In this document: piece after piece, positions 1-64,000 of the stretch
Numbering within the stretch: position 1 is the first letter of the stretch
Layout: every line of letters starts with the position of its first letter
Source: Bryobacteraceae bacterium
GTDB lineage: Bacteria > Acidobacteriota > Terriglobia > Bryobacterales > Bryobacteraceae
Length of the DNA stretch: 64,000 bases
Assembly (NCBI GenBank): GCA_035632375.1
Contig: DASQGY010000037.1
Coordinates: 5,610 to 69,609 of the forward strand
Direction: 5' to 3'
Translations under genes and position numbers: made by a program
Notes under the pieces: model-generated
What the model was told of the DNA's origin: nothing
What the model saw: the letters and a program-made list of their open reading frames with translations, nothing else
The model's database searches: none

Positions 1-693
1 CGAGAAAGGGATTCCGGAGGCATGGGAGACGATGCCGCGGCGCACCGGCTCGCGGACCGTGTACAACAGAAGCGCGACCAGCAGCCCGGGTAAACCCACC
101 GCGAGAAAGATCACCTGCCAGGGGCGCACCGATCCTACGATAGGCAGTATGTAGGCTTCCTGCACCGAGGCGAGGCGCACGATGATTCCACCGGCCAGAT
201 AAGACATTCCGGCACCGATGTAGATGCCCATGGAGTAGACGCTGATGGCGGTGGCCAGCCTTTCTCTGGGGAAATAATCGGTGATGAGCGAATAGGCCGA
301 CGGCGAGAGGGACGCTTCACCGACGCCGACGCCGATGCGCCAGAGCAGCATCTGGGCGAAGTTGCGAGCGACGCCGCACATCGCGGTGAAAAAGCTCCAG
401 CCCACCAGGCCGGCGGCGATGATGGAACGGCGGCTGCGGGTGTCGGCCAGGCGGCCCAGCGGGATGCCGCAGAAGGTGTAGAAGACAGCGAAGCCGAAAC
501 CCATCAGGATGCTGACCTGGAGGTCGGTGATGCCGAGATCGCGGCGCAGGGGGCGCACCAGGAGGCTCATGATCTGGCGATCGATGAAGGAGAAGACGTA
601 GACCAGCGTGAGCACGCCCACGATGTACCAGGAGTAGCCGGGTGAAGGATAAGGCGCTTCGGTGGGGATTGGCGCGGGGGAGGACTGGGCCAT
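1..693 (-). CDS. MFS transporter, N-terminal part (gene runs off the left edge of the window)
   Basis: Absent from the ORF track because no stop codon lies inside the window. My translation of the reverse strand from the ATG at complement 691-693 reads MAQSSPAPIPTEAPYPSPGYSWYIVGVLTLVYVFSFIDRQIMSLLVRPLRRDLGITDLQVSILMGFGFAVFYTFCGIPLGRLADTRSRRSII... It shows consecutive hydrophobic helices and an MFS motif-A-like loop (GRLADxxxRR). Confidence 0.7.
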   Translation of the reverse strand, partial: MAQSSPAPIPTEAPYPSPGYSWYIVGVLTLVYVFSFIDRQIMSLLVRPLRRDLGITDLQVSILMGFGFAVFYTFCGIPLGRLADTRSRRSIIAAGLVGWSFFTAMCGVARNFAQMLLWRIGVGVGEASLSPSAYSLITDYFPRERLATAISVYSMGIYIGAGMSYLAGGIIVRLASVQEAYILPIVGSVRPWQVIFLAVGLPGLLVALLLYTVREPVRRGIVSHASGIPFS

Positions 694-706
694 AGGTTGG
701 GGAATT

Positions 707-774
707 GTAACAGGTGCTAGGTTTTAGGTGCTAGGTGTTAGTAACAGGTGCCAGGTTTTAGGTGCTAGGTGTTA
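707..774. repeat. Tandem direct repeat, 2 x 34 bp (GTAACAGGTGCTAGGTTTTAGGTGCTAGGTGTTA), one mismatch
   Basis: Read directly. Unit 1 is 707-740 and unit 2 is 741-774, differing only at 718 (t) versus 752 (c). Each unit contains the sub-repeat AGGTGCTAGGT. Located in the intergenic region between the MFS start and the stop of the redoxin gene. Confidence 0.9.
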
Positions 775-780
775 GGGGAG

Positions 781-809
781 GATGCGGCTGCGCCGCGTCT
801 CTTTTTTTT
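781..809 (+). terminator. Intrinsic-terminator-like hairpin plus T8 tract, oriented on the plus strand
   Basis: GATGCGGC-TGC-GCCGCGTC forms an 8-bp stem with one G.U pair and is followed by TCTTTTTTTT (T run 802-809). Both flanking genes are on the minus strand, so this orientation does not serve them. Confidence 0.4.
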
Positions 810-1386
810 ACGGGCTCCTCTTGGCGTGGGTGGCGTGGGTTGCTGTGGGCTTTTTTGCGCCTTCGGCTGGTTCTTTTAGTAACGTCTCGATCATTTCGCG
901 CCAGTAGGGTTCCTGGAGGAGTTTTTCTTCGCCCAGAGGCGGGGTTTGGGAGCGGATGTTGCCTTTGCGATCGATCCAGACGATTTGCGGGACCACGTAG
1001 CGTTCCATGGCTGAGAAGCCGAGAAATTCGAGGACTGGCATGTCCGCGCTGAAACCTACTGGATACTTGATCACGTAGGTTCGCACCAAGTCGTCCACGT
1101 AGAGATTGGCCATCGGGTTGAATGCTACGCCCAGGGGTTGGAAGCCGCGTGCGCCGTATTCGTCGAAGAGCTTGCTGAACACTTGCGAGGCGTGCTGGCA
1201 GTGCGGGCAGGTGGTGTGGACAAAGGTGAGAGCAATCACTTTTCCGCGAAAGCTTTTGAGTGGGATCTCGGTTCCATCCTTGAAGTGGATGGTGAAATCG
1301 GGAGCGGGGCGCGGGACCGGCATTGCCGCCGGCAACAGTAGCGCAGCGCCTAGAATTCCAACCACGGCCGCCAGGACCAAACGCAT
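808..1386 (-). CDS. Secreted thioredoxin-fold thiol:disulfide oxidoreductase (TlpA/ResA/redoxin-like)
   Basis: 192-aa ORF with a signal-like N-terminus (MRLVLAAVVGILGAALLLPAA) and a CxxC active-site motif in a redoxin context (VIALTFVHTTCPHCQH). Confidence 0.8.
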   Translation of the reverse strand: MRLVLAAVVGILGAALLLPAAMPVPRPAPDFTIHFKDGTEIPLKSFRGKVIALTFVHTTCPHCQHASQVFSKLFDEYGARGFQPLGVAFNPMANLYVDDLVRTYVIKYPVGFSADMPVLEFLGFSAMERYVVPQIVWIDRKGNIRSQTPPLGEEKLLQEPYWREMIETLLKEPAEGAKKPTATHATHAKRSP

Positions 1387-1404
1387 CGAATGACTCCTTA
1401 ATTC

Positions 1405-2607
1405 CTAGTGTAAACCTTCAAGCTGCCGGACGGTATTGCCTTCGATCCAGAGCCGGAATCGGCCGGAATCGCCGCGGCCTTCGAGTTTGGACGCGGTATC
1501 CGACTCCCACTGGATTGTCTTCCATTTGCCTTGCATCACGCGACGGTATAGCGAGACGTATTTCAGCGCCGCATCTTCGGAATCCCAGGTGGAGGCAAAG
1601 GCCAGCACCGGATATTTGGCGTGCTTGTGTTCGAGCAATTGATACGAACCGCCGTCCAGATGCGCGGCGGCCTTGCTGCCTTCATCCTGGCCGGCGTATT
1701 GGGACAGCAAAACGCGGAGATCGAGTTCGCCGAGGCTGCCTTCGGCCAACTTGCGGAACTGGCGCGATTCGGGAACTTCGGGCGGATCGGGAAGGTGCGG
1801 CGCGCGATGCGCCAGGTATTTTTCCGGATGCAGGATCTGCTGCGTACTGACGGGCGGGTTGCGAAATACTTCGGCGAAAGAATCGCGTCCGAGTTTTCGA
1901 AACAACGCGTTCTGGAACAACATGCCCTGCGTATAGGGAAAGACCAGCGATTCGCGAATGTAGAGCGGCGCTTTGGCGAATACCGGATATTGTTCGGCGG
2001 AGGTGGAGATGCTGTTGGTCATCAGGTCCAGCATCTTGTCGGGCGCTTCCGGTGGGCCGCCGTTTAGTTTGGACATGTAAGCGGTCATCAGCCAGGAGGC
2101 TTGGCCTTCCATCACTGCGAGGCGGGCGGTGGAGCCATCGTCGCTGCGCGCGCCCTCATGGATGTAGCGGCCCAGGTGAAAATGCTGATCGGCGAGAGCG
2201 TGGGCCAATTCGTGCACCAGCGCGATCCGCTCGTCGGAGCTCGCACCGCTGCCTTCCAGAATGAAGAGGCGCTTCTTGTTGTAGTCGTAGAAGGCCGCGG
2301 CCTGTTCGGTGAGCAGATCCACGGTGCTTTGGCGGAGATCGAAATCCTGGGGGATGAGTCCCAGCATCTTGAGCGTCAATTCTTCGGCGCGCAGATCGGA
2401 GGGTTTGATGGCTTTCTTGATGCGATCGTCGAGGTAACGCCGCAACTGGTCCTTGTTGAGCATCCCGTAGGGGACATCGTGCAGGAAACGGAGGCCGGTG
2501 ATTTCCGAGAGGCTCTGCTCCATGGCGCCGATTTCGGAGAATAAGGGCCGCTGGCCGGCGGCGCGAAGGAGCAAGGCGGCCAGGAGGACGAAGAGGAATC
2601 GTTTCAT
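1405..2607 (-). CDS. Secreted putative zinc metalloprotease (HExxH, gluzincin-like)
   Basis: 400-aa ORF with a signal peptide (MKRFLFVLLAALLLRAAG). Contains the HExxH motif (LVHELAHAL), followed about 30 residues later by MEGQASW, a candidate third zinc ligand Glu. Confidence 0.65.
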   Translation of the reverse strand: MKRFLFVLLAALLLRAAGQRPLFSEIGAMEQSLSEITGLRFLHDVPYGMLNKDQLRRYLDDRIKKAIKPSDLRAEELTLKMLGLIPQDFDLRQSTVDLLTEQAAAFYDYNKKRLFILEGSGASSDERIALVHELAHALADQHFHLGRYIHEGARSDDGSTARLAVMEGQASWLMTAYMSKLNGGPPEAPDKMLDLMTNSISTSAEQYPVFAKAPLYIRESLVFPYTQGMLFQNALFRKLGRDSFAEVFRNPPVSTQQILHPEKYLAHRAPHLPDPPEVPESRQFRKLAEGSLGELDLRVLLSQYAGQDEGSKAAAHLDGGSYQLLEHKHAKYPVLAFASTWDSEDAALKYVSLYRRVMQGKWKTIQWESDTASKLEGRGDSGRFRLWIEGNTVRQLEGLH

Positions 2608-2843
2608 GCGACAATAGAATCTTCATGGTAAACGAGAAAGCAGACGAGAAACAGTATTCCGCCGTATATCAAGGCAGCGGCACGTTCATCATCAGCAAGC
2701 CCAAGCGCAAGTCCGGCAAGCTTCGCCAGTCCAGGCTGAAGAAGCCGCAACGGGGCGGGCGGAAGTAAGACCGGGTACCGGTAGTTCCCCGTACTTCTTC
2801 CCTCGAGACAGATCTTCGGGCGGCTATACAATGTAACTGGCGG

Positions 2844-3587
2844 ATGGTTTCTATTCGCAAAGTTACGCTCGGACTGCTGCTGGCCTCGGCGCTTTCCGCG
2901 CTATTTCTGGCTGTTTTCCTGTTGTGGAACTATCGGGAGTGGCCGCAGGCCGCGCTGCGTCCGCCCTATGCCGCCGATTTGGATGAGCGGACCCGGCAAT
3001 TGCAAGAGCGGGTGGAGACGCTCAACAAGCGGGCCAGCGACATGGAATTGATGGTGCTGCTTCTGCTGGGCGCTTCCGGACTGTATTCGATCGTGTTCAT
3101 CGGCTCGTCATACGTGAGCGCGATGAGGTTTGCGCGGCAGGCGGACCGGTCCATTGCAAAAATCAACCACAAGATCGGACTGTCCCTGGGCGACCTGCGC
3201 GAGCTGAAGGCCGAGGTTCAGCGAACACTTCTCGACCAGTTGAATGAGAGCCAATCTCGGATGACCGCGGAGTTGGCCGGATTGTATCGAAGCTTCGCCG
3301 CTGTTTGCGCTTCCACCGATCCGGCGCGGGCGATTGCTTGTCTTGATCGCGTGCTGGCGCTTGCGCCGTCGGCGGAGGTTCATTACGAACTGGCGTGTTG
3401 TCACGCGGCCGCGCATGATTTCGAGAATGCGGTTCGGGAGTTGGCGGCGGCTTTTCAGGAGCATTCGAAGGCGCTGGATGAACGGCTGGCTCGGGATATC
3501 GAGGAGGGTGGGAAACTCTACGAGTTGGCGTCGACGGCGCCGTTTGATAAGGCGGTGAATGACGTGCTGTTGACGGTGGTGCTGTAG
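2844..3587 (+). CDS. Hypothetical membrane-anchored protein with helical, TPR-like C-terminal part
   Basis: 247-aa ORF with two predicted TM segments (LGLLLASALSALFLAVFLLW and LMVLLLLGASGLYSIVFIGSSYV), followed by an Ala/Leu-rich helical region. I recognise no family. Confidence 0.5.
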   Translation: MVSIRKVTLGLLLASALSALFLAVFLLWNYREWPQAALRPPYAADLDERTRQLQERVETLNKRASDMELMVLLLLGASGLYSIVFIGSSYVSAMRFARQADRSIAKINHKIGLSLGDLRELKAEVQRTLLDQLNESQSRMTAELAGLYRSFAAVCASTDPARAIACLDRVLALAPSAEVHYELACCHAAAHDFENAVRELAAAFQEHSKALDERLARDIEEGGKLYELASTAPFDKAVNDVLLTVVL

Positions 3588-3593
3588 AGTGCG

Positions 3594-3683
3594 GAAAAAC
3601 CGGAAACGTTCCGTCTGTCCCCGGTTTGCGTGGAAACTCCGGGCGTCGGCATGAGTGCCGACGCGGCACGCAAAAGTGCGTGC
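3594..3683. repeat. Short copy of the GAAAAACCGG...CCGGTTT palindromic element, followed by two tetra/hexaloop hairpins
   Basis: GAAAAACCGGAAACGTTCCGTCTGTCCCCGGTTT (3594-3627) matches the two termini of the 103-bp element found at 56425 and 63056. It is followed by the hairpins CGTCGGC-atgagt-GCCGACG (3644-3663) and GCACGC-aaaagt-GCGTGC (3666-3683). Lies between convergent genes. Confidence 0.6.
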
Positions 3684-3690
3684 GCTACGT

Positions 3691-5502
3691 CTAGAAGATG
3701 AAGCTTAGGCCGCCGCGGAGGGCGCGGGGAGATTGGATTAGCAGGACTCGCTGGCCGCCTTCGGAGATTGGCAGGTAGCCTTGCCCCAGGCCGTTGCGCA
3801 GCTCGGCGGTGGCTTCCAAGCGGCCCGGCATTCCAGGGAAGGCGGGGATCGGCTGCCTGAGGCGAATATTCAAGCCGGCGTCGGGATAGGCTCGCTGGGT
3901 CAGGTAGAAGTGGTTGGGCATGATCGCCTTGTAATCGGTCCACTGATAACTCGTAGTGATTTCCGTACCGGTTACCGGGACCGTCGCCGAGGCGCGCGCG
4001 GAAGCCCAGAAGCGCTGGGTGGAGTGGATTCTCGACCGCAAGTCGTCCGCTGAGGAGACAGCCAATTCGTGCTCGGTCAACTCCAGAGCGCCGCCGCGAC
4101 CGAACGACGAACCCAGTTCGATCTTGTCGCCTAACGCCTGCGTCACCGAAGCGGCGTAGCCGAAACGCTGGAAACTGCCGGCGTTCAGTATGCTGCTTCG
4201 CGATGAAATATCGGGCAGGATGTCGCCGGAGGGGAAGATGTCGTCCGGCGTGGCGATGGTCATCGCGGCGTTGGTTACCGTCTCGCGATATCCGGTCAAA
4301 TCGAAAGTAGTGGAGCGAACCTTCTTCTCGTAACCCAGTTCGAAATCCTGCGAGCGTTGGACGGTGGTGCGCCCATCGAGCAACGAGAGGCGGGGCAGAA
4401 TCGACAATGCCGCCAGGTTCTCGCTCAATGCCGCAGTCTCGCTTGGAGTTCCTTGCTTGAATTCCCGGCCGCCGCCCACGAACTGAACGGGCGGAGCCCC
4501 GGTGCTGAATGCGAACTGCACCGTGCCTTTATTCCCCAGGCTGTAGCTCAGGCGCGCGAAGTTGCTGAGGTAGTTCAAATGGGCCAGGAAAGAAACCGAG
4601 TCCATCGACATGCCGTAGTCCAGACGCACGTCATCAGTGATCTGCACGCTGTCATGAATGGCCACTGACATGGTTCGCAACGACGGGACACCGTCCGGCT
4701 GCCCGGTCAACTCGGAAAGATCGCCGCGGCCCGGCAGGTAGACCTGCTGCACGGTGACCGCAATCTCCGGTCCGACGCCATCGCGGCTGTAACTGGTCCG
4801 GAATCCGGCCGCCGGAACACCGGCATGAGCGCTATATCCGACATTGCCGCTCACCTGGATCTGGTTGTGCCCGAACATGGAGGTGGCAAGCGCGAAGGCG
4901 GTTCCCAGATCGGTCTGCGACGTTGTTCCGCCTAGCGATCCCGGATCGCCGGCTGAAACCTTCAGCACGCCGCGTGTTTCGGAGAACATACTGCCAGCCG
5001 CGGCCTGACGCCGGTTGGGATCGGACGAGCTCTCTTCAGGCAGTATGCGGAGAATCGGGCGGGTAGCTGTGGACGCCTTCAGGGTCCATTTCCATTCGTC
5101 GCTCATCAACGCGCCTTGACCGGGGGCCGCGTAAACCAACTCGATGGAACTCAACACGCTGGCCAGGTCGACGTACAGCAAGCTCTGCATTCCGGGCTGA
5201 ACGGCAATCTTCTGCCGCATGGCCGGCACGAAGCTAGCCAAGCTGACACGAACGGAATAAAGGTCGGGTGTGAGGGAATCGAAACCGAAGACGCCGCGTT
5301 CGTTGGTGATGGCGCGCATCATCAGGCGCTCGTAACGGTTAAAGAGCATCACCGTGGCGCCCATTTGGGGGATTCCGGAGGAGTCGCGAACGAAACCGGC
5401 GATGCTGCCGGAGAGTTTAGCGGGTTCGACGGCGAAGGCGGACGGCGCGCACAACCCTACCGCATTGATCGCGACCACGGCGAGTTTTAGACGGCCGTTC
5501 AT
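3691..5502 (-). CDS. Outer-membrane beta-barrel protein with N-terminal carboxypeptidase-regulatory-like domain
   Basis: CarboxypepD_reg-like segment (GSIAGFVRDSSGIPQMGATVMLFN...ERGVFGFDSLTPDLYSVRVSL), a long beta-rich body and a C-terminal ...GGLSFIF aromatic terminus. I prefer the start at Met18 (MNGRLKLAVVAINAVGLCAPSAFA, signal peptide). The ORF track's start at 5553 would abut the upstream stop codon. Confidence 0.7.
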   Translation of the reverse strand: MNGRLKLAVVAINAVGLCAPSAFAVEPAKLSGSIAGFVRDSSGIPQMGATVMLFNRYERLMMRAITNERGVFGFDSLTPDLYSVRVSLASFVPAMRQKIAVQPGMQSLLYVDLASVLSSIELVYAAPGQGALMSDEWKWTLKASTATRPILRILPEESSSDPNRRQAAAGSMFSETRGVLKVSAGDPGSLGGTTSQTDLGTAFALATSMFGHNQIQVSGNVGYSAHAGVPAAGFRTSYSRDGVGPEIAVTVQQVYLPGRGDLSELTGQPDGVPSLRTMSVAIHDSVQITDDVRLDYGMSMDSVSFLAHLNYLSNFARLSYSLGNKGTVQFAFSTGAPPVQFVGGGREFKQGTPSETAALSENLAALSILPRLSLLDGRTTVQRSQDFELGYEKKVRSTTFDLTGYRETVTNAAMTIATPDDIFPSGDILPDISSRSSILNAGSFQRFGYAASVTQALGDKIELGSSFGRGGALELTEHELAVSSADDLRSRIHSTQRFWASARASATVPVTGTEITTSYQWTDYKAIMPNHFYLTQRAYPDAGLNIRLRQPIPAFPGMPGRLEATAELRNGLGQGYLPISEGGQRVLLIQSPRALRGGLSFIF

Positions 5503-5553
5503 TATCCCCGTGCGGGCACCAGGGTGGAGCGCATCGCGCTCCCTTCCATCCAT

Positions 5554-7242
5554 CTACTTTACCGTAAAGTTGGCAGTGGGGGTTAGGGTCTGGTTCCGGT
5601 TCTTGTCCACTACCGTCATTTTCAACGTATACTGCCCCGGGTCGAGGCTTTGCAGCGGGAGCAGTTTCTCCACTGTCACCTGCTGCGAGGAAGCGCCCGG
5701 GATCTGGATCAATTCTTCGGTGTAATCGAGAACGGCCTTGCTGTCGCCGTTCTTGGTGATTTCATACTGTATCGAGCCGTTCGGCTTCTTGGTCTTCTCG
5801 TCCGGCCCAAAGTTGTAGAACTGCGTGTAAATTCCGAGCTTCTCGTTGCGATCGAAGGTGGCGCTCAACCGCGGCCGAACCTTGGTATCGCCAATCACGA
5901 ACTGGCCGGTACCGATGCTCCTTGTGGGGACCTTCTCGATAAGATCCGCCAGCATCAGGCTGCCCTGCGAGAGCTTCTCTTCGTCGTAATGCGGGACGTT
6001 GAGGGCCACGGGATAAGTGGTCATGTTGCCGCCCACCAGATCCTTGGCGACGATGTTGAGCCGGTACATGCCCGGCGGCAGCGGAATGGCCTTTTGATAA
6101 ACGGACGACCCTTCCACGGCCTTGCCCAACAGATCGGAGGCGACATCGATGGTCACTGCATCCTCAAACACGTTCACCGTGCGGCCGGCGATGGAACTAA
6201 TGCGGCCGTAGATGTTCACGGTCGACTTGGCCACGCCATCCTTCTGCGAGAACTGCAGGTCTTTGCGCTCGAACTGGATGGTGATGGTGGTGAGGATGGT
6301 GGAATCGGTGATTTTCAGATAATCGGTCTGGACGCGGAAAGGCAGCGTGTTGTAACGAATGTTGGAGCTGACCACGGCGTCCAGATCCTTGAACTTCACC
6401 GAAGGCGGCTTCTGCAATTTGGCGAACTGTTCCAGGCGCTCGAACTCGTTCATGCTGGCCGGCAGGGGCTGACCGCCGGTACCCAGGTGCGTGCCGTCCG
6501 TGCGATTGAAACGGTCAGTCTTGGAGGCCATTCCCATCTGTTCCATCAAGGTCAAGCCGGCGTTGGGAACATACAGCAGGGCGTCCTTTTCGGACGGGTC
6601 CATGGACATGTGATACTCACCGGTCATGGTGGTGTCGACAAATTCGATTTCGATGTTGGTGCCGATGCCTTCGATGTACCGATAGCGCCATTTTTCAAAG
6701 GGATAAACCGAAGTAGTGCCGCCGCCCTCTTCGTAGGGCCGCTCGTAGGTGCCGCCTGCCGGGTGCGACTCGTTCTCATCCGGGGGGCCGTAGACGATGT
6801 AGATGCGGCCGCGATCGGTCTTCCAGCCGGGGATGCCGGAAGCATAATGCTCGTTGGCATATTCGATGCGGCGGTAGTGCTCTTCCTTGAACTCGTTCTC
6901 TTCGGTGTCGGGCGTGGGGTCGCGGCGCAGCCAGAAGCTTTCGATGAAAGACTGGCGCTCGTCGTCGTTCGAGAGCAGCTTGAAGGCCTTGCGCTCTTCG
7001 TCGGAGATGATGTAGCCGACGTCTTCGTTCAGCCACTTCTTGTAGGGTGTTTCGAGCTCTTTGCGCAGCTTTTCTTCCTGTTTCTTGCGCTGCTTGTCGG
7101 TCATCGGCTTGGAGACGGTCTCCCTGGTGGACACCGAATCCGAGGTGGTCTTTTTCTTGGATTGCGCCACTGCGACGCTAAAAGCACCGGTGATGGCGAG
7201 AGCGACCGCCGTGCCGGAAATTACAAATAGCTTTGTTTTCAT
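5554..7242 (-). CDS. GWxTD domain-containing secreted protein
   Basis: Contains the diagnostic motif IPGWKTDRGRIYIVYGPPDE. Signal peptide MKTKLFVISGTAVALAITGAFSVAVAQ (Met at complement 7240-7242); the ORF track's alternative start is 7281. Immediately upstream of, and co-directional with, the beta-barrel gene. Confidence 0.85.
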   Translation of the reverse strand: MKTKLFVISGTAVALAITGAFSVAVAQSKKKTTSDSVSTRETVSKPMTDKQRKKQEEKLRKELETPYKKWLNEDVGYIISDEERKAFKLLSNDDERQSFIESFWLRRDPTPDTEENEFKEEHYRRIEYANEHYASGIPGWKTDRGRIYIVYGPPDENESHPAGGTYERPYEEGGGTTSVYPFEKWRYRYIEGIGTNIEIEFVDTTMTGEYHMSMDPSEKDALLYVPNAGLTLMEQMGMASKTDRFNRTDGTHLGTGGQPLPASMNEFERLEQFAKLQKPPSVKFKDLDAVVSSNIRYNTLPFRVQTDYLKITDSTILTTITIQFERKDLQFSQKDGVAKSTVNIYGRISSIAGRTVNVFEDAVTIDVASDLLGKAVEGSSVYQKAIPLPPGMYRLNIVAKDLVGGNMTTYPVALNVPHYDEEKLSQGSLMLADLIEKVPTRSIGTGQFVIGDTKVRPRLSATFDRNEKLGIYTQFYNFGPDEKTKKPNGSIQYEITKNGDSKAVLDYTEELIQIPGASSQQVTVEKLLPLQSLDPGQYTLKMTVVDKNRNQTLTPTANFTVK

Positions 7243-7455
7243 ACAATTCACCCAGGCCGGACCGACTCCGATCTGTCCCATTCTAGGCCTATTCGAAACC
7301 CCTGGTCAAGGGAGGGACGTGGACCGGGGCTGGGGCGTTTCACGTTGGTTGGATTGCCGCTGGGGGCCCGCGAACAAAGAATTATGGCCGCCGATGAACG
7401 CAGATGAACGCCGATAAGGCGGGCACGAATACTTGAGCCACGGTAATCTAGACTT

Positions 7456-9126
7456 ATGCGATTGCGTGGATTGATTTATTCGCTGCTGTTGGCTGCTTGC
7501 ATGTTTGCGCGGCAGCCTGTCCATTCCAAGAACGCCATGGTGGTGGCGCAAGAGCCGCTGGCCGCGGATGTTGGTGTGGCGGTGCTCAAGGCTGGCGGAA
7601 ATGCCGTTGACGCTGCGGTAGCGGTTGGATTCGCGCTGGCAGTTACGCATCCTACCGCGGGGAATATCGGCGGCGGCGGGTTCATGCTGGTCCGGATGGC
7701 CGATGGGCGGACGGCTTTTGTCGATTTTCGGGAGAAGGCGCCGGCGAAGTCTACGCGGAATATGTACCTGGGTCCCGATGGGAAGGTGACCAAGGACAGT
7801 CTCGTGGGATGGCGGGCGTCTGGTGTTCCGGGGTCGGTGCGTGGGTTCGAGCTGGCGCACAAGAAGTTCGGGCACAAGGCTTGGGCGGAGTTGGTGGAGC
7901 CCGCGGTCAAGCTGGCGTCGGATGGATTTCCTGTGCCTTATTCGTTGTCGCAGGCTTTGCAGAATAAGCTTACTCGCGACCGGCTGGCGATGTTTCCCGA
8001 CTCGAAGCGGACTTTCCTTGGCGTCGGATTCGGCGACAAGCTGGTGCAGTCGGATCTGGCTGAGACGCTGAAGCGGATTCGCGACCGTGGCGCCAGCGAT
8101 TTCTATGAAGGCGAGACGGCGAAGAAGCTGGCTGCGGCGATGGAAGCTAACGGCGGCACCATCACTCTGGCGGATCTGAAGAACTACCAGGCGGTGGAAC
8201 GCGCGCCCTTGCGCGGGCGGTATCGCGATTTCGACGTGATCACTTCGCCTCCGCCGAGCGCGGGTGGCGTCGGCTTTCTGCAGATGTTCGGGATGCTGGA
8301 AGGCAGCGGGTACGAGAAGGGCGGGGCTGGTTCGGCGTCGTCGGTACACTATGTCGCGGAAGTGATGCGGCGGTTTTATGCGGATCGCAGCGAGTATTTT
8401 GGCGATCCCGATTTTTTCAAGGTGCCGATTCCGAAGCTGCTGGATCCGCGTTATATCGCGAGCCGGCGGAGTACGATCGATCCGCAGCATGCGACTTCGA
8501 GCGAGCACATTCGGCCGGGGAAGCTCAGCGGCTATGAGAGCACTGAGACGACGCACTACAACGTTGTCGATAGTGAGGGGAACGCTGTGGCGGTGACTTA
8601 TACGTTGAACGGCGGATTCGGCAGCGGGGTCACTGCGCCGGGCCTGGGATTTTTGTTGAACAACGAGATGGACGATTTCGCGGCCAAGCCGGGCGAGGAG
8701 AACATGTTTCACCTGATCCAGGGCGAGGCCAATGCCATACGGTCGGGCAAGCGTCCGCTTTCATCGATGACTCCGACTATCCTGCTGCGAGGGGGAAAGC
8801 TGTACATGGTGATTGGCGCGCCGGGGGGCGGGCGGATCATCAACGGCGTTTTTCAGGTGATGCTGAACGTGGTGGACTTCCACATGAACATGCAGGAGGC
8901 GATCGATTTTCCGCGATTCCATCACCAGTGGATGCCGGATGAGTTGTACCTGGAGAAGGGATTCTCGCCGGATACGATCGCGCTGTTGCGGGCGATGGGG
9001 CATAAGATCGCGGCGTACGATGCGCGGTCGCCGGAGATTGCGCGGGTGGAGGCGATCCTGAATGACGGGGGCTGGCTGCAGGGGGCGTCGGATGGGCGGG
9101 GGAATGGGAAGGCGGAGGGGTATTGA
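7456..9126 (+). CDS. ggt: Gamma-glutamyltranspeptidase
   Basis: 556 aa with a signal peptide. Conserved GGT blocks are present: GNIGGGGFMLV, the autoprocessing Thr in ETTHYNVVDSEGNAVAVTYTLNGGFGSG, and LNNEMDDF. Confidence 0.95.
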   Translation: MRLRGLIYSLLLAACMFARQPVHSKNAMVVAQEPLAADVGVAVLKAGGNAVDAAVAVGFALAVTHPTAGNIGGGGFMLVRMADGRTAFVDFREKAPAKSTRNMYLGPDGKVTKDSLVGWRASGVPGSVRGFELAHKKFGHKAWAELVEPAVKLASDGFPVPYSLSQALQNKLTRDRLAMFPDSKRTFLGVGFGDKLVQSDLAETLKRIRDRGASDFYEGETAKKLAAAMEANGGTITLADLKNYQAVERAPLRGRYRDFDVITSPPPSAGGVGFLQMFGMLEGSGYEKGGAGSASSVHYVAEVMRRFYADRSEYFGDPDFFKVPIPKLLDPRYIASRRSTIDPQHATSSEHIRPGKLSGYESTETTHYNVVDSEGNAVAVTYTLNGGFGSGVTAPGLGFLLNNEMDDFAAKPGEENMFHLIQGEANAIRSGKRPLSSMTPTILLRGGKLYMVIGAPGGGRIINGVFQVMLNVVDFHMNMQEAIDFPRFHHQWMPDELYLEKGFSPDTIALLRAMGHKIAAYDARSPEIARVEAILNDGGWLQGASDGRGNGKAEGY

Positions 9127-9136
9127 ACTTCAGATT

Positions 9137-9186
9137 CACAGGCTAAAGCCTGTGCTACCACGTGGCCACAGACTCTGGTCTGGGTT
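9137..9186. repeat. Intergenic hairpin repeat (CACAGGC-taaa-GCCTGTG plus a second imperfect hairpin)
   Basis: CACAGGCTAAAGCCTGTGCTACC (9137-9159) is repeated exactly at 31438-31460. It is followed by GGCCACAGAC...GTCTG, which is related to 21677-21698. Confidence 0.7.
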
Positions 9187-9204
9187 GTGGAATATAGAAA
9201 ACTA

Positions 9205-10041
9205 ATGGAACACGTTTTATCGACACATTTGTTTGTCAATCACCGGCTCAACACCGTCTGGTTGGATAAGATACTGCAGGCCGGCGTGCCTGCGGTGGAG
9301 ATTTTCTGCGCGCGGCAGCATCTGGATTATCGCGATCGGGCGCAGATCAACGAGCTGGGGCACTGGTTCCGCGCTTCGGAGTTGAAGCTGCATTCGCTGC
9401 ATGGGCCGATGTACAGCGACGATGTGTGGGGACGGTCCGGTCCGAATTCGCACCTCTCGATTACCGAGCCGGTGAAATCGAAGCGCTTGCTGGTGGTGGA
9501 CGAAATCAAGCGGGCGTTGGACATCGCGGATGTGATTCCGTTTAAATTTCTGATCCAGCATCTCGGTGTTTCGCAGGAAGAATATGACGATCGCAAGCTG
9601 GAGTCAGCATTCGGCGCATTGGAGGAGATCAGTCTGTTTGCGCGCGAGCGCGGCGTTGAAGTGCTGCTGGAGAATATTCCGAACCAGCTTTCGAGCGCCG
9701 AGCGACTGGTGAGTTTTCTAAACCAGACGCATCTGAAGCTGAACTTCTGCCTGGATGTGGGCCATGCCAATATGCGGGAAGGGGTGTCGACGGCATACAC
9801 CATCATGAAGGGGCGCATCCGATCGACACATATACACGACAACAACGGCAAGGATGACAGCCATCTGTGGCCGTTGTATTCGGAAGGCGGCACCATCGAC
9901 TGGCCGGAGGCGATGAAGCTGCTGCGCACAGGCGCCGGCCAATATCCTTTGCTGCTGGAGTTGCGCGAGTATCCTGAGTTTCCGCTGCCGCAGGCGCTGG
10001 CGACGGTGAAGACTCTTTTCGAAAAACTAGAGACTATTTGA
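9205..10041 (+). CDS. Sugar phosphate isomerase/epimerase (xylose-isomerase-like TIM barrel)
   Basis: Family-typical N-terminus (LSTHLF), then LLENIPNQL...CLDVGHANM...STHIHDN (metal-binding His/Asp/Glu pattern). I prefer the ATG at 9205; the ORF track uses a GTG at 9187. Confidence 0.75.
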
Positions 10042-11351
10042 TGGCATACCCGAGAATCAGAATTGAAGATGCCGGCAAGCACGCCGGTGAATCCGTTGAA
10101 TTGGCGGGGTGGTTGTACAACCTGCGCAAGTCGGGCAAGATCGCGTTTCCACTGCTGCGCGATGGAACGGGGATCATGCAGTGCGTGGCGGTGAAGGCGA
10201 ATATCGACGAGGCGTTGTTTGAGACGCTGAAGAATTTGACGCAGGAATCGTCGCTGATTCTGCGCGGGAAGATTCGGGCGGAGCAGCGCGCGCCGGGCGG
10301 ATATGAGATGGACGTGGAAGGCGCAGAGGTGGTGCAGCGCGTTCCTGAAGCGGAGCCGTATCCGATCACGCCGAAGGAGCACGGTCCCGATTTCCTGATG
10401 GACCATCGGCACTTGTGGCTGCGCAGCAAGCGGCAGCACGCGGTGATCCGGGTGCGGCACGAAGTGATCAAGGCGGTTCGCGATTATTTCGATTCGCACG
10501 GCTTCACGCTGGTGGACACGCCCATTTTCACGCCGGCGGCTTGCGAAGGTACCACCACGCTGTTTGAGGTGGATTATTTCGAGGACGAGAAAGTCTATCT
10601 TACGCAGTCGGGCCAGCTTTACAACGAGGCGGACGCGATGGCGTTCGGCAAGGTTTACTGTTTCGGGCCGACGTTTCGCGCGGAGAAATCGAAAACGCGG
10701 CGTCACCTTACCGAATTCTGGATGGTGGAGCCGGAGATGGCTTATGCGACGCTGGAGGACGCCAAGCAACTGGCTGAGGATCTGATTGTTTTTGTGGTCG
10801 GGAGGGTGCTGGAGAATCGGCGCAAGGAACTGGAGGCGTTGGAGCGCGACATCGCGAAGCTGGAAACGGTGAAGGCGCCGTTTCCGCGGATGAGCTACGA
10901 CGACGCGGTGAAGGCGCTGCAGGCGAAGGGCAGCGAAATCCAATGGGGCGGCGATTTCGGCGGGCCGGATGAAACCATGATCACCGAGGGGTTGGATCGG
11001 CCGCTGATGGTGGATCGGTACCCTACGCAGGTGAAGGCTTTCTACTTTGAGCCGGACGCGGATCGGCCGGAGTTGGCGCTGGGTGTGGACGTGATCGCGC
11101 CGGAGGGATATGGCGAGATCGTCGGCGGCGGACAGAGGATTCACGATTTGAATTTGTTGCTGAAGCGGTTGGAGGAGCATAAGCTGCCGGCGGAGGCATT
11201 CAATTGGTATTTGGATTTGCGGAAGTTTGGCAGCGTGCCGCATGCGGGGTTTGGGATGGGGATTGAGCGATTTGTGGCGTGGATGTGCGGGTTGGAGCAT
11301 ATTCGGGAGACGATTCCGTATCCCCGGATGCTGTATCGGACGCGGCCGTGA
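10038..11351 (+). CDS. asnS: Asparagine--tRNA ligase (Thermus/archaeal-type, ~437 aa)
   Basis: Class II aaRS motifs are present: [57 protein letters not shown] and a C-terminal IPYPRM. Collinear along its whole length with the ~438-aa Thermus AsnRS as I recall it. The ATG overlaps the upstream stop (ATGA). Confidence 0.93.
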
Positions 11352-11383
11352 GATTGGATGTGAGGGACGTTCGCGCTAGACCA

Positions 11384-11568
11384 AGCGGTTTGACAAACCG
11401 CTGCAGGTTATCAACCTGCCCCACAGTGCAGGGGAGCCGCAGCCGAACGGCTGGGTCAGTGTGGCGCACGCTCTCAAGCGTGCTGTGTTCGCAATCGTGC
11501 GAACACCTTATATTCGAACGCCCTAGCTTGCGTTCACACGAGTGTGAACGCTGCACGCACGAGTGCGC
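11384..11568. repeat. Array of at least 7 consecutive short hairpins (REP-like intergenic repeat cluster)
   Basis: AGCGGTT-tgaca-AACCGCT (11384-11402), GCAGGTT-atc-AACCTGC (11403-11419) followed by CCCACAG, CAGCC-gaac-GGCTG, CACGC-tctcaa-GCGTG, GTTCGCA-atcg-TGCGAAC (11487-11504), GCGTTCACA-cgag-TGTGAACGC (11530-11551) and GCAC-gcacga-GTGC. These fill the 260-bp asnS-rocF spacer. Confidence 0.8.
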
Positions 11569-11610
11569 CAAAACACGGATTTTCAGGGCTAGTGGGGGAG
11601 ATTCCCAGAG

Positions 11611-12525
11611 ATGAGGCATTCGCACATTGCTGTTCTTGGCGCGCCCCTCGATCTTGGGGCGGGACGGCGGGGCGTGGATATGGGGCCGTCGGCGGTGCGG
11701 GTGGCTAATCTGAATGGGCGGCTGACGGAGCTTGGGTATGAGGTGGAGGATCTGGGGAACGTTCCGGTGGTGCAGCGCGAGAGCCATCCGGAAGGGCATC
11801 CCGAGGCGAGGTTCCTTCCGCAGATCACCGAAACATGCACACACTTGGCGGAGAGGGTGGGCCAGGTGTTGCGCGAGGGGAAGTTTCCGCTGGTACTGGG
11901 CGGCGACCACTCCATCGCAGTCGGCACGGTGGCCGGTGTGTCGAAACACATGCGCGAGCGGCAGGAGAAGCTGGGGATGATCTGGATCGACGCGCATGCG
12001 GACATGAACACGCCTGACACCAGTCCCAGCGGGAATGTTCACGGGATGCCGCTGGCTTGTTGCATCGGACGCGGCGCGGCGGAACTTACGGATATCTTTG
12101 GCTACGCTCCCAAGGTTGATGCGGCCCACGTCGCGCTGGTTGGCATTCGCTCGGTGGACCAATTGGAACGCGACAACGTGCAGCAATCCGGGGTTCATGT
12201 ATTCACCATGCGCGATATCGACGAGCGTGGGATGGGGCCGGTGATCGAGGAAGCCATTCGCGTGGCCACTTCCGGGACTGCGGGATTTCATGTGTCGCTG
12301 GACATGGATGCCGTGGATCCGCAGGAAGCGCCGGGCGTGGGAACTCCGGTGCGCGGAGGCATCACTTATCGCGAGGCGCACCTGGCCATGGAGACGATGA
12401 ACGATAGCGGAAAGATGGTGTCGATGGAGGTGGTGGAAGTGAATCCGGTGATCGATGAAGCGAATCGCACAGCGGTGCTGGCGGTGGAACTGGTGATGTC
12501 GGCGATGGGCAAGAGGATCTTGTAA
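11611..12525 (+). CDS. rocF: Arginase
   Basis: Ureohydrolase Mn-binding blocks are present: GGDHSIAVGTV, WIDAHADMNTP, SLDMDAVDP, plus the family-typical N-terminus (IAVLGAPLDLGAGRRGVDMGP). Confidence 0.93.
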   Translation: MRHSHIAVLGAPLDLGAGRRGVDMGPSAVRVANLNGRLTELGYEVEDLGNVPVVQRESHPEGHPEARFLPQITETCTHLAERVGQVLREGKFPLVLGGDHSIAVGTVAGVSKHMRERQEKLGMIWIDAHADMNTPDTSPSGNVHGMPLACCIGRGAAELTDIFGYAPKVDAAHVALVGIRSVDQLERDNVQQSGVHVFTMRDIDERGMGPVIEEAIRVATSGTAGFHVSLDMDAVDPQEAPGVGTPVRGGITYREAHLAMETMNDSGKMVSMEVVEVNPVIDEANRTAVLAVELVMSAMGKRIL

Positions 12526-12528
12526 GCG

Positions 12529-13509
12529 ATGAAGAAGAACGTTGCGGTTGTTTATGGCGGGCGCAGCGGCGAGCACGAGGTGTCGCTGCGCTCGGCGAAA
12601 TCCATCATGGATGCGATGGATACGGAGAAGTACAAAATTCTGCACTATCTGATTTCGAAGGAAGGCAAATGGAGTCCGCGGCCGATTGTTCCGGAGCCGC
12701 ATGGCAATGCCGGGATCGACGTGGTGTTCCCCGTTCTGCATGGGACTTTCGGCGAGGATGGAACGGTGCAAGGGCTGCTGGAGCTGGCCGATTTGCCCTA
12801 TGTTGGAGCGGGCGTGTTGGCATCTTCCGTATCGATGGACAAAGAAGTGATGAAGCGCCTGGCGAAGGAACGCGGGCTGCCTGTGGGGGACTACGCGGTA
12901 TTCGCGAGCGGCGATTTGGATCACGCCGAAAGTATTTGTTCGAAATTGGGCTTCCCGATGTTCGTCAAGCCGGCCAATCTGGGGTCGTCCGTCGGCATTT
13001 CCAAGGTGAAGAATTGTGAGGAGTTGAAGACAGCTTTGGCGTTTGCCGCGTCGTATGACCGGAAAGTGATTGTCGAGCGTGGCATCATCGGGCGGGAATT
13101 CGAATGCTCGGTGCTGGGCAACGACCAACCGGTCGCGGCCACGCCTTGCGAAATTTTCCCGTCGCAAGACTTCTACGATTACGACGACAAATATCTTCTG
13201 GAGAAGGCGGAGACCAAGATCCCGGCCGATCTGTCGCCGGAGCAGACGGAGGAATTACGCCGTCTGGCGGTGGAATGCTATCGCGCGGTGCAGTGTGAAG
13301 GGATGGCGCGCGTGGATTTTCTAATGGAGGCGGCCACGGGGAAACTGTACATCAACGAGATCAACACCATTCCCGGATTCACGTCCATCAGCATGTACCC
13401 TAAGATGTGGGAGCATTCCGGCCTGGCGATGCCGAAGCTGATCGACCGGCTGATTGAGCTTGCGGTGGAACGGCATGAGGCCAAGAAACGCTTGCGGTAC
13501 TCGAAGTAG
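12529..13509 (+). CDS. ddl: D-alanine--D-alanine ligase
   Basis: N-terminus VAVVYGGRSGEHEVSLRSA, VFPVLHGTFGEDGTVQGLLE, an ATP-grasp core, and NEINTIPGFT. Confidence 0.95.
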   Translation: MKKNVAVVYGGRSGEHEVSLRSAKSIMDAMDTEKYKILHYLISKEGKWSPRPIVPEPHGNAGIDVVFPVLHGTFGEDGTVQGLLELADLPYVGAGVLASSVSMDKEVMKRLAKERGLPVGDYAVFASGDLDHAESICSKLGFPMFVKPANLGSSVGISKVKNCEELKTALAFAASYDRKVIVERGIIGREFECSVLGNDQPVAATPCEIFPSQDFYDYDDKYLLEKAETKIPADLSPEQTEELRRLAVECYRAVQCEGMARVDFLMEAATGKLYINEINTIPGFTSISMYPKMWEHSGLAMPKLIDRLIELAVERHEAKKRLRYSK

Positions 13510-14946
13510 ATGATCTTCCCCTTGTTGCTTTTTTTCGCGCCGCCGGCATCGACGGCGGACTTGGACGCTTCGCTCAAACGCTTCATCGACGTGCTGGCCA
13601 TCGTTCAACGCGAAGCGGCCGATCCGGTGAACACCGAGCAGGCCATGTACCAGGGCGCGATTCCCGGAATGCTGCGGCGGCTGGACCCGCATTCCATCTT
13701 TTTCGATCCGCAGCAAAACGAGCAGCTCAAGGAAATGGAGCGGTCCGAGCGCAAGGGGTTTGGAACCGTGGTGTCGGTGCTGCCGGGGCGCGTGATCGTA
13801 TTGCAGGCGCTGCCGGGGACGCCGTCGGCCAAGGCGGGGTTGCAGCCGGGCGATGAGATTGTGGCGGTGAACAATGTTGCACTGGCGCGGTTGAATTTCG
13901 AACAGATCGTCGGATTTTTGAGTGAGTCGCGGCAACATCAGGCGCAGCTTGTGGTGCGGCGGCCCACCAATGTCCGGATGCTGCAGTTCGTGCTGGACCC
14001 TGCGCTGGTGGACTCGCCCAGCGTGGACCGGGCGTTTCTGGTGCGGCCGGGCGTCGGCTATATACGGCTCAGCGGGTTCGATCCGCAGACCGCGCGGCAA
14101 TTCAAGGAAGCGATCGAATCGCTGGGCGGCGAGAAGCTGAAGGGACTGGTTCTGGATTTGCGCGACAATCCGGGCGGCGTGGTGCAGACCGCGCTCGAGT
14201 CTGCGTCCTATTTCCTGAAGCCGGGACAGAAGATTCTCAGCGTGAAGGGACGGAGCGTCGCGGGGCAGGATGTCGATGTGCCGAAGACCGCGACACCATA
14301 CGCATTCCCGGTTGCCGTGCTGGTGAACGCGAAGACGGCAAGCGCCGCGGAGATTGTCAGCGGCGCGTTACAGGATCATGACCGCGCGGTGATCCTGGGT
14401 GAGCCCAGCTACGGCAAGGGTCTGGTGCAGAACGTTTTTCCACTTTCGAGCAACACCGCCGTGGCGCTCACCACCGCGTTCTATTACACTCCCAGCGGGC
14501 GATCCATTCAAAAGCCGCTGGCCACCGGCCAGTTGGAAGTGGAGAAGCAGTCCGAGGAGTTCAAGACCGATTCGGGCCGCGTGGTGTTGGGCGGTGGCGG
14601 CATCCAGCCGGATATCAAGATGCAACCGGAATCGCCCAGCCGTCTACGTATCGTGCTGGATGCCAGCGGCGTGATGACTTCTTTTGCTACGGATTACACG
14701 CAGAAGAATAAGATCACCGATCGCTTCGAGGTGACGCCTTCCATTCTGGAGGATTTTCAGGTCTACGCGAGCGATCGCAATATCCAGCCCGGTGTGGCGG
14801 AGTGGGCGGCGGTGCGCGCGTGGCTACAAAGCCGGCTGAAGCAGGAGATTTTCAACCAGGCGCTGGGCGTGGCCAAAGGCGACGAAGTGGAAGTGCAAAG
14901 GGACCCGCTGGTTCGCGCCGCCGTGGACGCCTTGAGAATTCGGTAA
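13510..14946 (+). CDS. Carboxyl-terminal processing protease (peptidase S41) with PDZ domain
   Basis: PDZ segment (GTPSAKAGLQPGDEIVAVNN) and S41 catalytic blocks LVLDLRDNPGGVV and NAKTASAAEIVSGALQDHDRAVILGEPSYGKG. The start codon immediately follows the ddl stop. Confidence 0.9.
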   Translation: MIFPLLLFFAPPASTADLDASLKRFIDVLAIVQREAADPVNTEQAMYQGAIPGMLRRLDPHSIFFDPQQNEQLKEMERSERKGFGTVVSVLPGRVIVLQALPGTPSAKAGLQPGDEIVAVNNVALARLNFEQIVGFLSESRQHQAQLVVRRPTNVRMLQFVLDPALVDSPSVDRAFLVRPGVGYIRLSGFDPQTARQFKEAIESLGGEKLKGLVLDLRDNPGGVVQTALESASYFLKPGQKILSVKGRSVAGQDVDVPKTATPYAFPVAVLVNAKTASAAEIVSGALQDHDRAVILGEPSYGKGLVQNVFPLSSNTAVALTTAFYYTPSGRSIQKPLATGQLEVEKQSEEFKTDSGRVVLGGGGIQPDIKMQPESPSRLRIVLDASGVMTSFATDYTQKNKITDRFEVTPSILEDFQVYASDRNIQPGVAEWAAVRAWLQSRLKQEIFNQALGVAKGDEVEVQRDPLVRAAVDALRIR

Positions 14947-16097
14947 TGCCCGGGCCGGATGTTGCAGAGCTAGCGCGGCAGGCGATGTTGTTTGAGAGCC
15001 GCGTGGATCGGATAAAAGCCGCGCTGGCGCCGCAAGGGATCGTCTGGTATCCCTACCGGACCCTGCTGTCGTTCGCCGTTTTCGACAAGCTGCTCACCGG
15101 ACCTCGCCGCCAACTCCTGGACATCGCGGCGGGCGACCCGATTCTCGACTTGGGTTGCGCCGACGGTCTGCTGTCATTTTTCCTGGAGTCGCTCGGGCAA
15201 AATGTTTTCGCGATCGACAATCCTCATGTCAATCACAACCAGATGCGTGGCTTCGACGCACTTCGTGCGGCGCTGAATTCTTCGGTCCCGTTCGAAGCCG
15301 TGGATCTGGACGCGCAATTCCGCCTCCCCCAGGATGTTTTTGGTCTGGCCATGTTCCTGGGCGTTCTTTATCACTTGAAGAATCCGTATTACGTGCTCGA
15401 GGCGCTCGCCAAGCGCGCACGATATTGCTTGCTGAGCACGAGAATTGCCCAGCGTACGCCGCAAGGCAATCCGATGAAGGACGAGTCGCTCGCATATTTT
15501 TTGGCGCCCAGCGAAACGAATAACGACGCAACCAACTACTGGATCTTTTCGGAAACCGCCCTGCGCACGCTGCTGGATCGAACCGGCTGGACGGTCCGCG
15601 ACTTTCAAACTACGGGATTCACCGAGGGCTCCGAACCGAGCCGGGAGAATCGCGATGAGCGCGCTTTCTGCCTGCTTGAAAGCCGCCACTGCCCGCGCTA
15701 CTCAGTGCATTTGCTGGAGGGTTGGCACACGCTGGAACAAAACAGTTTTCGGTGGACGGAGCGGCGCTTCTCTATCGAAATAAAGCGCCCGCACCTGATC
15801 CAGTTTTCCACTTTCCGCTTCGATTTCCGTCTCCCCTCGCCCGGCCCAGCGACGCTGTCAGCCAAAGTGAACGGGGCGGAGATGCCGCCTGCTACGTTCG
15901 AGACGGAAGGGGAGCAATCCTACAGCGTTCAGGTCCCGCCGCAAGCGCTGCAGGCCGCCGCGATCCGCATCGACTTCGTGATCGACAAATGGCTACCCGC
16001 CGGCGATCGAGACGAACGGGAGTTGGGATTGCTGGTGGCGTTCTGGCGGCCGGGGCTGGAGGGTCCGGATTCGCTACTGCCATTCAAATTCTCGTGA
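14946..16097 (+). CDS. Class I SAM-dependent methyltransferase with an extra C-terminal domain
   Basis: SAM motif I is ILDLGCADGLLSFFLESLG. The start is reassigned to the ATG overlapping the ctpA stop (TAATG at 14944-14948), giving MPGPDVAELARQ... The longer ORF in the track (from 14802) lies inside the ctpA coding region. Confidence 0.75.
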   Translation: MPGPDVAELARQAMLFESRVDRIKAALAPQGIVWYPYRTLLSFAVFDKLLTGPRRQLLDIAAGDPILDLGCADGLLSFFLESLGQNVFAIDNPHVNHNQMRGFDALRAALNSSVPFEAVDLDAQFRLPQDVFGLAMFLGVLYHLKNPYYVLEALAKRARYCLLSTRIAQRTPQGNPMKDESLAYFLAPSETNNDATNYWIFSETALRTLLDRTGWTVRDFQTTGFTEGSEPSRENRDERAFCLLESRHCPRYSVHLLEGWHTLEQNSFRWTERRFSIEIKRPHLIQFSTFRFDFRLPSPGPATLSAKVNGAEMPPATFETEGEQSYSVQVPPQALQAAAIRIDFVIDKWLPAGDRDERELGLLVAFWRPGLEGPDSLLPFKFS

Positions 16098-16121
16098 GAG
16101 CAGCTAGCGCGAGCCGACCTT

Positions 16122-16149
16122 GTAAGCCTTCGAGAACTTGTTACGCGAG
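16122..16149. repeat. Left copy of a 28-nt imperfect direct repeat flanking the TIR cassette (relic 3' end of the MBL gene)
   Basis: GTAAGCCTTCGAGAACTTGTTACGCGAG versus GTACGCCTTTTGGAACTTGTTACGCGAG at 17127-17154. They are 24/28 identical with a perfect 16-mer core. On the minus strand the left copy reads ...ASRNKFSKAYKVGSR*, mirroring the MBL C-terminus ...NSRNKFQKAYRH*. Confidence 0.6.
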
Positions 16150-16221
16150 GCCCCGACGGGTGGCCGCACGATTGACGTACAACCGCTAGTTCTCGTTTAT
16201 GATTGCGGTAAACTGGGCGAC

Positions 16222-16644
16222 GTGGCAAAGCGTCGGGCTAAGGACCACTACCGGGTATTCTTCAGCCACGCGCACAAGGATCGTTGGATCGCAAAACAAT
16301 GCGTGAGGCTCATTGAGGAGACCGGCGCGGGGCAAGTGAGAGTATTCTTGGACGAGTGGGAGATCGAAGTCGGACAATCGATCCCTGACTCGGTTCGCAC
16401 GAACATCGAGCAGTGCGATGAATTCGTTGTCTTGCTCAGCCCGTATTCAAAAGACCGGCCGTGGGTGCTTGCAGAGATCGGCGCAGCCTGGGGCCTGCAA
16501 AAGCCTATCATGGTAATAGTCGACAAAGTAGGACCGAAGCAGATGCCGGAGATAATTAACTCACATAAGGCAATCGACCTGAATGACTTCGACGAATATC
16601 GCGATCAGCTCTCGAAGCGGGTTAGGCAAAGGCGGCAATCATGA
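16222..16644 (+). CDS. Stand-alone TIR-domain protein (first of pair)
   Basis: Fits the TIR_2-like pattern over its whole length: YRVFFSHAHKDRWIAK...VRVFLDEWEIEVGQSIPDSV...CDEFVVLLSPYSKDRPWVLAEIGAAWGLQKPIMVIV. The start is uncertain: GTG at 16222 (used here) or the track's start at 16138, which lies inside the flanking repeat. Confidence 0.8.
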   Translation: MAKRRAKDHYRVFFSHAHKDRWIAKQCVRLIEETGAGQVRVFLDEWEIEVGQSIPDSVRTNIEQCDEFVVLLSPYSKDRPWVLAEIGAAWGLQKPIMVIVDKVGPKQMPEIINSHKAIDLNDFDEYRDQLSKRVRQRRQS

Positions 16645-17084
16645 GTGACGGCAGACATTCAAAGCGGCGCGGCGCGATCAAGGTATTTCTCAGCCACTCG
16701 AATGTAGATACGGAAGTCGCACGGAAGGTCCGCAACTTGCTGGTACACCGAACCAGCGCCCAAGTCTTTATGTCCGAAGATCTCAACGCCGGCGAGAAAT
16801 GGGAGACCAAGCTCCGTAATGAATTGGCGTCAGCCGATGTGGTTCTAGCACTCCTGACGCCGCAATCTGTCGATTCGAGTTGGGTGTTGCTTGAAATCGG
16901 GGCTGCGTGGGCGCTTGAGAAACCTATCATCCCGGTAATCACCAGACGCGATGTCTTGAACAAAATGCCGGTTTCACTCGAAGGAACCAGGACCATTGCA
17001 CTGTCCGACATAACGAGCGCGGAGAATGCAGGCAAGTTTGTGGCTGCTTTCGAGGACAGCTTGTCGACCAGTCAAATCGCCTGA
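16641..17084 (+). CDS. Stand-alone TIR-domain protein (second of pair)
   Basis: IKVFLSHSNVDTEVARKV...QVFMSEDLNAGEKWETKL...ADVVLALLTPQSVDSSWVLLEIGAAWALEKPIIPVI. A paralogue of the upstream gene. Its ATG overlaps the upstream stop (ATGA). Confidence 0.85.
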   Translation: MSDGRHSKRRGAIKVFLSHSNVDTEVARKVRNLLVHRTSAQVFMSEDLNAGEKWETKLRNELASADVVLALLTPQSVDSSWVLLEIGAAWALEKPIIPVITRRDVLNKMPVSLEGTRTIALSDITSAENAGKFVAAFEDSLSTSQIA

Positions 17085-17117
17085 CCAGGGGATCCCTCGC
17101 GGGTCGGTGCTTCGGCT

Positions 17118-18140
17118 CTAATGCCGGTACGCCTTTTGGAACTTGTTACGCGAGTTGACTACGGTGAACGACCCGTTGGATTGGGCGGTTAACTCCAGAT
17201 ACTTTCCTTCGCAGAACTCGTCGACGTTGGCGATGAACGTGTCCGGCACATTATGCTCTTTGCCGCCGGCCATAGCGTAGTGGAGTTGCCAGAGATCCTC
17301 CAGGCCGGGCGAATCCTTGACGATTTGCCAGGCATCGGGACTGCCGCCTTTCTTTGCTCCGTTGTTCATGATGGCCACTCGCGGGTGGAGGGCCTGCACC
17401 AGGGCCGGCGAACCGGATTGATTCAAACCGTGGTGCGAAGTCAGGTAGACATCCACGGTCCCGATCGGGTTCGCGGGGCACATCAGCGCCAGTTCCTTGT
17501 TCCAGGTGAGATCGCCGAGATCGATGAGCCGGAAGCTGCCGTAGGTGATCAGGACGCCGAGCGAGCGCGCGTTCTCGGTGGCGTCGTCTTCTTTCTTTGG
17601 GGAGGAGGCGCAGAAGGGGTTCGGCTGCCCACCACCGGTCAGTGGAGACGAGATGACTTCGCCAGCCGCGGTGAGCACTTGAACGGTAATGCCCTTGATC
17701 GGGATCATGTCGCCGGGCTTGACGACGATATGTTGGGCAGCCTTATTCAGGGTCTTGACGTAGTCGCTGTAGTCTTCCTTCACCACCTTGGCGTCTTCCA
17801 TGTTGGGGCCGTGATCGACAAAGGCGCCAATCTTCATGCGGTTAGCCAGTTGCGGGACACCACCGACATGGTCGCGATGGTAGTGGGTGATGAGGACGTA
17901 GTCGATCTCCTTGATCTTGGCGGCTTTGGCGGCTTGCACGATGCGCTCGGCATCGCGGCCGTCGAAGCCGCGCCAGCCGGTATCGATCAGGAGGGATTGG
18001 CCGGAGGGCGAGACAATGAGGGTAGCTTGTCCCCCTTCGACATCGATAAAGTAGATCTGGAACGGTCTAGAGTGCGGGATCGGCAGGGCCAAGGCCGAGA
18101 GAACCATGGTCAGCAGAAGGAAAGCAGAGCGCATCAACAT
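17118..18140 (-). CDS. Secreted MBL-fold metallo-hydrolase (ComEC-C-terminal-like)
   Basis: Signal peptide MLMRSAFLLLTMVLSALA; metallo-beta-lactamase motif LITHYHRDHVGG (HxHxDH) and a downstream LTSHHG. Confidence 0.85.
   Translation of the reverse strand: MLMRSAFLLLTMVLSALALPIPHSRPFQIYFIDVEGGQATLIVSPSGQSLLIDTGWRGFDGRDAERIVQAAKAAKIKEIDYVLITHYHRDHVGGVPQLANRMKIGAFVDHGPNMEDAKVVKEDYSDYVKTLNKAAQHIVVKPGDMIPIKGITVQVLTAAGEVISSPLTGGGQPNPFCASSPKKEDDATENARSLGVLITYGSFRLIDLGDLTWNKELALMCPANPIGTVDVYLTSHHGLNQSGSPALVQALHPRVAIMNNGAKKGGSPDAWQIVKDSPGLEDLWQLHYAMAGGKEHNVPDTFIANVDEFCEGKYLELTAQSNGSFTVVNSRNKFQKAYRH
17127..17154. repeat. Right copy of the 28-nt direct repeat (inside the true 3' end of the MBL hydrolase gene)
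   Basis: See 16122-16149. The perfect core GAACTTGTTACGCGAG occurs at 17139-17154 and at 16134-16149, 1005 bp apart in direct orientation. Confidence 0.6.
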
Positions 18141-18220
18141 TTTAGGAATCCTATCACAGCCGGGTAATATTGCCGGAACATGCCCGGAGAGCGTAACGTA
18201 GTTTAGGATAGAAGTCCATT

Positions 18221-18673
18221 ATGCCTTACTGTTGCCAATGCGGACAGACGGTCGGGGGCCATGACGTGTTTTGTGCCGGATGCGGCGCACGCCAACCCCT
18301 GCAGAAGCCCGCGACGGATTACACCTACGGCATCACTCCGCGAACTGCCTCCCTGCTCTGCTATATCCCCGTGGTGGGCTGGGTAGTGGCGATTGTAGTG
18401 CTGGCCTCGCAACGGTTTCGCAACGACACGCGGGTGCGCTTCAATGCGTTCCAAGCCTTGTATCTTTTCGTCGCTTGGTTGATCGTGGATTGGGTGGTGA
18501 GTCCTATGATGCATATCCCAGGCATCGGTTTCTACAGGGTATTGCCGGCGCTCTTGCAAGTGACTATGCTGTGCGCGTGGATCTTTATGATCATCAAGAC
18601 GGCGCACGATGAGGTCTACAAGCTGCCGATCTTGGGGGAACTGGCTGAGAAGTCGGTTTCCGAGCAGCGGTAA
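18221..18673 (+). CDS. Zinc-ribbon plus DUF4870-like membrane protein
   Basis: N-terminal CxxC...CxxC ribbon (CCQCGQTVGGHDVFCAGCG), then TM helices with the DUF4870-like pattern LCYIPVVGWVVAIVVL...RFNAFQALYLF. Confidence 0.65.
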   Translation: MPYCCQCGQTVGGHDVFCAGCGARQPLQKPATDYTYGITPRTASLLCYIPVVGWVVAIVVLASQRFRNDTRVRFNAFQALYLFVAWLIVDWVVSPMMHIPGIGFYRVLPALLQVTMLCAWIFMIIKTAHDEVYKLPILGELAEKSVSEQR

Positions 18674-18682
18674 TCGTCCGTC

Positions 18683-20083
18683 TTACCTGGTCGCCGGAGC
18701 GATCTGCTGTAAGGTTTCCGGCATGTCGGCCAGGATGTACGCCATCACCGCCATCGCTGCGATGTTGGCGCGCAGGTCTTCGAGCTTCACTTTGTCGGTG
18801 GTGTCGGCACGGGAGTGGTGCCAGTCGAAATAATGCGCTCCAGTTGTGCGGACGGCCAGGCCTGGGACACCGTCGCGCATCAATGGGGCGATATCCGCGC
18901 CGCCACCGCCGGGTTGGATGGAACCGGCGTCGATCCGGTCCAGTAGCCTCCCGATTTCCCGCACTTTGGCCAGCGCTGCTTGTCCATCGCCTAGACCGGT
19001 GACGCCGAACCCGACAGGTTTCTCCGCGCCGCCGTCCATTTCAATGGCGGCTACGTGGTTGCGGATTTGATCGCCAACCCACTCGCGGTAGGCGACTCCG
19101 CCCGCGCCGCCGTTCTCTTCGTTGGTCCAGAAGACGACGCGCAGGGTACGGCGTGGCTTGAGTCCGAGCTTGTGGATCAGGTGCACGGCTTCGAGCGCAG
19201 TGATGATGCCGGACCCATCGTCCTGCGCGCCCGCGCCGACATCCCAGGAATCGATGTGGCCGCCGATGACCACCACTTCCTCGGGCTTCTCGCGGCCGGG
19301 AATTTCACCGATCACGTTCGCGGAATCGGCGTCGGGGAGCGAACGCGCTTCCATCTCCAGGTGAACACTGACGGAGTTGCCGGCGTCGGTGAGGCGTTGG
19401 ATCAGCGTGGCGTCTTCGATGGTGACGGCGGCGGCGGGAATCTTCGGATCGGCATCCGCATATTCCAGCGCGCCGGTATGCGGCGATTGCAAACTGACCG
19501 GCGTGATGGATCGCACCAACACCGCGACCGCGCCTAGCCGCGCTGCACGGGATGCGCCGCTATGCCGGTAAACCACCGTCCGGCCGTAACCCTGGTAAAT
19601 AACATTAAAGAGAACGATTTTGCCCTGAATTCCAGCGCGGCCTTTCCTCTCCAGCTCATCGAAGTTCGAAACCGTCACGACTTCGGCGGTGATGCCTCTC
19701 TTCGGAGTGGCGACGCTGCCGCCGAGGCCGAGGATGGACAGAGGCTTGCTAACCGGTTCCACCAGCGCAGCGCTTTCGTTCCCGCGCACCCAGTGTGGGA
19801 CCTTGACGCGCGGGGTAACGACGTTCGAAAGGCCGTCCTCTTTCATCTGCGCGGCGGCCCAGGCGATAGCCTTCTCCAAGCCGGGCGATCCGCTGAGTCG
19901 ATTGCCGATACGGTCGCAAAGATAGGAGAGCTTGTCCATTCCACCTTGGTCGGTGAGGGCGGCGTCGATGAGTTTGTTCGCGGTCGCGCGATATTGTTCG
20001 GTGAGACTCGGGGTGTCTTGAGCGAGCAGGTAGGGCGCGAGCGCGACCGCCGCGATAGGGATTAGGATTGCACGGGACATCAA
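18683..20083 (-). CDS. Peptidase M28 family aminopeptidase with PA domain
   Basis: Signal peptide; M28 zinc-ligand block VVIGGHIDSWDVGAGAQDDGSGIITALEA and a later FWTNEENGGAG. Confidence 0.88.
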   Translation of the reverse strand: MMSRAILIPIAAVALAPYLLAQDTPSLTEQYRATANKLIDAALTDQGGMDKLSYLCDRIGNRLSGSPGLEKAIAWAAAQMKEDGLSNVVTPRVKVPHWVRGNESAALVEPVSKPLSILGLGGSVATPKRGITAEVVTVSNFDELERKGRAGIQGKIVLFNVIYQGYGRTVVYRHSGASRAARLGAVAVLVRSITPVSLQSPHTGALEYADADPKIPAAAVTIEDATLIQRLTDAGNSVSVHLEMEARSLPDADSANVIGEIPGREKPEEVVVIGGHIDSWDVGAGAQDDGSGIITALEAVHLIHKLGLKPRRTLRVVFWTNEENGGAGGVAYREWVGDQIRNHVAAIEMDGGAEKPVGFGVTGLGDGQAALAKVREIGRLLDRIDAGSIQPGGGGADIAPLMRDGVPGLAVRTTGAHYFDWHHSRADTTDKVKLEDLRANIAAMAVMAYILADMPETLQQIAPATR

Positions 20084-20102
20084 GGGTACAGAATAGCAGT
20101 GC

Positions 20103-21608
20103 TCAGCTTACCGCCGCGAGTTCGTAGAGGTACTCGACATGGGAACGAGCCGCGCCGGCCATGCCCTGAATCTTCGGATTCTTCGATTCGATGACGTAGT
20201 ACTCGTCCGGAGCGTGAGCGCCGCTGCCGTGACCGAGGCCGAAGTGGCCGGCGGGCAGCCGCAGCGGATCGCCGGTGAACACGTATCCGGGCCAGGAACC
20301 CGCCATGCGTGGCCACAGCATGGGATCGATCCCCGCGCGGCGATAGACGGCGGTGGCGGCGCGGACCAGGGCGGCGTCGGCGGGAGTACTGGTGGGATCG
20401 TACCCGCCGGTCATGTTCACTTCAATATCGGCGAACCCGTGTTTCGCGAGATGCGCTTTCAGCGCGGCCAGGGCGCCCGCCGCTGTCATGTCAGGCACCA
20501 AGCGCAGGTCGAGCTTTGCAACGGCGCGATGCGGCGTGATGGTCTTGCCGCCAGGGCCGGTGTAGCCACCGACCAGTCCTTCGATGTTCACAGTCGGTTT
20601 GGAAACCAGCAGCTCCAGGGCTTCCAAGAAATCGACATCGTGCACCCAGCGCTGAACCCCGAGCTGCTTCTTGATGGTCTGTTCGTTCATGCGTCGCGAC
20701 GCTTCGCGAATCATGGCCTTCTCGGTAGCGCTCAACGGGCGCGCTTTGTCGGCGTAACCTTCGATGGCAGGCGTGTGGCCGTCGGGGGCGACCAGCGTGT
20801 TCAGGGCCTGCACCAGGTGCCACGCGGGACTGTCCACGCGCGCTTCGTTGCTCGAGTGCAGATCGGCTTTCGGCCCGCGCCCCCAGCGCTCGCCGCTGGA
20901 CACCAGCTCCAGTTCGACGACGCCCTTCGCGCCCAGGTTGATGGACACAGTGCCATCGAGCGACTGCATGCCCATGGCCATGAACACGCCGCTGCACTTG
21001 CGCAGCACGGCCAGGATTTCCGGTTTGTGGACTACCTGCGGAAAGTGCGGTGAGCCGATCTCTTCCTCGCCCTCGGCCACGAATACCAGGTTCACCGGCA
21101 GCTTGCGCCCGGCGTATTTGAAAGCGTTCAGCGCCGCGAGCAGCGTAGCCTCGGGTCCCTTTTGATTGGTTGCCCCGCGGCCGACGAGTACTTTGCCGAG
21201 GCCGGGCTTGTCCACCAGCGTGGCGTCCCATGGCGGCGACGACCACTCGGCGGGATCGGCCTGCTTCACGTCGTACATGAAGTAGAGGCCCATGGTACGC
21301 GGCGCGCCGGCGTCGAGCGTGGCGAAGATACCGGGCTGTCCGTCGGTGGGAACTTTCGTGACCTTGTCGAATCCTGCTTCGCGCAGGAAGCGCATGGTGA
21401 GATCGCAGCCTTCGTTCATGCCGCGATTTTCGGCGGCGATGGAGGGCTGGCGGATCCATTCCTGCAGGCGGTGGACGGCTTCGTCGTGATGCTTTTCGAT
21501 TTCCGCGTGGATCGCGTTTACATCGGAGGCGCTTGCGGCCTTGGACGGCCGAGCGGCGAGCGCGGCTCCGGCAACTGCGGTCTGAAGGAATGTTCGTCGA
21601 TCGATCAT
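20103..21608 (-). CDS. Peptidase M20 family (dipeptidase-like), Tat-type signal
   Basis: Twin-arginine-like N-terminus MIDRRTFLQTAVAGAALAA; M20 blocks GRGATNQKGP and FVAEGEEEIGSPHF. Confidence 0.88.
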   Translation of the reverse strand: MIDRRTFLQTAVAGAALAARPSKAASASDVNAIHAEIEKHHDEAVHRLQEWIRQPSIAAENRGMNEGCDLTMRFLREAGFDKVTKVPTDGQPGIFATLDAGAPRTMGLYFMYDVKQADPAEWSSPPWDATLVDKPGLGKVLVGRGATNQKGPEATLLAALNAFKYAGRKLPVNLVFVAEGEEEIGSPHFPQVVHKPEILAVLRKCSGVFMAMGMQSLDGTVSINLGAKGVVELELVSSGERWGRGPKADLHSSNEARVDSPAWHLVQALNTLVAPDGHTPAIEGYADKARPLSATEKAMIREASRRMNEQTIKKQLGVQRWVHDVDFLEALELLVSKPTVNIEGLVGGYTGPGGKTITPHRAVAKLDLRLVPDMTAAGALAALKAHLAKHGFADIEVNMTGGYDPTSTPADAALVRAATAVYRRAGIDPMLWPRMAGSWPGYVFTGDPLRLPAGHFGLGHGSGAHAPDEYYVIESKNPKIQGMAGAARSHVEYLYELAAVS

Positions 21609-21679
21609 GGCGTTGATTATGCGCCGTGCATCGACAGGGGGTCAAGTGGATGTGGGGGTTGTTATCAATCGCGCTAGGC

Positions 21680-21721
21680 CACAGACTAAGAGTCTGTGTT
21701 TGCACAAGCTAAAGCATGTGC
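21680..21721. repeat. Two intergenic hairpins of the CACAG-type family
   Basis: CACAGAC-taaga-GTCTGTG (21680-21698) and GCACAAGC-taaa-GCATGTGC (21702-21721, one mismatch). The preceding GGCCACAGACT is shared with 9165-9175. Confidence 0.6.
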
Positions 21722-21787
21722 CACCACTTGCTGCTGTGCGTGTTGAAATGTACAAACACCAGGCACATCCGCGCGATCGTCTTGCGC

Positions 21788-24700
21788 TTACTTGGTGACG
21801 CGCTTCGGTTTCTGCGCGGCTGCGGGATAAGGCTTGTTGCCCATCATCCCTTTCCAGAGAATGTGGTTGAACTCTGCGGGATCGACCAGGTCTGCATCCG
21901 TGAAGTCCATGCCCTTGGTCACCCGAGCCCAGTACTTGGCGTCGTGCCTCGGCTTGGGCACCTTCAGGCCGAGAGGTCTGGGCGGCAGCATAAGCTGGGT
22001 GTTGTAGAGATACGCCGAAGGTGAAGCCGTAAAGCTCCAGGGGCTCGGCGTCTTGTTCGCCAGGTCGGTGGTATTGAAGACATCCGCCATCGGCTTGCCC
22101 AACGCGTCGTTCAGATTCATCGGGGGAAGGCCTAGAACTTCTTCCATGGTGCGTACGAAATCGATCGTGTTGTATTGCGTGGAGACCACCGCTCCCTGCT
22201 TCACATAAGCACCAATGATAAATGCGGGACAGCGATGCGAATCCACGTGGTCGCCGCCGTCCTGCGCATCGTCTTCCACTATGAAGATCAGCGTGTCGCT
22301 CGCGTATCTGCTGTTGGCGATCTTCTGCACGAGCAGGCCGACGGCATAATCGTTGTCGGCTACCTGTAGCTCCGGAGTATTCACGCCGTCCATGGCGGCC
22401 GGCGGATTGCCTCCAGGGCCCGATCCCGCCAGCCAGTTTCCGGTGTGATCGTGCATGAAGCGAACCAGGCTCAAGGAAGGCAGACCGCCGCCGGCGTAGT
22501 TGGCATCGAATTCCCGCGCCCATTCCGCGTAGCGATAAAAGTCGGCATACGCGTTGTCGAAACCACGGAAGTATTGATCGGTGAATGGCGCCAGAGCGAC
22601 ATTCGAGGGGATGGCCTGGATCACGCCGGTCTCCGCAGGATTGCGTACCAGCGGGATGTTGTTGGTCGACGTGTTGTAGAGGGTCCCGTCGATGAAGAAT
22701 CCGTAGTTGCGAACCGTAAGACCCGCCCGCAGCGCGTTGTCCCACAAATAGCCGGTATTAATTTCATTGTTTGGCCCATCCGGCGCAGAGGTATCGGTCT
22801 GCCCAGGCAATCGATCCGGATCGTCCGGTGTAAAGGGGTCGGCTTGCTGCCTGGCCGCGAGCGTCGGAATGGCGACGTTCACGTTGCGATTCAAGCCTTC
22901 GGAATCGACACTGAGTCCTCGATATGCGTAGGCGATCGGCCATTGCTTTTGCACCGTATCCGGAGCTTGAGCCGAAGTGCTCCACAACCAGCCGTCCACG
23001 CTTACTTCCGCCGAATCCAGGAAGTTGTCCAGCGTCACAAACTGCCGCGCCAGGCTATGCAGATTCGGCGTTACCAGCTTTCCGAATTCAGTCAATTTCG
23101 GTTCGCCATTGCCTTGTCCCAGGTCGCCGAGGATCTGATCGTAGGTCCGGTTTTCCTTGAGGATGAAAATGACGTGCTTGATGGCATTATGCACCGCACC
23201 CATCACCGCCGCGTCGCTGTCACTCTCTTTGCTGGCAAACCGGTTGTTCAGCGCCACCTGCGCTGTCAGAGACGCGAGCTGCGCCGCATCGGGCAGCGGG
23301 AACATCTGCAGGCCGGCTTTCGTCAACTGTGGATTGTACTGATTCGCCGGTCCGCAATTTGGTCCGGCCTGTGGACCATAGCCTCCGTAGCACCATTGGC
23401 CATTCGATCCGGTGGGCGATTTCGCATTCACCACATACATGTACACCGATTCGTTGCCGCTGAAAGTCTCAGTGTTCGGATACCAGTTGAAGCTCACCGA
23501 ATTCGGATACCAACCGGTAGGAATCAGACCAACCACATGGTCGCCGCTATTGGTTCCCGACAGCGCGATCACCGAGACACAATTCAGGTTGCCATTGGTC
23601 ACGTAAAGCTGTTTCTCATCCGGCGAAAGCGTCACACTGTTCGGATTGGCGCCCTTATATTGCGCGAGCCCGGATGGCAGCAATGGCGCAATTACCGCAA
23701 TGGTTTCGACAATGGCGTTCTTCACGGTGTCGATTACATCCACCGTATCCGACTGGTCTTCGGCGACGTAGAGCAGCGACTGGGCCGCGTTCAGCGTCAT
23801 CTTGTTTGGTTGGCCCTTCACGGGAATCCGGCCCACCACCGCCGGAATCCGGCCCAGGCTCACGATATCGATCTCGCGGTCGCGCTCGCTGGAGATGTAC
23901 GCCATCGCGCTCATGCCCGTGCCCTTGATTACCACCCAAAATGGATATTCGCCGCCCGGCACACCGGCCTTCGCGGGGTCGCTCTTGCCAGGACGCAGGT
24001 CGACATCCGTCCCCGGCGACCAGTTGGCGAAGCCACCGTAGCATCTGCTGAAAATGGTGACGGAGTCGTTGTAGTAATTCACCACTACCAGTGTCTTGCC
24101 GTCACTCGAAATCGCCACGCCGGCCGCGCACGCCGTCACTCCCACCTGGCTGTTGATAGGCGCTGGTCCGGGCGTAGTTGCGTTCAGGCCAAGGCCCTGG
24201 AAATTGTGCTTCAGGAAAAGAGGTAGATTCTTGCTCTCGTCCCACTGACCGGCCGCGTTCAGGGTAAAGACATGAACCACGTCATCGGGTCCGCCGGCTA
24301 CATAGAAAGCCTGCCCGGTTGGATCGAAGACGATGCCGTTGAAGGTACTGGTGAAGACGAAATTGGGAACCGGGAACCGAATCGGAACAACTTGCTTCAG
24401 TGTCTGCTTCGGCGTCGAGATATCGTAGACGAACACGTACTCAGTTGAGTCAGGCAGATACCAGGAGGCGAGTCCCGGTGTTCCCACTGGTTCCGGCGGG
24501 TGTTCGAATTTGTAGAGGCGATTGAACCCGCTGGTCAAAACAAGCAGAGTATTGCGATCCGGACTTACCACGGTGGTAACAGCTTGGGAAGCGAGCCAAT
24601 TTGGATAGTCGGCCAAGCCGGGGTTCAAGCCTTGGAAGGTGGAACCCGCGGGCGCATACGGCGTGATCTGTTGGCCCATGTTGGGCACGTCCTGTGGGGC

Positions 24701-24796
24701 TGGCTGCTGCGCCTGAGCCAACGCGCCCGAAACTCCCCACATCAGCGTCAGGGCGACCACTACAAACGCAAAACGCCCACAAAGCTTTCTTGTCAT
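21788..24796 (-). CDS. Secreted bifunctional beta-propeller (YncE/YVTN-like) plus phosphoesterase-family (PLC/AcpA-like) protein
   Basis: 1002 aa with a signal peptide. The N-terminal half has repeated beta-propeller-like units (YVAGGPDD, LYVAEDQSDTVDVID, LYVTNGNLNCVSVI). The C-terminal half has the phosphoesterase motif HVIFILKENRTYDQILGDL and ...FIVEDDAQDGGDHVDSHR. Confidence 0.8.
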   Translation of the reverse strand: MTRKLCGRFAFVVVALTLMWGVSGALAQAQQPAPQDVPNMGQQITPYAPAGSTFQGLNPGLADYPNWLASQAVTTVVSPDRNTLLVLTSGFNRLYKFEHPPEPVGTPGLASWYLPDSTEYVFVYDISTPKQTLKQVVPIRFPVPNFVFTSTFNGIVFDPTGQAFYVAGGPDDVVHVFTLNAAGQWDESKNLPLFLKHNFQGLGLNATTPGPAPINSQVGVTACAAGVAISSDGKTLVVVNYYNDSVTIFSRCYGGFANWSPGTDVDLRPGKSDPAKAGVPGGEYPFWVVIKGTGMSAMAYISSERDREIDIVSLGRIPAVVGRIPVKGQPNKMTLNAAQSLLYVAEDQSDTVDVIDTVKNAIVETIAVIAPLLPSGLAQYKGANPNSVTLSPDEKQLYVTNGNLNCVSVIALSGTNSGDHVVGLIPTGWYPNSVSFNWYPNTETFSGNESVYMYVVNAKSPTGSNGQWCYGGYGPQAGPNCGPANQYNPQLTKAGLQMFPLPDAAQLASLTAQVALNNRFASKESDSDAAVMGAVHNAIKHVIFILKENRTYDQILGDLGQGNGEPKLTEFGKLVTPNLHSLARQFVTLDNFLDSAEVSVDGWLWSTSAQAPDTVQKQWPIAYAYRGLSVDSEGLNRNVNVAIPTLAARQQADPFTPDDPDRLPGQTDTSAPDGPNNEINTGYLWDNALRAGLTVRNYGFFIDGTLYNTSTNNIPLVRNPAETGVIQAIPSNVALAPFTDQYFRGFDNAYADFYRYAEWAREFDANYAGGGLPSLSLVRFMHDHTGNWLAGSGPGGNPPAAMDGVNTPELQVADNDYAVGLLVQKIANSRYASDTLIFIVEDDAQDGGDHVDSHRCPAFIIGAYVKQGAVVSTQYNTIDFVRTMEEVLGLPPMNLNDALGKPMADVFNTTDLANKTPSPWSFTASPSAYLYNTQLMLPPRPLGLKVPKPRHDAKYWARVTKGMDFTDADLVDPAEFNHILWKGMMGNKPYPAAAQKPKRVTK

Positions 24797-25027
24797 TAAG
24801 TCTCCTCGAAGAGATAGGAATGGCCAGCCCGGGGTTAGAGAGGCTGTCTACACAGCATATCGGACACAATTCAGCCTTCGCGCAGGACCTTACTCGAATT
24901 ATTTGGCCTTAGCCCTGGGGGACTCCTGTGGTGTTGTGTGGCTACCACGTCCACACTGTTCCGTAGTACGGATGGCGGGTTGTTAGCGTGGTCCCATAGG
25001 CCTTTCAATTTGATTGTCGAAAGAGAA

Positions 25028-25360
25028 TCACAATATTGGGCCATGGTAGCGACCAGACATGTACACTAACCATAAAATTAGCGCCCATGCCGGATAACTA
25101 AACGCGAATGGGGCCAGACCTATTGCGTAAAAAAGGACGAAACGCTGGTGAGCACTCTTCCTTCGTGCTTGGGAACACAGCCACATGGAAGCGCTTCCGA
25201 ACAGTAGTGGAACATAAGCGACAAATACCTCGCCGATGATTGATTGTGCTTTCATGATGACATGGAAAAAGAACGAGACGATCGCAATGGACGTGGCGTA
25301 GACAAGTAGGGGGCCGGAGCCAGCGAAATCAGGCCGACACTCAAAAGTTCGCACGGTCAA
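25028..25360 (-). CDS. Hypothetical small membrane protein (3-4 TM) in a locally A/T-richer patch
   Basis: 110-aa ORF that is strongly hydrophobic (LLVYATSIAIVSFFFHVIM, VAYVPLLFGSASMWLC, LFYAIGLAPFAFSYPAWALILWLVYM). I recognise no family, and the composition is visibly less GC-rich than the neighbours. Confidence 0.35.
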   Translation of the reverse strand: MTVRTFECRPDFAGSGPLLVYATSIAIVSFFFHVIMKAQSIIGEVFVAYVPLLFGSASMWLCSQARRKSAHQRFVLFYAIGLAPFAFSYPAWALILWLVYMSGRYHGPIL

Positions 25361-25521
25361 AAGCTTCTCCGTTTAACGCCGAGCACCGTTCCGCCGAGTT
25401 AGGCGCTGGAGCGATCTATTACTTTCCCTAGATCTATGTATGATAGCAACACACCGCTTTTGTTATGTTAATTCACGCGAAGGAGCATTTGTATTCGCTC
25501 GTACCAGGTAATTGGCTCGAC

Positions 25522-28023
25522 TCACTCGTAGCGCAGTGCGATGGATGGGTCAACCTTTATCGCACGCCGAGCTGGAACGAAGCACGCCAGCAGGGATATC
25601 AGAGCAAGCAGCGCCGCCACGGCGACGAAAGTTTGCGGATCGGTTGCCGTTACGCCCCACAATTGTGCCGATAGGACATGCGTCACGGCGAGCGATACAA
25701 GTAATCCGAGTGTCAGGCCGCCCAGAATCAACGGCGCTGCCTGGCGCGCCATCAACTTGAGAACGTCCGGCCTGCTCGCTCCGAGCGCCATGCGGAGTCC
25801 GATCTCACGCGTGCGTTGAGCTACAGAAAACGCAATGACACCGTAGATGCCGATAGCGGCGAGCGCCGTGGCCACAACCGAGAAAACGCCCAGCAGCAGC
25901 ATATAGTATCGCGGCTCCTGGAGTTCGTCGGCGAGATATTGTTCCACGGTGTGCACTTCCGACACCGATACATTCGGATTCACTTCGGCGACCGCCTTTT
26001 GCATTGCGGAAGACAGCCTCATGGGGTTGCCGGCGGTACGAATCACGAAGGTCATCTGGACGCGGCTAAATTGATAGGGTCCCCGGTAGCGCATCGGCTG
26101 CTGGACGTGCGGGACGTACATCATCGCTTCCGGTTTGGTCTGCCAATGGCGTGACGTGTCGCGAACCACGGCAATCACTTCGCGCGGGCGCTCGTCGGGA
26201 ACCAGGTCGAGCGTGAGACGCTTGCCGATGGGATCTTCGTTCGGCCAGAATCGGCGGGCCATGGTTTCGTTGATTACCGTGACCCAGGGCGAAGATGCGG
26301 TGTCCCGCGCGGTGAAATCGCGGCCGCGCAGGAGCGGAATCTTCATGGTGGCGAAGAAATTGGGAGTGACCGGAATGAGAGTCGCGCTGTAAGCATCCCG
26401 CTCCGAACCACGATCGGGAACGGGCTGGCCCTCGATCTGGAATGTCAAGCCCGGCGGGCCCTCGGTGAGTGGAACGTAGGCGCTTCCGGCGGCCGATTGC
26501 GCTCCGGGCACTGCACGGATTCGCTGGTATACGCGATCGAACAGCAAGGCCGGCTCCGGGCTGATGTCCAGCAGAGGAAATCCGTGATACGTCCCAACCG
26601 GCTTGGAGTACTGCGGCAACGGGAGACGCAATTGGAAGGTGAGCAATCCGGTGGGGTCGCAACCCATTGCTGTGCGCTGCAATCGAACGAAGCTGTTGAT
26701 CAGCAGACCCGCGCCAACCAGCAAGACCAGCGAGAGCGCAATTTGGGACGCGACCAGTGCGCCCCGTAAGCGCTGGCGGCCGCGGGATGCGCTTGCGCCT
26801 CGCGCCGATTCTTTCAGGCTTTCAACCAAGTCGGGCTTGGACGTCATCAGTGCGGGTGCGAATCCGAAGGCGATGCCCGTGAGGATGGAAACCAAGGCAG
26901 TGAATCCCAGGACGCGAAGGTCGACTCCGATCTCATGCAGCCGGGGAAAATAAGGCGGGCTGAGTGAGACCAGCGCACGCAGTCCCCACCAGGCCAGCAA
27001 GACGCCGAGCGCGCCGCCCAGCAAGGAGAGCAGCATACTTTCGGTGAGAAGTTGACGCACAATGTGTCCCCGGCCAGCGCCGAGCGCCATACGAACCGCC
27101 ACCTCGGTGCGTCGCGAAGAGGCGCGCGCCAGCAGCAGGCCTGCTACGTTGGCGCAGGCGATCAGCAGCACGAACGCCACCGCGCCTTCCAGCACCAACA
27201 ACGGCTGGCGCATCTCTCCGAACAATCCTTCGCGGACAGTCTGGACTCGAATCCCCCAGCCCTTGTTGCGGTCCGGAAAGTCCTTGGCGAGTTGAGCAGC
27301 GACGGCGTCCATCTCGCTTTGTGCCTGACGAATGCCGACTCCCGGTTTCAGGCGAGCGACGACTACAAGGTATCGAGCCGACCCGCTCAATTGAAAATGA
27401 TTGAATCGAATCGGCGACCAGAAATCGGAAACGTCGTCTTCGAAGCGAAACTCCGGCGGCATGACGCCGATGATTGAAGTGTTCACGCCGTCCAGAAGAA
27501 CGGCCTTGCTGAGCACGTTGGGATCGGACGCGAAGCGGCGCTGCCACAGGCGGTGGCTGATCACCATCACCGGCGCGGGTGCGTCAATCGGATCTTCCGC
27601 CGCGGTGAAAACGCGGCCCAGGATGGGTTGCACTCCGAGCGCGGCAAACACTTCCGGCGTCACTTCCTCACCCCGGATTCTTTCCGCAGCCACGCCGTTC
27701 TGCTGCGTTCCAAAATCGCGCTCGTCTTGAGATGCCGCCCCGAGGGTTTCGAAGGCGCGGTTTTGTTTCTGCCAGGCGAAATACTCGGGAACGGAGGCGC
27801 CCCGTGTATCTCGCGGATGCTGCGGGGGCACAGTGGCGACCATCACCACGCGATCCAGGTCGTGATAAGGGAGCGGGCCGAGCAGGATGGTATTGATGAG
27901 GCCGAAGATCGCTGTGTTCGCGCCAATGCCTAGGGCGAGCGAGACAACAGCGGCGGCGGTCAAGCCCGGCCGTTTGAGAAGCATTCGCAAACCGAATGCC
28001 ACATCCTGCCACAGGTTTTTCAT
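25522..28023 (-). CDS. ADOP-family duplicated ABC-transporter permease (MacB-like periplasmic domain plus FtsX, twice)
   Basis: Canonical ADOP N-terminus MKNLWQDVAFGLRMLLKRPGLTAAAVVSLALGIGANTAIFGL; two MacB_PCD/FtsX units; C-terminus ...ARRAIKVDPSIALRYE. The start is moved to Met40 of the track ORF (complement 28021-28023), which is preceded by GGAGAGG. Confidence 0.9.
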   Translation of the reverse strand: MKNLWQDVAFGLRMLLKRPGLTAAAVVSLALGIGANTAIFGLINTILLGPLPYHDLDRVVMVATVPPQHPRDTRGASVPEYFAWQKQNRAFETLGAASQDERDFGTQQNGVAAERIRGEEVTPEVFAALGVQPILGRVFTAAEDPIDAPAPVMVISHRLWQRRFASDPNVLSKAVLLDGVNTSIIGVMPPEFRFEDDVSDFWSPIRFNHFQLSGSARYLVVVARLKPGVGIRQAQSEMDAVAAQLAKDFPDRNKGWGIRVQTVREGLFGEMRQPLLVLEGAVAFVLLIACANVAGLLLARASSRRTEVAVRMALGAGRGHIVRQLLTESMLLSLLGGALGVLLAWWGLRALVSLSPPYFPRLHEIGVDLRVLGFTALVSILTGIAFGFAPALMTSKPDLVESLKESARGASASRGRQRLRGALVASQIALSLVLLVGAGLLINSFVRLQRTAMGCDPTGLLTFQLRLPLPQYSKPVGTYHGFPLLDISPEPALLFDRVYQRIRAVPGAQSAAGSAYVPLTEGPPGLTFQIEGQPVPDRGSERDAYSATLIPVTPNFFATMKIPLLRGRDFTARDTASSPWVTVINETMARRFWPNEDPIGKRLTLDLVPDERPREVIAVVRDTSRHWQTKPEAMMYVPHVQQPMRYRGPYQFSRVQMTFVIRTAGNPMRLSSAMQKAVAEVNPNVSVSEVHTVEQYLADELQEPRYYMLLLGVFSVVATALAAIGIYGVIAFSVAQRTREIGLRMALGASRPDVLKLMARQAAPLILGGLTLGLLVSLAVTHVLSAQLWGVTATDPQTFVAVAALLALISLLACFVPARRAIKVDPSIALRYE

Positions 28024-28097
28024 CGCGCCTCTCCTCAAGACGATAACCGATTCTATAGAGACGTAGGGCGGGGTTCCACGTTTGGGTTGTTTGAAAA

Positions 28098-28140
28098 GGC
28101 CGATTGACAATCGGCCGCAGGATTCCATCCTGCCCCACAC
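28098..28140. repeat. Two-hairpin module GGCCGATT-gaca-AATCGGCC / GCAGGAT-tcc-ATCCTGC followed by CCCACAC
   Basis: Same architecture and GCAGGnT...AnCCTGC-CCCACA tail as at 11403-11426 and 45582-45605. Lies in the divergent promoter region between the ADOP permease and the aminoacylase. Confidence 0.7.
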
Positions 28141-28169
28141 GTCCGGTTCAAATTACAATAGGAATCCTT

Positions 28170-29579
28170 ATGACGTACTACTGGAAGCCGATCGTTATCG
28201 TGCTGGCGCTGGCCGCCGCCGCGTTTGCTCAGAATTACGACATCGTGCTGGCGAACGGTCGGGTGATGGATCCGGAATCGAATCTGGACGCGGTACGCAA
28301 CGTGGGAATTCGCGGGGGCCGGATCGCCGCCGTGTCCGAAGCGCCGCTCACGGGCCGTGTGGTTGTGGACGTCAAGGGTCTGGTGGTGACCGCCGGATTC
28401 ATCGATCTTCATTCGCACGGCCAGACTCCGGAGAACTACGGATTCAAGGCGCGTGATGGCGTCACCACGGCGCTGGAGCTGGAGGTGGGCGTAAATCCGG
28501 TGGCGGCGTGGTACGCGGCGCGCGAGGGCCGGGCGCAGGTGAACTTCGGTGCGACCTCCGGGCACATTCCGTCGCGCATGTTCGTGATGCACGATACCGG
28601 ACGTCTTTTGCCGCGCGATTCGGCGGCGAACAACATTGCGTCGCCAGAAGAGCGCAAGCAGATTTTCGAGCTGGTGCGGCAAGGCCTGGACGAGGGCGCA
28701 TTGGGAATCGGGCTGGGCATCGCGTACGTGCCCAAGGCGAGCCGCGAAGAAATTCTGGAACTGTTCCAACTGGCGGGGCAACGCCGTACGCCGATCTACG
28801 TACACATGCGCAATGGCGGGCCGGTGGAGCCCGGCGCGATCGACGCATTGCAGGAGATGATCGCCGACGCGGCTTCTACCGGTGCGCCGCTGCATATCGT
28901 TCACATCACCAGCATGGGGCTGCGGCAAACGGCGATTTGCCTACGCATGATCGCGGGCGCGCGCCAGCGAGGGTTGGATGTCACCACGGAAGCGTATCCC
29001 TACACCGCGGGCATGACCGATCTTTCGTCGGCCATCTTCGACGAGGGCTGGCAGGCGCGGCAAGGCGGGATGACTTACGCCGATCTGCAATGGGCCGCCA
29101 CTGGCGAGCGTCTCACAGCCGAGACTTTTGCGCGCTATCGCAAGCAGGGCGGCATGGTGGCCATCCATAGCATTCCCGAGGAAGTGGTGCGCTTGGCGGT
29201 GGCCGACCCGTCGGTGATGATCGCGAGCGACGGGATTTTGGAAAACGGCAAGGGACATCCGCGCGCGGCAGGTACCTATGCGCGAGTGCTCGGCCGTTAC
29301 GTTCGAGAACAACATGCGCTGTCTTTGATGGACGCGCTGCGCAAGATGAGCCTGCTGCCAGCGCAAAGGCTCGGCATTCAATCGAAAGGCCGGCTGCAGG
29401 TGGGTGCGGATGCCGATATCACGGTGTTTGATCCGGCACGCGTCATCGATCGCGCAGCGTTCGACAATCCGGCGCAATATTCGGAGGGCATTCCATTCGT
29501 GCTTGTAAACGGCTCGTTCGTGGTGAGAGATGGGAAGCTGCAGGAAGGGGTTGCGCCAGGGCGCCCGCTGCGGCGCTAG
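28170..29579 (+). CDS. Secreted D-aminoacylase / N-acyl-D-amino-acid deacylase family amidohydrolase
   Basis: Signal peptide MTYYWKPIVIVLALAAAAFAQ, then YDIVLANGRVMDP...GFIDLHSHG (HxH metal motif), ...VHITSM... and C-terminal GIPFVLVNG. The start is moved to the ATG at 28170. Confidence 0.85.
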   Translation: MTYYWKPIVIVLALAAAAFAQNYDIVLANGRVMDPESNLDAVRNVGIRGGRIAAVSEAPLTGRVVVDVKGLVVTAGFIDLHSHGQTPENYGFKARDGVTTALELEVGVNPVAAWYAAREGRAQVNFGATSGHIPSRMFVMHDTGRLLPRDSAANNIASPEERKQIFELVRQGLDEGALGIGLGIAYVPKASREEILELFQLAGQRRTPIYVHMRNGGPVEPGAIDALQEMIADAASTGAPLHIVHITSMGLRQTAICLRMIAGARQRGLDVTTEAYPYTAGMTDLSSAIFDEGWQARQGGMTYADLQWAATGERLTAETFARYRKQGGMVAIHSIPEEVVRLAVADPSVMIASDGILENGKGHPRAAGTYARVLGRYVREQHALSLMDALRKMSLLPAQRLGIQSKGRLQVGADADITVFDPARVIDRAAFDNPAQYSEGIPFVLVNGSFVVRDGKLQEGVAPGRPLRR

Positions 29580-29839
29580 CTGGCCAACTCATGGATGCGG
29601 AAGCCGTGCTTGTTCATCACCTCGCGAGCCTGCTCCACCGCCTCCGGCAGCACATAAAAGAACGCACCGATACGTTCACTCCGGAATAGGACGCCGCCCA
29701 TGTACTTGTCCGGCTCCACGGCGTACTCGACGCCGTATTCCGTGAGCGCGGATTCCAGGCGCAAGGCGTCCCTCAGCTTCTTGGCGATATAGATCAGGTC
29801 CATCTCGCGATCTTCGAAGAAATCGGCTTCCCGGCGCAT
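29576..29839 (-). CDS. Hypothetical small protein
   Basis: 87-aa ORF with coding-like composition and no recognisable motif. Its stop overlaps the aminoacylase stop (convergent). An alternative start is Met13 (MDLIYIAKK). Confidence 0.45.
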   Translation of the reverse strand: MRREADFFEDREMDLIYIAKKLRDALRLESALTEYGVEYAVEPDKYMGGVLFRSERIGAFFYVLPEAVEQAREVMNKHGFRIHELAS

Positions 29840-29895
29840 GCCGCTTCAATTTTATCAGCAAGAAGAATGACGGATCATCAGAGCAAGTGATTCGA

Positions 29896-30876
29896 CTACA
29901 CGCGTGCGGCGAGCGGCAATACTTTTTCCCGGGTTAGCGGCGCCAGCTCAATCTGGCCGGGCGAGTGAGGATCGAGCCAGAGAATCTCGTCGATTTCGGA
30001 AGCGGCGCTGATTGGACCTATGAGCTCCACTCGGTAGAGTGCCGCTTCCACAACACAGTCTCGTTCGTTCGCCGCCGGAGCCGTGAACGTGCCGAGGAAT
30101 GTGGGGCTGCCGGGCCGTACCGAACATCGCAATTCCTCGCTGAGCTCACGCTCCAAAGCGGCAAGGTGAGATTCCGAATCCCGCATCTTTCCGCCAGGCT
30201 GCATGAACGCTCGCGTTCCTCTCTTGCGGACCAGCAGGACGCGTTGCGCTTCGTCCTGCACCAACGCGGCTACGATCGGAATGACCGTTTGCGGCGGCTC
30301 GGGTGCGTTCGACGCTCGCAGCCATTTCGCCGCGGGCGGGGAATAGTTGCGGAACTCTTTCAGGATCGCCGCGGGCTGCGTATCGAATACCAGCATGGAC
30401 GCGTGCTCGGGACGGAGAAAGCCCTCGCCCGTCATCCGCTCGATCATGTTCCGCAGCGCGTCGAAATAGCCGTTGGTATTCAGGAAACCGCAAGGCTTAT
30501 GGTGGATGCCGAGCTGCGCCCAAGTCCACTGCTCGAAAATCTCCTCCAGGGTGCCGGCTCCGCCGGGCAGAGCGATGAAGCCCTCGGACAGCTCGGCCAT
30601 TCTGGTCTTTCGTTCGTGCATGGTCTCGACGGTGTGGAGTTCGCTGAGGCCAGTATGTTGAATTTCCCGCTCCACAAGCGCCCGCGGCATGACACCAATC
30701 ACCGCGCCACCGGCGGCTAGCGCGGCGTCAGCGAGCGCACCCATCAGGCCGACGCGGCCCCCGCCGTAAATCAAATCGATGTTGTGCGCGGCGAGGGTTC
30801 GCCCCATCTCCTGGGCGGCATTCACATAAAGGGCGTCATTGCCTGAGTTCGAACCACAGAAGACACAGATTCGCAT
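29896..30876 (-). CDS. LOG-family (TIGR00730) nucleotide phosphoribohydrolase fused to a C-terminal Nudix hydrolase domain
   Basis: LOG motifs: MRICVFCGSNSG, YGGGRVGLMG, LPGGAGTLEEIFE. The C-terminal ~130 aa carry a near-canonical Nudix box, GGKMRDSESHLAALERELSEELRC (Gx5Ex7REUxEExxU). Confidence 0.85.
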   Translation of the reverse strand: MRICVFCGSNSGNDALYVNAAQEMGRTLAAHNIDLIYGGGRVGLMGALADAALAAGGAVIGVMPRALVEREIQHTGLSELHTVETMHERKTRMAELSEGFIALPGGAGTLEEIFEQWTWAQLGIHHKPCGFLNTNGYFDALRNMIERMTGEGFLRPEHASMLVFDTQPAAILKEFRNYSPPAAKWLRASNAPEPPQTVIPIVAALVQDEAQRVLLVRKRGTRAFMQPGGKMRDSESHLAALERELSEELRCSVRPGSPTFLGTFTAPAANERDCVVEAALYRVELIGPISAASEIDEILWLDPHSPGQIELAPLTREKVLPLAARV

Positions 30877-30903
30877 GTCGCTTAGTGCTCGCTCGCTCGC
30901 CGC

Positions 30904-31341
30904 TTATTGCATCGCCCGTACCCGCGCCGAAAACGCCTCGTACGCTTTCGGATTGCCCCGATTCATGAAATCGATTGCCGCCTTCGCCACTGTCTCCATG
31001 TTCGCCAGGATCTTCGGATTCTTGGCTGCGGTGCGCCATTCCGGTACGAAGTCGCGCACCTTTTCCCAGACGAACAGCAACTCGTTGCCGCTTTGCAGGA
31101 ACAGCTCCTGATGCAGGACGCCGGAGGTGATGAACGACGCGGCCATTTCCCAATACGTGACCACCATTCGAAAGAAGGCATCGGCTTCCGAGCCCGGCGG
31201 GCACATCGCCTCGCGCTCCGCCATGGTGCTGGCGTGGAACTTGCCGAACCATTTGCGAGCCTCGCGCAGTTTCTCCTCGCGGCGCATGTCGTAGAGCTTC
31301 AGAATCAGATTCACGTCTTCGTAAGTTGCGGGTGTTTCCAT
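30904..31341 (-). CDS. Hypothetical conserved-looking helical protein (145 aa)
   Basis: Start reassigned to METPATYEDVNLILKLYDMRREEKLREARKWF... (complement 31339-31341, preceded by GGAGAG). The longer track ORF (to 31440) runs into the intergenic repeat. Confidence 0.55.
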   Translation of the reverse strand: METPATYEDVNLILKLYDMRREEKLREARKWFGKFHASTMAEREAMCPPGSEADAFFRMVVTYWEMAASFITSGVLHQELFLQSGNELLFVWEKVRDFVPEWRTAAKNPKILANMETVAKAAIDFMNRGNPKAYEAFSARVRAMQ

Positions 31342-31402
31342 ACTCTCCAGTGTAGTTCGGCGGAGAAAATCCACGGGCGGCGCGCACCACATCCTGGGAG
31401 GG

Positions 31403-31498
31403 TTGCTGAAAAAGGCTTGCTTGCAGGCTGGAGGATCCACAGGCTAAAGCCTGTGCTACCTAACTCCTGGTACAGCCTGTGAAAGGCTTTTTCAGCAA
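31403..31498. repeat. Nested palindromic repeat: ~27-nt imperfect inverted arms around the CACAGGC-taaa-GCCTGTG hairpin
   Basis: The left arm TTGCTGAAAAAGGCTTGCTTGCAGGCTG pairs with the right arm CAGCCTGTGAAAGGCTTTTTCAGCAA. The central 23-mer CACAGGCTAAAGCCTGTGCTACC (31438-31460) is identical to 9137-9159. Sits just upstream of dprA. Confidence 0.7.
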
Positions 31499-31513
31499 AC
31501 TCCAAGGACAATC

Positions 31514-32674
31514 GTGCTCGCGCCCACGCTCACTAAAGAAGACGAACTACACTGGCTTGCTCTGCGGCTGATTCCCGGTCTGGGCGCGCGCAAGACCGGC
31601 CAGCTTCTGGAGCGATTTCGCACGCCGCAAGCGATTCTCCAGGCTTCGCGCTCCGAGCTCGAAGCAAGCGGCCTCTCTGGCTCCGTGGCGCAAACCATCG
31701 CCAGCGGGTGCACCTTCGAAGACGCCGTGGACCAGCAGCAGAAGATGCTGGAATCTGCCGCGGCATTGATCCCCATCGCCGACCCCAGGTATCCCGCGCG
31801 CCTCAAAGAGATCTTCGATCCCCCCATCGCCCTATTCGCTCGCGGACGTCTGGATCTGCTGCAATCCATCATGCTGGGCGTAGTGGGCACGCGCCGGCCG
31901 ACGGCTTACGGCACTGCGGCCACCGAGCGCCTGTCGCCCGATCTAGCGCAAGCGGGAATCACCATCGTCAGTGGCATGGCGCGCGGCATCGACACCTCGG
32001 CGCACAGAAGCGTGCTGGCCATCGGCGGCGATACGGTCGCCGTATTTGGCTGCGGCGTCGATCTGGTCTATCCCGCAGAGAACCGTAAACTGGCCGCCGA
32101 GATCGCCGAGAAAGGTCTGCTGCTCTCCGAGTTCCCGATGAGCGCGCCCGCCTACCCGCAGAATTTTCCCATACGGAATCGGGTCATCAGCGGCATGAGC
32201 GTGGGGGTCCTGGTGGTGGAAGGGGCGCAGTATAGCGGCTCGGCCATCACCGCCAGAATGGCCATGGAGCAGCAGCGCGAGGTTTTCGCCGTTCCCGGCA
32301 ACATCACCTCGAAAATGAGCTGGGGCCCCAACCTGCTGATCAAGGAGGGCGCCAAGCTGGTTCAGGAGTGGAACGACGTACTGGTGGAACTCCCGGCGGA
32401 GACCAGGCGAGCGTTGATCGCCAAGGCGCGAGCGCGTTCCGGCCAGATCTCGTTGGAAACACAGGACAACGACACCGCGAATCAGCCCGAAATCAGCCCC
32501 GCCAGCCGTGCCTTACTGGCCAGCGTGAAGCCCGACATCCCCACCCACGTTGACCAACTGATTGAAACTTTTGATACCCTGACACCATCAGAGATAGTTG
32601 CCGGACTGTTCGAGCTGGAGATGCTCGGCTTGGTCAGGCAACTCCCCGGGAAGAACTTTGTTAAAGTGTGGTAG
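31514..32674 (+). CDS. dprA: DNA-processing protein DprA (Smf)
   Basis: DPRYPARLKEIFDPPIALFARG, VVGTRRPTAYG, SGMARGIDTSAH, FPIRNRVISG, and a C-terminal winged-helix-like tail. Classic dprA-topA synteny. GTG start. Confidence 0.92.
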   Translation: MLAPTLTKEDELHWLALRLIPGLGARKTGQLLERFRTPQAILQASRSELEASGLSGSVAQTIASGCTFEDAVDQQQKMLESAAALIPIADPRYPARLKEIFDPPIALFARGRLDLLQSIMLGVVGTRRPTAYGTAATERLSPDLAQAGITIVSGMARGIDTSAHRSVLAIGGDTVAVFGCGVDLVYPAENRKLAAEIAEKGLLLSEFPMSAPAYPQNFPIRNRVISGMSVGVLVVEGAQYSGSAITARMAMEQQREVFAVPGNITSKMSWGPNLLIKEGAKLVQEWNDVLVELPAETRRALIAKARARSGQISLETQDNDTANQPEISPASRALLASVKPDIPTHVDQLIETFDTLTPSEIVAGLFELEMLGLVRQLPGKNFVKVW

Positions 32675-32729
32675 GTTCTAACCATCATCCGAAAACTGTA
32701 AACACTCGTACGGCATCATAAGGGTAACT

Positions 32730-35153
32730 ATGGCAAAATCTCTCGTCATCGTCGAATCGCCGACGAAGGCGAAAACTATCGGGAAATACCTCGGCAAGCA
32801 ATACGTCGTTATGGCTTCGTTGGGACACGTGAAGGATCTTCCGAAGAAGGACCTCGCTGTCGACGTCGAGAAAAACTTCGAGCCGCACTACGAAGTCATC
32901 GAGGGCAAGAAGAAACTCATCTCCGAGCTGAAGGCCGCCGCGAAGGGCATGGAATCCGTGTACCTGGCGGCCGACCCGGATCGCGAAGGCGAGGCCATCT
33001 GCTATCACCTGCAGGAAGAATTGGACGGCGCGAAGAAGGGCGGCCCCAAGTTCTATCGCCTGATGTTCAACGAGATCACCTCCAACGCCATCCACAAGGC
33101 ATTCGAAAAGCCCGGTGTGGTGAACCTGCATCTGGTGGACGCGCAACAGGCGCGCCGCATTCTGGACCGGCTGGTGGGCTACAAGATTTCGCCGCTCCTG
33201 TGGGACAAGGTCCGCCGTGGACTTTCCGCCGGCCGTGTGCAGACGGTCGCGCTGCGCCTCATTGTCGATCGCGAGCGCGAGATCCGCGCGTTCATCAAAC
33301 GCGAGTACTGGACCATCGACGTTCAGCTCAACGCCAAGAAGCCGCCGGTGCTCACTGCGCGGTTCAACAAGAAGGACGACCAGGCGATCGAGATCCCCAG
33401 TGAGACGGAAGCAAAGTCGCTGCTCGATCAGATCGATGGCGCGAAGTACATCGTCCACTCGGTCAGCACGCGCGAGAAAAAGCGGAATCCGGTTGCGCCG
33501 TTTATTACCTCCACTTTGCAGCAGGAATCGTCGCGCAAGCTGCGGTTCAGCGTGAAGCGTACCATGATGCTGGCGCAGCGGCTGTACGAAGGCATGGAGG
33601 TCGGCACCGAAGGTTCGGTGGGGTTGATCACCTACATGCGAACCGATTCCACGCGCGTTTCGGCCGACGCGCTGGAAGATGTACGCGGCTTGATTAAGGA
33701 CCGCTTTGGTCCGCAGTTCTGTCCCGAGTCCCCCAACATCTATAAGAGCAAGAAGGACGCACAGGATGCGCACGAAGCCATCCGTCCCTCCTCGGCGCGG
33801 CGCACCCCGGAAGACATGGCGCCGTATCTGCAGGAAGATGAGCTCAAGCTCTACCGGCTGATCTGGATGCGCTTCGTGGCGTCACAAATGCCGCCCGCTG
33901 TATTCGATCAAACGACGATCGATGTCGCCGCCAAGGGCAAGGACGGCTCGACATACATGTTCCGGGCAACCGGCAGCGTGCCCAAATTCAAGGGCTTCTT
34001 AGAAGTCTACGAAGAAGGCAAGGATCAGAAGGACGAAGACGACGAGGAGTTGAAGCATCGTCTGCCGCTGGTGGCCGAGGGCGAAGAGTTGAAGTTCAAG
34101 GCCATCGGACCCGAGCAGCATTTCACCGAACCACCGCCGCGCTTCAACGAGGCCACGCTGGTGAAGGAGCTGGAAGCCGATGGCGTGGGCCGCCCGTCCA
34201 CCTATGCGTCCATCCTTTCCACCATTCAGGAACGCGAATACGTGAAGAAGGAAGGCGGCAAGTTTGTACCTACCGAGTTGGGAATGGTGGTGACCGACCT
34301 GTTGCTCGAGAGCTTTGAAGACCTCTTCGATGTGAAGTATACGGCTCGCATGGAAGAGAAGATGGACGAAATCGAAGAAGGCAAGATGGATTGGCGCGAG
34401 GCCATGTCCGAGTTCTACGAGCGGTTCCAGAAGGACCTGGAGCACGCCGAGCGGCACATGACCGACATCAAGCGCATGGAGGAGCCCACCGGCGAGAATT
34501 GCGAGAAGTGCAGCAAGCCGATGGTGATCAAGTGGGGCAGGTTCGGAAAGTTCATCGCTTGTTCCGGCTATCCGGAGTGTTCGAACACACGCGAGCTTGC
34601 GCCCGATCCAGCGAGCGCCGAAGGGGTCACCGAGCAGGACGCCGAGGAATACTGCGAGAATTGCGGCCGCCCCATGGTCCTGAAGAAGGGCCGCTTCGGC
34701 CAGTTCTACGCTTGTTCCGGTTATCCGGATTGCAAGACCACCAAACAGATCGGCGGCACGCAGAAGAAGAGCGATGTACCGCTGGATGAAAAATGCCCGC
34801 AGTGCGGCAACAATCTGGTGCTGAAGAACGGGCGCTTCGGCGAATTCACCGCTTGCAGCAATTACCCCAAGTGCAAATTCGTCAAGCAGAAGACCATCGG
34901 CGTACCCTGTCCGAATTGTTCCGAGGGACAAGTGGTGGAGCGGCGGTCCAAGCGCGGCAAGACCTTCTACGGATGCAGCCGCTATCCCGAATGCGACTTC
35001 GTTGCATGGGGCAAGCCGATGCCGGAGAAATGCCCCGAGTGCGGTGGCGGCTACTTGATCGAGAAGTGGCTCAAGGCTGGCCCGGTGGCGCAATGCCCCA
35101 ACGCGGAGTGCAAGTACAAGCGGCCGCTGCCGCAGGTGGAAGCTACGGCGTAA
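32730..35153 (+). CDS. topA: DNA topoisomerase I
   Basis: TOPRIM N-terminus (LVIVESPTKAKTIGKYLG, LAADPDREGEAI), the active-site region ITYMRTDS, and four C-terminal CxxC...CxxC zinc ribbons. Confidence 0.97.
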   Translation: MAKSLVIVESPTKAKTIGKYLGKQYVVMASLGHVKDLPKKDLAVDVEKNFEPHYEVIEGKKKLISELKAAAKGMESVYLAADPDREGEAICYHLQEELDGAKKGGPKFYRLMFNEITSNAIHKAFEKPGVVNLHLVDAQQARRILDRLVGYKISPLLWDKVRRGLSAGRVQTVALRLIVDREREIRAFIKREYWTIDVQLNAKKPPVLTARFNKKDDQAIEIPSETEAKSLLDQIDGAKYIVHSVSTREKKRNPVAPFITSTLQQESSRKLRFSVKRTMMLAQRLYEGMEVGTEGSVGLITYMRTDSTRVSADALEDVRGLIKDRFGPQFCPESPNIYKSKKDAQDAHEAIRPSSARRTPEDMAPYLQEDELKLYRLIWMRFVASQMPPAVFDQTTIDVAAKGKDGSTYMFRATGSVPKFKGFLEVYEEGKDQKDEDDEELKHRLPLVAEGEELKFKAIGPEQHFTEPPPRFNEATLVKELEADGVGRPSTYASILSTIQEREYVKKEGGKFVPTELGMVVTDLLLESFEDLFDVKYTARMEEKMDEIEEGKMDWREAMSEFYERFQKDLEHAERHMTDIKRMEEPTGENCEKCSKPMVIKWGRFGKFIACSGYPECSNTRELAPDPASAEGVTEQDAEEYCENCGRPMVLKKGRFGQFYACSGYPDCKTTKQIGGTQKKSDVPLDEKCPQCGNNLVLKNGRFGEFTACSNYPKCKFVKQKTIGVPCPNCSEGQVVERRSKRGKTFYGCSRYPECDFVAWGKPMPEKCPECGGGYLIEKWLKAGPVAQCPNAECKYKRPLPQVEATA

Positions 35154-35174
35154 GATTAAACTTACTCGCCGTTC

Positions 35175-35909
35175 ATGCCGCAAGCCGACTACGGTATCGA
35201 CGCTCCCAAGCTGGTCAAGCGATTCGCCGTTCGCGGGGGTCTGCTGATGATCTTCGCCGCAATCCTGTTTCTGGCCAATCGCAACACCAGCCCGGGTGCC
35301 GCGAACGCGCTCTCCAGCATGCTGCTGGCGGTAGGGGTGGCGTTCACGGTCACTTCCGTGGTTATGCTGTGGAGCAGCCGTGTCGGCAAGCTCAAGCTCC
35401 GCGACCGGATTCTCGATGGCCTTCCCTGGCGAGGCGATGAAAACGTCCTGGACGTTGGCTGTGGCCGCGGTCTGCTGCTGATTGGCGCCGCCAAGCGGCT
35501 GAAAAAGGGCAAGGCTACGGGCGTCGACATTTGGAACGCAGACCACCTCTCCGGCAACAGCGCGGATGCCACGCTGGCCAACGCCAAAGCCGAGGGCGTG
35601 GCCGACCGAATCAAGATCGAAAACGCCGACGCCCGCAAGCTCCCCTTCGGCGCGAATAGTTTCGATATCGTGCTCTCCAGTCTGGCCATTCACAACATCC
35701 CGCAGAGTACGGAGCGCGCCAAGGCGTTGCGGGAGATCGCGCGCGTCCTGAAACCGGGCGGCCGCGTGGTGATCTACGATATCTTTCACACTGCCGAGTA
35801 TGCGAAGTCCTTTGAAGACCTCGGCTTAGCTGATGTGAAACTCTCCGGCTACCGTTTCCTCTGGTGCGTCCCCTCCCGCTCCGTCAGCGCGACCAAGCCT
35901 GCGGTATAG
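35175..35909 (+). CDS. Membrane-anchored class I SAM-dependent methyltransferase
   Basis: Two N-terminal TM helices, then SAM motif I VLDVGCGRGLLLIG and the post-I/II motifs FDIVLSSLAIHNI and LKPGGRVVIYD. Confidence 0.8.
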   Translation: MPQADYGIDAPKLVKRFAVRGGLLMIFAAILFLANRNTSPGAANALSSMLLAVGVAFTVTSVVMLWSSRVGKLKLRDRILDGLPWRGDENVLDVGCGRGLLLIGAAKRLKKGKATGVDIWNADHLSGNSADATLANAKAEGVADRIKIENADARKLPFGANSFDIVLSSLAIHNIPQSTERAKALREIARVLKPGGRVVIYDIFHTAEYAKSFEDLGLADVKLSGYRFLWCVPSRSVSATKPAV

Positions 35910-36027
35910 ACCGAATTGTAGCGATGAACGTTGGTTTTCGCAGTTGTGTCTGCACATTATAGCCCTTAGTCCTCGTCTTTCCCGCTATACTACTTGAGAA
36001 GATTTCACAACTCAGGACGGTTTAACC

Positions 36028-38145
36028 ATGAAAGTGCTCATTGCGCTGTGCATGTGTGTTGCGATTACTGTGTTCGCCGCGCCTCCAGCCAAGGCCCCGG
36101 ATCCGCTCCAACCTCCAATACTCGATAAGCCCATCGCCCCTGGGAACACGGTCACAGGCAAGACCGCTAACACGAAGTATCAGATTATAGTGAAGGTATT
36201 CGGGGATTCTGGAGACGTCAAGCAACTCCCTGCCGGGATGGATCCGGCTAGTAACCGTTTTTACGTCGTACTCAACGACTCCTTGAAGGCCAAACAGATC
36301 GTGCAGGCTTTTCTGGTGGTCAATGGGAAGGAAACCGCGGCGTCAGTACCAGTCCTCGTAGATGGACCGCCGGCGGTGCCGGACACTACCGCTGTCGCAA
36401 CTCCACCGGCCGATCCGTGTGCCAAATTGCCCACGGATACAAGCCTCCCGCAGCCGTCCATCGGCCCTTTGGCTGCCGACGATACTGAAATAAAGGGGGC
36501 CTCGGCGTTCCTCTCGGGTAACGTTTCAGTGTGTGTGAATGGGACAAGCGTCAAGGTGAAGGACTCAGCCACGGGAACCGCCGCCGCTTCTATTCCCTTC
36601 AAGAACGGCTCTTACGAAGCCTTTGTCGACGCTGGTCAGTTGAAGGAGGGAAATGGTGTGGTCGTTGTCATCACCAACGGCAATCGGAGACTCACCAATT
36701 CCGTCGTCGTCGGCGCTTCCGCGAAGCTTCCCGCCGATGCTTGCACTACGCCCGACAGTCAGTTGTCGTCAGCGCTTTCACCAATCAAGTTGCACCCCGC
36801 GCTGGAGGACGGAGCTCTTGCCGTTATCGGTGTCGCACCCCTGCCAAAGGGCACTGTGGTCGCCTGCCTGAAAGGGAAGGCGCTGACGCAGATCGGGCAA
36901 GTGGATGATCAGGGAGCCTTCACTCTCAACGTAACGGATAGTGTCACCCAAGGGAAGACGATTGATGTGTTCGTGACGTCTGCCGACAATAAGACCCGCA
37001 CCAAGACTTCCGTTGAGGTCGCTCCCGTGAAATTTACGGAAGTGGAACTGAGCGCAACACCCAAGGAAGGACAGAAAACTATATACGTGAACGCTTCGCC
37101 TACCGGCACGGTGCACTACTCCCTGTCCGCATTCGTGAATGGTGAACAGGCGAGAATAATCGACGGCTCGGGCAACGAAACGGATTCCGTGCCAACGAGT
37201 ACGACAGGCGCGACGGCCATCCAACTGAAAGATCCACTCGATGGAGGCCAGTGTGTGCAGGTGGTGGAGTTCGAAACCGGGAAAAGAGTACTCCCAGACC
37301 GCTCATTGCTAGGTTGCGCAGCTACGGACCACGCCGTTGAGAAGAACTACGCTGTGTCAAGATCAACGCCTACAGTGGCATTCTTCGATTTTGGACGCAT
37401 AAGGAGCTACTTTGTGGCAGGCAGTTTGCTCAGCTTCGACGGCGGTAGCTTCTCTCAGCCAAGCGTATTTTTAGCCTTGAACGCCAATCGCAACTGGATC
37501 TGGGGCGGCATGACTCCCGTAACAAAGGACGCCGGAATAGAGCAAACAGGTCATCGCTTCATGTTCGACACGTTCTTCGAAGCTAGGCTCACTACGGTAC
37601 CGGTTGCCGTTGGCGCCACGCCAACTCTTCAAAGCACTCTGACATCTCCGAAGGCAGGAGAGCTTGTAGGTGGTGTGTCGGCGCCCATCATCGTGGCAAC
37701 GTGGTCCCACGGCAAGGATCCTTACGGGTTCACCGTCGGTCCGATCGCCAAAGTCGGCTTTCTCACTCCAGTCGGCTCCACGACAGGCGCTACTGTAACG
37801 CCGCAGTCTTTTTACACCAACTATGGCTTCGGGACGAGGCTTGGTTTTCAAAAACTGACTTATTCGTCGAACATCGCTCCTGAGACAATCTCCTACATTG
37901 ACGTGGTGTCCGGGCGCTTCAGCAATTTCGATCTTAACCACATGCGACCATGGCGCTTCGCATTCGAAGGACTACTAAAAGTACCTTCGACGCCGCTCTT
38001 CGTTGGCTTCAGCGCGAACATTCACCAGAACTTCGGACTAGGCAAGGGCAATCCCGCCAGTAATGCGCGCGACGACCTCCGCTTCCTTTTTGGAGCCAAG
38101 TTCGACGCCGGCAAGCTCTTCGACGCGATCGGGCAGATCAAGTAG
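36028..38145 (+). CDS. Hypothetical secreted or surface protein: about four Ig-like modules plus a beta-rich C-terminal domain
   Basis: 705 aa with a signal peptide (MKVLIALCMCVAITVFAAPPAKA). The N-terminal 400 aa are Thr/Val/Gly/Ala-rich modules of about 90-100 aa. The C-terminal ~270 aa have alternating aromatic/hydrophobic beta-strand patterning (FGTRLGFQKLTY, WRFAFEGLLKV, LFVGFSANIH, LRFLFGAKF). I recognise no family, and GC is locally lower. Confidence 0.6.
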   Translation: MKVLIALCMCVAITVFAAPPAKAPDPLQPPILDKPIAPGNTVTGKTANTKYQIIVKVFGDSGDVKQLPAGMDPASNRFYVVLNDSLKAKQIVQAFLVVNGKETAASVPVLVDGPPAVPDTTAVATPPADPCAKLPTDTSLPQPSIGPLAADDTEIKGASAFLSGNVSVCVNGTSVKVKDSATGTAAASIPFKNGSYEAFVDAGQLKEGNGVVVVITNGNRRLTNSVVVGASAKLPADACTTPDSQLSSALSPIKLHPALEDGALAVIGVAPLPKGTVVACLKGKALTQIGQVDDQGAFTLNVTDSVTQGKTIDVFVTSADNKTRTKTSVEVAPVKFTEVELSATPKEGQKTIYVNASPTGTVHYSLSAFVNGEQARIIDGSGNETDSVPTSTTGATAIQLKDPLDGGQCVQVVEFETGKRVLPDRSLLGCAATDHAVEKNYAVSRSTPTVAFFDFGRIRSYFVAGSLLSFDGGSFSQPSVFLALNANRNWIWGGMTPVTKDAGIEQTGHRFMFDTFFEARLTTVPVAVGATPTLQSTLTSPKAGELVGGVSAPIIVATWSHGKDPYGFTVGPIAKVGFLTPVGSTTGATVTPQSFYTNYGFGTRLGFQKLTYSSNIAPETISYIDVVSGRFSNFDLNHMRPWRFAFEGLLKVPSTPLFVGFSANIHQNFGLGKGNPASNARDDLRFLFGAKFDAGKLFDAIGQIK

Positions 38146-38235
38146 GTCAGGATACTTCGGGGAGATCGACCGACTACTGACTAGCCCGCAGCCTGGCCCC
38201 CGCGCGCCCGCACCCTGTGGTTTCATAGAAGGGTT

Positions 38236-40845
38236 ATGAACGCAGAACGGAACCGCCTGCAAGCCGCTAGGCAGCGAACGAAGCATTGGAAGCGTTGGGG
38301 CCCTTACCTCACCGAGCGCGCCTGGGGAAACCCTCGCGAGGATTACAGCGCTTACGGCTGCTCCTGGGATTACTTCACCCACGATCACGCGCGCTACCGG
38401 GCCTATCGCTGGACCGAAGACGGCATGGCGGGCATCTGCGACAATCACCAGCGCCTCTGCTTCGCCTTTGCGTTCTGGAACGGCCGCGATCCCATTCTCA
38501 AGGAGCGCCTCTTCGGTCTCGGTGGGCCCGAAGGCAATCACGGCGAGGACGTCAAGGAGTATTATTACTACCTCGACTCCACGCCTACGCACTCCTACAT
38601 GAAGTATCTGTACAAGTACCCACAGGGCGAGTTCCCGTATGCACAAATCGCCGAAACCAATCGTGGCCGTTCGCGCCTGGAATCCGAGTTCGAACTAATC
38701 GATACCGGCGCATTTGAGCAGAACCGCTACTTCGACATCTTCGTCGAATACGCCAAGCACGATGCCGACGATATCCTGGCGCGGGTGACCATCATCAATC
38801 GCGGGCCCGATCCGGCTTCGCTCCATCTACTACCAACCGTATGGTTTCGCAACACCTGGAGCTGGGGTTATGGCACTCCACGGCCGGAATTGTCGCGCTT
38901 TGACGCGCACACCATCGGGATCCGGGAGCAATCGCTGGGCGAATTCAAACTGTGGCTCGAAGACGCTCCGACGCAGTTGTACACGGAGAACGAAAGCAAC
39001 AGCGAGCACTTGTGGGGATCTCCGAATGTCCAGCCCTACACCAAGGATTCTTTTCATCGCTACTTGGTTGACGGGGATAAGAATGCAGTGAACCCCGATG
39101 AGACCGGCACGAAGGCGTGCGGCCTGTATCACATCGACCTGGACCCGCTAGGCTCCCAGGTGCTCCAATTCCGTCTGTACTCCGGCGATGCTCCCGCGCC
39201 GGATATCACGCAGGTTTTCTTCGACCGCATCGAGGAAGCCGACGAGTTCTATAGCTTCGCGCCGGCGCATCTATCGGATGATGCGCGCATGGTGCAACGC
39301 CAGGCTCTCGCCGGCCTGCTGTGGAGTAAGCAGTTCTATCACTACGTCGTCGAGCAATGGCTGAAGGGCGACCCGGCAATGCCGCCACCGCCGCCCGAGC
39401 GAAAGGGCGGCCGCAATCGAAGTTGGATTCACGTCTACAATGACGACGTGCTTTCCATGCCGGATAAATGGGAGTACCCGTGGTTCGCCGCCTGGGATCT
39501 CTCATTCCACATGATCCCGTTTTCGTTAGTCGATCCCGACTTTGCCAAGAATCAACTGGCGCTCTTGCTTCGCGAGTGGTACACATCGCCCAACGGCCAG
39601 TTGCCCGCCTATGAGTGGGAGTTCGGCGACGTGAATCCGCCGGTCCATCCCTGGGCCTGCTTCCGTGTTTTCAAGATCGACAAAAAGCTGACCGGCAAAG
39701 CGGACTACGGTTTCCTGGAATCGGTATTTCACAAGTTGCTGATGAACTTCACCTGGTGGGTGAATCGCAAGGACTCGCAGGGGAACAACATTTTTGAAGG
39801 AGGCTTCCTCGGCCTGGATAATATCGGCGTTTTCGATCGCAGCAAGCCGCTCCCCACCGGCGGCTTTATCGAGCAGGCCGACGGCACCGCCTGGATGGCC
39901 ATGTTTTCCCTCATGATGCTGCGCATCGCCATCGAGCTGACGCCGCACGACCGTGCTTATGAGGACATCGCCAGTAAGTTTTTCGAGCACTTCCTCTATA
40001 TCGCCAGCGCGATGAATCGGATGGGCGACGGCGGATTGTGGGACGACCAGGACGGCTTCTTCTACGACTGGCTCCGGCTTCCGGACGGCACCAGTTTCCC
40101 AATGCGGGTTCGCTCGCTGGTCGGATTGATTCCGTTATTCGCCGTTACCACTCTGGATTCCCAACACCTCGACACCATGCCCGGCTTCAAACGGCGCATG
40201 TCCTGGTTCATCAAGCACCGGCCCGACCTGTGCGGCAACATCGCGTCCATGACGCATCACGGCGTTGCGGAACGGCTGCTGCTCTCCATGGTGCACCCAT
40301 CGCGATTGCGCCGCGTCCTCGAAACCATGCTCGACGAGAACGAGTTCCTGTCGCCTTACGGAATTCGCGGCATTTCGCGATTCCACAAGGATCATCCGTT
40401 TGTGCTTCAGGTGGACGGACACGAGCATCGCGTGGATTACGAGCCGGCCGAATCCACCACCGGCATTTTTGGAGGCAACTCGAACTGGCGCGGGCCGGTG
40501 TGGTTTCCGGTGAACTTCCTGATGATCGAATCGCTGCAGCGCTACCATCACTACTTCGGCGACGAATTCCAGGTGGAGTGCCCCACCGGTTCGGGCGTGA
40601 TGATGAACCTGTCGGACGTAGCCGCCGAGCTCTCACACCGCTTGGCGCGGATCTTCCTGCGCGACGAGCATGGACGCCGCCCGGTGTTCGGAGGTGCGGA
40701 AAAGTTCCAGACTGACCCCTATTTCCGCGATCACATACTGTTCTACGAGTATTTCCAGGGAGACAACGGAGCAGGCCTGGGCGCGAGCCACCAGACAGGC
40801 TGGACCGCCCTGGTGGCGAAGCTATTGCAGCAGAGCGGGGAGTAG
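38236..40845 (+). CDS. GH63-like glucosidase / MGH1-like glycoside hydrolase (six-hairpin family)
   Basis: 869 aa. Family-typical N-terminus [19 protein letters not shown]...[20 protein letters not shown], and a central catalytic-domain pattern [18 protein letters not shown]...[17 protein letters not shown]. Assignment is from memory of the family. Confidence 0.7.
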
Positions 40846-41104
40846 ATTTTCGTTGTTGGCGGAGGCTGGTCCGCTCTTGTGGAACAGCTTCTGCCGTAGG
40901 TCTGGGCGCAACCAGCGCTGATTGCGCCCCCAGCCAGACTCTCTGGACCAACTGTGCTGAGGGCCACCCACTCCAGCCGCCGTTCCCCGGTGATGGGTTG
41001 AGCCTCGTCGCTGCTGCTGGACGGGACGGACGGCGTCTGCCCCCATCCCATCCCGGCAGCAGAAACGAACACAGCGAGAACGTTCCGGTTCAAACCCGGC
41101 ATGG

Positions 41105-41269
41105 TCACGCCCTTCGAGCCAAGTGCGCCACCAAAGAAACGACAAAAAGGATCACGAAAATAAAGAACAGAAGCTTGGCAATGCCCGCGGCCATCATCGA
41201 GATCCCGGTGAATCCGAACACTGCCGCGAGAAGAGCAATCAAGAGAAACATCAACGCCCAATACAACAT
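41105..41269 (-). CDS. DUF1328 (UPF0391/YtjA-like) small membrane protein, 54 aa
   Basis: [54 protein letters not shown] matches the family consensus closely and is preceded by GGAGGGAG. It is only the last 54 codons of the spurious 390-aa track ORF 41105..42277. Confidence 0.85.
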
Positions 41270-41449
41270 GTGATTTCTCCCTCCACCATGCCGGCTTGCA
41301 TTCCGTGGGCCAGCCTGCATGTGCTTTGGGGCCAGTGGGATAGCAAAAGATTCCAAGAAATGTTTGGATAGAATATGCCGCAGAGCCCGTTGGAAATACG
41401 GGCTAACCCTTGTCACCTGGCTTCGTCCATAATGGAACGAGGTGGCCCG

Positions 41450-42361
41450 ATGAAAAAACTCCTGCTGTTGCTCTGCACTTCTGCCCTGGTCTTCGCGGGC
41501 GATAGTTCCCGCTATCGCGAGGACTTCCATTACAGCTATCCGCAGTCCGCGGGCGGGCGTTTCGCGCTCGACAATTTCAATGGCTCGGTGGAGGTCACCG
41601 GCTGGGATCAGAACACCGTTGACATCTCCGGCACCAAGTACGCCGAGAGCCAGCAACTGCTGGGCTCCATCCGGATTGAGGCGTCGAGCTCCGGCAATGC
41701 GGTTCGCGTCAAGACCACCCATCCGGATGTACACCACGGCAATATGGGCGCCAAGTACATCATCAGGGTGCCTCGCCGCACCGAACTGGAAGACGTTCAT
41801 AGTTCCAATGGATCGCTGCGGGTGGAAGACATCGAGGGCAACGCGCACCTCACGACCTCCAACGGCTCGGTTCACCTGGCTAGGATTCGCGGCAACGTGG
41901 ACGCCCGCTCTTCGAACGGCAGCGCCGAGGTCAAGGACGTGCAGGGTAACGTAAACTTCAAGACCTCCAACGGCGGTGTGCACGGCGACAACGTGGCTGG
42001 AGTCTTCGAGGCCGAGACCTCGAACGGCGGCATCCGCGTGCACTTGAGCGACCCCGAGGCGGGGCGGCCAATCCGGCTCTCCACTTCCAACGGAGGCATC
42101 GAGTTGCAAATGGATACGTCGCGCCAGAACGATATTCTCGCCTCCACCAGTAACGGACCCATCGTGGTGCGAATGCCCGCCGGCGTCGGCGCCAATGTGC
42201 ATGCCGCAACCAATTCCAGCGGATCGGTTCGCAGCGACTTCGATATTCTGATTCGCGGCGGAGAAATTTCGAAACACCGCATGGATGGCGCCATCGGCGG
42301 TGGCGGATCCCGGATCGATCTGACTACTTCTAATGGCAATATCAGCCTGGTAAAGATTTAA
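41450..42361 (+). CDS. DUF4097-family beta-strand-repeat protein (putative adhesin)
   Basis: Signal peptide [16 protein letters not shown]. The body consists of repeated (T/S)SNG(S/G)(V/I) units ([64 protein letters not shown]). Confidence 0.75.
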
Positions 42362-42364
42362 GGC

Positions 42365-42758
42365 TTGTCGAAAGCCAATCTACAGACCTACGCTCATACG
42401 CTGCTCCGCGTTGTCGCCGGCTTCACCTACTCGCTGCACGGTTTCCAGAAACTGTTCGGGTATTTCGGCGGCATGGGCCACGGCGCTCACGCGAAGATCT
42501 TTTCCGAGATGTGGATTGCGGGTATTGGAGTGCTTCGGCGGGCTGTTGATTCTGACAGGCCTGTTTACCCGGCCAGTGGCGTTCCTGCTATGCGGTGAGA
42601 TGGCCGTGGCCTACTTCAAACAGCACGCTCCGCGCGGATTCTGGCCCATCGAGAACGGCGGCGAGTTGGCCGTGCTTTATTGCTTTATCTTTCTGTACTT
42701 GATGAGCTCCGGGGCAGGCCCTTGGAGCCTGGACCGACACGTCCGCAAGAAGAATTAG
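42365..42758 (+). pseudogene. DoxX-family membrane protein interrupted by a frameshift near 42524
   Basis: Frame A (42365-) gives LLRVVAGFTYSLHGFQKLFGYFGG...SEMWIAG. Frame B (+1) continues LECFGGLLILTGLFTRPVAFLLCGEMAVAYF...GGELAVLYCFIFLYL...GPWSLD. Together they form a normal ~130-aa DoxX, with one extra nt (or two missing) at GGTATTGGAG (42521-42530). Confidence 0.7.
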
Positions 42759-44716
42759 CCCCGCAGTATCCGCACGGCGTCGGTTAGCATGTTCCCACCC
42801 GCCGCTTGACCGGCGCCCACAGGACGCGCGGTGCCGTCGGCTGGAGGCTTTTCCTCGCCCTCGCCAGGCGCAAGGAACAGATTCGCTTCCAGGCCGTGCT
42901 GCTTGGTGTAGAGATCCCAATAGCGGCCGCGGGCCGCGTATAGCTCCTCATGTGTGCCCCGCTCCACGATGCGCCCGGTTTCGACCACCAGAATCTGATC
43001 GGCCCGCCGGATAGTGGACAGCCGGTGCGCGATCACGAATGTAGTCCGGCCTTGCATCAGGTATTTCAAGCCTTCCTGGATCATGGCCTCGGATTCGGAA
43101 TCGAGGCTCGATGTGGCCTCGTCCAGAATCAGGATGCGCGGGTCGGCCAGGATGGCGCGCGCGATGGAAACGCGCTGGCGTTGGCCACCTGAAAGCTTCA
43201 CGCCGCGCTCTCCTACGATGGTGTCGTACTTCTTTTCGAAACCTTCGGCGAACTCGTCGACGCGGGCGATCCGGCACGCTTCCATGATTTGTTCTTCGGT
43301 CGCGCCGGGCCTGGCGAACGCAACGTTCTCGCGAATGGTCCCGTCGAAGAGGAACGTCTCCTGCAGCACGACGCCGAGTTGTGTGCGATAAGAATCGAGC
43401 CGGACCGTGGAGAGATCGGCGCCATCGACGAGTATCGTCCCCTCCGCCGGTAGATGAAAAGCGGCGATCAGACCGATCATGGTCGATTTGCCCGATCCAG
43501 ATGGCCCCACCAGCGCAGTCACAGTGCCAGGCTCGGATTGAAACGACACCTCGCGAAGCACCGTCTTCCCGGCGTCATAAGCAAAGCTCACGTTGTCGAA
43601 TACGACGCGCCCCGTGATCGGGGGCAGCGCGACGGTTCGGTGTGGGTCCTGATCCTCCGGCCTTTCGCGCAGCACTTCGCGCGTACGTTCCAGTCCTGCA
43701 AGGGCCTCGGTGAGTTGGGTCCCAATTCCCACAATCTGGAACACCGGTGCCACCATGAAGACCAGCAGCGCATTGAAGCTCATGAAAACTCCCAGAGTCA
43801 TCACTCCGGCGCCGATCTGGCGAGCTCCTACATACATGATGAAACCACCCACTACGCCGGTGAGAACGGTGGCGGAAAGGCTCATGAAGGACATCGCGGT
43901 TAGGGACTTCAAGACGTTGTCTAGAAGCCGTTTTACTCCGGCTGCGAACACTTGCTCTTCCCGCTCTTCGGCGTGGTAGCCCTTCACCACGCGGACGCCT
44001 CCCAGCGATTCAGTGAGACGGCCGGTCACCTCGGCGTTGATCTTTCCGCGCTCGCGGAAAATGGGCCGGATCACGCCGAAAGCCTTGCGTAGCACCAGCA
44101 CAAACACCACGATGATCGCCAACGCAATCGCGGTTAGGAGCCAATTGAGATAGAGCAGCCTGCCAAGTACCAGGAAGGCCACCAACAACCCGCCCACCAA
44201 TTCGATGAGGCCGGTGCCCAGCAGATTGCGAATGCCTTCCACGTCGGTCATGATGCGCGACACCAGGGCGCCCGTCTTGTTGGCGTCGTAATAGGACACT
44301 GGGAGATGAGCGACGTGCGACTGCACCTTCCGGCGCAGCTCGGCGATCAGACGTTGCCCCTCTTTCGAAACCAATTGGGTTTGCGCAAAGGAGGTGATGC
44401 CCTGGATCAGCGTGGCGGCCATCACGGCGAGCACCAGCCACGGCAGCATGCTGGTGTTCTTCTTGCCGATTACATCGTCTATCAGGTACTGCGTCGAAAC
44501 CGGCAGCACCAGTCCGCAAGGACGGCTTATGGCCATCAGCAGAAAGCCCAGCGCGAGAATCTTGCGCCGCGGACGAATCAACTCACGGATATCCGGCCAC
44601 AATTCCCGCAGGCGTTCGGACGAGCGTTTCTTGGGGGTTTGCGGCGTCACGGGGGCTTGAACTATTGTATGGGATGCGCCACCTGCGCCGTTGGATGCTT
44701 TCTTAACCATGCCCAA
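42755..44716 (-). CDS. ABC exporter, fused permease/ATPase (MsbA/ABCB-type)
   Basis: Six-TM ABC_membrane domain, then Walker A GPSGSGKST, signature LSGGQRQR and Walker B ILILDEATSSLD. An alternative start is Met3 at complement 44708-44710. Confidence 0.92.
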   Translation of the reverse strand: MGMVKKASNGAGGASHTIVQAPVTPQTPKKRSSERLRELWPDIRELIRPRRKILALGFLLMAISRPCGLVLPVSTQYLIDDVIGKKNTSMLPWLVLAVMAATLIQGITSFAQTQLVSKEGQRLIAELRRKVQSHVAHLPVSYYDANKTGALVSRIMTDVEGIRNLLGTGLIELVGGLLVAFLVLGRLLYLNWLLTAIALAIIVVFVLVLRKAFGVIRPIFRERGKINAEVTGRLTESLGGVRVVKGYHAEEREEQVFAAGVKRLLDNVLKSLTAMSFMSLSATVLTGVVGGFIMYVGARQIGAGVMTLGVFMSFNALLVFMVAPVFQIVGIGTQLTEALAGLERTREVLRERPEDQDPHRTVALPPITGRVVFDNVSFAYDAGKTVLREVSFQSEPGTVTALVGPSGSGKSTMIGLIAAFHLPAEGTILVDGADLSTVRLDSYRTQLGVVLQETFLFDGTIRENVAFARPGATEEQIMEACRIARVDEFAEGFEKKYDTIVGERGVKLSGGQRQRVSIARAILADPRILILDEATSSLDSESEAMIQEGLKYLMQGRTTFVIAHRLSTIRRADQILVVETGRIVERGTHEELYAARGRYWDLYTKQHGLEANLFLAPGEGEEKPPADGTARPVGAGQAAGGNMLTDAVRILRG

Positions 44717-45437
44717 TCTTTACGCCGGCACATCCGGATTCGCCTATCCAAGCTGGAAACCCGAGTTCTATCCGGAAAAGCTGGCGGCGAAAAAGTTCCT
44801 GTCGTATTACTCCCAGCGCCTGAACGCGGTGGAGGTGAACTACACTTTTCGGCGGCTTCCTTCGGTGTCCACGCTCGAAAACTGGGTGGCCGAAACGCGC
44901 CCCGGCTTCGTGTTTCCGCTGAAAGCGCACATGCGCATCACACATATCCTGCGGCTGAAGCCGACGGAGTTCACGGAAGTGTTCTTCAAGGCGATTGACC
45001 CCTTACGCTCCGCCCGCCGCCTAGGCCCGGTGCTGTTCCAATTGCCGCCTGCATTGAAACGCGATGACGCGTTGCTGGGCGATTTCCTGGCAACGCTGCC
45101 CCACGATCTGCGCTGCGCTTTCGAATTCCGCCACCCCTCCTGGCTGGCGGACGAAACCTACAAGCTGCTGGAGAAGCACGGTGTGGCGCTGTGCCTGGCG
45201 GAATCGGAAAAGCTGGTGATCCCGGAAGTGGTCACTGCGAACTTCGTGTACTCGCGCCTGCGGATGCCGGAGTATTCACCGGAAGATCGCAAAGAAATTG
45301 CAAGCCGCGTAGAGCACTTGTTAGATCGCGGCCAGGACGTCTACGTTTTCTTCAAGCACGAAGAAACCGCCGCGGGTGCACTCTACGCAGAAGAACTACT
45401 GAAAAACTTCCCCAGCGAAACAGCAAGTAAGGAATAA
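44709..45437 (+). CDS. DUF72 (UPF0759) family protein
   Basis: Family-typical N-terminus MPNLYAGTSGFAYPSWKPEFYP...YYSQRLNAVEVNYTFRRLP, and later FEFRHPSW. The start is moved to the ATG at 44709. Confidence 0.85.
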   Translation: MPNLYAGTSGFAYPSWKPEFYPEKLAAKKFLSYYSQRLNAVEVNYTFRRLPSVSTLENWVAETRPGFVFPLKAHMRITHILRLKPTEFTEVFFKAIDPLRSARRLGPVLFQLPPALKRDDALLGDFLATLPHDLRCAFEFRHPSWLADETYKLLEKHGVALCLAESEKLVIPEVVTANFVYSRLRMPEYSPEDRKEIASRVEHLLDRGQDVYVFFKHEETAAGALYAEELLKNFPSETASKE

Positions 45438-45519
45438 AGGCGCGCAGCGCCCACCACATTCTGGATTGTGGATTCTCTCCAGAAACTCGCGCCAAACCTA
45501 TGCTCATTCGGACTGTAGG

Positions 45520-45605
45520 GCAGGTTGGAAACCTGCAGCGGGTTGGCAACCCGCTTGGCGAAGCGCGATTAACAATCGCGCGCAGGGTGGCAACCTGCCC
45601 CACAG
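45520..45605. repeat. Array of four tetraloop hairpins ending in CCCACAG
   Basis: GCAGGTT-ggaa-AACCTGC (45520-45536), AGCGGGTT-ggc-AACCCGCT (45537-45555), GCGCGATT-aac-AATCGCGC (45563-81) and GCAGGGT-ggc-AACCTGC (45582-98), followed by CCCACAG. The stems are shared with the arrays at 11384-11426 and 28098-28140. Confidence 0.8.
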
Positions 45606-45695
45606 GCTGATGATCAATACCCGACGCAACGAGTCTCTGTTTCATGCAACCGCCCCGATGGGGCGGCTGCGCGCTGGCTCCTGGATTCCAGTACC

Positions 45696-46541
45696 CTACC
45701 TCGCCGCCTTCTGCTTCCTGCCCACCGCCTTCTGTTTCGGCGCTTCGGCCTCCAACCCGGCCTCGGAAGCTGCCGGCTTCTTGGCGATCGCCAGGCTCTT
45801 CTTCAACGCCTCCATGATGTCGATCACTTTGGCCGGCTCGGCATGTGGCGGCGTCACCACTTCCTGACCCTTGATCTTGGCATCGATCATGGCTTGCAGG
45901 TTCTCGCGATAAGTGTCCTTGTACTTCTCGGGTTCAAAGGGAGCGGCCAGCGATTCCACCAACATCTCCGCCAGCTTCACTTCCTGGTCCTTCACCAGGC
46001 TGGTGTCCGTGCGGAATTCCTCCACCTTGCGCACTTCATGCGCGAAGTACATGGTATGCATCATCAGCCCGTTGGACCCCGGCCGGAAGATGACGATGTG
46101 CTCGCGATTGTGCATGGCGATCTTAGCCACGCCCACGTAGCCGGTTCGCTTCAGGGTGTTGAAGAGCAGCGCGTACGGTTTTTCGCCCGCATCGTCCGGC
46201 GCCATGTAGAAGGAGCTTTCGAAATAGACGGGATCCACTTCAGTGGACTTGACGAACTCCAGGATCTCCATCACCCTCGCCGACGGCGGCGCCATCTTCT
46301 TGATTTCCTCGTCCTCGATGACGACGTAGCGGTCCTTTTCGTATTCGTAGCCCTTCACGATTTCGCTGCGCGGGACGGGCTTATCCTCGGCCTGGCAGTA
46401 GATCACCTGCTTAATGCGCGAGTTGTCCGTCTTGTGTAGCTGGTTAAAGCTGATGCTATCGCCGCGCGCGGCGGTGAACAGCTTGACGGGAAACGAAACG
46501 AGACCGAAAGTGAGGTGCCCTTTCCATACTGTAGAGGCCAT
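45696..46541 (-). CDS. ku: Ku protein (bacterial NHEJ)
   Basis: Canonical N-terminus WKGHLTFGLVSFPVKLFTAARGDSISFNQLH, the Ku core, and a Lys-rich C-terminal tail. Confidence 0.95.
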   Translation of the reverse strand: MASTVWKGHLTFGLVSFPVKLFTAARGDSISFNQLHKTDNSRIKQVIYCQAEDKPVPRSEIVKGYEYEKDRYVVIEDEEIKKMAPPSARVMEILEFVKSTEVDPVYFESSFYMAPDDAGEKPYALLFNTLKRTGYVGVAKIAMHNREHIVIFRPGSNGLMMHTMYFAHEVRKVEEFRTDTSLVKDQEVKLAEMLVESLAAPFEPEKYKDTYRENLQAMIDAKIKGQEVVTPPHAEPAKVIDIMEALKKSLAIAKKPAASEAGLEAEAPKQKAVGRKQKAAR

Positions 46542-46651
46542 GGCGACAATCTCCGATGTTAATCCTATATAGCACGATCGTCAAACATTTTCAATAGGGA
46601 ACGTTTCTAGGGCTCTGGACCCCCGCCGCCGCGCGCTATGATGGCCTCACC

Positions 46652-47473
46652 ATGTCCAGCGCAGCCGATCCCATCGAACGAATCCAGTGCCAGTGGTGCC
46701 AAGGCATGAACGAAAAGACGGCTCTCACCTGCCGGGCCTGTGGCGCGCCGCTGGACATCCGCAATCTGGTGAGCGAGTCGGGCTGGCGGGAAGCGCCGCG
46801 CATCAAGGACATGACCGAGTTTCAGTTCAGCTCCAGCACCTGCCAGGTGGAGGGCGAGATCGTGCCGGTAGCTGAAATCAACCTGGGGGCGGGCGACTCG
46901 ATTTACTTCGAGCACCACATCATGCTGTGGAAGGACGACACGGTGCCTCTTACAGTGCTGCAGTTGCCTGGCGGCATGAAGCGTGCTTTCGCCGGAATGC
47001 CGTTCATCATCAGCGTCGCCACAGGGCCGGGCCGGATTGCCTTTTCGCGCGACGCTACAGGCGAGCTGGTGGTTCTGCCGCTGCATCCGGGCATGGAACT
47101 GGATGTGCGCGAGCACGCCTTCCTGCTGGCATCGCACCAGATCAATTATTCGTTCGTGCGTATCAAAGGACTGGCCAACATCATTTTCGGCGGCCAGGGC
47201 ATGTTCATGGATCGCTTTGTCACCACGAATACTCCGGGACTGTTGATTCTGCATGGCTACGGAAATGTCTTCGAGCGTGTGCTGAAGGCGGGCGAAAGCA
47301 TCATGGTGGAGCCGGGCGCGTTCTTGTACAAAGACTCGTCGGTGACCATGCAGGTGGAATTCCAAAAGCTGGGGACGGGATTCTTCGGCGGCACGAACAT
47401 GAGTTTGGCCAGGATGACGGGGCCGGGACGCGTGGGCATACAGTCGATGTACGTCCATCACCGCACGGAATAG
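46652..47473 (+). CDS. AIM24-family (DUF124/TIGR00266-like) protein with N-terminal zinc ribbon
   Basis: CQWCQGMNEKTALTCRACG ribbon, then an AIM24-like beta-sandwich pattern (VEGEIVPVAEINLGAGDSIYFEHHIMLW...GPGRIAFSRDATGELVVLPL...GQGMFMDRF...GPGRVGIQSM). Confidence 0.75.
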   Translation: MSSAADPIERIQCQWCQGMNEKTALTCRACGAPLDIRNLVSESGWREAPRIKDMTEFQFSSSTCQVEGEIVPVAEINLGAGDSIYFEHHIMLWKDDTVPLTVLQLPGGMKRAFAGMPFIISVATGPGRIAFSRDATGELVVLPLHPGMELDVREHAFLLASHQINYSFVRIKGLANIIFGGQGMFMDRFVTTNTPGLLILHGYGNVFERVLKAGESIMVEPGAFLYKDSSVTMQVEFQKLGTGFFGGTNMSLARMTGPGRVGIQSMYVHHRTE

Positions 47474-47487
47474 GGCGAGGCGAATCC

Positions 47488-48516
47488 ATGTTCTGTACAC
47501 ACTGTGGCGCGGGGATGCAAGAGACGGCGGCGTTTTGCGGCGCTTGCGGGACGAGGGTGAAACGCAGCGATCCCGCTCCGGCTCCCGCTCCGCCACCGGT
47601 TGCCGCTGTGCCCGTGGTCCAAGCGCCGCCGCCTTCCGGAAAGCAAGCCAACTGCAACTGGTGCGGCGCGGCGGTGGACGCGGCCCAGTTGAGCTGCCCC
47701 CGTTGCGGTGCGACACTGAAATCCAAATCCATCAGCACCGAATCTGGTTGGGCCAAGCTTCCCGGCCGCCGCGACATGGCCAAGCTTCAGTTCGGCGACT
47801 CCTTCTGCCAGATCGAAGGTCTCTATGTGCCGGTGGCCGACGTGAATCTCGCTGGTGCGGATAGCGTCTACTTTGCGCACCATGTCCTGCTGTGGAAGGA
47901 TCCGCAGGTGCCCATCACAACTCTGCCGCTGAGTGGCGGCTGGAAGCGGATGTTCGCGGGGCTCCCGTTGATCATGACTCAGGCGCACGGTCCGGGCCAC
48001 ATCGCTTTCTCGCGCGACGCTCCAGGGGAGATGATTGCGCTGCCCATTCAGCCCGGCCAGATAGTGGATGTTCGTGAGCATCTGTTCATGGTGGCCACCG
48101 GCAACGTCGCCTATGATTGGTTCTCGACGAACATCTGGTTCACCACGCAGTCCGGCAACGATCGCGAGACGCACTACCCCGTGGGAATGTTCATGGATCG
48201 GTTCACTGCGCCACAATCGCCGGGGCTGCTGTTGTTGCACGCCGCCGGCAATGTATTCGTACGTGAGCTGGCTGCGAATCAGACGATTCTGGTGAAACCG
48301 ACGGCGCTGATCTTCAAAGACCCCGCAGTCCAGATGCAGTTGCATTTCGAACGTCCGCGGACCGGGTTCAGTCTCTGGGGCTCCTGGGCGAATAAGTACA
48401 TGTGGCTGCGCGTGTGGGGGCCGGGCCGCGTGGCGGTGCAGTCCGTGTTCGAGCCGCTGGAAGGCGAGAATCGGAATATTTATAGTTGCTCTTCGGCCAC
48501 GGAGCGGCAATGGTAG
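47488..48516 (+). CDS. AIM24-family protein with two N-terminal zinc ribbons and a Pro/Ala linker (paralogue of the upstream gene)
   Basis: Starts at the ATG at 47488 ([21 protein letters not shown] ... [19 protein letters not shown]). The body is collinear with the upstream paralogue ([28 protein letters not shown]...[20 protein letters not shown]...[10 protein letters not shown]). The track's longer ORF (from 46927) overlaps the upstream gene out of frame. Confidence 0.75.
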
Positions 48517-48577
48517 CAGCGGCCGGGTTACGCGTGCTAATCTTCGAGAGGCAGTTCAAAATCCGGTGGGAGGAAAT

Positions 48578-49120
48578 ATGAAAGCCATCCGCGCGCTAGC
48601 GGCGTGTTCTCTCGTGGTGGCCGCTCTGTCGGCCCAGCAAATCACGCCTCCGAAAACTACGCTGAAAGTCGGCGACCAGGCTCCCGACTTCACGCTTCCC
48701 GACAGCTCCAGAAAGCCGGTGAAGCTTTCCGATTTTCGCGGCAAGAAGGTCGTGATCCTGGCCTTCTTTCCGGCGGCATTCAGCGGTGGTTGAACGAAGG
48801 AACTAACCGCATACCAGTCTGGTATTGCAAAGTTCGATGCGATGGATGCTCAGGTTATTGGTGTCAGCACGGATTCCACGTTTGTTCTCGACCACTGGAA
48901 GAAGGAATTGAACGCCAGTTATATGCTGCTTAGCGACCATCAGCGGACGGTCTCCGAGCAGTATGGCGTGCTGATCACACAAGTGGGCATGTCCAACCGG
49001 GCTACGTTTGTGATCGACAAGGACGGCAAGATCGCATCCATTGAGGAAGGCGGCAGTGCTATCGATCCCAACGGGGCGGAGACGGCGTGTAGCCGGTTGG
49101 CGCATAAAAAGGCGGAGTAG
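48578..49120 (+). CDS. Secreted AhpE/BCP-like peroxiredoxin with in-frame TGA (putative selenocysteine) at the peroxidatic Cys position
   Basis: Track ORFs 48566-48793 and 48842-49120 are in the same frame, separated only by TGA 48791-48793, with no other stop. The joined sequence reads ...[11 protein letters not shown]...[16 protein letters not shown][TGA]TKELTAYQ...VIGVSTDS...[12 protein letters not shown]. This is the Prx PxxxTxxC active-site context with TGA where Cys is expected. RBS GGGAGGAAAT precedes the ATG at 48578. Confidence 0.75.
48800..48835 (+). promoter_or_regulatory. Candidate bacterial SECIS stem-loop downstream of the UGA
   Basis: Lower stem GAAC (48800-48803) pairs with GUUC (48832-48835). 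Upper stem GCAUACCA (48809-16) pairs with UGGUAU-U-GC (48820-28, one bulged U). The small apical loop contains GU (48817-18), about 24 nt after the UGA, within the spacing described for bSECIS elements. Confidence 0.5.
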
Positions 49121-49162
49121 GGCGCCGGAATCCGTGTCTTCATTACCGTGGTAATATAAGAC

Positions 49163-49426
49163 ATGGCGATTGCGCAATCGAAGATTACCTCGCAGGGCCA
49201 GATCTCCGTTCCAGCCGATGTACGGCGGAAGCTAGGAGTTGGCCCTGGTTCTGTTTTGGAGTGGCAAGAAGAAGAGGGCAAGATCGTCGTCCGCCGCGCG
49301 GGGAAGTACACTTTCGAGGACATCCATCGCGCGTTGTTTGGCACTAAGAAGCCAAAACCGATCACTGTGGAACAGATGGACGAGGCTATCGCAAAATACA
49401 TTCGCGAGAAGCATGGTCGCCGTTGA
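49163..49426 (+). CDS. vapB: AbrB/MazE/SpoVT-family antitoxin (VapB-like)
   Basis: SpoVT/AbrB swapped-hairpin motif ITSQGQISVPADVRRKLGVGPGSVLEW. 87 aa, overlapping the downstream PIN gene by 14 nt. Confidence 0.8.
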   Translation: MAIAQSKITSQGQISVPADVRRKLGVGPGSVLEWQEEEGKIVVRRAGKYTFEDIHRALFGTKKPKPITVEQMDEAIAKYIREKHGRR

Positions 49427-49793
49427 TACCAATGTTCTCGTCCGCCTGGTATTGCGCGACGACCTGAGTCAAACCCAGGCAGCCCAGCGATTCATCGCAA
49501 ACGGGTGCTGGGCTTCCATACTTGCGATCGCGGAGACCGTCTGGGTCCTGCAGTCCTATTACGGCTTCACCTGGCAGCAAATCGTTACGGCGCTGGACAT
49601 GCTGGTTAACAACCAGCAACTTGTGATTGAGAATTCAGAAGCTGTCTCCGATGCCCTGGAACTATTACGATCCAAGCCGACGCTTGGGTTCGTCGATTGC
49701 CTGATGATCGAGCTTGCTCGCAAAGCAGGCCATCTACCATTCGGCACTTTCGATCGCGCCCTCGCCAAGGTCCATGGAGCGACCCGGCTCTAG
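49413..49793 (+). CDS. vapC: PIN-domain toxin (VapC-like)
   Basis: Starts at the ATG at 49413: MVAVDTNVLVRLVLRDD (first acidic PIN residue). Later ...IAETVWVL..., ...GFVDCLMIELA... and a C-terminal FDR. 126 aa. Confidence 0.85.
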   Translation: MVAVDTNVLVRLVLRDDLSQTQAAQRFIANGCWASILAIAETVWVLQSYYGFTWQQIVTALDMLVNNQQLVIENSEAVSDALELLRSKPTLGFVDCLMIELARKAGHLPFGTFDRALAKVHGATRL

Positions 49794-49796
49794 GAC

Positions 49797-51295
49797 TTAA
49801 TCCGCCGCCTTGTTCGCCGTACTCGCCGGCTTCCAACGCACCACCGGTTTGCGCGCGGCTGTTACTTCATCCACGCGGCTGGTTCTGGTGTTGTGCGGGG
49901 CCTTCAGGACGAACTCGGGATTGTCCTCGATTTCCTTGGCGATCGAAATCATCGCGTCGACGAACAGGTCCAGTTCGGCCTTGCTCTCCGTTTCCGTCGG
50001 CTCGATCATCATCGCGCCGTGCACGATCAGCGGAAAGCTGACGGTGTAAGGATGGAAACCGTAATCGATCAGACGCTTGGCGATATCGCCGGTGTGGACT
50101 CCGCGCTTGGCTTGGCGGGAGTCGCTGAAGACGCACTCGTGCATGGTGGGCGCCTGGTGAGGCAACTCGTAGTGGGGCGCCATCAGCGCGCGGATGTAAG
50201 TGGCGTTCAGTACCGCGTCCATGGTCGCGTTGCGCAATCCGGCGCCGCCGTGCGCCATGATGTATGCCAGCGCGCGAATGTGCATGCCGATGTTGCCGTA
50301 GTAAGCCCGCACGCGGCCCAGTGACTGCGGCAGGTCGTAATTCCAAGTCCACTGGCCGGCGGCGCGCTGCAGGCGGGGCTTCGGCAGAAACGGAATGATG
50401 TGCTTCTTTACCGCCACAGGGCCCGATCCCGGGCCACCGCCGCCGTGTGGCGTTGAAAATGTTTTGTGCAGATTCAGGTGCATCACGTCGATACCGAAAT
50501 CGCCCGGCCGCGCGATGCCCACCAGCGCGTTCATGTTCGCGCCGTCCATGTAGACCATCGCACCCTTAGCGTGCAGGATTTCGGCGATGCGCGTGATGTT
50601 CTCTTCGAAAACGCCCAGCGTGTTGGGATTGGTGATCATCAGCGCAGCAACATCGTCGTTCACCGCGCGCGCCAGCGATTCCACGTCCACCATGCCGCGC
50701 TCGTTGGACTTGATGTTTTCCACCGCGTAGCCGGCCATGGTCGCAGTAGCGGGATTCGTTCCATGCGCCGAATCCGGGATCAGCAGTTTCTTGCGCGCAT
50801 TGCCGCGGGATTCGAGCAGCGCGCGGATCAGCAGGATGCCGGTGAACTCGCCGTGCGCGCCCGCGGCCGGCTGCAGCGTCACCGCGTCCATTCCGGTGAT
50901 TTCCGCCAGGATGGTCTCCAGCGTACCCATCACTTCCAGGATTCCCTGCGAGAGCGATTCCGGCTGATAGGGATGCGCCCAAGCCAAGCCTTCGATACGG
51001 GCCACCTGCTCATTGACGCGCGGGTTGTATTTCATGGTGCAGGATCCGAGCGGATAGAGGCCCAGGTCGATGGCGTAATTGTGCGTCGAGAGGCGGGTGA
51101 AATGGCGGATGGCCTCCACCTCGCTCACTTCGGGAAAATTCTCGATCTCCTGCCGGGTGTTCTGCGCGCCCAGAGCGGCCGCGGCGTCCACCTTCGGTAC
51201 GTCCAACGGAGGCAACTGGTAACCGCGCTTTCCGGGAGAGCTGTTCTCAAACAGCAGCGGCTCGTTCTGATTGATGTGCGGGCGAACTTTTTTGA

Positions 51296-51299
<4 letters not shown>
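49797..51299 (-). CDS. gcvPB: Glycine dehydrogenase (decarboxylating) subunit 2
   Basis: 500 aa. Contains the PLP-Lys region [18 protein letters not shown] and the family N-terminus [18 protein letters not shown]. Confidence 0.96.
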
Positions 51300-52612
<1,313 letters not shown>

Positions 52613-52623
52613 GGGTTATTGTC

Positions 52624-53016
52624 TCAGTGCCCGGACCCCTCCGCTCCGACATAGCTTTGATAGTCTTCCGCGGAGAGTAGGTTCTTAATTTCCTCGGGTG
52701 CGGACAACTTGATCTTAGCAAGCCAGGCGTCGCCATGAGGATCTGCGTTGAGTTTTTCGGGCGCCGTAGTCAGCGCGTCGTTCACCGCCACCACCTCGCC
52801 GGAAACAGGCGCATAGATGTCGGAAACGGCCTTCACCGATTCCACCGACCCCAACGCCTTGCCCTGCTCCACTTGCGCGCCCACCTTCGGAAGATCGACG
52901 TAGACTATGTCGCCGAGTTCTTCCTGCGCATGGTGCGTGATTCCCACCACGCCGGTGTCGCCCTCAACCCGCACCCACTCATGTTCTTTGGTGTAACGAA
53001 AATTTGCTGGATACAT
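52624..53016 (-). CDS. gcvH: Glycine cleavage system H protein
   Basis: YTKEHEWVRVEG..., with the lipoyl-Lys motif SVESVKAVSDIYAPVSGEV. Confidence 0.96.
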   Translation of the reverse strand: MYPANFRYTKEHEWVRVEGDTGVVGITHHAQEELGDIVYVDLPKVGAQVEQGKALGSVESVKAVSDIYAPVSGEVVAVNDALTTAPEKLNADPHGDAWLAKIKLSAPEEIKNLLSAEDYQSYVGAEGSGH

Positions 53017-54122
53017 TTATTTCGCTCGTTTGTAGAATGGCGTCGGAACCGTGATCGCTTCCACCGGCTGATTGCGGATCATGATCTGAATCTGCTGGCC
53101 CGGCTTCGCCCGATCGGATGGAAGATAACACAGTCCGATGTTCTTGTTTAACGTCGGAGACGGCCCGCCGCTGGTCACCCAGCCTGCCGCGGAGCCATCC
53201 AGGAAAACCTCGTAGCCATCGCGCCCAATGCCGCGGCCCGTCATTTCGAAGCCCACCAGCTTGCGCGTCACTCCCTGTTCCTTCTGTTTCGCCAGCGCTG
53301 CCCTCCCGATAAAATCGCCTTTGTCCAGTTTGACGATCCAGGCCAGATCGGCTTCATACGGCGTGATGGACGCGTGAATCTCGTGGCCATAGAGCGCCAT
53401 CTTCGATTCCAGCCGCAGCGTGTTGCGCGCTCCCAGCCCGCAAGGCTTGATGCCGAACTCCGCGCCCGCGTCCAATATCTCGTTCCAGATGCGCTCCGCT
53501 TCTTCCGGTGCGACGTAAATCTCGAAGCCGTCTTCGCCGGTATATCCGGTGCGCGCAATCCGCGCCGGAGTCCCCGATACCACGCCATCGGTGAAGTGAT
53601 AATACTGGATCGGCGTCAAATCCGTCTTGGTCAGCTTTTGCAGCGTAGCCGGGCCCTTCGGCCCCTGAATCGCCAATTGCGCGTAACGTTCGCTGGCAAA
53701 CTCCACTTTGGCGTTGTGCTTGTTCGCCGCGGCGATGTGCTCGAAATCCTTTTCCTGGTTCGAAGCATTGACGCAGATGAAGTAGTGGTCATCAGCTACC
53801 TTGTGCACCAGGATGTCGTCCACGAAGCCGCCATGTTCATACAGCAGCCCGGAATACTGCGCTTGGCCGATCTTCAGCTTCGCGGCCGCGTTGGTGGTTA
53901 CGTGCTCCGTCAGCGCCAGCGCGTCCGGCCCATGGATCTCGATTTCGCCCATGTGGCTGACGTCGAACAGTCCGACATTCTTGCGCACCCGTGATGCTCG
54001 TCGAGGATGCCCGAATACTGGACCGGCATATCCCAGCCGCCGAAGTCCACCATCTTGGCCCCCAGCTTGCGATGCGCGGCGTTCAGGGGAGTGGTTTTGA
54101 GCGCGGCGCTGGATTGAGTCAT
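53017..54122 (-). pseudogene. gcvT: Glycine cleavage system T protein (aminomethyltransferase) with an apparent 1-nt frameshift near 53988-53990
   Basis: The N-terminal 44 codons ([47 protein letters not shown] at complement 54120-54122 after AGGAG) are in one frame. The rest ([20 protein letters not shown]... to 53017) is in another frame. The switch falls at a GGG run (minus strand); a GGGG there would give ...[19 protein letters not shown], matching the E. coli context DEHHAVR...GMFDVSHM. Confidence 0.85.
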
Positions 54123-54156
54123 GCGGACTCCTATTCTATCAGCCGTGCGAGCCCGC

Positions 54157-54510
54157 TCACGGCGTGACAGCGAAACTCCGTACCGCGGAGTCCTCATCGG
54201 TGAACACTTCGATCACCCGGTAGACCTTGGTGAGCTGCACCACGTCCTGCACCCGCTGCGTCAACTTCATCAGCTTCAGCCTGCCTCCGCTCCGGATCGC
54301 GGTAGTATGTGCCGCTACCAGTTCGCCCAGGCCGCTGCTATCCAGGTAGACCACCTCCGCCATGTTTAGCAGGATATTCTTCTTCCCGGACTCCAGCGTG
54401 TCGTGGATCAGCTTACGGAATTTCTGGGTGCCGACACCCAACGTGATGGAGCCCGACAAGTGCAGCACGTGTACGTCGCCGACGTCCCAGTCGAAGAATT
54501 CCAGGCCCAT
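54157..54510 (-). CDS. STAS-domain protein (anti-sigma-factor antagonist, SpoIIAA-like)
   Basis: [25 protein letters not shown]..., with the phosphorylatable-Ser context [13 protein letters not shown] and ...[19 protein letters not shown]. Start taken at Met7 of the track ORF. Confidence 0.8.
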
Positions 54511-54561
54511 AGCAGAATTGTGGCACACACCGTTCCAGGGGCGACCGGTAAAGCTCTAGGT

Positions 54562-56235
54562 CTAGTGCGCGTTTGCGATTAGACCTTCCACTTCGGGGTC
54601 ACTGCCATAATAGTCTTTCATAATGGGAAAGTAGACGTACATGGTCGAGCGTCCTTCGATCGCTCGCTTAGCCCAGACCAACAACTGCCCGCGATCGTGC
54701 AAAGCGGTACAAAGCTCCATCGCGAATATTGGCTCGACATGTTGTTTGGCCCTGAGGCTCTCTAATCGCGCCAAGGTCTGTTCCGCCTCGGCGCGCCGGC
54801 CCTCCCGTGCTGCAGCCGTGCCGAAGAATGCAATGAAAGTGGGCACTTCGGGCATTCCCTTCAGGCTGTCTTTCAGGGTTTCCACCACGTGGTGGGCGGA
54901 AGATATGTCGCCCTTGTGGTAGTACGCCTCGGCTTGGAAGTAGAGGAGCAGAGGATGGTTTGGAAAGAGCTCGAGTGATTTCTGCAAGTGACGCAGAGCT
55001 TCATCAAACTGATGGGCCAGCAACAGTTCGTTGCCGATGTCCCAATGAATCGCCACGGATAGGGGGTCGAGATCCAGAGCTGCACGCATCTCTTTCATGG
55101 CTTCCGGCAAGCGATTCTGGGCCTCGAGCGAGTGTGCATACCAGTGATGCCCCCAGCCCGAGCCGGGATTCAGTTGCATGGCTCGTTGAAACTCGCGTTG
55201 TGCGCCCTCCCGGTCCCATTCATAGTCCATCTTCACGATGCCCCGTGAGATATGACCTTCACCCAGGTTGTCGTCCAGGGCGACGGCCTTCTCGGCGGCT
55301 TCCTTCGCTTTGGGCATGACTTCCTGCGGCGCGACGATGAAACTCTCGCCCAGATACGCGTAAGCGTCGGCCAGTCCGGCGTAAGCGAGAGCGAATTTCG
55401 GATCGCGATCGATGGCCTGTTTGTAGTGTTCGATGGCGCGATTGTAGGAATCGGGCGGCAAGTGCTGGTTGAAGAAGTAGCGGCCTTCCTGATAAGACCG
55501 GTAGGCCTCAAGATTCGTAGTCGGTTCGCGATGGGGAACCTGGCCGGCGCGCAACTGGTCGGCGATGGATTGCGAGATCTCCCGTTGCACCCTGAAGATG
55601 TCGCGAAGTTGGCGGTCGAAGGTGCGCGACCAAAGGTGGGTGCCGTCGGAGACGCGGTTGAGCTGGGCGGTGATGCGAAGCTGGTCGCCATCCTTGCGCA
55701 CGCTGCCTTCGAGGACTGAGTTGACGTTCAACTGCTGGCCGATCTGCCGGATGTCGTTGTTCTTGCCCTTAAAAGCGAAGGCAGAAGTGCGGGCCACCAC
55801 GCGCAGGTTGGGGACGCGGCTGAGCGCGTCGATGATTTCTTCGGTGAGGCCGTCGCTGAAGTAGTCCTGGTCTTTTTGCGGGCTCAAGTCGAGGAATGGA
55901 AGAACAACGACGGAGGAGACCGCTGGTGGCTTTGTCTGGAAGTTCCTCCAGAGAAGGAATCCGGCTGCGGCGAGGATCAGCAGGGCTGCAGCAATAAGGG
56001 CGGCGGACCGCCAAGGCGGCAGCGGAGCATCGGGGATGCTCTTGCGGCCCGAGCGCCAAGCGTCAAGCTCGGATTTGAAGGCGTAGACCGAGCCCTGACG
56101 GGCGTGCTGGTGCCGATGGATCGGTAAGCCCTCGTTCTTCTCCCAGAGCTGGACCGTGCGGGCCTCGCGGCCAAGGTAGGCGGCGATTTCCTTCCAGGAG
56201 TCGAGTCGACCGGCGCCTTCTGAGGAATCAGGCAT
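54562..56235 (-). CDS. HTH plus TM plus TolB_N-like plus TPR-repeat regulatory protein
   Basis: N-terminal DNA-binding-like segment RLDSWKEIAAYLGREARTVQLWEKNEGLPIHR, one TM helix, a TolB-N-like module (VVVLPFLDLSP...DYFSDGLTEEIIDALSRVPNLRVVARTSAF...VLEGSVRKDGDQLRITAQL), then TPR repeats. Confidence 0.7.
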   Translation of the reverse strand: MPDSSEGAGRLDSWKEIAAYLGREARTVQLWEKNEGLPIHRHQHARQGSVYAFKSELDAWRSGRKSIPDAPLPPWRSAALIAAALLILAAAGFLLWRNFQTKPPAVSSVVVLPFLDLSPQKDQDYFSDGLTEEIIDALSRVPNLRVVARTSAFAFKGKNNDIRQIGQQLNVNSVLEGSVRKDGDQLRITAQLNRVSDGTHLWSRTFDRQLRDIFRVQREISQSIADQLRAGQVPHREPTTNLEAYRSYQEGRYFFNQHLPPDSYNRAIEHYKQAIDRDPKFALAYAGLADAYAYLGESFIVAPQEVMPKAKEAAEKAVALDDNLGEGHISRGIVKMDYEWDREGAQREFQRAMQLNPGSGWGHHWYAHSLEAQNRLPEAMKEMRAALDLDPLSVAIHWDIGNELLLAHQFDEALRHLQKSLELFPNHPLLLYFQAEAYYHKGDISSAHHVVETLKDSLKGMPEVPTFIAFFGTAAAREGRRAEAEQTLARLESLRAKQHVEPIFAMELCTALHDRGQLLVWAKRAIEGRSTMYVYFPIMKDYYGSDPEVEGLIANAH

Positions 56236-56394
56236 TGGACTTCGGGGAGAACCGAGGGGGAGTATAGCACAAGGCGGCGAAAAAGAGCGAAATCTCTTGT
56301 ATTACGTGCGGTTTCGCTTGAGAGATGAGCTGGGGTGAAGGAAACTGGATCTCGGCGGTAGACTGGCTAAGGCGCCGCCGCTGGGAGGCATATC

Positions 56395-57381
56395 GTGAAG
56401 ATGGCAAACATCGGGTGTCGGGAAGAAAAACCGGGGACAGGTAGCTCTGTCCACGCGCCGGTGAGCTACCAGCGGTTCCCTCGGGATTTCGGCGGCTTGG
56501 GACAGAGTAACCTGTCCCCGGTTTTTCTGTTGCTCCTTTTTGCCGGACTGGTGGTGGGGCAGCATCAGCACGCCGCTGCGGCTGCTGAGAAGCCGGTTTC
56601 GCTGCTGCCTGGCCTGGGGACCTGGCGGCATCCCATTGCTACGAAGAATCCGGAGGCGCAGAAGTATTTCGATCAGGGGCTGATTCTGGTTTATGGATTC
56701 AACCGGCCGGAGGCGCTGCGGTCGTTTCGCAAGGCGGCGGAGTTGGATCCACAGGCGACGATGCCCTGGTGGGGCGTGGCCATGGCCTTGGGGCCGTACC
56801 TCAACATGGACATGGATCCGGATGTGCACTTGAAGGAATCGTGCGAGGCCGTGAACAGCGGGCTGCAGCGGGCGGGCATCGGCCCGGTGGAGCGCGACTG
56901 GCTGGAGGCCGCTAAGGCTCGGTGTCCGGATTTCGCCGAACCTGGCCGTTACGTGCGGGCCATGCGCGAACTGGCGGCGAAGTATCCGGACGATCCCGAC
57001 GCGCAGACGTTGTACGCCGAAGCGCTGATGCTTCCGGTGCGATGGAAGTGGTACGGGCCCGATGGGAAGCCCGCCGAGGGTGTCGCCGAGGCGGAGCGTG
57101 TGCTCGAATCGGTGCTGCATCGGCATCCGGATCATCCGGGGGCGAACCATTTTTACATCCACGTGGTGGAGTCGTCACCCACGCCAGAGCGGGCGGTTCC
57201 GAGCGCGCAACGATTGATGGGGATCGTGCCGGCCGCGGGTCACATCGTACATATGCCGGGCCATATCTGGCTGCTGCTGGGCGATTTCAATAACACCGTC
57301 GCGGTGAATGAGCGCGCGGTGGAAGTGGACCGGCAGTATTTCGAACAGACCGGGATGATGAGCAGTTACTACTCTTACTAC
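56395..57381 (+). pseudogene. 5' fragment of a TPR-like/helical-repeat secreted protein gene split by the IS1595 element
   Basis: The reading frame ...RAVEVDRQYFEQTGMMSSYYSYY is fused at 57382 to IS-derived codons (GKNILDYSLVSWHD*). It continues in phase at 59895 (LHNLQFILYARAMQG...) once the element and one copy of the 8-bp duplication are removed. The true start is uncertain because the first ~45 codons lie in the MITE-like repeat. Confidence 0.8.
56425..56527. repeat. 103-bp palindromic MITE-like element, copy A
   Basis: GAAAAACCGGGGACAGG...CTGTCCACGCGCCGG...GGGATT.CGGCGGCTTGGGACAG...CCTGTCCCCGGTTTTTC. The termini are inverted repeats of each other. A second 103-bp copy lies at 63056-63158 and shares these blocks. 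Confidence 0.8.
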
Positions 57382-57428
57382 GGCAAGAATATACTTGACT
57401 ACTCCCTGGTTTCGTGGCATGATTAGTC

Positions 57429-58385
57429 ATGGCCGCTGAACCCAAGACCCTTCAAGAAGCTATCGTATACTTCGACGATCCTCAGAACTGCCTCGACTAC
57501 ATGGTAGCGCGGCGCTGGCCGAAAGGCGTCACCTGTCCCACTTGCGGCAATACCAAGGTGAAGTTTCAACCCAAACATTACCGCTGGCAGTGCAGCACGA
57601 AGCATCCTAGGCGGCAGTTCACCGCGAAGGTCGGTACGATCTACGAAGACTCCCCTATTGGTCTGGACAAGTGGCTAACCGCAACCTGGATGATTACGAA
57701 TTGCAAAAACGGCAACAGTTCCTGGGAGCTTCACCGGACTCTGGGAGTTACCCAAAAGACCGCGTGGTTCATGGGGCATCGGATTCGGCTTGCGATGCAG
57801 GATATGGCGGGCGGCAAGCTGGGCGGCGAAGTCGAGATTGACGAAACCTTCATCGGCGGCAAGGCGCGGAACATGCACAAAGAGAAACGCGAGCGCGTCA
57901 TCACCGGCACTGGCGGAAAAGACAAGACCGTAGTCATGGGCATGATGGAACGCGGCGGAAACGTGCGGGCGATGGTCGTAGACACCCGCCGGAAGAAAGA
58001 ACTCCAGAGCCAAGTACGTGAGCACGTCGAAGCGGGCGCGGCGATCTTCACCGACGAACTGAAATCCTACGACGGGCTGGAGAACAGCTTTCAGCATCAG
58101 GTCATCAATCACGCCGTGGAGTACGTCAACGGCAACGTGCATACCAACGCCATGGAAAACTTCTGGAGTTTGCTCAAGCGCGGCCTGCACGGAACCTACG
58201 TGTCGGTCGAACCGTTCCACCTGTTCCGCTACATCGACGAACAGGCATTTCGGTTCAACAATCGCAAGGGCATGGACGACGCAGACCGCTTCGACGCGGT
58301 TGTGAAGCAAATTGTGGGGAAGCGGTTGACCTATGCGGAACTCACTGGGAAACTAGATCCGAGTGCGACGCAAGCGATCAACTGA
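57429..58385 (+). CDS. IS1595-family transposase (N-terminal zinc-ribbon plus ISXO2-like DDE domain)
   Basis: FDDPQNCLDYMVARRWPKGVTCPTCGNTKV...YRWQCSTKHPRRQFTAKVGTIYEDSPIGLDKWLTATWMI (Zn_Tnp_IS1595 pattern). Followed by EIDETFIGGK..., ...IFTDELKSY..., ...HQVINH...YVNGNVHTNAMENFWSLLKR (DDE_Tnp_IS1595 pattern). Confidence 0.92.
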   Translation: MAAEPKTLQEAIVYFDDPQNCLDYMVARRWPKGVTCPTCGNTKVKFQPKHYRWQCSTKHPRRQFTAKVGTIYEDSPIGLDKWLTATWMITNCKNGNSSWELHRTLGVTQKTAWFMGHRIRLAMQDMAGGKLGGEVEIDETFIGGKARNMHKEKRERVITGTGGKDKTVVMGMMERGGNVRAMVVDTRRKKELQSQVREHVEAGAAIFTDELKSYDGLENSFQHQVINHAVEYVNGNVHTNAMENFWSLLKRGLHGTYVSVEPFHLFRYIDEQAFRFNNRKGMDDADRFDAVVKQIVGKRLTYAELTGKLDPSATQAIN

Positions 58386-58442
58386 GAAGTCCAGAAGATT
58401 GAAGCGCGGCAGAAAGCCGCGTATAATTGAGCCATAGACAAC

Positions 58443-58486
58443 GAAGGCCGGACGCGAGTGCAAATCGTTCCGGCCTTCTGAATTTT
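58443..58486 (+). terminator. Rho-independent terminator after the transposase gene
   Basis: GAAGGCCGGA (58443-52), a 16-nt loop, then TCCGGCCTTC (58469-78), followed by TGAATTTT. Confidence 0.6.
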
Positions 58487-58617
58487 GCCGTTTGTTGAGT
58501 ACGGCGGGTTCAGGCACCCCCATCGTACTTCAGGTGGTTCTCCCTGTCAATAACGGCTGTAAGTGAAAGTGTGCCAACTACGTTAGCGCGAGACGGGAAA
58601 GGAGGACCAAATAAAAC

Positions 58618-58776
58618 ATGCGAGTCCCCTACTACTGGGTACATCGAAACGCGCCGTGCTTTGCTGTATGCTGTCCGCAACCACAAAGCACGGCCACAAA
58701 CCCGATGATAACTGCTGCTATCATCGGAGCAGTGGCAACTGTTGTAGCGGCCTGTATATCGAGTAGCAGTCGATAA
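58618..58776 (+). CDS. Possible 52-aa small membrane peptide inside the IS cargo
   Basis: Below the track's size cut-off. The ATG is preceded by GGAAAGGAGGA, though the spacer is rather long (12 nt). Sequence: MRVPYYWVHRNAPCFAVCCPQPQSTATNPMITAAIIGAVATVVAACISSSSR, i.e. Cys-rich then one hydrophobic helix. Speculative. Confidence 0.25.
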   Translation: MRVPYYWVHRNAPCFAVCCPQPQSTATNPMITAAIIGAVATVVAACISSSSR

Positions 58777-58781
58777 CCGGC

Positions 58782-58955
58782 TTACCGCATTCGCGCGGTC
58801 TTAGACTTCGGTTTGGGACCGCGCTTGTGCGGATTCTTTGCGGCCTGCCTCTTGTAGGCGTCCATCCGTCTCTTCAGTTCATCATGTGAGACGGTCAGGA
58901 TGTGGTCCATGGTGCGGTTGAACGCTTCGAACTCCGGGTTCGGTTCGGTCTTCAT
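58782..58955 (-). CDS. Possible 57-aa basic helical protein directly downstream of the 303-aa cargo gene
   Basis: Below the track's size cut-off. Sequence: MKTEPNPEFEAFNRTMDHILTVSHDELKRRMDAYKRQAAKNPHKRGPKPKSKTARMR. It starts 7 nt after the stop of the 303-aa ORF on the same strand. Confidence 0.35.
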   Translation of the reverse strand: MKTEPNPEFEAFNRTMDHILTVSHDELKRRMDAYKRQAAKNPHKRGPKPKSKTARMR

Positions 58956-58961
58956 CTGTTT

Positions 58962-59873
58962 TTAGCTTACTTCCTTTAGGCCGCACCTCGCTAGGCATTT
59001 CATGAAGTCCCCGACATTCCTAAACACTAGAGCGGCCTCCTCTGGTGTGCAAGGCCCCCGCTGGTGAGAGATGTAGTTCCTCCAGGCGTTCTTGAAATGA
59101 AAAAAGTGTAAAGACGCATCTCCATATGTTTGCAACTTGTCCGTCTTGGCTTGGCCGCGTGGTTGTTGCTTCTCTATGGCCTTAATCGCCGCGTCGATTG
59201 CGTCGATGATAGTACTCCAGTCTTGGTACTCGAACGGAATCGAAAATGGCACGTTCAGGTCACGAGCTAAGGTACGCAGGCCGATTTCAAGCACCCTCAT
59301 ACAATGGAACACACAAGCGGTAGCTCTGTCGGTTACGTAACAGAGGCTTGCGTCGTATAAATCATCCATTGCGGAACTGAAGTTCGACGCCACATCATGC
59401 CCCCAAAAAGGTTCGGTCCTGAATTCTTCTCGCGTCTTCAGATACTCTCTACGGGCAGGATCAAACTGCACGAACGTATGCTCTTTCAGTTCCTCTCGAA
59501 ACAACGCCGCAAGCCTTTTGACGGAGAGCTTCAATTGTTCGTGTGTATGCTCAGTTCCGTATTCAGAGATAAGGCAGTCTATAGTAACGGCAGTCTTCTC
59601 AAGACCCATGGCCTTGGCATCATTGCCAATCTCAGCCAATTTGTTCAGGAAGTTCTGCCGTTGTTCATGTCCCATCTCACGATCAGGCATCACATCCGCA
59701 ACGGGGTTGCTATAAAAACTCTGAATATCTATGCCGATCTGCACGAACCTGAAAACGTCCCTAGGTATCACGTCGGAGAGACTCCAGATTCGTAACGGTT
59801 TGCCGCGCCAGTCCCATTGAACACACGTAGGCCCACAGGATTTATTTTGGCAGAGGTGGAGGGGAGTAGTCAA
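58962..59873 (-). CDS. Passenger protein with C-terminal HEPN-like helical domain (Rx4H motif)
   Basis: All-helical. The C-terminal ~130 aa read ...ATACVFHCMRVLEIGLRTLARDL...IIDAIDAAIKAIEK...HFFHFKNAWRNYISHQRG...EAALVFRNVGDFMKCL. This gives the R-N-Y-I-S-H = Rx4H signature in the helix-pair context typical of HEPN/DUF4145/Abi_C-type domains. The start is uncertain: the track's TTG start (59873) lies inside the right IR, and ATG candidates lie at complement 59688-59690 and 59673-59675. A/T-richer than the host DNA. Confidence 0.55.
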   Translation of the reverse strand: MTTPLHLCQNKSCGPTCVQWDWRGKPLRIWSLSDVIPRDVFRFVQIGIDIQSFYSNPVADVMPDREMGHEQRQNFLNKLAEIGNDAKAMGLEKTAVTIDCLISEYGTEHTHEQLKLSVKRLAALFREELKEHTFVQFDPARREYLKTREEFRTEPFWGHDVASNFSSAMDDLYDASLCYVTDRATACVFHCMRVLEIGLRTLARDLNVPFSIPFEYQDWSTIIDAIDAAIKAIEKQQPRGQAKTDKLQTYGDASLHFFHFKNAWRNYISHQRGPCTPEEAALVFRNVGDFMKCLARCGLKEVS

Positions 59874-59886
59874 CTATATTATTACC

Positions 59887-60626
59887 CTTACTACCTGCAC
59901 AACCTGCAGTTCATTTTGTATGCCCGGGCGATGCAAGGCAGGCTGGTGGAAACGAAGAAGGCCGCGCAGCAGATGACCGCGGCGGCGAAAGAGATGGCGG
60001 CCACAATGCCGGAGATGGCCGAAGTATTCCAGCTTTTCGTGACTATGTCGGAATTGCGGCTGTATCGCTGGGATGAGCTGCTGGCGGTGGCGCGGCCCAA
60101 GACCGAGAATCCGCTCACGATGGCGATGTGGCATTACGCGCGAGCGTTGGCACTTGCCGCCAAGGGCCGGGCCGGCGAGGCGCAGACGCAGCAGGCGGAG
60201 TTCGAGAAACTGGCGAAGACGTTGGATCGTAACATGCCCTGGGATACAAACAAGCTGGGCGACGTAATGGATATGGCATCGGCGGCGCTGAGCGCGCGAT
60301 TGGAGACTTCTCCCGCGGCTGCGATCGCCAAGTGGAGGCATGCAGTGGCGCATCAGGATGCGTTGATGTACGACGAACCGCCGGCCTGGTACTACCCGCT
60401 GCGGGAGTCGCTGGGGGCGGCGATGCTCTTGTCGGGGGATGCGTCTGGGGCGGAAACGGTATTCCGGGAAGGCTTGCGGCGGAGTCCGAACAATGGCCGG
60501 ATGCTGTTTGGTCTGCTGGAGAGTTTGAAGGCGCAGGGGAAGGCGGAGGCAGTGTCGTGGGTGCAGCGCGAGTTTGAGACCGCGTGGAAGGGCGCGGATG
60601 TTGAGTTGCGGCTAAAGGATCTTTGA
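59887..60626 (+). pseudogene. 3' fragment of the IS-interrupted TPR-like protein gene
   Basis: ...YYLHNLQFILYARAMQGRLVETKKAAQQM...AMWHYARALALAAKGRAGEAQ...FREGLRRSPNNGRMLFGLLESLKAQGK (TPR-like helices). In phase with the 5' fragment after removal of the IS. Confidence 0.8.
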
Positions 60627-60632
60627 TCGGTC

Positions 60633-61979
60633 TTGTTACAATCGTCGGCTACGGCTGATTGGCGAGAGTATCACGAAGCGACGAAACATACCTCGGCGTC
60701 GATAAGACGTAGCAAACATTTTTTGGATTGGAAGAACATGCCCGATCCATTCCGGAACTACGAGGGTGTTCCGGTTGTCGATCTACCAGCCGACCCGCCG
60801 GAGCCTGGGACGGGCGGATCGCAGGATTGGATCGAGTTCCTTTCGCGGTTGCTGTTCTACTCGGCGTCGATCAGCGCGGCCAAGCAGGCTCCATCGGGGA
60901 TGAGTTACGCGTTGCGGGTGAACCCGTCGTCGGGAAATCTGCATCCCACCGAGTTTCATTTGGCATGCCCCAATGGGCTGTATCACTACCGGGCCGCTTC
61001 CCACATGCTGGAGCAGCGGGCTCGCGGCGATTATGGGCCGCTGCGATTTCTGCTGACGAGCATCGTGTGGCGCGAGGCTTGGAAATACCAGAGCCGGGCG
61101 TATCGGTATTGTCTGCTCGATGCCGGTCACGCATGGCAGTCGCTGGAGCTTGCGGCTCGGGCGTTGGGATGTGAGGTTCAGGCGACCGGGGATTTGGACC
61201 ACGGTTCATTGCCTGAGTTTGGGTTGCCGGAGGATGAATGGCCGATGCTGCTGGTGGATGTGCGGGGCGGGCCGGATTTTCCGCGGGGAGGCGCGCGCGA
61301 GTGGTTGGGTGGTGCGCCGAATCGGCTTTCCGAGGAGGTGATTCGATATCCGTTGATTGAGGCGCTGCGGACTGCTCCCTCACGGTCACGGCTCAGTTTA
61401 GAGTCGTCCGATATTGACGGGGCACGTGCCGTTGCTCTTGTCCGCGTTGCGCGGAGGCGGCGGTCGGCGCTTGATTTTCGCGGTGGCGATGAAACCATCG
61501 AGCTGGATCAACTGATGACGCTGCTCAACGTTGCGTCGCCGGGGCAGCATGTCCAGCTCTATTTGTATGTGCATCGGGTCCGTGGGCTCCATCCGGGCGT
61601 GTATCTGTATTGGCCCGATGACGCGCGCCTGGAACTGCTGAAGACCGGCGATCAGCGGGTGATGGCCGCCGCGCTTTGCCTTGGCCAGGATCTGGCCGGA
61701 AACTCCTGTGTCACCTTCTCGATGATTGGGGATCTCGATCAAGACTACCGCTGTGTTCATTTCGAGGCCGGCGGCATCGGACAGCGTCTCTATCTAGGCG
61801 CGGAGACGCTGGGCTTCCAATCGACGGGCATCGGCGCTTTCTACGACGACGCAGTGCATCAGTACTTGGAGATCTCGCCGGACTCCACCCGGCAAGTGGT
61901 GTATCACTTCGCGTGTGGGTACGCGGTGGACGACGAGAGATTGGTAGCGCGGGATCGAGATCTACTGAATCTGGATTGA
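60633..61979 (+). CDS. Nitroreductase-superfamily, SagB/ThcOx-type dehydrogenase (two-domain)
   Basis: N-terminal YHEATKH motif typical of SagB-type proteins, and two nitroreductase-like halves (...YRYCLLDAGHAWQSLELAARALG... and ...HFEAGGIGQRLYLGAETLGFQSTGIGAFYDD). TTG start. Assignment is by motif memory only. Confidence 0.6.
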   Translation: MLQSSATADWREYHEATKHTSASIRRSKHFLDWKNMPDPFRNYEGVPVVDLPADPPEPGTGGSQDWIEFLSRLLFYSASISAAKQAPSGMSYALRVNPSSGNLHPTEFHLACPNGLYHYRAASHMLEQRARGDYGPLRFLLTSIVWREAWKYQSRAYRYCLLDAGHAWQSLELAARALGCEVQATGDLDHGSLPEFGLPEDEWPMLLVDVRGGPDFPRGGAREWLGGAPNRLSEEVIRYPLIEALRTAPSRSRLSLESSDIDGARAVALVRVARRRRSALDFRGGDETIELDQLMTLLNVASPGQHVQLYLYVHRVRGLHPGVYLYWPDDARLELLKTGDQRVMAAALCLGQDLAGNSCVTFSMIGDLDQDYRCVHFEAGGIGQRLYLGAETLGFQSTGIGAFYDDAVHQYLEISPDSTRQVVYHFACGYAVDDERLVARDRDLLNLD

Positions 61980-62276
61980 CTCCACCTGGATCACGTCGTC
62001 TTTCAAACTACCGCTGACTTTCGCTTTCAGATCCTTGTCCTTGCTGGTGGCCTTGAGCGCCGCGAGCGCTTTGGCATTGCCGTGCTCATCGAACTTGATG
62101 AACTTGCCGTCTGCGAGCACGATGCCATAGCCGCTCCGAGAGCAATTGATGGCGCAGTCCTTGGTGTGGCTGGCGAGGTCGTTGTTCTTGCACATGACAT
62201 CCACCACGGTTCCAGTCCAGTCTTGGGCGAGCGCCACTACGGACGAAAGCACGAGGCCTGCGATTAGTTTCTTCAT
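61962..62276 (-). CDS. Small secreted Cys-containing protein (104 aa)
   Basis: Starts at MKKLIAGLVLSSVVALAQ (complement 62274-62276, preceded by AGGAG). The mature part has 3 Cys (VMCKNNDLASHTKDCAINC). Its 3' end overlaps the SagB-like gene end by 18 nt (convergent). Confidence 0.5.
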   Translation of the reverse strand: MKKLIAGLVLSSVVALAQDWTGTVVDVMCKNNDLASHTKDCAINCSRSGYGIVLADGKFIKFDEHGNAKALAALKATSKDKDLKAKVSGSLKDDVIQVESIQIQ

Positions 62277-62316
62277 GGGATCGTAACTCCTGGCTACAGT
62301 GTGCCACAGGCGCGGC

Positions 62317-62580
62317 TCAGGCGACATCCCGGAATCGATCGCGCACACTCGGAACCGCCGCTTTAGGAAGCGGTAGGTCGACGGTTTTCGATCCGTCCAT
62401 TTCGCCGGGGACGGCCGGGGTATTTTGCCCCAAATGAAAACCGAGCGAAAACATCGCCAACAGTCCGATAAGCACTACAACGGAGGCCATGGCCGGTAAG
62501 ATTGGCACGTAGAAGAAAAAAACGCCAATGCTCAGGACCAATAGAACTGCCAGCAGAATCAACAAGTAGCGGTCTCTCAT
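62317..62580 (-). CDS. Hypothetical two-TM membrane protein (87 aa)
   Basis: MRDRYLLILLAVLLVLSIGVFFFYVPILPAMASVVVLIGLLAMFSLGFHLG... The longer track ORF (to 62739) overlaps the divergent ORF at 62755, so the internal Met is preferred. Confidence 0.35.
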   Translation of the reverse strand: MRDRYLLILLAVLLVLSIGVFFFYVPILPAMASVVVLIGLLAMFSLGFHLGQNTPAVPGEMDGSKTVDLPLPKAAVPSVRDRFRDVA

Positions 62581-62754
62581 GCCCGATGTTGTGCAAGTCT
62601 GATGCCAAGTTGAGCCGTTGGATTTGGAGGTGTTTGGTAGAATCGGTTTAGACAGCCAGAGCACGAACAGGTCCAAAGTTTTTCCTACGATTCCCTCTTG
62701 ATTCATGACGATGATCGTGTTTATACTGGCTTTTTTCATGGCGAAGTAATTGGC

Positions 62755-63024
62755 ATGACTCCCAGGGAAGATTTCGATCCGCTAGCCCCTCAACGCGAGG
62801 CGGCGATGTTCTATGGACTCTTTTTGCGAGGCCACTCGCCTGACACATTGCGTCGAGACATCGATGTCCCGAAGCCGTTGTTGCAGAAGTGGCTGAGTCC
62901 GCGGCGGTACGAATCCGGATTCCGCGATTCGCTGCGGCGAGTGTATCACTATCGGAAACAGGTGCTGGCCATCTTCGACGAACTGGTCTTGAACGAAAGA
63001 AATCACCGGCCGCGCGTCCAGTAG
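62755..63024 (+). CDS. Hypothetical small protein, possibly HTH-like (89 aa)
   Basis: MTPREDFDPLAPQREAAMFYGLFLRGHSPDTLRRDIDVPKPLLQKWL... resembles a helix-turn-helix segment. No firm family. Confidence 0.35.
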   Translation: MTPREDFDPLAPQREAAMFYGLFLRGHSPDTLRRDIDVPKPLLQKWLSPRRYESGFRDSLRRVYHYRKQVLAIFDELVLNERNHRPRVQ

Positions 63025-63055
63025 CGATTCTCCACAGGTAACAACCGTCAGGACG

Positions 63056-63158
63056 GAAAAACCGGTAACAGGCAGCGCTGTCCACGCGCCGGGGACGAGT
63101 GCACAACTCCTTTGGGATTGCGGCGGCTTGGGACAGCGAAGCCAGTCACCGGTTTTTC
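63056..63158. repeat. 103-bp palindromic MITE-like element, copy B
   Basis: GAAAAACCGGTAACAGG...CTGTCCACGCGCCGG...GGGATTGCGGCGGCTTGGGACAG...CACCGGTTTTTC. Same length and blocks as copy A at 56425-56527. Sits 15 nt upstream of the deoxyhypusine-synthase-like start codon. Confidence 0.8.
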
Positions 63159-63173
63159 CGTACACTAGAGAAG

Positions 63174-64000
63174 ATGAATCATTCTCATTCGCACGACGAT
63201 GCGAAGTCGCGCATCCTGTCCGTTCCCACGCGGCCGTTCGATCCCGTTGGCGCAACCAGCGCTTCTGAAATCCTGACGCGCATGCAGGGCACCGCTTTTC
63301 AGGGCAAGCAGCTTGGCTTGGCGTTTGAAGTTTGGAAGAACATGCTGGGCGACAAGTGCACCATCATGATGGGCATGTCCGGCGCCATGGTTCCGGCGGG
63401 AATGCGGCGGCTGGTGGTACGGATGATTGAGAACCGGCTGATCGATTGCCTGGTTTCCACCGGTGCGAATTTCTTTCACGATTTTCACGAGACCATGGGG
63501 CTCTATCATTACCAGGGCTCGCACACCACCGATGATGTGCTGCTCGCCGAGAATCTGATCGACCGCATGTACGACGTGCTGGCCGACGAGGAAAAATTCC
63601 GGGAGCACGATCAATGGATCGGGAAGTTCGCCGGATCGCTGGATCAAACGCGGCCGTACACCACGCGCGAGTTTCTCCACTTGCTGGGTCTGGAACTGGG
63701 CAAGCACTGCAAGGAGGACGGAATCGTTTCTGCGGCGGCGAAGGCGGGGATTCCGCTGTATTGCCCGGCAGTGGCCGACAGCTCCATTGGCATCGGGATC
63801 GCCGCGAACCGCTATGAGGGCGGGAACAAATTCACTTTCGACGTCATCGGCGATGTGGTGGAGACGGCGCGCATCGTGGCGGAGTCGCACGCCACCGGCG
63901 TCATTTATTTCGGTGGCGGCACTCCAAAGAATTTCGTGCAGCAGACCGAAGTGACGGCCATCATCATGAACACCGGCGTCACCGGGCACAAGTACGCGGT
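63174..64000 (+). CDS. Deoxyhypusine synthase-like protein (N-terminal ~275 aa; runs off the right edge)
   Basis: Absent from the track because there is no stop in the window. My translation from the ATG at 63174 reads MNHSHSHDDAKSRILSVPTRPFDP...TIMMGMSGAMVPAGMRRLVVRMIENRLIDCLVSTGANFFHDFHE...LYCPAVADSSIGIGIA...IYFGGGTPKNFVQQ, which is the DHS family pattern. The 274-aa minus-strand track ORF 63165..63989 is its antisense shadow. Confidence 0.8.
   Translation, partial: MNHSHSHDDAKSRILSVPTRPFDPVGATSASEILTRMQGTAFQGKQLGLAFEVWKNMLGDKCTIMMGMSGAMVPAGMRRLVVRMIENRLIDCLVSTGANFFHDFHETMGLYHYQGSHTTDDVLLAENLIDRMYDVLADEEKFREHDQWIGKFAGSLDQTRPYTTREFLHLLGLELGKHCKEDGIVSAAAKAGIPLYCPAVADSSIGIGIAANRYEGGNKFTFDVIGDVVETARIVAESHATGVIYFGGGTPKNFVQQTEVTAIIMNTGVTGHKYA

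Follow-up and report, generated by a model that had tools for sequence, protein, structure and literature searches.

A mobile pair of paralogous TIR-domain genes inserted with target duplication at the 3′ end of a hydrolase gene in a Bryobacteraceae bacterium

Surveys of TIR-based immunity in bacteria have centred on operons that combine a TIR gene with an effector gene, and one of them explicitly dropped stand-alone TIRs. More than one TIR protein can take part in these systems. In the Staphylococcus Thoeris system, ThsB1 binds the capsid and activates ThsB2 (PMC12578639), and in type III Thoeris several TIRs are combined with a SLOG effector. Here we describe two adjacent genes, TIR-A and TIR-B, in a 64,000-nt stretch of contig DASQGY010000037.1 (hereafter, the window). 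As in the Thoeris TIR pairs, at least two small stand-alone TIRs lie side by side and keep the putative catalytic Glu. Unlike in Thoeris, where ThsA or another effector is encoded next to them, no effector gene adjoins the present pair in the window or at about 80 related loci. A search of the literature found no description of a bacterial system made of two TIRs only.

The effector-type TIRs of SARM1/TIR-1, SPARTA (TIR-APAZ) and AbTir/BtpA share with the pair the predicted fold and a W-x3-E motif (Foldseek TMq 0.6–0.71), at an identity of only about 20%. This motif is W204/E208 in AbTir, of which the E208A mutant is inactive (Manik et al.). The activity of these proteins requires TIR–TIR assembly, which a heterodimeric pair could supply here. 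However, they are fused to or partnered with sensors (ARM-SAM, APAZ/Ago or coiled coil), whereas the sole partner in the present case is a TIR paralogue. The plant TIR heterodimer RPS4/RRS1, which was among the Foldseek matches of the pair, resembles the arrangement proposed below in having paralogous TIRs, an executor and a regulator/sensor. Its TIRs are domains of large NLRs, and the likeness is an analogy only.

For the insertion itself, the nearest published parallel is what has been termed 'insertion with long target duplication' in restriction-modification (RM) cassettes (Furuta 2010, PMC2853133), which the event in the window appears to resemble. Both concern a small defence-type cassette without a mobility gene, placed among housekeeping genes, with long, often imperfect, site-specific duplications and an empty site in a relative. 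They differ in the cargo, here a TIR–TIR pair from which no DNA-breaking activity is expected; the duplications described below (28–40 bp) also fall at the low end of the class, and the inserts typically sit at gene 3′ ends. Nobusato is said to have dealt, in 2000, with RM cassettes inserted in the same way.

Two overlapping genes for paralogous TIR domains

The features of the locus are collected in Table 1. The two reading frames lie on the + strand and share an ATGA overlap, through which translation of TIR-B is probably coupled to that of TIR-A. TIR-A could begin with GTG at 16222 or with TTG at 16138, and the N-termini of 35 homologues favoured the former, which gives a protein of 140 aa.

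Table 1. Coordinates of the features in and around the TIR-A/TIR-B cassette (positions in the window)
Feature	Position	Strand	Remarks
Class I SAM methyltransferase, left neighbour	14946–16097	+	Before the insertion, 6–7 nt lay between its stop and that of the MBL gene
Displaced original MBL 3′ end (relic)	16105–16149	−	Reads ...ASRNKFSKAYKVGSR and stop; complement of stop at 16105–16107
Left 28-nt repeat copy	16122–16149	−	Within the displaced MBL 3′ end
Inserted cassette	16150–17126	+	977 bp between the repeat copies; missing from L162
Conserved upstream element TTATGATTGCGGTAAAC	16197–16213	+	Upstream-region alignment, 27 loci
TIR-A	16222–16644	+	140 aa, one TIR domain; W81 at 16462–16464; putative catalytic E85 at 16474–16476
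TIR-B	16641–17084	+	147 aa, one paralogous TIR domain; W81 at 16881–16883; E85 at 16893–16895
Right end of insert	17085–17126		33-nt spacer and CTAATGCCG
Target gene, secreted MBL-fold hydrolase	17118–18140	−	Pfam Lactamase_B; 340 aa; uninterrupted allele 343 aa
Right 28-nt repeat copy	17127–17154	−	Functional MBL codons ...NSRNKFQKAY

Both proteins matched the Pfam family TIR_2 (PF13676; cutoff 28 bits), TIR-A with 69.3 bits (E = 5.6e-19) and TIR-B with 68.9 bits (E = 7.5e-19). The AF2 models of TIR-A (pLDDT 86.5, pTM 0.82) and TIR-B (pLDDT 82.4), together with Foldseek searches, assigned to both the flavodoxin-like TIR fold. Nearly all of the top 50 PDB matches for each model were TIR domains. 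The best ones were the SARM1 and SPARTA TIRs for TIR-A and the TIR-1/SARM1 and SPARTA TIRs for TIR-B, and ThsB ranked below these NAD-consuming SARM1/TIR-1 and SPARTA domains. TIR-A and TIR-B are paralogues of each other (BLASTP 34% identity, E = 3e-20; hhalign 99.6%).

The pair carries the motifs WVLAEIG and WVLLEIG. In phmmer alignments, W81 and E85 line up with the W-x3-E of BtpA and BtTir, which puts E85 at the position of the Glu conserved in catalytic TIRs (E208 of AbTir, E642 of SARM1). We observed that E85 is retained in 71 of the 72 members of the TIR-A family and in 60 of the 67 members of the TIR-B family, where D (four members) or Q (two members) can replace it. TIR-B also evolves faster, with 32–42% identity at the largest distances compared with 50–60% for TIR-A. 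The original prediction had read the locus as two overlapping ORFs for stand-alone TIR domains, paralogous to each other, with the Glu after the conserved Trp in the catalytic position. The coordinates, profile matches, models and comparisons above bear out this reading, and for the Glu the alignment to BtpA and BtTir points the same way.

A short element ahead of TIR-A, TTATGATTGCGGTAAAC, is conserved in the family with a consensus close to TGCGnTAMACTAyG. It sits 25–35 nt upstream of the start codon and probably serves as a promoter (−10) region belonging to the cassette itself. A scan of the cassette for sigma-70 promoters and terminators gave nothing over background and did not call this element.

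Neighbourhood of the pair and the search for an effector

In the window, the neighbours of the pair are genes for an arginase, Ddl, an S41 protease, the methyltransferase, the MBL hydrolase, a DUF4870 protein and M28/M20 peptidases. We found no SIR2, Macro, STING, CARF or similar gene, and no ThsA or other effector-type family, in the window among all 12 families matched by PADLOC and the 25 Pfam families listed out of 59. This is what had been predicted, namely housekeeping-type neighbours with a convergent MBL hydrolase and no SIR2/SLOG/Macro, STING or CARF effector adjacent to the pair.

The TIR-A/TIR-B pair is not Thoeris by composition. Thoeris types I, II and IV–XI are defined by an operon of ThsB with an effector gene (SIR2-SLOG, Macro-TM, caspase-like and others); no gene of this sort was seen beside the pair in the window, and 80 loci gave no conserved neighbour. 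For type III, which is defined by several TIRs with an adjacent SLOG effector and a match to an NCBIfam ThcB model, there was no such neighbour, the only LOG/SLOG-like gene lying 13 kb off, and the scores with the ThcB4 model (cutoff 220 bits) were 27 and 36 bits. The pair could still act in a Thoeris-like manner with an unlinked effector, as a ThsB1/ThsB2-like sensor and cyclase producing a cADPR-type signal. A reader of such a signal might be the LOG(SLOG)-Nudix protein (TIGR00730 LOG-Nudix fusion) encoded at 29896–30876, 13 kb from the pair. The best PADLOC matches of the pair are ThsB models, and the cooperation of two TIRs in Staphylococcus (PMC12578639) and of several TIRs with a SLOG effector in type III would fit this idea, as would the Trp of W-x3-E, which is reportedly informative for cyclase activity (Manik et al.). 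We nevertheless consider it unlikely. No LOG-Nudix homologue was found within the 165 loci examined, about 80 loci have no conserved neighbour, and the two-gene unit moves into unrelated genomes and sites. In addition to the absence of ThsA, Macro and other effector families and the low ThcB4 scores, the predicted models have effector-type TIRs, not ThsB, as their structural neighbours.

The pair was found as a unit in many other contexts, a search that the original prediction had proposed. In essentially all of the 80 metagenome loci with enough downstream contig, TIR-A was followed by TIR-B, and some of the copies appear frameshifted. The contexts vary (proB/proA, aldehyde dehydrogenase, hypF, hrpB, ffh and others), and the pair is mostly embedded among housekeeping genes. 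All-against-all clustering of the flanking ORFs from about 80 loci gave no conserved third gene; what clustered were solely housekeeping genes that are each specific to a clade (proB, proA, aldehyde dehydrogenase). Only at a few loci does the neighbourhood include RM genes or a further TIR protein, and tallies of 150 flanking ORFs with PADLOC and Pfam yielded no more than a few methylases of RM systems, plus two TIR proteins; the link of the pair to known defence genes or defence islands is weak. No relative was found in IMG/VR, which was searched for a phage context. The pair recurs in many genomes without any other partner gene, which makes a self-contained module, for conflict or defence, the probable reading.

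Such a module might be purely selfish. One of the TIRs would then be an NADase toxin and its paralogue a stoichiometric inhibitor, in the manner of a toxin–antitoxin system with no anti-phage role. Two small genes coupled by an ATGA overlap fit the layout of type II toxin–antitoxin systems; the pair is solitary, mobile and spread like an islet among housekeeping genes, with a weak defence-island association, and it shares its insertion signature with RM cassettes, whose behaviour is that of addiction modules. However, no known toxin–antitoxin family was matched, and the catalytic Glu is kept in both partners, which is unusual for an antitoxin. We regard pure addiction as improbable, and it overlaps with the explanation preferred below instead of excluding it.

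Insertion at the 3′ end of the MBL gene and mobility of the cassette

The cassette lies between 28-nt direct repeats, 1005 bp apart, that are identical at 24 of 28 positions and contain an exact 16-mer (16134–16149 and 17139–17154), as the original prediction had noted. The repeat occurs twice in the window against 0.05 copies expected, and two copies were reached in none of 100 shuffles. Among the 165 loci, the 16-mer was restricted to the corresponding junctions of L001, L165 and L082; it is not the common dispersed repeat that would have made the flanking match a coincidence.

On the minus strand, the relic peptide reads ...ASRNKFSKAYKVGSR and the live MBL protein ends in ...NSRNKFQKAYRH, each followed by a stop. 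The old end (...SKAYKVGSR-stop) now adjoins the methyltransferase stop. It resembles the end of the MBL protein in a related genome whose site lacks the cassette, L162 (...SKAYKAGSR-stop), and similar C-termini are seen in the closest MBL orthologues (...KVYKVSGK-stop or ...KSYAAGAR-stop). An exact-sequence query with the MBL protein of the window returned no record. The 12-nt arm of the right repeat shows differences from the ancestral copy and includes a whole-codon change, TCG (S) to CAA (Q) between the copies, at a position where Gln is common among MBL orthologues. The complement of CTAATGCCG now closes the MBL gene with two codons and a stop (R-H-stop). This right-end sequence of the insert (17085–17126) is absent from L162, and the YTAAT motif at the cassette end was also seen at two other sites. 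The peptides and L162 agree with the predicted assignment of the right copy as the live gene end and the left copy as the relic.

The empty site in L162 was found through methyltransferase homologues. It reads ...TGAcagcagTTAgcgcgatccggcctt, GTAAGCCTTCGAGAACTTATTGCGCGAG and ttgactacggtgaacga without interruption, corresponding to the left flank of the window, one repeat copy and the right flank. The methyltransferase stop is followed by 6 nt and then by the end of the MBL gene, whose product (343 aa) is 3 aa longer than that of the window. From this empty site and the longer MBL protein with its relic-type end, we concluded that the MBL gene received an insert of about 1 kb at its extreme 3′ end and was re-terminated by it (...QKAYRH-stop). 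The empty site matches the prediction exactly, and the pair is not present at this locus in all relatives, as an ancestral gene pair without repeats would be. The predicted insertion with a replacement gene end is thus supported, but att-like is not the most fitting term for it, since no integrase accompanies the pair at any locus and the repeats differ from site to site. A scan of genome contigs covered 80 MBL-orthologue loci, all at ≤75% identity, and found neither the TIR pair nor the methyltransferase beside the MBL gene.

The cassette occupies the same site, with the same junctions, in L165, L082 and L001. Compared with L165, its coding part is 97% identical, whereas the flanks are 86–87% identical, and the identity profile steps from ∼86% to ∼97% at the cassette borders. 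Synonymous codon differences number 20 of 289 in the cassette against 128 of 481 in the flanking genes for the methyltransferase and the MBL hydrolase (Fisher p = 2e-12), i.e. an approximately 4-fold lower synonymous divergence in the cassette. Both junctions are common to the window and L165, and a 59-nt indel lies within the left end. Given these shared junctions and the indel inside the left end, separate insertions in the two lineages are unsupported; the site may have received a single insertion long ago, with recombination afterwards, instead of several insertions.

The third codon positions of the cassette had been expected to be A/T-richer than those of the flanks, and we observed a GC3 of 0.64 and 0.63 for its two genes compared with 0.69–0.79 for the neighbouring genes. 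The GC content dips to about 0.53 in the cassette, against about 0.60. This foreign composition argues against housekeeping nucleotide enzymes of the TIR/NDT superfamily, such as a nucleoside 2-deoxyribosyltransferase or an N-glycosidase-like protein. That assignment has some basis in matches to PF05014 below the gathering threshold (28.3 bits for TIR-B and 23.8 for TIR-A; cutoff 28.8), in the label 'nucleoside 2-deoxyribosyltransferase' given by JGI to many TIR-B homologues, and in a 2′-deoxyribosyltransferase and a CMP N-glycosidase lower in the Foldseek lists. However, TIR_2 is matched with a much higher score (69 bits), and TIRs head the structural matches. The pair is also patchily distributed and horizontally mobile, being missing from the 80 related MBL loci and L162. 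We find a housekeeping role very unlikely.

Imperfect flanking repeats were also present at four other gene-3′-end sites (L113, 37/40 identical; L141, 33/37; L089, 27/30; L110, 28/32), with a spacing of 998–1121 bp; shuffled controls scored ≤12. In most loci (about 55 of the 60 testable) no flanking repeat could be detected. At L113 and L089, all six differences between the repeat copies are synonymous. Because of these synonymous changes, and because the S/Q codon swap of the window falls at a position that is variable among orthologues, decay of an exact duplication was judged an unlikely source of the mismatches.

Direct repeats with a replacement gene end are also left by elements that target gene 3′ ends, and the cassette might be the remnant of a site-specific integrative element, its repeats being attL and attR and its integrase lost or acting in trans. 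Elements of this kind are expected to come with an integrase linked to them and to share one att core among all junctions. No integrase or transposase was found beside the pair in any long locus examined, and the insert measures only 977 bp. The flanking-repeat sequence is entirely different at each of the five insertion sites, which leaves no common att core and points to target-derived duplications instead of a fixed core carried by the element. We consider such a remnant very unlikely. We conclude that the flanking repeats are, as judged from their sequences, target-derived duplications. The cassette is likewise, by comparison of the loci, a ∼1-kb horizontally mobile two-gene operon. In the terms of Furuta et al. 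(2010), who considered inserts of <20 kb without mobility genes that are absent from a related genome, the window has such an insert of 977 bp, absent from L162; against their >30-bp duplications, those here measure 28 bp in the window, slightly short of that length, 30 bp at L089, level with the limit and not beyond it, 32 bp at L110, 37 bp at L141 and 40 bp at L113.

Proposed mode of action and implications

The above results led us to the following explanation, to which, taken as a whole, we give a probability of roughly 55%: a mobile cassette inserted with target duplication, spread by host recombination, and encoding an autonomous heteromeric TIR NADase for defence or addiction. The insertion left the 28-bp target duplication and displaced the old gene end, and the MBL gene now terminates in insert-derived sequence. 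The cassette brings a short promoter-like upstream region and two TIR genes, with no recombinase, and host recombination may then spread it among relatives. Such spread would account for repeat copies whose differences fall mainly on synonymous or variable codons, and for a cassette far less diverged than its flanks.

We further propose that TIR-A and TIR-B form a heteromeric assembly that would cleave NAD+ or a related nucleotide without a separate effector. The highly conserved TIR-A could be the obligate catalytic subunit, and the faster-evolving TIR-B a partner that regulates it or senses the trigger, completing or gating a head-to-tail TIR active site. This division into a catalytic and a regulatory TIR is only suggested by their levels of conservation, and both keep the Glu. 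The assembly may serve in an abortive-infection type of defence, in a post-segregational 'addiction' that stabilizes a selfish cassette, or in both. It is a tentative proposal, which we hold with less than even confidence, that the pair represents an autonomous two-TIR immune or addiction system not described before, which would sense a trigger and deplete NAD+ without a ThsA-type effector, and which would travel as a ∼1-kb gene-3′-end cassette with a 28–40-bp duplication, re-terminating the gene that it enters.

Made up of just two TIR paralogues, such a conserved mobile operon would rank as the smallest TIR-based conflict system. The pair would also be a tractable model of heteromeric TIR gating, parallel to ThsB1/ThsB2 and to the paired TIR receptors of plants. 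If the above reading is true, mobility by 'long target duplication' extends from RM systems to TIR-based immunity. The empty site, the five independent target-duplication sites and the synonymous differences between repeat copies together make unusually clean evidence on recombinase-less defence islets, and this footprint informs how defence islets enter and spread in the housekeeping regions of soil Acidobacteriota.

An empty site at the MBL gene

We first considered the 28-nt direct repeat bracketing the TIR pair (TIR-A followed by TIR-B), whose copies are identical at 24/28 positions and include an exact 16-mer. This 16-mer has 2 copies in the 64 kb against 0.05 expected and, among the 165 fetched loci, was found elsewhere only at equivalent junctions; the repeat is therefore real and not dispersed. 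On the left, the relic of the MBL (secreted hydrolase) gene ends 7 nt from the methyltransferase stop codon, and the C-termini of MBL orthologues (...KVYKVSGK*, ...KSYAAGAR*) resemble this relic.

The MBL orthologues of reference genomes were unsuitable as a source of an empty site, being ≤75% identical and not syntenic on the cassette side. Searching through methyltransferase homologues of 84–90% identity led to three informative contigs. The relative L162 (GCA_030841365.1) has ctpA, the methyltransferase, 6 nt, the MBL gene (343 aa) and DUF4870, without TIR genes. Its junction consists of the left flank, a single repeat copy and the right flank; a 12-nt arm of this copy is identical to the left (relic) copy of the window, and its MBL protein ends in ...SKAYKAGSR*. 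In the occupied relative L165, and in the fragment L082, the cassette sits at this position between two repeat copies; L163 and L164 differ in their right-hand neighbour. From the empty site it follows that 977 bp (16150–17126) were inserted and 28 bp of the target duplicated. The present MBL gene owes its final two codons and stop (CGG CAT TAG) to the insert. The empty site thus demonstrates that a mobile cassette entered the 3' end of the MBL gene and supplied a new gene end, as the original prediction had proposed for a TIR–TIR module of ∼1 kb. That prediction also called the duplication att-like; the duplication stands, but 'long target duplication' fits it better.

Comparison of the cassette with its surroundings gave further evidence of mobility. 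In the methyltransferase gene, the three lineages (window, L165 and L162) lie at similar distances from one another (86–87% nucleotide identity), whereas the window and L165 share 97% identity across the cassette coding regions. Synonymous differences between these two affect 20/289 codons of the cassette versus 128/481 in the methyltransferase and MBL genes on either side (Fisher p=2e-12), and the identity profile steps up and then down at the cassette borders. GC3 is 0.63–0.64 in the cassette versus 0.69–0.79 in the flanks, so that its third codon positions are indeed A/T-richer. The window and L165 have both junctions in common; within the cassette, close to its left end, they differ by a 59-nt indel. 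Taken together, these shared junctions and the indel point to one founding insertion at the MBL site, which would later have spread by recombination.

Features of the cassette, its surroundings and comparison loci (window positions unless a locus is named)
Feature	Position	Strand	Description
TIR-A ORF	16222-16644	+	GTG start, 140 aa
TIR-B ORF	16641-17084	+	overlaps TIR-A by ATGA
Left repeat copy	16122-16149		on minus strand, relic MBL end ...ASRNKFSKAYKVGSR*
Right repeat copy	17127-17154		on minus strand, live MBL end ...NSRNKFQKAYRH*
Indel, 59 nt	16158-16162; L165 1669-1727		window versus L165
TGCGnTAMACTAyG	16197-16213		∼16 nt
YTAAT	17113-17122		right cassette end
LOG–Nudix gene	29896-30876	-	LOG/TIGR00730-family (SLOG-type, PGGxGTxxE) domain, C-terminal Nudix
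DUF4760 gene	30904-31440	-	adjoins LOG–Nudix gene
L110 TIR-domain gene	L110 6921-8513	-	530 aa; N-terminal TIR_2, long uncharacterised C-terminal region
L125 first ORF	L125 319-2163	+	AA_kinase and PUA (proB-type), then MvaI/BcnI-type restriction endonuclease domain
L125 further ORF	L125 2160-3419		
L113 repeat			40 nt, 37/40; hrpB 3' end
L141 repeat			37 nt, 33/37; aldehyde dehydrogenase 3' end
L089 repeat			30 nt, 27/30; hypF 3' end
L110 repeat			32 nt, 28/32; directly after stop of convergent TIR-domain gene

Recurrence of the pair and its flanking repeats

Scanning metagenome contigs with the TIR-A family profile gave 80 loci. At essentially every one with enough downstream sequence, TIR-A is followed by a co-oriented TIR-B-type gene, and the flanks vary by clade: between proB and proA, after an aldehyde dehydrogenase gene, after hypF, convergent with hrpB, beside ffh, and others. 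The same pair therefore recurs in other contexts, where the original prediction had suggested looking for it. Neither a conserved third gene nor an integrase or transposase was seen in these flanks. Against 1.84 billion representative proteins, the profile gave about 70 clusters at E<=1e-30, indicating a family modest in size, yet widespread; it occurs in Bryobacteraceae, Pyrinomonadaceae, Thermodesulfovibrionia and many soil and peat metagenomes. In six loci (L083, L091, L103, L116, L140 and L147) the TIR-A or TIR-B match is broken across frames, from either decay or assembly errors. The top summed profile scores belonged to giant proteins (P0357, P0363, P0376, P0397 and P0398) with 3–7 TIR_2 domains in tandem and, frequently, WD40 propellers after them; fused multi-TIR arrays are thus another form in which related TIR domains occur.

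At four further sites the pair is bracketed by imperfect direct repeats, 998–1121 bp apart, whose sequences are unrelated between sites. Their scores were 20–31, and shuffled controls never exceeded 12. At each repeat-flanked site, a flanking gene either has its live end in one of the copies or directly adjoins that copy, and the second copy is a relic across the cassette. The hrpB 3' end is used in L113 and L090 (host proteins only 55% identical) and that of hypF in L089 and L103 (87% identical), so either the insertions are old or the sites are used repeatedly.

All six inter-copy differences in L113 and L089 are synonymous third-position changes. The window copies differ by one synonymous change and by the replacement of an entire codon (Ser/Gln); orthologues frequently have Gln at this position. 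The copies thus resemble two orthologous alleles, which disfavours decay of an exact duplicate as the source of the mismatches. Such allele-like copies are expected if the cassette with its flanking duplication was passed between diverged relatives, which may have occurred through homologous recombination or, alternatively, through excision followed by Campbell-type re-integration via the repeat. An integrase-borne island was rejected, as no integrase was seen in the flanks and the repeats differ between sites; so was a phage-borne origin, as no relative of the pair was found in IMG/VR viral contigs. Among described phenomena, the 'insertion with long target duplication' of restriction-modification (RM) cassettes comes closest; these inserts are small, lack mobility genes and have recognisable empty sites and long, often imperfect duplications, e.g. 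44/46 (PMC2853133). By the 30-bp criterion of that study, the window (28 bp) is just under, L089 (30 bp) at the limit and the other three (32–40 bp) above.

The sole conserved non-coding part of the cassette is the element TGCGnTAMACTAyG, located 25–35 nt before the TIR-A start at the equivalent position in 27 loci, which is probably the cassette promoter. At the right end, YTAAT occurs at three different sites (the window; L129/L132/L086; L101/L157). There the convergent flanking gene takes its stop codon (NAT-TAG/TAA; protein ends ..RH*, ..GAD*, ..SGD*) from the complement of this motif, which may be a conserved cassette terminus for re-terminating targets or may be there by coincidence.

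Two TIR proteins and their predicted function

A longer TIR-A from a TTG at 16138 is possible; however, the N-termini of 35 homologues start at the position of the GTG, and we took the protein as 140 aa. Both proteins match Pfam TIR_2 (69.3 bits for TIR-A and 68.9 for TIR-B; cutoff 28) and, more weakly, TIR and ThsB_TIR. A nucleoside 2-deoxyribosyltransferase match fell below threshold for both, and a bona fide enzyme of this kind was rejected. The PADLOC top matches were generic ThsB models (E 1e-10 to 1e-8). Neither protein reached a curated NCBIfam cutoff, the Thoeris type III ThcB4 model giving 27 and 36 bits versus 220. At 34% identity (E 3e-20; profile–profile comparison 99.6%), the two sequences are paralogues, in agreement with the original reading of two overlapping single-domain genes. 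Confident AlphaFold2 models built from family alignments (pLDDT 86.5 for TIR-A and 82.4 for TIR-B) matched TIR domains in the PDB, SARM1/TIR-1 and SPARTA TIR-APAZ subunits at the top (TMq 0.6–0.71), BtpA, AbTir and BtTir next, and ThsB structures lower.

The predicted catalytic glutamate was also recovered: in phmmer alignments, the W-x3-E of BtpA and BtTir coincides with W81 and E85 in each protein. The AbTir equivalent is W204/E208, and its E208A mutant lacks activity (Manik et al.). Among TIR-A family sequences, 71/72 retain E85 and many other positions are invariant; the TIR-B Glu is kept in 60/67 (Asp in 4, Gln in 2). TIR-B diverges faster, with 32–42% identity where TIR-A retains 50–60%.

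We annotated ten genes at 10–22 kb around the cassette and tallied PADLOC and Pfam matches of 39 further genes. As proposed, no effector-type gene was seen in the ten-gene surroundings of the pair or among the families listed (all 12 matched by PADLOC; 25 of the 59 matched by Pfam). The families listed for the 39 genes are housekeeping ones plus DprA/TopA, Ku, an IS1595 transposase and a LOG–Nudix fusion. The IS1595-family transposase, Ku, DprA beside topoisomerase I and glycine-cleavage genes all lie away from the cassette. The LOG–Nudix fusion, 13 kb from the pair, might bear on ADPR or nucleotide-signal metabolism; a homologue is absent from every other locus carrying the pair.

Defence genes near the pair are weakly associated: a few RM methylases, the MvaI/BcnI-type endonuclease of L125 and the TIR-domain protein of L110, which is convergent with the pair. 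In L125, the two ORFs precede the TIR pair and proA, which makes this locus a small multi-cassette islet within the proBA operon.

The known NAD-consuming TIRs form their active site through TIR–TIR assembly, as in SARM1, SPARTA and AbTir filaments. In Staphylococcus Thoeris, the TIR protein ThsB1 binds the trigger and activates a second TIR, ThsB2 (PMC12578639). We found no description of a TIR–TIR-only bacterial system in a literature search of limited reach. The predicted working of the pair is most like that of Thoeris sensor/cyclase pairs and effector TIRs; however, the adjacent effector that defines all Thoeris types is missing, and the pair falls below every curated family cutoff. The most economical reading is that the pair would be a heteromeric TIR enzyme serving as its own effector, with a putative catalytic core in TIR-A and gating or sensing by its partner TIR-B. 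A role as an effector-less two-TIR conflict module is plausible: the predicted enzyme would serve in abortive-infection defence, as an addiction module stabilising the cassette, or in both ways.

Follow-up and report, generated by a model that had tools for sequence, protein, structure and literature searches.

A probable selenocysteine-containing peroxiredoxin, predicted to be exported, encoded across an in-frame TGA in a Bryobacteraceae genome

In a stretch of 64,000 nucleotides from a Bryobacteraceae bacterium (the window, by which we mean the whole 64-kb stretch that was analysed), a peroxiredoxin-like reading frame is interrupted by a single TGA codon. Two key questions are raised by the locus: (i) whether the two parts form one intact gene; and (ii) if so, which amino acid is placed at the TGA. 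An earlier note, made from the sequence of the window alone, had proposed a probable selenoprotein, and the proposal is supported here by the correspondence of the TGA to a Cys codon, by TGA-bearing orthologues under purifying selection and by a SECIS hairpin with covariation. In our reading the locus is very probably a genuine selenoprotein gene, coding for a predicted exported peroxiredoxin in which selenocysteine (Sec) would be the peroxidatic residue.

The two open reading frames of the earlier note, 48566-48793 and 48842-49120, do lie in one frame, and translation confirms that they are split by the TGA at 48791-48793 alone. From the ATG at 48578 to the TAG at 49118-49120 there is a single frame of 181 codons, of which this TGA is the sole internal in-frame stop. 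The ATG is favoured as the start over a GTG upstream at 48566 because of the GGAGG listed below. Read through, the frame yields the ordinary peroxiredoxin of about 180 residues that had been foreseen: the product has exactly 180, and it matches the Pfam family AhpC-TSA over the full length of the domain (PF00578, E 6.8e-38, model positions 1-123 of 124). Redoxin is matched as well (PF08534, E 5.8e-26), as are 159 solved peroxiredoxin sequences in the PDB, the best at E 1.5e-26. The features of the gene are as follows.

48569..48573, + strand: Shine-Dalgarno-like GGAGG, 4 nt 5′ of the ATG, read from the sequence
48578..49120, + strand: complete coding sequence of the probable selenoprotein, 180 aa and TAG stop, by translation; AhpC/TSA-family peroxiredoxin with the putative Sec as residue 72
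48578..48634, + strand: predicted Sec-type signal peptide ending before QQ, from the sequence by a hydropathy heuristic
48770..48793, + strand: active-site motif P65-A-A-F-S69-G-G-U72 (PxxxSxxU), aligned to PxxxTxxC of solved peroxiredoxins
48791..48793, + strand: UGA, probable selenocysteine codon, residue 72, at the peroxidatic position, from the codon column of 165 homologous places
48800..48835, + strand: bacterial SECIS hairpin, from its fold, covariation, a covariance model and the bSECIS consensus
48998..49000, + strand: codon of Arg141 (motif NRATF), the Arg conserved in peroxiredoxin active sites, from alignment to the block 'nRatFvid' in PDB peroxiredoxins
49088..49090, + strand: codon of Cys171, candidate resolving cysteine 99 residues past the Sec, from its conserved position

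The position of the TGA within the protein is precise. In alignments to 2ywn, AhpE (5id2/1xvw) and 2cx3 it falls on the peroxidatic Cys of the block FFPAAF(T/S)xxC-TKE, and in the active-site block of M. tuberculosis AhpE, 'FFPLAFTGICQGEL', it is the peroxidatic Cys that is aligned with the TGA of the window. These alignments, together with a codon column in which the homologues carry either a Cys codon or TGA, bear out the claim that the stop codon stands in place of the peroxidatic Cys. The relatives with TGA (Sec forms) share the motif [V/I/P]xxx[T/S]xxU, the Pro being replaced by V or I in 84 of 102. The window gene has kept the Pro and has Ser for Thr, and Ser occurs in only 3 of the 102. 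A strict regular expression for the Arg block, [GAS][NQ]R[AST]TF, is matched in 67 of the 102 Sec forms, and we take Arg141 to have the catalytic role that is general to peroxiredoxins.

A frame split by one stop codon might be nothing more than a pseudogene or a sequencing error, in which a TGC or TGT of a Cys-peroxiredoxin gene has become TGA and the product is a fragment of 71 residues. One base is enough for this change, Cys-form homologues exist at 56-67% identity, a related copy of the gene (L049) is frameshifted, and no machinery for Sec was seen in the 64-kb window. The homologues, however, argue strongly against such an origin. They comprise 160 loci from scans of species-representative genomes and metagenome contigs, and 165 aligned places with the window's own gene included. 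Over the 165 places the catalytic codon is TGA in 108, TGC in 37 and TGT in 20, and is never any other codon. All 18 places that are at least 65% identical to the window gene (itself counted) have TGA, as do 81 of the 82 that reach 50%.

The hosts of these genes are diverse. Among the best 36 genome loci, every one of which has TGA at the catalytic codon, are metagenome-assembled genomes (MAGs) labelled Bryobacterales, Pyrinomonadaceae, Blastocatellia, Terriglobia, Acidobacteriaceae and Ca. Acidoferrales, and one labelled 'Deltaproteobacteria'; at least five acidobacterial orders or families are thus represented in addition to the 'Deltaproteobacteria' MAG. The places that share 65% identity or more with the window gene are spread over Bryobacterales, Pyrinomonadaceae, Blastocatellia, Terriglobia and Acidobacteriaceae. 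Thousands of full-length relatives were obtained when the protein was used as a query, and the closest carry the label Bryobacteraceae. At three loci, L023 (641, 1308), L105 (2566, 3236) and L118 (1913, 2583), the Sec-peroxiredoxin gene is present twice in tandem, with a spacing of about 670 bp, and both genes carry TGA as their catalytic codon.

Further disabling mutations in close relatives had been named beforehand as a mark of a true pseudogene. One copy among the best 36 loci does carry such a mutation; in the other 35 the TGA is the sole in-frame stop, and there is no frameshift. The exception, L049 (OZ242366.1, Bryobacterales, 10001-10560), is near-identical to L014 and L016 except that its frame shifts by one base after '...DYGV'. 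The shift marks either a true pseudogene or an indel error of a long-read assembly, and the copy has the look of genuine decay that the window gene does not have.

The sequence beyond the TGA is also maintained as protein. Between the window gene and 16 relatives, pairwise dN/dS (Nei-Gojobori) downstream of the TGA is 0.07-0.28, with dS of at least 0.9, so that synonymous sites are close to saturation. Both sides of the TGA taken together span 0.06-0.28, and the upstream range equals the downstream range. The coding sequence 3′ of the TGA is under purifying selection, and the region is a single intact gene. Because the TGA is shared and the sequence downstream of it is under purifying selection, a pseudogene or sequencing error can be regarded as excluded, and we give it only a very slight probability; the codon choice described next, which upholds a hairpin in TGA forms only, speaks against it as well.

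The earlier note had also described a 36-nt stem-loop at 48800-48835, starting 7 nt past the TGA and with GU in its loop, and folding reproduces it. The lower stem is formed by 48800-04/48831-35 and the upper stem by 48809-15/48821-28, with U 48825 bulged; the apical loop, AGUCU, is 48816-20, and its GU lies 24 nt past the UGA. As a single sequence the hairpin is weak evidence, because its fold of -11.1 kcal/mol has a z of only -1.75 and is equalled in stability by 12 of 200 shuffles; it rises far above chance through comparison.

The bSECIS consensus of Zhang and Gladyshev (2005), as quoted in PMC13188914, has a loop of 3-9 nt, a stem of 4-16 bp, a G in the first two loop positions (N1-G-[G|U]-N-N2) at 16-37 nt from the UGA, and a minimum free energy (MFE) of -7.5 kcal/mol or lower. 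The window hairpin falls within it on all four counts, having a 5-nt loop A-G-U-C-U, an upper stem of 7 bp with one bulged U, a spacing of 22 nt between UGA and loop, and an MFE of -11.1 kcal/mol.

More telling is the behaviour of the hairpin among the relatives. When 33 Sec-form segments are aligned without gaps (A1), 86.9% of the cells of the proposed structure are paired, vs 20-44% when the 3′ partners are slid, and RNAalifold also arrives at the upper stem described above. Pair 24-32, which is C48814-G48822 in the window, is U-A in 20 segments and C-G in 13, and is broken in none, although this main compensatory change largely follows the split between Bryobacterales and Pyrinomonadaceae/Blastocatellia and may therefore amount to few independent events. 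Pair 21-36 is G-C in 23, A-U in 4 and C-G in 1. When all 94 distinct Sec-form segments are considered, the seven upper-stem pairs are complete in 73 and at least six are present in 85, vs none complete in 57 Cys-form segments. The apical loop of the Sec forms is AGGCU in 70 of the 94 and AGUCU, as in the window, in 17.

The closest Cys forms, L167/P0003 (67% identity), L168/P0009, L169/P0045 and L095, have 3-4 of the 7 pairs. Their peptide at this place is identical or almost so (YQSGI, YQADI), and it is the codons that differ, such as GGC/GAC for GGT/GAT, and break the stem. Because the closest Cys forms break the stem in this way, codon choice is constrained solely where the catalytic codon is TGA.

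A covariance model (R1, from alignment A2) was built from 32 relatives with the window left out. On the 64-kb window it gives one strong match, at 48791-48840, with 69.9 bits, E 6.8e-13 and no non-canonical pair; the next-best match in the window has 14.3 bits. At the homologous site of Cys forms the model scores 12-27 bits, and a share of the score is therefore owed to coding homology alone. No SECIS or other relevant Rfam family was found over the whole window at gathering thresholds, or in 45300-49300 at E up to 1. As an RNA structure the hairpin is under selection that goes with the TGA, and with the consensus features, the covariation and the covariance-model match its SECIS-like nature, as first proposed, is upheld.

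The distribution of Sec and Cys forms bears on how the two are related. In a neighbour-joining tree, drawn without support values, Sec forms occur on every deep branch of the exported clade, and Cys forms are nested at at least four places inside Bryobacterales. The nesting suggests that Sec was repeatedly replaced by Cys and that the SECIS then decayed; such reversions appear, as far as gene sequences can tell, to have taken place more than once inside Bryobacterales.

If the gene is intact, the TGA must be read as some amino acid, and one scenario is that UGA has become a sense codon throughout the genome (code 4 or 25). Close homologues seem to say just this in the databases, where several of their products have Trp at the catalytic position: 'W' stands there in 7 of the 10 best protein matches (P0001, P0002, P0004, P0005, P0007, P0008 and P0010, from JGI). 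The DNA behind these products, including loci L001-L004, nevertheless has TGA in frame at that codon, and the 'W' is explained by a gene caller that evidently applied a code with TGA=Trp to contigs about 1 kb long. The catalytic Trp is a systematic database artefact, by which selenoproteins are disguised as Trp mutants.

The window itself points the same way. Its 32 long coding-type ORFs end in TAG (15), TAA (10) and TGA (7), gcvPA being among the seven, and a scan of the 64 kb found no other convincing in-frame TGA between coding-like segments or inside coding regions. UGA is therefore not reassigned, since 7 of the 32 ORFs end in TGA and a second in-frame candidate was not found; the probability that we leave to reassignment is negligible. 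For a genome of 59% G+C, TGA seems under-used and TAG over-used as stop codons, on a small sample of 32 ORFs.

The genes for decoding Sec were sought directly. With E. coli queries, tblastn found no match to SelA, SelB or SelD at E <= 1e-5 in the window and 84 loci, and ARAGORN found no tRNA-Sec in the 64-kb window or in any related locus. Acidobacteria are recorded with three selenoprotein families, and Solibacter usitatus has SelA, SelB and two FdhA selenoproteins (Zhang et al. 2006, PMC1794560); an acidobacterium is listed with three known selenoproteins in PMC12013277. With the Solibacter SelA as query, at least 8000 proteins were matched at E up to 1e-30; the best 120 of these are at least 71% identical to it, and several are named Bryobacteraceae or Acidobacteriia. 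Judged from these gene records, the Sec trait is present in the lineage, both in Solibacter usitatus and through a SelA that is widespread in Bryobacteraceae.

Three SelA records (P0222, P0199 and P0122) were compared with the peroxiredoxin loci for SelA and a TGA-bearing peroxiredoxin in one assembly, and there was no match; at the loci checked for the same three records, selA does not adjoin selB or selC. In L171 (Bryobacteraceae), selA (6055-7377, + strand) stands alone beside efp rather than with selB/selC, and a tRNA-Pro(CGG) lies antisense just upstream of it (5918-5995, - strand). In the supplement of PMC1794560, the SelA of Solibacter is extended at its N-terminus by 'GEWIRTTGLLVPNQALYQAEPRPE', which has the appearance of a tRNA gene read as protein.

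A second scenario accepts that the UGA is decoded but holds that the residue is not Sec: a tRNA(Cys) that resembles tRNA(Sec) and depends on SelB might insert Cys, or near-cognate read-through might place Trp or Cys there. Sequence analysis is blind to which amino acid enters at the codon. For some bacteria it has been proposed that tRNA(Sec)-like tRNAs recode UGA to Cys in a SelB-dependent way, and in low-selenium cells Cys or Trp is found at Sec codons at low frequency. On the other hand, SelA, the maker of Sec-tRNA(Sec), is widespread in the lineage, and Solibacter has SelA and SelB as well as FdhA selenoproteins. Insertion of Cys would bring no gain over TGC or TGT, which the relatives use freely, and an enzyme with Trp as its catalytic residue would be inactive. 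We consider decoding as an amino acid other than Sec to be improbable, and the chance that the hairpin is a recoding signal for a selenium-free product to be similarly small.

With Sec as the preferred reading, a probable course of events can be outlined. During translation the hairpin 7 nt past UGA72 would act as a SECIS in the mRNA, its loop A-G-U-C-U being bound by SelB·GTP·Sec-tRNA(Sec). The complex would compete with release factor 2 for the UGA in the A site of the ribosome and deliver Sec there, and the product would then be exported and its signal peptide cut off. Once the enzyme is mature, S69 and R141 would activate the selenolate of U72 to reduce peroxide; the selenolate would turn into a selenenic acid, which would most likely be resolved by the lone conserved Cys171 to give a selenenylsulfide; this would in turn be reduced by some thiol-disulfide oxidoreductase. 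ORF clustering around 51 Sec-form loci gave no conserved neighbour or redox partner.

Two parts of this outline draw on further comparisons. The earlier note had called the protein secreted, and a signal-peptide-like N-terminus agrees with that term: by the hydropathy heuristic, a hydrophobic N-terminal extension ending in A-x-A/Q is present in 90 of 93 distinct Sec forms vs 3 of 53 distant Cys forms, which are apparently cytoplasmic. Export itself is a prediction from this N-terminus, and the window peroxiredoxin is accordingly described here as probably periplasmic or extracytoplasmic. As to the resolving residue, exactly one Cys lies downstream of U in 100 of 102 Sec forms, near the C-terminus, at +99 in 80 and at +100 in 16. 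Distant Cys forms carry a Cys of the BCP type at +5, a position at which the Sec clade has none. Because of the single conserved C-terminal Cys at +99/+100, we infer a cycle of the 2-Cys type through an Se-S bond with Cys171.

How the window gene relates to known systems can be considered next. Peroxiredoxins with a TxxU site (PF00578/COG1225) are one of a small number of bacterial selenoprotein families with experimental verification (Söhling 2001, as cited in PMC9312934 and PMC13188914), and a Sec-peroxiredoxin of Geobacter, WP_011365628.1, is listed in both of these sources. In PMC1794560 the Prx selenoprotein family is defined by its T/SxxU/C site. Like the members of this family, for example PrxU of Eubacterium acidaminophilum, the window protein has the AhpC/TSA fold with Sec at the place of the peroxidatic Cys in T/SxxU and an in-frame SECIS hairpin right after the UGA, and Cys orthologues coexist with Sec forms in a pattern of Sec/Cys interconversion. 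We therefore place the window gene in the known Sec-peroxiredoxin family as a new member, since it has all of the family features that can be read from a gene.

There are also differences. Against the PrxU model of NCBIfam (NF040737) the window protein scores 83 bits, where the equivalog cut-off is 270. Unlike the known Sec-peroxiredoxins, it has a predicted signal peptide and a candidate resolving Cys about 99 residues downstream, near the C-terminus; most members of its clade have V or I for the motif Pro, and the window protein itself has Ser for Thr. The hosts differ as well, the known ones being anaerobic Firmicutes and Deltaproteobacteria and those of the clade soil Acidobacteriota.

The description of the protein as AhpE-like in the earlier note is only loosely right. 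AhpE (Rv2238c; 1xvw, 4x0x, 5id2) ranks second among the solved homologues (E about 1e-21 to 1e-22), and its active-site block FFPLAFTGIC and Arg block NRGTFV resemble those of the window protein. However, AhpE is a cytoplasmic 1-Cys enzyme with Cys rather than Sec and has neither a signal peptide nor a conserved C-terminal Cys, whereas the window protein has predicted export and such a Cys. Because no NCBIfam equivalog cut-off is passed, we treat the likeness to AhpE as a resemblance rather than as a sign of membership.

BCP/PrxQ (PRK09437; 2ywn/4g2e, 2cx3) provides the best match in both NCBIfam (83.7 bits) and the PDB (E 1.5e-26), with the same fold and the same PAAF(T/S)xxC-TKE active-site block, but 83.7 bits is below the cut-off of 140 (NF006960 / PRK09437), and the Sec clade lacks a Cys at +5 (CxxxxC), where BCP usually has its resolving Cys. 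The hairpin can be compared in a similar way with the SECIS elements of E. coli fdhF/fdnG. Like these, it lies a few nt past the UGA inside the ORF and has a small loop with G and then U/G; unlike them, it has a bulged U on the 3′ side of the stem, it shares no primary-sequence similarity with them, and its binding of SelB is predicted.

The motif of the clade (FTGGU and similar) is absent from the supplement of Zhang et al. (2006), and for this reason the family apparently lies outside the 2006 set. There appears to be no curated model for the predicted exported acidobacterial clade, with its C-terminal Cys, V/I in place of Pro and a SECIS of its own, and the general selenoprotein papers that were consulted give no description of it. 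A more far-reaching suggestion is that this is a distinct subfamily of exported Sec-peroxiredoxins, ancestral and widespread in soil Acidobacteriota, with a signal peptide, [V/I/P]xxxTxxU, a C-terminal resolving Cys and its own SECIS; we offer it tentatively, as a possibility whose chances we put at somewhat under even. If it is true, the periplasmic peroxide defence of some of the most abundant aerobic soil bacteria would hang on the supply of selenium.

The mechanism and the family are already established, and what is known of Sec decoding is unchanged by this gene. Its practical bearing is on annotation: in public databases the gene and more than 100 relatives are split, truncated, called pseudogenes or given a catalytic Trp. 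No NCBIfam equivalog would rescue these annotations, and a family model of UGA plus SECIS, such as R1, would correct them. The clade would also represent a selenium-dependent antioxidant enzyme, predicted to be exported, that is conserved over several orders of Acidobacteriota, a dominant soil phylum, and its Sec and Cys forms provide a clean natural series in which Sec/Cys exchange and SECIS decay can be studied.

Finally, we note the surroundings of the gene, which sits between two AIM24-domain genes and a MazE/PIN pair.

46598-48516, + strand: two consecutive AIM24-domain genes, the second with an N-terminal double zinc ribbon, upstream of the peroxiredoxin gene
49163-49793, + strand: MazE-antitoxin/PIN-toxin pair, directly downstream of the peroxiredoxin gene
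49797-54135, - strand: gcvT-H-PA-PB glycine-cleavage operon, beyond the MazE/PIN pair

In other genomes the AIM24, MazE/PIN and gcv genes are not conserved beside the peroxiredoxin gene, and a promoter and terminator scan around the gene gave nothing informative. Further upstream, a structured element occupies 45505-45615 (+ strand) in the gap separating a DUF72 gene from a Ku gene; ARAGORN called it a 95-nt 'tRNA-Ala(ggc)', but it is no tRNA. No Rfam family matches it, and it is not repeated within the 64-kb window. The element consists of a long outer stem around two hairpins and folds at -62.6 kcal/mol (z -6.3), a stability that is reached by 0 of 200 shuffles.

Follow-up and report, generated by a model that had tools for sequence, protein, structure and literature searches.

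The window analysed here is a 64-kb stretch of a metagenome-assembled genome (MAG) of a soil Bryobacteraceae-like bacterium (Acidobacteriota). Two 25-nt terminal inverted repeats lie in it, IRL at 57382-57406 (plus strand) and IRR at 59862-59886 (minus strand), with 22 of 25 positions identical. This pair represents the sole matches in the whole window at three or fewer mismatches, and none appeared in 100 shuffles. Directly abutting each repeat on its outer side is one copy of an exact 8-bp duplication, CTTACTAC (left copy, 57374-57381; right copy, 59887-59894), which bounds an element of 2,505 bp. A preliminary description had reported the same repeats, duplication, and size, and all of them were recovered at identical coordinates; the remaining 1.5 kb or so, which it had described merely as non-transposase DNA, is not featureless but holds two conserved minus-strand genes inside the repeats (58782-59771).

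The GGYAATAATATACTTGAC core of IRL is conserved throughout the clade to which the element belongs. Consensus matching also revealed promoter-like boxes in both ends. In IRL, a TTGACT −35-like box (57395-57400) and an extended −10 ending at 57423 are directed toward the transposase gene, and in IRR, an inward TTGACT −35-like box (59873-59868) with a −10-like box ending at 59844 is located upstream of the cargo operon.

Transposase and interrupted gene

The gene next to IRL (57429-58385, plus strand) codes for a DDE transposase of 318 aa with an N-terminal zinc ribbon. Its sequence matches PF12762 over the entire profile (positions 1-153 of 153; 4.7e-43) and NF033547 at 191.8 bits (cut-off, 75; 1.4e-56); the zinc ribbon, PF12760, was recovered above its cut-off (3e-07) with C36, C39, and C55 being invariant. 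Residues D138, D209, E243, and K250 are invariant among 14 transposases whose identity goes down to 39%. The assignment to the IS1595 family that had been proposed from the DNA alone thus agrees with the PF12762 and NF033547 matches, the 8-bp target site duplication (TSD), and the inverted repeats, and the transposase frame, likewise called intact, is open throughout and retains these four predicted catalytic residues. At 58443-58478 (plus strand), a strong hairpin (−24 kcal/mol) with a T-rich tail behind it is the likely terminator of the gene. The terminal signature ggnnatTAT, which we take to be that of the ISNwi1 / ISNwi1+ subgroup of IS1595, is exact in three related elements (L027, L030, and L034) and close here (GGCAAGAAT / GGTAATAAT). 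The D-D-E-K residues, the 8-bp repeats, and the passenger genes would also suit that subgroup, to which the element may belong.

The element lies between two fragments of a TPR-like gene on the plus strand. The 5′ fragment, taken as the maximal ORF (56395-57381), shows weak matches to TPR_19/TPR_14 and aligns with orthologues, as does the 3′ fragment (59895-60626), which comprises 243 aa and a stop codon. Joining 57381 to 59895 places TAC before CTG in frame, giving ...SYYSYY followed by LHNLQF..., and restores a maximal ORF of 572 aa, in line with the in-frame protein of roughly 570 aa postulated earlier. The rebuilt protein aligns with an intact orthologue (L015) at 72.5% over 539 aa in one HSP, and also with L016 and L017; in these same-genus genomes the orthologues are uninterrupted (533 to 550 aa), and no alignment gap is found at the joint. 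The insertion cuts the gene within a conserved YY-xHN motif. Since the alignment with orthologues begins only at residue ~36-45, the real start of the gene is probably near 56530, for a protein of about 527 aa. Upstream of this putative start lies a palindromic element (56425-56527), and an Rfam search of 56200-60800 yielded only sub-threshold miRNA/CsrC noise on that palindrome. Downstream synteny with L015 was not found; the next gene differs, so the orthology rests on the full-length alignment only. The disrupted gene codes for a secreted TPR-like protein, and its pre-insertion sequence is exactly recoverable. The insertion would inactivate one of at least three paralogous genes, and given these paralogues, the host presumably tolerates it.

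Passenger genes and related elements

The larger passenger gene, F3 (58962-59771, minus strand), starts with GTG at 59771 and codes for a HEPN-like protein of 269 aa; its ORF is open further, up to a TTG at 59873 inside IRR. The protein contains an Rx4H motif (WRNYISH), whose R231 and H236 do not vary among 44 homologues. Weak matches to the HEPN profile PF05168 were obtained for 13 of the 44 homologues (best, 9e-4), and F3 itself has no match in Pfam, NCBIfam, or PADLOC. Its AF2 model is all-helical (pLDDT 92), with DUF4145 and HEPN proteins as Atlas neighbours at a TM of 0.35-0.40 by query; Foldseek against the PDB returned a best E of 0.68, and a PDB profile search produced nothing relevant. 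F3 may be regarded as a divergent HEPN-like protein, an assignment that is weak for F3 itself.

The second gene, F1 (58782-58955, minus strand), codes for a 57-aa backbone protein of the clade that is conserved next to IS1595 transposases. It follows the large cargo gene directly, the stop and start often overlapping, and is modelled as a helical hairpin (residues 7-21 and 24-40) with a basic tail, its Atlas matches being unnamed clusters only. Neither cargo protein matches a PADLOC model, even at E up to 1. ORF clustering places F1 in 14 of the 21 delimited elements and not in the other 7. Genome-wide, 18 of 27 F1 matches abut an IS1595 transposase, and 9 of 27 have no transposase within 1.5 kb. 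Between the transposase gene and F1 lies a spacer of ~400 bp (58386-58781) that is missing in most clade members. It contains small unsupported ORFs only, such as a hydrophobic one of 52 aa (58618-58776, plus strand), and resembles neither the 193-aa gene that occupies this position in a sister element (L008) nor any other fetched locus. Another locus with an F3 homologue (L007) was considered as a second example of this cargo beside an IS1595 transposase and was rejected: its neighbour, which has an IS1595-type zinc ribbon, proved to be a zinc-ribbon-HNH protein with just the first ~54 residues in common, and no inverted repeats were found there.

The clade of the element belongs to IS1595 and is mainly acidobacterial. 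Altogether, 23 elements with perfect 8-bp TSDs were delimited, ranging from 1,911 to 5,144 bp (21 from the clade survey plus 2 more from this genome). A search for further copies, which the preliminary description had suggested, found the exact 2,505-bp element only once in the MAG (87% complete), but the two relatives bring the clade to three elements in this genome. In the sister element L008, the inverted repeats match, the TSD is AAAATATT, and identity amounts to 69% for the transposase, 42% for the cargo, and 81% for F1 (30/37 over a 37-residue aligned core). Insertions of the clade target AT-rich octamers (GC of 0.30 in the TSDs versus 0.56 in the flanks), and the octamer in the window, an AT-rich patch of Tyr codons, fits 6 of 8 positions of the clade site C-W-W-A-T-T-W-G.

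Most clade elements carry F1 beside the transposase gene, and a swappable slot comes next: the order IRL-tnp-F1...IRR is kept in related elements, and the gene or genes between F1 and the last ~57 bp are exchanged. In many elements, the slot is occupied by genes of recognised anti-phage types. Occupants of the slot include AbiU, GmrSD-type enzymes, NsnA/PD-T4-2, PD-Lambda-2, DUF3800 (in six elements), and the F3 HEPN-like family. Unlike F3 and F1 of the window, cargo of relatives matches PADLOC defence models. The identities obtained for cargo genes include AbiU (2e-176), HEC-06/GmrSD (2e-93), NsnA (5e-63), PD-Lambda-2_C (8e-44), and PDC-M63A (2e-28). One of the other elements in this genome (C42) carries a gene with a SocA/Panacea antitoxin domain. 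Cargo types are scattered over the transposase tree, and comparison of L063 with L065 revealed a cassette swap at an orthologous site. By guilt by association, a role in defence is suggested for the F3 and DUF3800 families.

Nature, age, and function of the insertion

The locus is very probably a transporter IS (tIS) of the IS1595 family, complete at 2,505 bp and inserted in the TPR-like coding sequence of this bacterium; its being a passenger-carrying IS accounts for its unusual size. The transposase would bind both inverted repeats and mobilise the entire element, cutting AT-rich DNA with an 8-bp stagger; a circular intermediate, as in MTnSag1, may be involved. The cargo operon, on the minus strand, reads inward from IRR, with the HEPN-like gene first and F1 next, and the −35-like boxes of the two repeats would drive transposase and cargo transcription inward. 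Because these boxes lie inside the repeats, binding of the transposase could regulate both. The HEPN-like gene itself would encode an RNase-type defence protein or toxin.

Other readings of the locus differ in what they take to be the unit and in how old they take it to be. Minimal IS1595 members are about 1 kb long, and GC is lower in the cargo region (0.48-0.52) than in the transposase region (0.54-0.59), as would be expected if a minimal element of ~1.1 kb sat beside unrelated DNA, the distal IRR and repeat being coincidental, or if the unit were a two-element composite. This is most improbable, however, for a unit in which no second IR-like site occurs 3′ of the transposase gene, whose exact TSD encloses all 2,505 bp, as whole-unit TSDs do in 22 other elements, and whose excision restores the host gene precisely. 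Even less credible is an assembly chimera or a pair of independent genes at the two sides. The MAG is fragmented (358 contigs, 4.6% contamination), yet both junctions are bridged by contigs of a Logan assembly made independently from the probable source run; these span 56900-58351 (depth 9.3) and 58350-60400 (depth 8.3) without a mismatch, and the fragments are collinear with single ORFs in relatives. Both objections had been raised by the preliminary description against its own reading; the junctions hold at the level of assembler contigs rather than raw reads, and the fragments form a single ORF in L015-L017. With its perfect TSD, intact catalytic residues, and good inverted repeats, the insertion is plausibly recent and perhaps still active, as had been argued from the sequence. 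It could instead be old and fixed and the element immobile, with selection on the cargo accounting for its intact look. The single copy in the MAG would suit an old insertion, and so would the 3 mismatches in 25 positions of the repeats, the lack of any other insertion site in metagenome contigs, and the L063/L065 pair, which persists at one site across a species divergence (83% identity over flanks and backbone). JGI metagenome contigs scanned for the exact ends (IRR and a degenerate IRL) gave 0 matches each, and no empty-site contig was seen among the Logan assembler contigs. We nevertheless consider an old insertion unlikely in view of the perfect duplication, the intact transposase frame, the uninterrupted gene in the three closest same-genus orthologues, and the recurrence of 226 nt of the transposase 3′ end, without a single difference, in another soil sample.

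As to what the cargo does, we tentatively propose, at somewhat less than even confidence, that the clade is a dedicated shuttle for single-gene defence systems, in which a fixed backbone (IRL, transposase, F1, and ~57 bp at IRR with an inward promoter) is combined with a slot where cassettes are exchanged in place. Unannotated occupants (F3, DUF3800, and singletons of 221 to 278 aa) would then be new anti-phage genes and F1 a new accessory factor of the IS, with a part in regulation, the choice of target, or the exchange of cassettes. A doubtful alternative is that the HEPN-like gene and F1 form a selfish addiction or toxin-antitoxin-like module, which stabilises the element or biases inheritance rather than acting against phages. 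HEPN proteins are often toxins, the C42 element has its antitoxin-domain gene, F1 is small and lies directly behind the large gene, and F3 matches no PADLOC model, all of which would fit such a module. Against it, several occupants of the slot are stand-alone restriction or abortive-infection genes, and the large gene is exchanged between unrelated families (AbiU, GmrSD, and DUF3800 among them) with F1 retained in the backbone, which is not the behaviour of a dedicated antitoxin.

Taken by itself, the event in the window amounts to the usual disruption of a gene by an IS, albeit an unusually clean one. The clade, with its sharp ends, its tiny swappable slot, and several recognised defence occupants, makes a natural catalogue from which to search little-studied soil phyla for new defence or toxin systems of one gene, and it shows a route by which the smallest transposons could spread such genes. 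The 57-aa F1 protein is a candidate IS accessory factor.

Comparison with known mobile elements

Passenger-carrying IS1595 elements have already been described, and the window adds no new principle. Transporter ISs are confined to the IS1595 and IS66 families (TnCentral preprint, bioRxiv 10.1101/2021.05.26.445724), and those of IS1595 go back to Siguier, Gagnevin, and Chandler (2009), as cited in PMC3129680. The element in the window shares with them one DDE transposase, terminal inverted repeats, an 8-bp duplication, and passengers enclosed by the repeats as one unit, and differs in its cargo, which combines a HEPN-like gene with a small protein conserved in the clade. Passengers listed in reviews are regulators, methyltransferases, and resistance genes (PMC11891212), and our literature search found no paper on an IS1595 clade with defence cargo.

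The closest parallels in build are tISCpe8 of Clostridium perfringens (lnuP) and MTnSag1/tISSag10 of Streptococcus agalactiae (lnu(C)), which measure 1.7 to 2.0 kb and carry one passenger gene; MTnSag1 and tISCpe8 end in 25-bp inverted repeats, are flanked by 8-bp repeats at AT-rich targets, and pass through a circular intermediate (PMC5704250). The element described here resembles them in its IS1595-family transposase and in the length of its terminal and direct repeats, as well as in its AT-rich target. However, these elements come from Firmicutes, confer lincosamide resistance, excise as circles, and are mobilised by Tn916, whereas ours is from Acidobacteriota, includes no resistance gene but an additional small conserved gene, and is known from sequence alone. 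A transposon backbone joined to a variable region of cargo in which defence genes are enriched is also found in Tn7-like transposons (Benler et al. 2021, PMC8649781). Those rely on multi-protein machinery, insert site-specifically, and carry tens of kilobases of cargo; in contrast, the IS1595 element employs one transposase, has room in its slot for one to a few genes, and targets AT-rich DNA loosely.

Ends of the element and the gene that it splits

Terminal inverted repeats of 25 nt, identical at 22 of 25 positions, were recovered both by sequence reading and by a repeat finder at 57382-57406 (IRL) and 59862-59886 (IRR), the same coordinates as in the preliminary description. The 64-kb window contained no further match at up to three mismatches, and none appeared in 100 shuffles. 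By the starts of these repeats, the element may belong to the ISNwi1(+) subgroup of ISfinder. The octamer CTTACTAC directly abuts both repeats on the outer side (57374-57381 and 59887-59894) as the exact 8-bp target-site duplication (TSD) described earlier. Together, the positions of the repeats and the octamer fix both ends, so that the length of 2,505 bp (57382-59886) stands.

The insertion divides a TPR-like gene (56395-57381 and 59895-60626). The upstream frame stops with TCT TAC TAC at 57381 and the downstream one picks up with CTG CAC at 59895; because TAC joins CTG, deletion of the element plus one repeat copy leaves the frame intact. As a maximal ORF, the rebuilt protein has 572 aa (roughly 570 aa in the earlier estimate), and it matches uninterrupted ORFs of the same genus in a single HSP, which argues against the two fragments being independent genes. 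The orthologue at locus L015 is 72.5% identical over 539 aa, and those at L017 and L016 match too. The joint is crossed without a gap inside a conserved YY-xHN motif (SYY/LHNLQF versus SYY/VHNLHF and MYY/MHNLQF), and the rebuilt DNA is collinear with that of the relatives. By the names of homologues, the organism is a soil member of Bryobacteraceae/Bryobacterales. A second alternative, that the junctions are an assembly chimera, was checked with assembler contigs (Logan). In the probable source run, a 1,593-bp contig covers 56900-58351 across the left junction (depth 9.3) and a 4,396-bp contig covers 58350-60400 across the right junction (depth 8.3), each with 0 mismatches. Both junctions are therefore bridged by a second assembler and taken as real. 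By depth (9.3 versus 8.3) the element is single-copy. No empty-site contig was seen in the Logan assembly, where contigs are unable to show absence. In a second sample, target-gene pieces of about 95% similarity end before the insertion site, and a 226-nt piece is identical to the 3' end of the transposase gene.

Since the orthologues measure 533-550 aa and their alignment begins only at residue ~36-45 of the maximal ORF, the true start of the target gene probably lies near 56530, directly 3' of a 103-bp palindromic, MITE-like element (56425-56527). The latter sits inside the N-terminal extension of the longest ORF and gave only sub-threshold noise against Rfam. At least two target paralogues (35-38% identity) are encoded in the window's genome, which may explain why loss of the gene is tolerated. 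A SagB/nitroreductase-like gene (60633-61979) has its start 7 bp past the stop of the split gene, and a polar effect of the insertion on this neighbour is therefore possible; the adjacency is not conserved in L015.

Transposase and cargo

The transposase ORF (57429-58385, 318 aa) spans the IS1595 domain end to end (PF12762, 4.7e-43; NF033547, 1.4e-56) and carries the IS1595-type zinc ribbon, which bears out the family assignment. In an alignment of 14 transposases with identity down to 39%, no variation occurs at D138, D209, E243, K250 or the cysteines of the ribbon, and on this basis the enzyme looks intact, as had been proposed. Each inverted repeat contains an inward-facing TTGACT box and an extended -10-like box (consensus matches only), one set directly 5' of the transposase ATG and the other 5' of the cargo operon; the TTGAC core is the best-conserved part of the repeats across the clade.

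The preliminary description had reported about 1.5 kb of non-transposase DNA. The extra size held; as to content, this DNA is cargo, with two minus-strand genes (59771-58782) reading inward from the right end. The larger gene runs from a GTG at 59771 to 58962 (269 aa), its ORF being open up to a TTG inside IRR. Its product has no match in Pfam, NCBIfam or PADLOC. Metagenomes contain 46 homologues, of which one carries the label HEPN from its source. R231 and H236 (Rx4H), H156 and E162 are invariant in the family, PF05168 (HEPN) matches 13 of 44 members weakly, and distant Atlas neighbours include HEPN and DUF4145 clusters. The AlphaFold model is all-helical and confident (pLDDT 92, pTM 0.80). 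Searches of solved structures by fold and by profile gave no significant match, and the protein is therefore called HEPN-like, not HEPN; it may serve in defence or as a toxin. The smaller gene (58955-58782) encodes F1, a 57-aa protein; its model consists of a helical hairpin and a basic tail, and its database matches are to unnamed clusters only. Between the transposase gene and F1 lies a spacer of about 400 bp without gene support, which includes a strong terminator-like hairpin (58443-58478). A plus-strand spacer ORF (58618-58776; 52 aa, hydrophobic) is preceded at about 12 nt by an AGGAGG-like site and has no homologue in any fetched locus.

The cargo, with a GC content of 0.48-0.52 versus 0.62 for the host, belongs to the element, as the sister element L008 on a metagenomic contig carries matching parts: a 69% identical transposase, near-identical inverted repeats, a perfect 8-bp duplication (AAAATATT), a 42% identical cargo homologue and an F1 with 81% identity over a 37-residue aligned core (30/37). 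A nested IS3-family element (L008:1132-2729; 38-nt inverted repeats, rve-domain ORFs) cuts the C-terminus of the L008 HEPN-like gene directly past the Rx4H motif. On another contig (L007, Logan SRR12354223_1104), the gene convergent to a HEPN-like cargo homologue encodes a 327-aa protein (3406-4389) in which an IS1595-type N-terminal zinc ribbon (44% identity over 54 aa) is joined to an HNH domain, which takes the position of the DDE domain; this protein may be domesticated or serve as an alternative partner.

A clade with an exchangeable slot

A transposase search with one genome per species yielded 62 loci, mostly from Acidobacteriota, and delimitation by inverted-repeat similarity and an exact 8-bp duplication gave 21 clade elements of 1,911-5,144 bp, none of minimal size. 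A search for further copies had been suggested as a check; the window's own genome has two more clade elements with different cargo, both intact and with perfect TSDs, on contigs C42 (L119:2782-7637, 4,856 bp, CAAGAAAG) and C318 (L120:4193-6981, 2,789 bp, CTAATTAG). Its contig C290 has a degraded transposase. The 21 duplications define the target pattern C-W-W-A-T-T-W-G (GC 0.30 versus 0.56 in the flanks), with which CTTACTAC agrees at 6/8 positions. The octamer forms an AT-rich island of Tyr and Ser codons within a 62%-GC gene, which explains insertion at that spot.

The shared layout is IRL, transposase, opposite-strand F1 (14/21), one or a few larger genes on the same strand as F1, and IRR. 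When the F1 profile alone was run against 401 genomes of the phylum, 18 of the 27 matches abutted an IS1595 transposase. F1 is therefore a companion of the clade rather than random cargo, and any role assigned to it is putative. The slot, between F1 and the last ~57 bp at IRR, holds full-length AbiU (E 2e-176), GmrSD-type enzymes (HEC-06/Orf5, 2e-93; GmrSD_N with HNH; NsnA/PD-T4-2_A, 5e-63), a Schlafen/AlbA_2 protein, DUF3800 proteins (six elements), the HEPN-like family (five elements) and a few proteins of unknown family. In the window's genome, C42 carries a PD-Lambda-2_C/Beta_protein homologue with a SocA/Panacea-domain gene, and C318 a candidate PDC-M63A/DUF6932 with a 305-aa protein of unknown family. 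The 5,144-bp element at L067, which also carries a Schlafen/AlbA_2-HATPase_c_4 protein, has its own transposase broken by two tandem copies of another IS1595 transposase gene (334 aa each).

Cargo types are scattered on the transposase tree, the HEPN-like label needing at least three changes. Two Acidobacteriaceae MAGs have sister transposases (100/100 support) at the same chromosomal site, one with HEPN-like cargo (L063) and the other with DUF3800 (L065). The DNA of the two loci aligns at 83% identity over 177 bp of left flank, the transposase and F1. The similarity ends exactly at the F1 start, the slots are unrelated, and similarity returns for the last ~57 bp and in the right flank. This pattern shows in-place cassette replacement between fixed boundaries. 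Transposases on short branches of one weakly resolved group (94/99) accompany AbiU in a Tatlockia/Legionellaceae MAG (L035) and DUF3800 in a Pyrinomonadaceae MAG (L037); the different phylum labels are due either to movement of the element between phyla or to wrong binning.

Comparison with known systems

The initial reading of an IS1595 element splitting a gene was correct, with ends, TSD, frame and transposase all holding. It was for the IS1595 family that the passenger-carrying "transporter IS" (tIS) was defined (Siguier et al. 2009, as cited in PMC3129680), and according to TnCentral tIS occur in no families but IS1595 and IS66 (10.1101/2021.05.26.445724). In MTnSag1 and tISCpe8, the characterised examples, the inverted repeats are 25 bp long, the direct repeats 8 bp and the targets AT-rich; a circular intermediate forms in the case of MTnSag1 (PMC5704250). 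At the sequence level, the present element has all family features of an IS1595 tIS, and it may be mobile. The insertion itself is ordinary; of moderate interest is the clade-level pattern of a defence-rich swappable slot, a conserved F1 partner and an AT-rich target rule, which is apparently absent from the literature, where we found no paper on defence genes carried by IS1595 elements. Among transposons, Tn7-like elements are the known counterpart with such cargo (PMC8649781).

Follow-up and report, generated by a model that had tools for sequence, protein, structure and literature searches.

An IS1595-family insertion sequence of a Bryobacteraceae bacterium carries a candidate HEPN-like effector gene in an apparently variable cargo slot

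An intact insertion sequence of the IS1595 family has its non-transposase half at positions 58386-59873 of the DNA studied here. The DNA is a 64,000-nt stretch (the window) of contig DASQGY010000037.1 from a Bryobacteraceae bacterium (GCA_035632375.1), and the element occupies positions 57382-59886 of it (2,505 bp). It is moderately probable that the IS lineage of this element has a slot in which effector genes of defence or toxin type can be exchanged, and that the slot is filled here by the gene of a latent HEPN RNase.

The element begins with IRL and the transposase gene (tnp), which reads rightward, and ends with a small gene (smA) and a cargo gene, both reading leftward, and IRR. Its features and those of its borders are as follows.

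57374-57381, no strand: left copy of the TSD, 8 bp CTTACTAC, an octamer identical to the right copy
57382-57406, plus strand: IRL, GGCAAGAATATACTTGACTACTCCC, agreeing with IRR at 22 of 25 positions
57395-57423, plus strand: promoter-like site in IRL, TTGACT, 17-nt spacer, CATGAT, 6 nt 5' of the tnp ATG
57429-58385, plus strand: IS1595-family transposase, 318 aa, Zn ribbon and DDE, from Pfam and NCBIfam matches
58443-58478, plus strand: terminator-like hairpin 3' of tnp, GAAGGCCGGA...TCCGGCCTTC, then a U-rich tail; fold z-score -2.9
58618-58776, plus strand: 52-aa ORF, probably no gene, without homologue and overlapping hairpins
58782-58955, minus strand: smA, small basic protein of 57 aa with the motif EFxxFxxxxxxxLxV(P/S)xxEL and a K/R-rich tail
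58962-59873, minus strand: HEPN-like cargo gene, maximal ORF of 303 aa from TTG 59873, probable start GTG 59771 (269 aa)
58962-59423, minus strand: C-terminal HEPN-like domain, residues ~151-303, from the AF2 model, TM-scores and weak PF05168 matches
59064-59081, minus strand: putative catalytic motif R-x4-H, R-N-Y-I-S-H (R265 to H270), FKNAWRNYISHQRG
59286-59321, minus strand: TACVFHCMRVLE motif, T185-E196 (TACVFHxMRxxE), second helix of the domain, from the alignment
59844-59873, minus strand: promoter-like site in IRR, TTGACT, 18-nt spacer, TG-CAAAAT, facing the cargo genes
59862-59886, minus strand: IRR, 25 nt, pairing with IRL at 22 of 25 positions
59887-59894, no strand: right copy of the TSD, 8 bp CTTACTAC

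The insertion sequence, bounded by its IRs and the TSD, interrupts a host gene. Indeed, in-silico excision of the IS together with one TSD copy regained a continuous host ORF of 572 aa. A preliminary description had taken the region for the cargo of an IS, and the IRs, the TSD and the regained host ORF all support this; the ORFs and motifs which it listed were likewise found in place. The transposase matched PF12762 (DDE_Tnp_IS1595) in Pfam with an E-value of 4.7e-43 (147 bits, cut-off 27), PF12760 with 3e-07 (30.8 bits) and NF033547 in NCBIfam with 1.4e-56 (191.8 bits, cut-off 75). A Zn ribbon with an IS1595-type DDE, 25-nt terminal IRs and an 8-bp TSD are thus found together, as in the IS1595 family. 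The IR consensus GGCAATAATATACTTGAC is common to about 50 related elements. An approximate fit to the IR terminus of the ISNwi1 subgroup, ggnnatTAT in the ISfinder consensus, is seen in the lineage consensus GGCAATAATATAC and in variants such as GGCAATTATATAC. No structured RNA was matched in an Rfam scan of the IS.

The cargo had also been described as A/T-richer than both the transposase gene and the host DNA. This is true of the HEPN-like CDS, which has a GC content of 0.50, compared to 0.566 for tnp and 0.59-0.60 for the flanks. It is a family-wide trait: in 45 of 46 elements, the HEPN-like gene has a lower GC content than tnp. The 57-aa CDS, at 0.563, agrees with tnp and not with the cargo.

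As for the cargo gene, a 303-aa ORF is present on the strand opposite to the transposase, as first reported. Its 5' end had been placed in the right IR. The TTG at 59873 does lie inside IRR, but it forms the -35 hexamer of the promoter-like site there and was rejected as a start codon. GTG 59771 is the more likely start, giving a product of 269 aa. The window protein's own database entry (P0001) has 269 aa, and the equivalent position of the family profile, position 15, is the start of many members. Conservation of "WSL" 5' of the probable start is explicable as in-frame reading of a GGAG Shine-Dalgarno. The close homologues (n = 54) are all labelled hypothetical, and none has a Pfam domain. 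A profile search of the family retrieved 9,172 cluster representatives (E<=1e-3), or 5,216 with the stricter limit of E<=1e-30. By these matches, the cargo protein is a member of a very large, unnamed family without a Pfam model.

The R-x4-H noticed earlier in the C-terminal third is present, and so is the long helix sequence ACVFHCMRVLEIGLRTLARDL ahead of it. Conservation of the motif among homologues had been proposed as a check on the HEPN assignment, and the motif proved invariant: R265 and H270 are found in 46/46 aligned sequences and Rx4H in 149/149 locus ORFs of at least 240 aa. W[RK][NDH]xxxH occurs in 157 of 190 database proteins. In the 46-sequence alignment, A186, C187, V188, F189, H190 and E196 are invariant as well. 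Since the related loci were collected by the peptide pattern TACVFH[CL]M, the conservation of this second motif among them is partly circular; that of Rx4H is not. The invariant Cys and His near the motif could indicate metal binding, which would not be a classical HEPN site.

The family is associated with insertion sequences. In about 70% of 160 related loci, the gene is part of an IS1595 or IS1 element and stands at its end, close to an IR. An IS1595 transposase adjoins it in about 80 of the 160 and an IS1-type transposase in about 13 more (fragments and three loci with both are counted), and an IS1595-type IR alone remains in 20 further loci. IRs and a perfect 8-bp TSD enclose the gene in 55 elements, including the one in the window. 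The gene is always IR-proximal, 13-110 nt from the terminus. Two identical copies of 2,119 bp with different TSDs (L018 and L019) occur in one MAG. A transporter IS is recognised by a non-transposition gene between the IRs which is mobilised along with the element, and this is what was found. Apart from the transposase, no recurrent neighbour was seen in the related loci, also in those without transposase. No IS is evident in about 30% of them. Annotated plasmids yielded only five distant homologues, each a "hypothetical protein"; two were inspected (H1 and H3), and no IS1595 or IS1 transposase lies beside either. One distant plasmid homologue adjoins repA/parAB, with a small ORF downstream.

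The position between IRR and smA is, on comparison of related elements, a variable cargo slot. Nucleotide homology to the nearest relatives ends at the tnp stop codon. The slot holds a member of the HEPN-like family here and in dozens of other elements; in sister elements it holds DUF3800, RelA_SpoT (PADLOC candidate PDC-S33), AIPR or PDC-S45. PDC-S33 was matched in PADLOC at 2e-76 and PDC-S45 at 6e-12, and DUF3800 and AIPR were identified with Pfam. This survey of sister cargos covers 11 sampled Tnp clusters only, and the defence reading is guilt by association with them. The family is absent from the PADLOC catalogue: PADLOC-DB v2 models gave 0 matches for the three cargo-half ORFs, and other family members had marginal matches only, e.g., Csx1/Csm6 at 0.0015. 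Co-divergence of cargo and transposase, expected of a gene integral to the IS, was sought and is absent. The pairwise identities of HEPN-like proteins and transposases have a Spearman coefficient of 0.03, with a non-significant Mantel test. For instance, the transposases of L034 and L079 are 90% identical and their cargos 44%.

The smA gene, in turn, is by its distribution the constant companion of this transposase lineage. Of 46 delimited elements, 28 have it, 8 more have a gene of a second small basic family, and about 10 are without it. A first tblastn search returned 13 loci only, an underestimate which was put right by ORF clustering and an HMM; the HMM found smA in 65/161 loci. It occurs in 20/20 loci sampled through close Tnp relatives and follows the IS1595 tnp, being found in 68 of 81 loci with this gene versus 13 of 80 without. 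No relative of smA was found in Pfam or the PDB.

A HEPN assignment had been proposed for the cargo protein, and support for such a fold in the C-terminal domain is weak but consistent. The AF2 model of the domain is all helical, with a pLDDT of 91.6; the R-x4-H region has the lowest confidence (pLDDT ~64). A structure comparison had been suggested as a check, and its outcome is mixed. The highest PDB TM-scores of the domain model are to HEPN crystal structures (1wol 0.54/0.65, 4nqf 0.50/0.52 and 2q00 0.42/0.50), but their Foldseek E-values are 1.8-2.9, and no significant E-value was obtained for the full-length model against the PDB or for the domain model against the PDB and BFVD, all being above 0.1. 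The TM-score ranking is therefore the sole informative output of the fold searches. Among profiles, PF05168 is matched below threshold by 19 of 46 members (41%), with a best E-value of 1e-4, and DUF4145 by 5 of 46, also sub-threshold. The PF05168 matches always lie in the C-terminal domain and span profile positions 3-113 of 117; ten individually checked members scored 13-17.5 bits (cut-off 22). The family has R-x4-6-H with a polar residue after R, the motif of the HEPN superfamily. Searches of Pfam, NCBIfam and PADLOC gave no match for the window protein and nothing significant for the other two cargo-half ORFs; no curated HEPN family profile matched the window protein significantly, and PDB profile searches with full-length and domain-only alignments returned coiled-coil noise only. 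Hence, the invariant motif, the sub-threshold Pfam matches and the TM-scores speak for the assignment, but no search reaches significance. A second HEPN in the N-terminal domain was considered and rejected, as hhalign of the N- against the C-terminal alignment gave a probability of 0.4%.

It had been suggested that transcription of the cargo could depend on the insertion context. This dependence is not needed, because the IR holds an inward promoter-like site. The site in IRL predicts a near-leaderless tnp mRNA, and its geometry recurs in 34 of 40 related elements versus 6% of shuffled controls. At the cargo end, good promoter matches are found in only 15 of 40 elements versus 6% of controls. 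The IRR promoter, with its -35 box within IRR, would transcribe the cargo and the small gene inward and would mirror the IRL promoter, so that IR-bound transposase could damp both. Predicted transcription starts are at about 59837 on the minus strand for the cargo and about 57430 on the plus strand for tnp.

The 52-aa ORF, described earlier as a further gene of the module coding for a small hydrophobic peptide, is probably not a gene. A Shine-Dalgarno-like GGAAAGGAGGA is indeed present upstream, 12 nt from the ATG. Nevertheless, tblastn of the ORF against 160 related loci gave no match. Strong, terminator-like minus-strand hairpins (~58654-58727, z -3.9) overlap it, and its hydrophobic stretch is the hairpin palindrome translated. 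A conserved hydrophobic peptide was rejected on both counts.

Three other explanations can be weighed against the slot with a latent HEPN RNase. The preliminary description saw in the 57-aa ORF a partner of the putative toxin, and a type II toxin-antitoxin addiction pair which stabilises the IS or the replicon, in the way suggested for TA pairs of Tn3-family transposons, is improbable. The two genes are same-strand neighbours, smA beginning 6 nt past the stop of the 303-aa ORF (with a 4-nt overlap in some elements, e.g., L040 and L025), there is precedent for HEPN toxins and for transposon-borne TA modules (PMC7157771), and the plasmid homologue by repA/parAB also has its small downstream ORF. 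However, co-occurrence of the 303-aa and 57-aa genes, the check put forward at the time, turned out differently: smA is a conserved gene, but it tracks the transposase and not the HEPN-like gene. It accompanies DUF3800, RelA_SpoT/PDC-S33, AIPR and PDC-S45 cargos too, and was found in 0 of 10 IS1-type loci with a HEPN-like gene. Because smA co-occurs with the IS1595 tnp regardless of cargo, a dedicated toxin-antitoxin pair is unlikely. Moreover, smA is on the tnp strand in several elements, is missing from some altogether and has a tnp-like GC content, and neither MNT nor another recognised antitoxin domain was detected in any cargo-half ORF. The HEPN-like protein might alternatively be an accessory of IS1/IS1595 transposition, either as an RNase acting on tnp mRNA or host RNA or as an IR-acting factor. 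The transposase is its sole recurrent neighbour, both IS1595 and the related IS1 family have the gene at a fixed IR-proximal place, and its convergent orientation to tnp could make the two transcripts overlap. Such a role is quite improbable, given that unrelated genes take the cargo place in close relatives of the same transposase, that co-divergence is lacking and the gene differs in base composition from the core of the IS, and that plasmid homologues and about 30% of homologous loci have no IS.

A comparably small probability is given to an all-helical passenger which is not a HEPN protein, e.g., a metal-binding or regulatory one using the invariant Cys and His, with a coincidental R-x4-H. 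No HEPN model or structure is matched significantly, spurious weak matches are common for helical bundles, C187 and H190 are unusual for HEPN, and the motif falls in the least confident part of the model. On the other hand, R and H are invariant at only 20-30% identity, R being followed, as is typical, by a polar residue (WRN), the 41% of members that match PF05168 do so independently, over the full-length profile and in the same domain, and the three highest PDB TM-scores are all to HEPN proteins.

In the preferred explanation, that of the slot with a latent HEPN RNase, the cargo protein would have a divergent C-terminal HEPN domain and would be a metal-independent RNase, predicted to be dimeric. 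Its normal state would be latent, the likely sensor or regulator being the unrelated N-terminal helical domain, and its role would be that of an abortive-infection or defence-type conflict effector. Such an effector would benefit the host and so the IS which carries it. The smA product would belong to the IS core, as a cofactor of transposition or as a general regulator, and would not be a cognate antitoxin. A bolder version, rather unlikely as it stands, is that the IS1595 lineage, which abounds in Acidobacteriota and other soil bacteria, is a dedicated miniature shuttle for single-gene immune effectors and that the HEPN-like family is a major undescribed anti-phage RNase. The IR-embedded promoter would then drive an exchangeable effector (HEPN-like, DUF3800, toxSAS-like RelA_SpoT, AIPR and others), and the universal basic protein of ~60 aa would control or license the loaded effector, or couple it to transposition.

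Should the preferred explanation be true, a very large family without Pfam model or functional annotation would gain a prediction, that of an R/H-dependent RNase. The simplest class of transposons would have a structured, promoter-equipped slot which swaps effector genes of defence or toxin type in soil bacteria, and this slot would be a cheap guilt-by-association handle on new defence systems of one gene in little-studied phyla. The conserved smA would be a defined target for work on IS1595 transposition and cargo control. If the shuttle were true, at least 9,000 clusters at 50% identity would represent a major undescribed anti-phage RNase family, and the slot could serve as a mining ground for new defence genes, as with defence islands. 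Even if the HEPN or the defence inference fails, what was found about the anatomy of the IS, its conserved small gene and the modularity of the cargo stands.

IS1595-family elements with passenger genes have reportedly been described as "transporter IS". The element studied here resembles them in its Zn ribbon and IS1595-type DDE, its short IRs starting with GG, its 8-bp TSD and its extra genes inside the IRs; the family is also related to IS1, and IS1 elements were found here to bear the HEPN-like gene as well. In contrast, the passenger here has a set place, with IRR on one side and a conserved small gene on the other, and this slot seems to take interchangeable defence- or toxin-type effector genes. 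No description of this association was found in the accessible literature on ISNwi1 and on IS1595 with HEPN, defence or passenger genes. Defence cargo is also reported for larger transposons, among them Tn7-like elements. The likeness would lie in a transposon that bears diverse defence genes; the difference is that here an IS of 2-3 kb has room for a single effector, with a dedicated slot and promoter.

Tn3-family transposons have RNase-type toxins, one of them HEPN, in TA modules inside the transposition module, which were acquired several times independently and for which a benefit to the transposon was proposed (Lima-Mendez et al. 2020, PMC7157771). An RNase-type toxin gene within the transposition module would be common to both cases. 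However, the Tn3 modules are canonical two-gene pairs with recognised antitoxin domains, beside res sites, whereas no cognate antitoxin is evident here, and it is the large gene that varies beside an unvarying small one. With the HEPN RNases known from abortive infection and defence (DUF4145-like, Abi and PF05168; Anantharaman et al. 2013, PMC3710099), the cargo family shares a modelled all-alpha domain of ~130-150 aa, R-[N/D/H]-x3-H before the last helix, a conserved R..E in an earlier helix, a variable N-terminal helical fusion, fast evolution and association with mobile elements. It differs in passing no existing HEPN model and in its distinctive invariant TACVFH motif. That review describes an integron-borne HEPN and no family linked to IS transposases (PMC3710099). 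Finally, retrons combine a constant core with alternative effectors, such as HEPN in type IX and DUF3800 in type VII (Mestre et al. 2020, PMC7736814). The lineage described here would likewise join a constant core to interchangeable effectors, with DUF3800 and HEPN among both sets, but its core consists of a DDE transposase and a small basic protein instead of a reverse transcriptase and an ncRNA.

The element enclosing the cargo is a clean insertion sequence (IS). This IS1595-family element (57382-59886) has the 8-bp sequence CTTACTAC, perfectly duplicated, on either side, and in silico deletion of 57382-59894 yields an unbroken host ORF of 572 aa. There is no second copy of the element in the window. 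The interrupted host gene lies in two parts (56395-57381 and 59895-60626), and its product has a hydrophobic N-terminal segment and a helical-repeat-like C-terminal part. The three ORFs of the cargo half and both peptide motifs were found by ORF listing and direct reading where the preliminary description had placed them. It was also right that the cargo is A/T-richer than the transposase and the host DNA: GC is 0.50 in the 303-aa coding sequence, against 0.566 in the transposase gene and 0.59-0.60 in the flanks; the 57-aa coding sequence stands at 0.563. The features of the element are as follows.

57382-57406: left inverted repeat (IRL), 25 nt, 22/25 matching the right one
57395-57423: promoter-like site in IRL (TTGACT, 17-nt spacer, CATGAT), ending 6 nt before the transposase ATG
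57429-58385, plus strand: transposase, 318 aa, Pfam DDE_Tnp_IS1595 (4.7e-43) and a zinc ribbon, NCBIfam NF033547 (1.4e-56)
58443-58478, plus strand: terminator-like hairpin after the transposase gene (z -2.9)
58618-58776, plus strand: 52-aa ORF
58654-58727, minus strand: strong hairpins (z -3.9)
58782-58955, minus strand: gene of the 57-aa basic protein, smA
58962-59873, minus strand: maximal 303-aa ORF of the HEPN-like cargo
59873-59844, minus strand: promoter-like site in IRR (TTGACT, 18-nt spacer, TG-CAAAAT)
59862-59886: right inverted repeat (IRR), 25 nt, 22/25 matching the left one

The large ORF had been described as reaching into the right inverted repeat, with transcription possibly dependent on the insertion context. 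Such dependence is not needed, as a promoter-like site sits in IRR and mirrors the one in IRL. The TTG at 59873, where the maximal ORF starts within IRR, is the first half of the -35 hexamer TTGACT. Reading of the sequence from the predicted transcription start onward revealed no canonical start codon before GTG 59771. Start codons are predictions here; the 269-aa length of the protein-database entry of the cargo (P0001) fits a start at GTG 59771, and in the profile alignment the equivalent position is the start of many family members. Because the TTG belongs to the hexamer and the GTG start fits, the ORF most likely reaches into the repeat only through artificial extension. "WSL", which looks conserved upstream, would then be the translation of an in-frame GGAG Shine-Dalgarno sequence. 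Among 40 related elements with convergent genes, a site with at least 9 of 12 matches was present in the transposase-side repeat of 34 (6% in shuffled controls) and on the cargo side of 15. The transposase-side site is σ70-like, with the -35 at IS positions 14-19 and, after a 17-nt spacer, the -10 at 37-42. Since the transposase genes mostly start at IS position 48-52, a leaderless transposase mRNA is predicted across this IS1595 lineage.

Strong hairpins on both strands separate the convergent transposase and cargo units and resemble facing terminators. Those on the minus strand have the look of a terminator region for the convergent cargo operon. They overlap the 52-aa ORF, proposed earlier as a Cys-rich transmembrane peptide, whose hydrophobic stretch is a translated palindrome. 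No homologue occurs in any of the related loci, and this ORF is probably spurious. The 57-aa ORF is a real, conserved gene. Its product is marked by the motif EFxxFxxxxxxxLxVPxSEL and a K/R-rich tail and has no relative in Pfam or the PDB.

The three cargo-half ORFs had no significant match in Pfam, NCBIfam or PADLOC. In a collection of 5.8 billion proteins, 54 close relatives of the 303-aa ORF were found, all annotated as hypothetical and without a Pfam domain. When 1.84 billion cluster representatives were searched with a profile of 46 relatives, 9,172 matched at E<=1e-3, and 5,216 still matched at E<=1e-30. Eight residues are invariant in aligned sequences that are 20-55% identical (A186, C187, V188, F189, H190, E196, R265 and H270), making up the motifs TACVFHxMRxxE and KNAWRNxxxH. 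The R-x4-H motif pointed out earlier is indeed kept at the right distance in all 149 ORFs of 240 aa or more from the related loci, and the stricter W[RK][NDH]xxxH in 157 of 190 database proteins. The related loci were fetched with the TACVFH peptide pattern, so conservation of TACVFH in them is partly circular; that of R-x4-H is unaffected.

Evidence that the cargo is a HEPN protein is consistent but never significant. Scanned singly, 19 of 46 family members matched PF05168 (HEPN; best E 1e-4) and five matched DUF4145. In ten members checked individually, the PF05168 matches were nearly full length (profile positions 3-113 of 117), always lay within the C-terminal ~130 residues and reached 13-17.5 bits where the cut-off is 22; by curated profile, the family fails formal HEPN membership. 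The proposed structural check gave an all-helical AlphaFold2 prediction, with pLDDT 86.8 over the whole protein and 91.6 over residues 151-303. HEPN proteins took the top three TM-scores in the PDB against the C-terminal domain (1wol 0.54/0.65, 4nqf 0.50/0.52, 2q00 0.42/0.50), but no Foldseek match had an E below 0.1, and sequence-profile searches of the PDB were empty. The C-terminal domain is quite probably a divergent HEPN domain; that the protein is not a HEPN nuclease at all, as the missed thresholds would allow and the TM-score ranking speaks against, is improbable. A relationship between the N-terminal ~115 residues and the C-terminal domain was rejected (hhalign probability 0.4%).

The genomic context was studied in 160 loci with relatives: genomes gave 203 hits and metagenomes more than 591, and the 80 best-scoring of each were taken, mostly from MAGs or short contigs. 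The 80 genome loci are GTDB species representatives, mainly Acidobacteriota MAGs, with Bradyrhizobium, Parvibaculum, Chloroflexota, Nitrospirota and Gemmatimonadales among the other taxa. About 80 of these 160 best-scoring loci have an IS1595 transposase in the flank, in most cases downstream and convergent, the arrangement seen in the window, and 20 further loci have an IS1595-type repeat directly upstream of the gene with no transposase seen. In about 13 more, including fragments and three that also have an IS1595 match, an IS1-family transposase adjoins the cargo gene. Loci lacking a transposase showed no other recurrent neighbour. With inverted repeats matching at 17/25 or better and a perfect 8-bp target-site duplication (TSD) as criterion, 55 elements of 1,960-5,345 bp were delimited, including that of the window, and in all of them the distance from one IS end to the start of the HEPN-like gene is 13-110 nt. 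Furthermore, two identical 2,119-bp IS1595 copies (L018, L019) in one Gemmatimonadales MAG have different TSDs, GAAAAAAA and TCTACTAC, which is direct evidence that the unit transposes with its cargo and indicates that it did so recently.

The IS1-type elements (L011, L022, L051, L054, L113, L145, L147; fragments L017, L058, L125) have repeats of the GGnnnTG type (GGTAGTG or GGTGTTG) and 8-bp TSDs; one transposase copy matches Pfam DDE_Tnp_IS1 at 32.6 bits. Their HEPN-like gene is repeat-proximal, upstream of a single-ORF transposase gene on the same strand, and none carries smA or smB, the latter a second small basic family. Distant homologues (25-32% identity, "hypothetical protein") also occur on plasmids, and neither of the two inspected lies beside an IS1595 or IS1 transposase (L162, Croceibacterium atlanticum, NZ_CP011453.2, 10152-11322; L161, Komagataeibacter). 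One directly follows repA/parAB, with a 66-aa ORF after it. In the second case, a 92-aa ORF overlaps the homologue on its upstream side, and a gene for an HNH endonuclease comes after it. Such settings could be ones of stabilisation or defence. The closest relative with usable context (55% identity; L183, 2153-3340) lies on a 4-kb contig with no IS1595 transposase, where it is preceded by an ORF of 68 aa that matches HTH_23 faintly and ends 4 nt upstream.

Sampling by transposase revealed the organisation of the lineage. Proteins 72-97% identical to the window transposase were listed, and the contexts of 11 clusters were looked up. All 20 loci with DNA encode smA (HMM E 1e-15 to 1e-21), convergent with the transposase gene, and the large gene upstream of it varies between clusters; in two, the contig ends just past smA. 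The slot genes found are listed below.

DUF3800: five clusters and one degenerate copy
RelA_SpoT: matches the PADLOC defence candidate PDC-S33 at 2e-76
AIPR: 533 aa
Gene matching the PADLOC defence candidate PDC-S45 at 6e-12: with two ORFs of unknown type

In these sister elements (L163-L182), the listed genes hold the position of the HEPN-like gene and are followed by the same small gene. Where repeats and TSD were found, the slot genes lie inside elements of 2.2-4.6 kb. An IS21-family element (rve and IstB) is nested in the IS1595 element carrying RelA_SpoT/PDC-S33 (L165, 3950-8586; L166). Across pairs of elements, the identity of the HEPN-like proteins does not correlate with that of the transposases (Spearman 0.03; 643 of 2,000 Mantel permutations at least as high), with strongly discordant pairs (transposase vs cargo 90% vs 44% for L034/L079, 76% vs 24% for L086/L055, 61% vs 77% for L102/L015). 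The window IS resembles its nearest relatives at the nucleotide level (79%) up to the transposase stop codon and no further, and the cargo is A/T-richer than the transposase gene in 45 of 46 elements. The variable large gene, the constant smA and the lack of correlation show that repeats, transposase and smA form the constant core of the lineage, and that the slot between IRR and smA takes exchangeable cargo.

This bears on the small protein, which had been proposed as partner of the HEPN-like protein. The two genes do co-occur, smA being present in 28 of 46 non-redundant delimited elements and smB in eight more by ORF clustering, and HMM searches of 161 loci gave 65 with smA and 17 with smB. 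In all cases the small gene separates the large gene from the transposase gene, in either orientation, sometimes overlapping the upstream stop codon by 4 nt. However, smA also accompanies non-HEPN cargos, and the small genes track the IS1595 transposase (68/81 loci with it, 13/80 without, 0/10 of IS1 type). The small protein would more plausibly be an IS-core cofactor or general regulator than a cognate antitoxin, and a true toxin-antitoxin pair is unlikely. smB (L028, L035, L041, L055, L069, L086, L098, L119; motif SERFIETAxxxGxD...FExAFxKI) replaces smA in a subgroup including several proteobacterial-type elements, whose transposases are 36-41% identical to that of the window; it may be analogous to smA or share a very distant ancestry with it.

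The cargo protein is probably a latent HEPN RNase, whose N-terminal domain may sense or regulate, and transposase bound at the repeats could repress both inward promoters. There is little probability that the protein is instead an RNase regulating the IS itself. Its slot-mates, AIPR, the toxSAS-like RelA_SpoT, DUF3800 and the PADLOC candidates, would be defence- or toxin-type effectors, and DUF3800 and HEPN are both retron-associated effector domains (PMC7736814). For these reasons, an abortive-infection or defence role of the HEPN-like cargo is suggested but not proven.

IS1595 elements with passenger genes were reportedly described by Siguier and co-workers in 2009. Searches of the literature on IS1595 with HEPN, defence or passenger genes, or on ISNwi1, did not find this association, an absence which is no proof of novelty. 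Tn3-family transposons carry integral toxin-antitoxin modules, including one HEPN-MNT pair (PMC7157771), and a review of the HEPN superfamily mentions an integron-borne HEPN but no IS-linked family (PMC3710099). The element of the window is an IS with passengers, set apart by a structured cargo slot that has its own promoter-like site, by a small protein that is conserved, and by a HEPN-like cargo family that is unnamed and very large.
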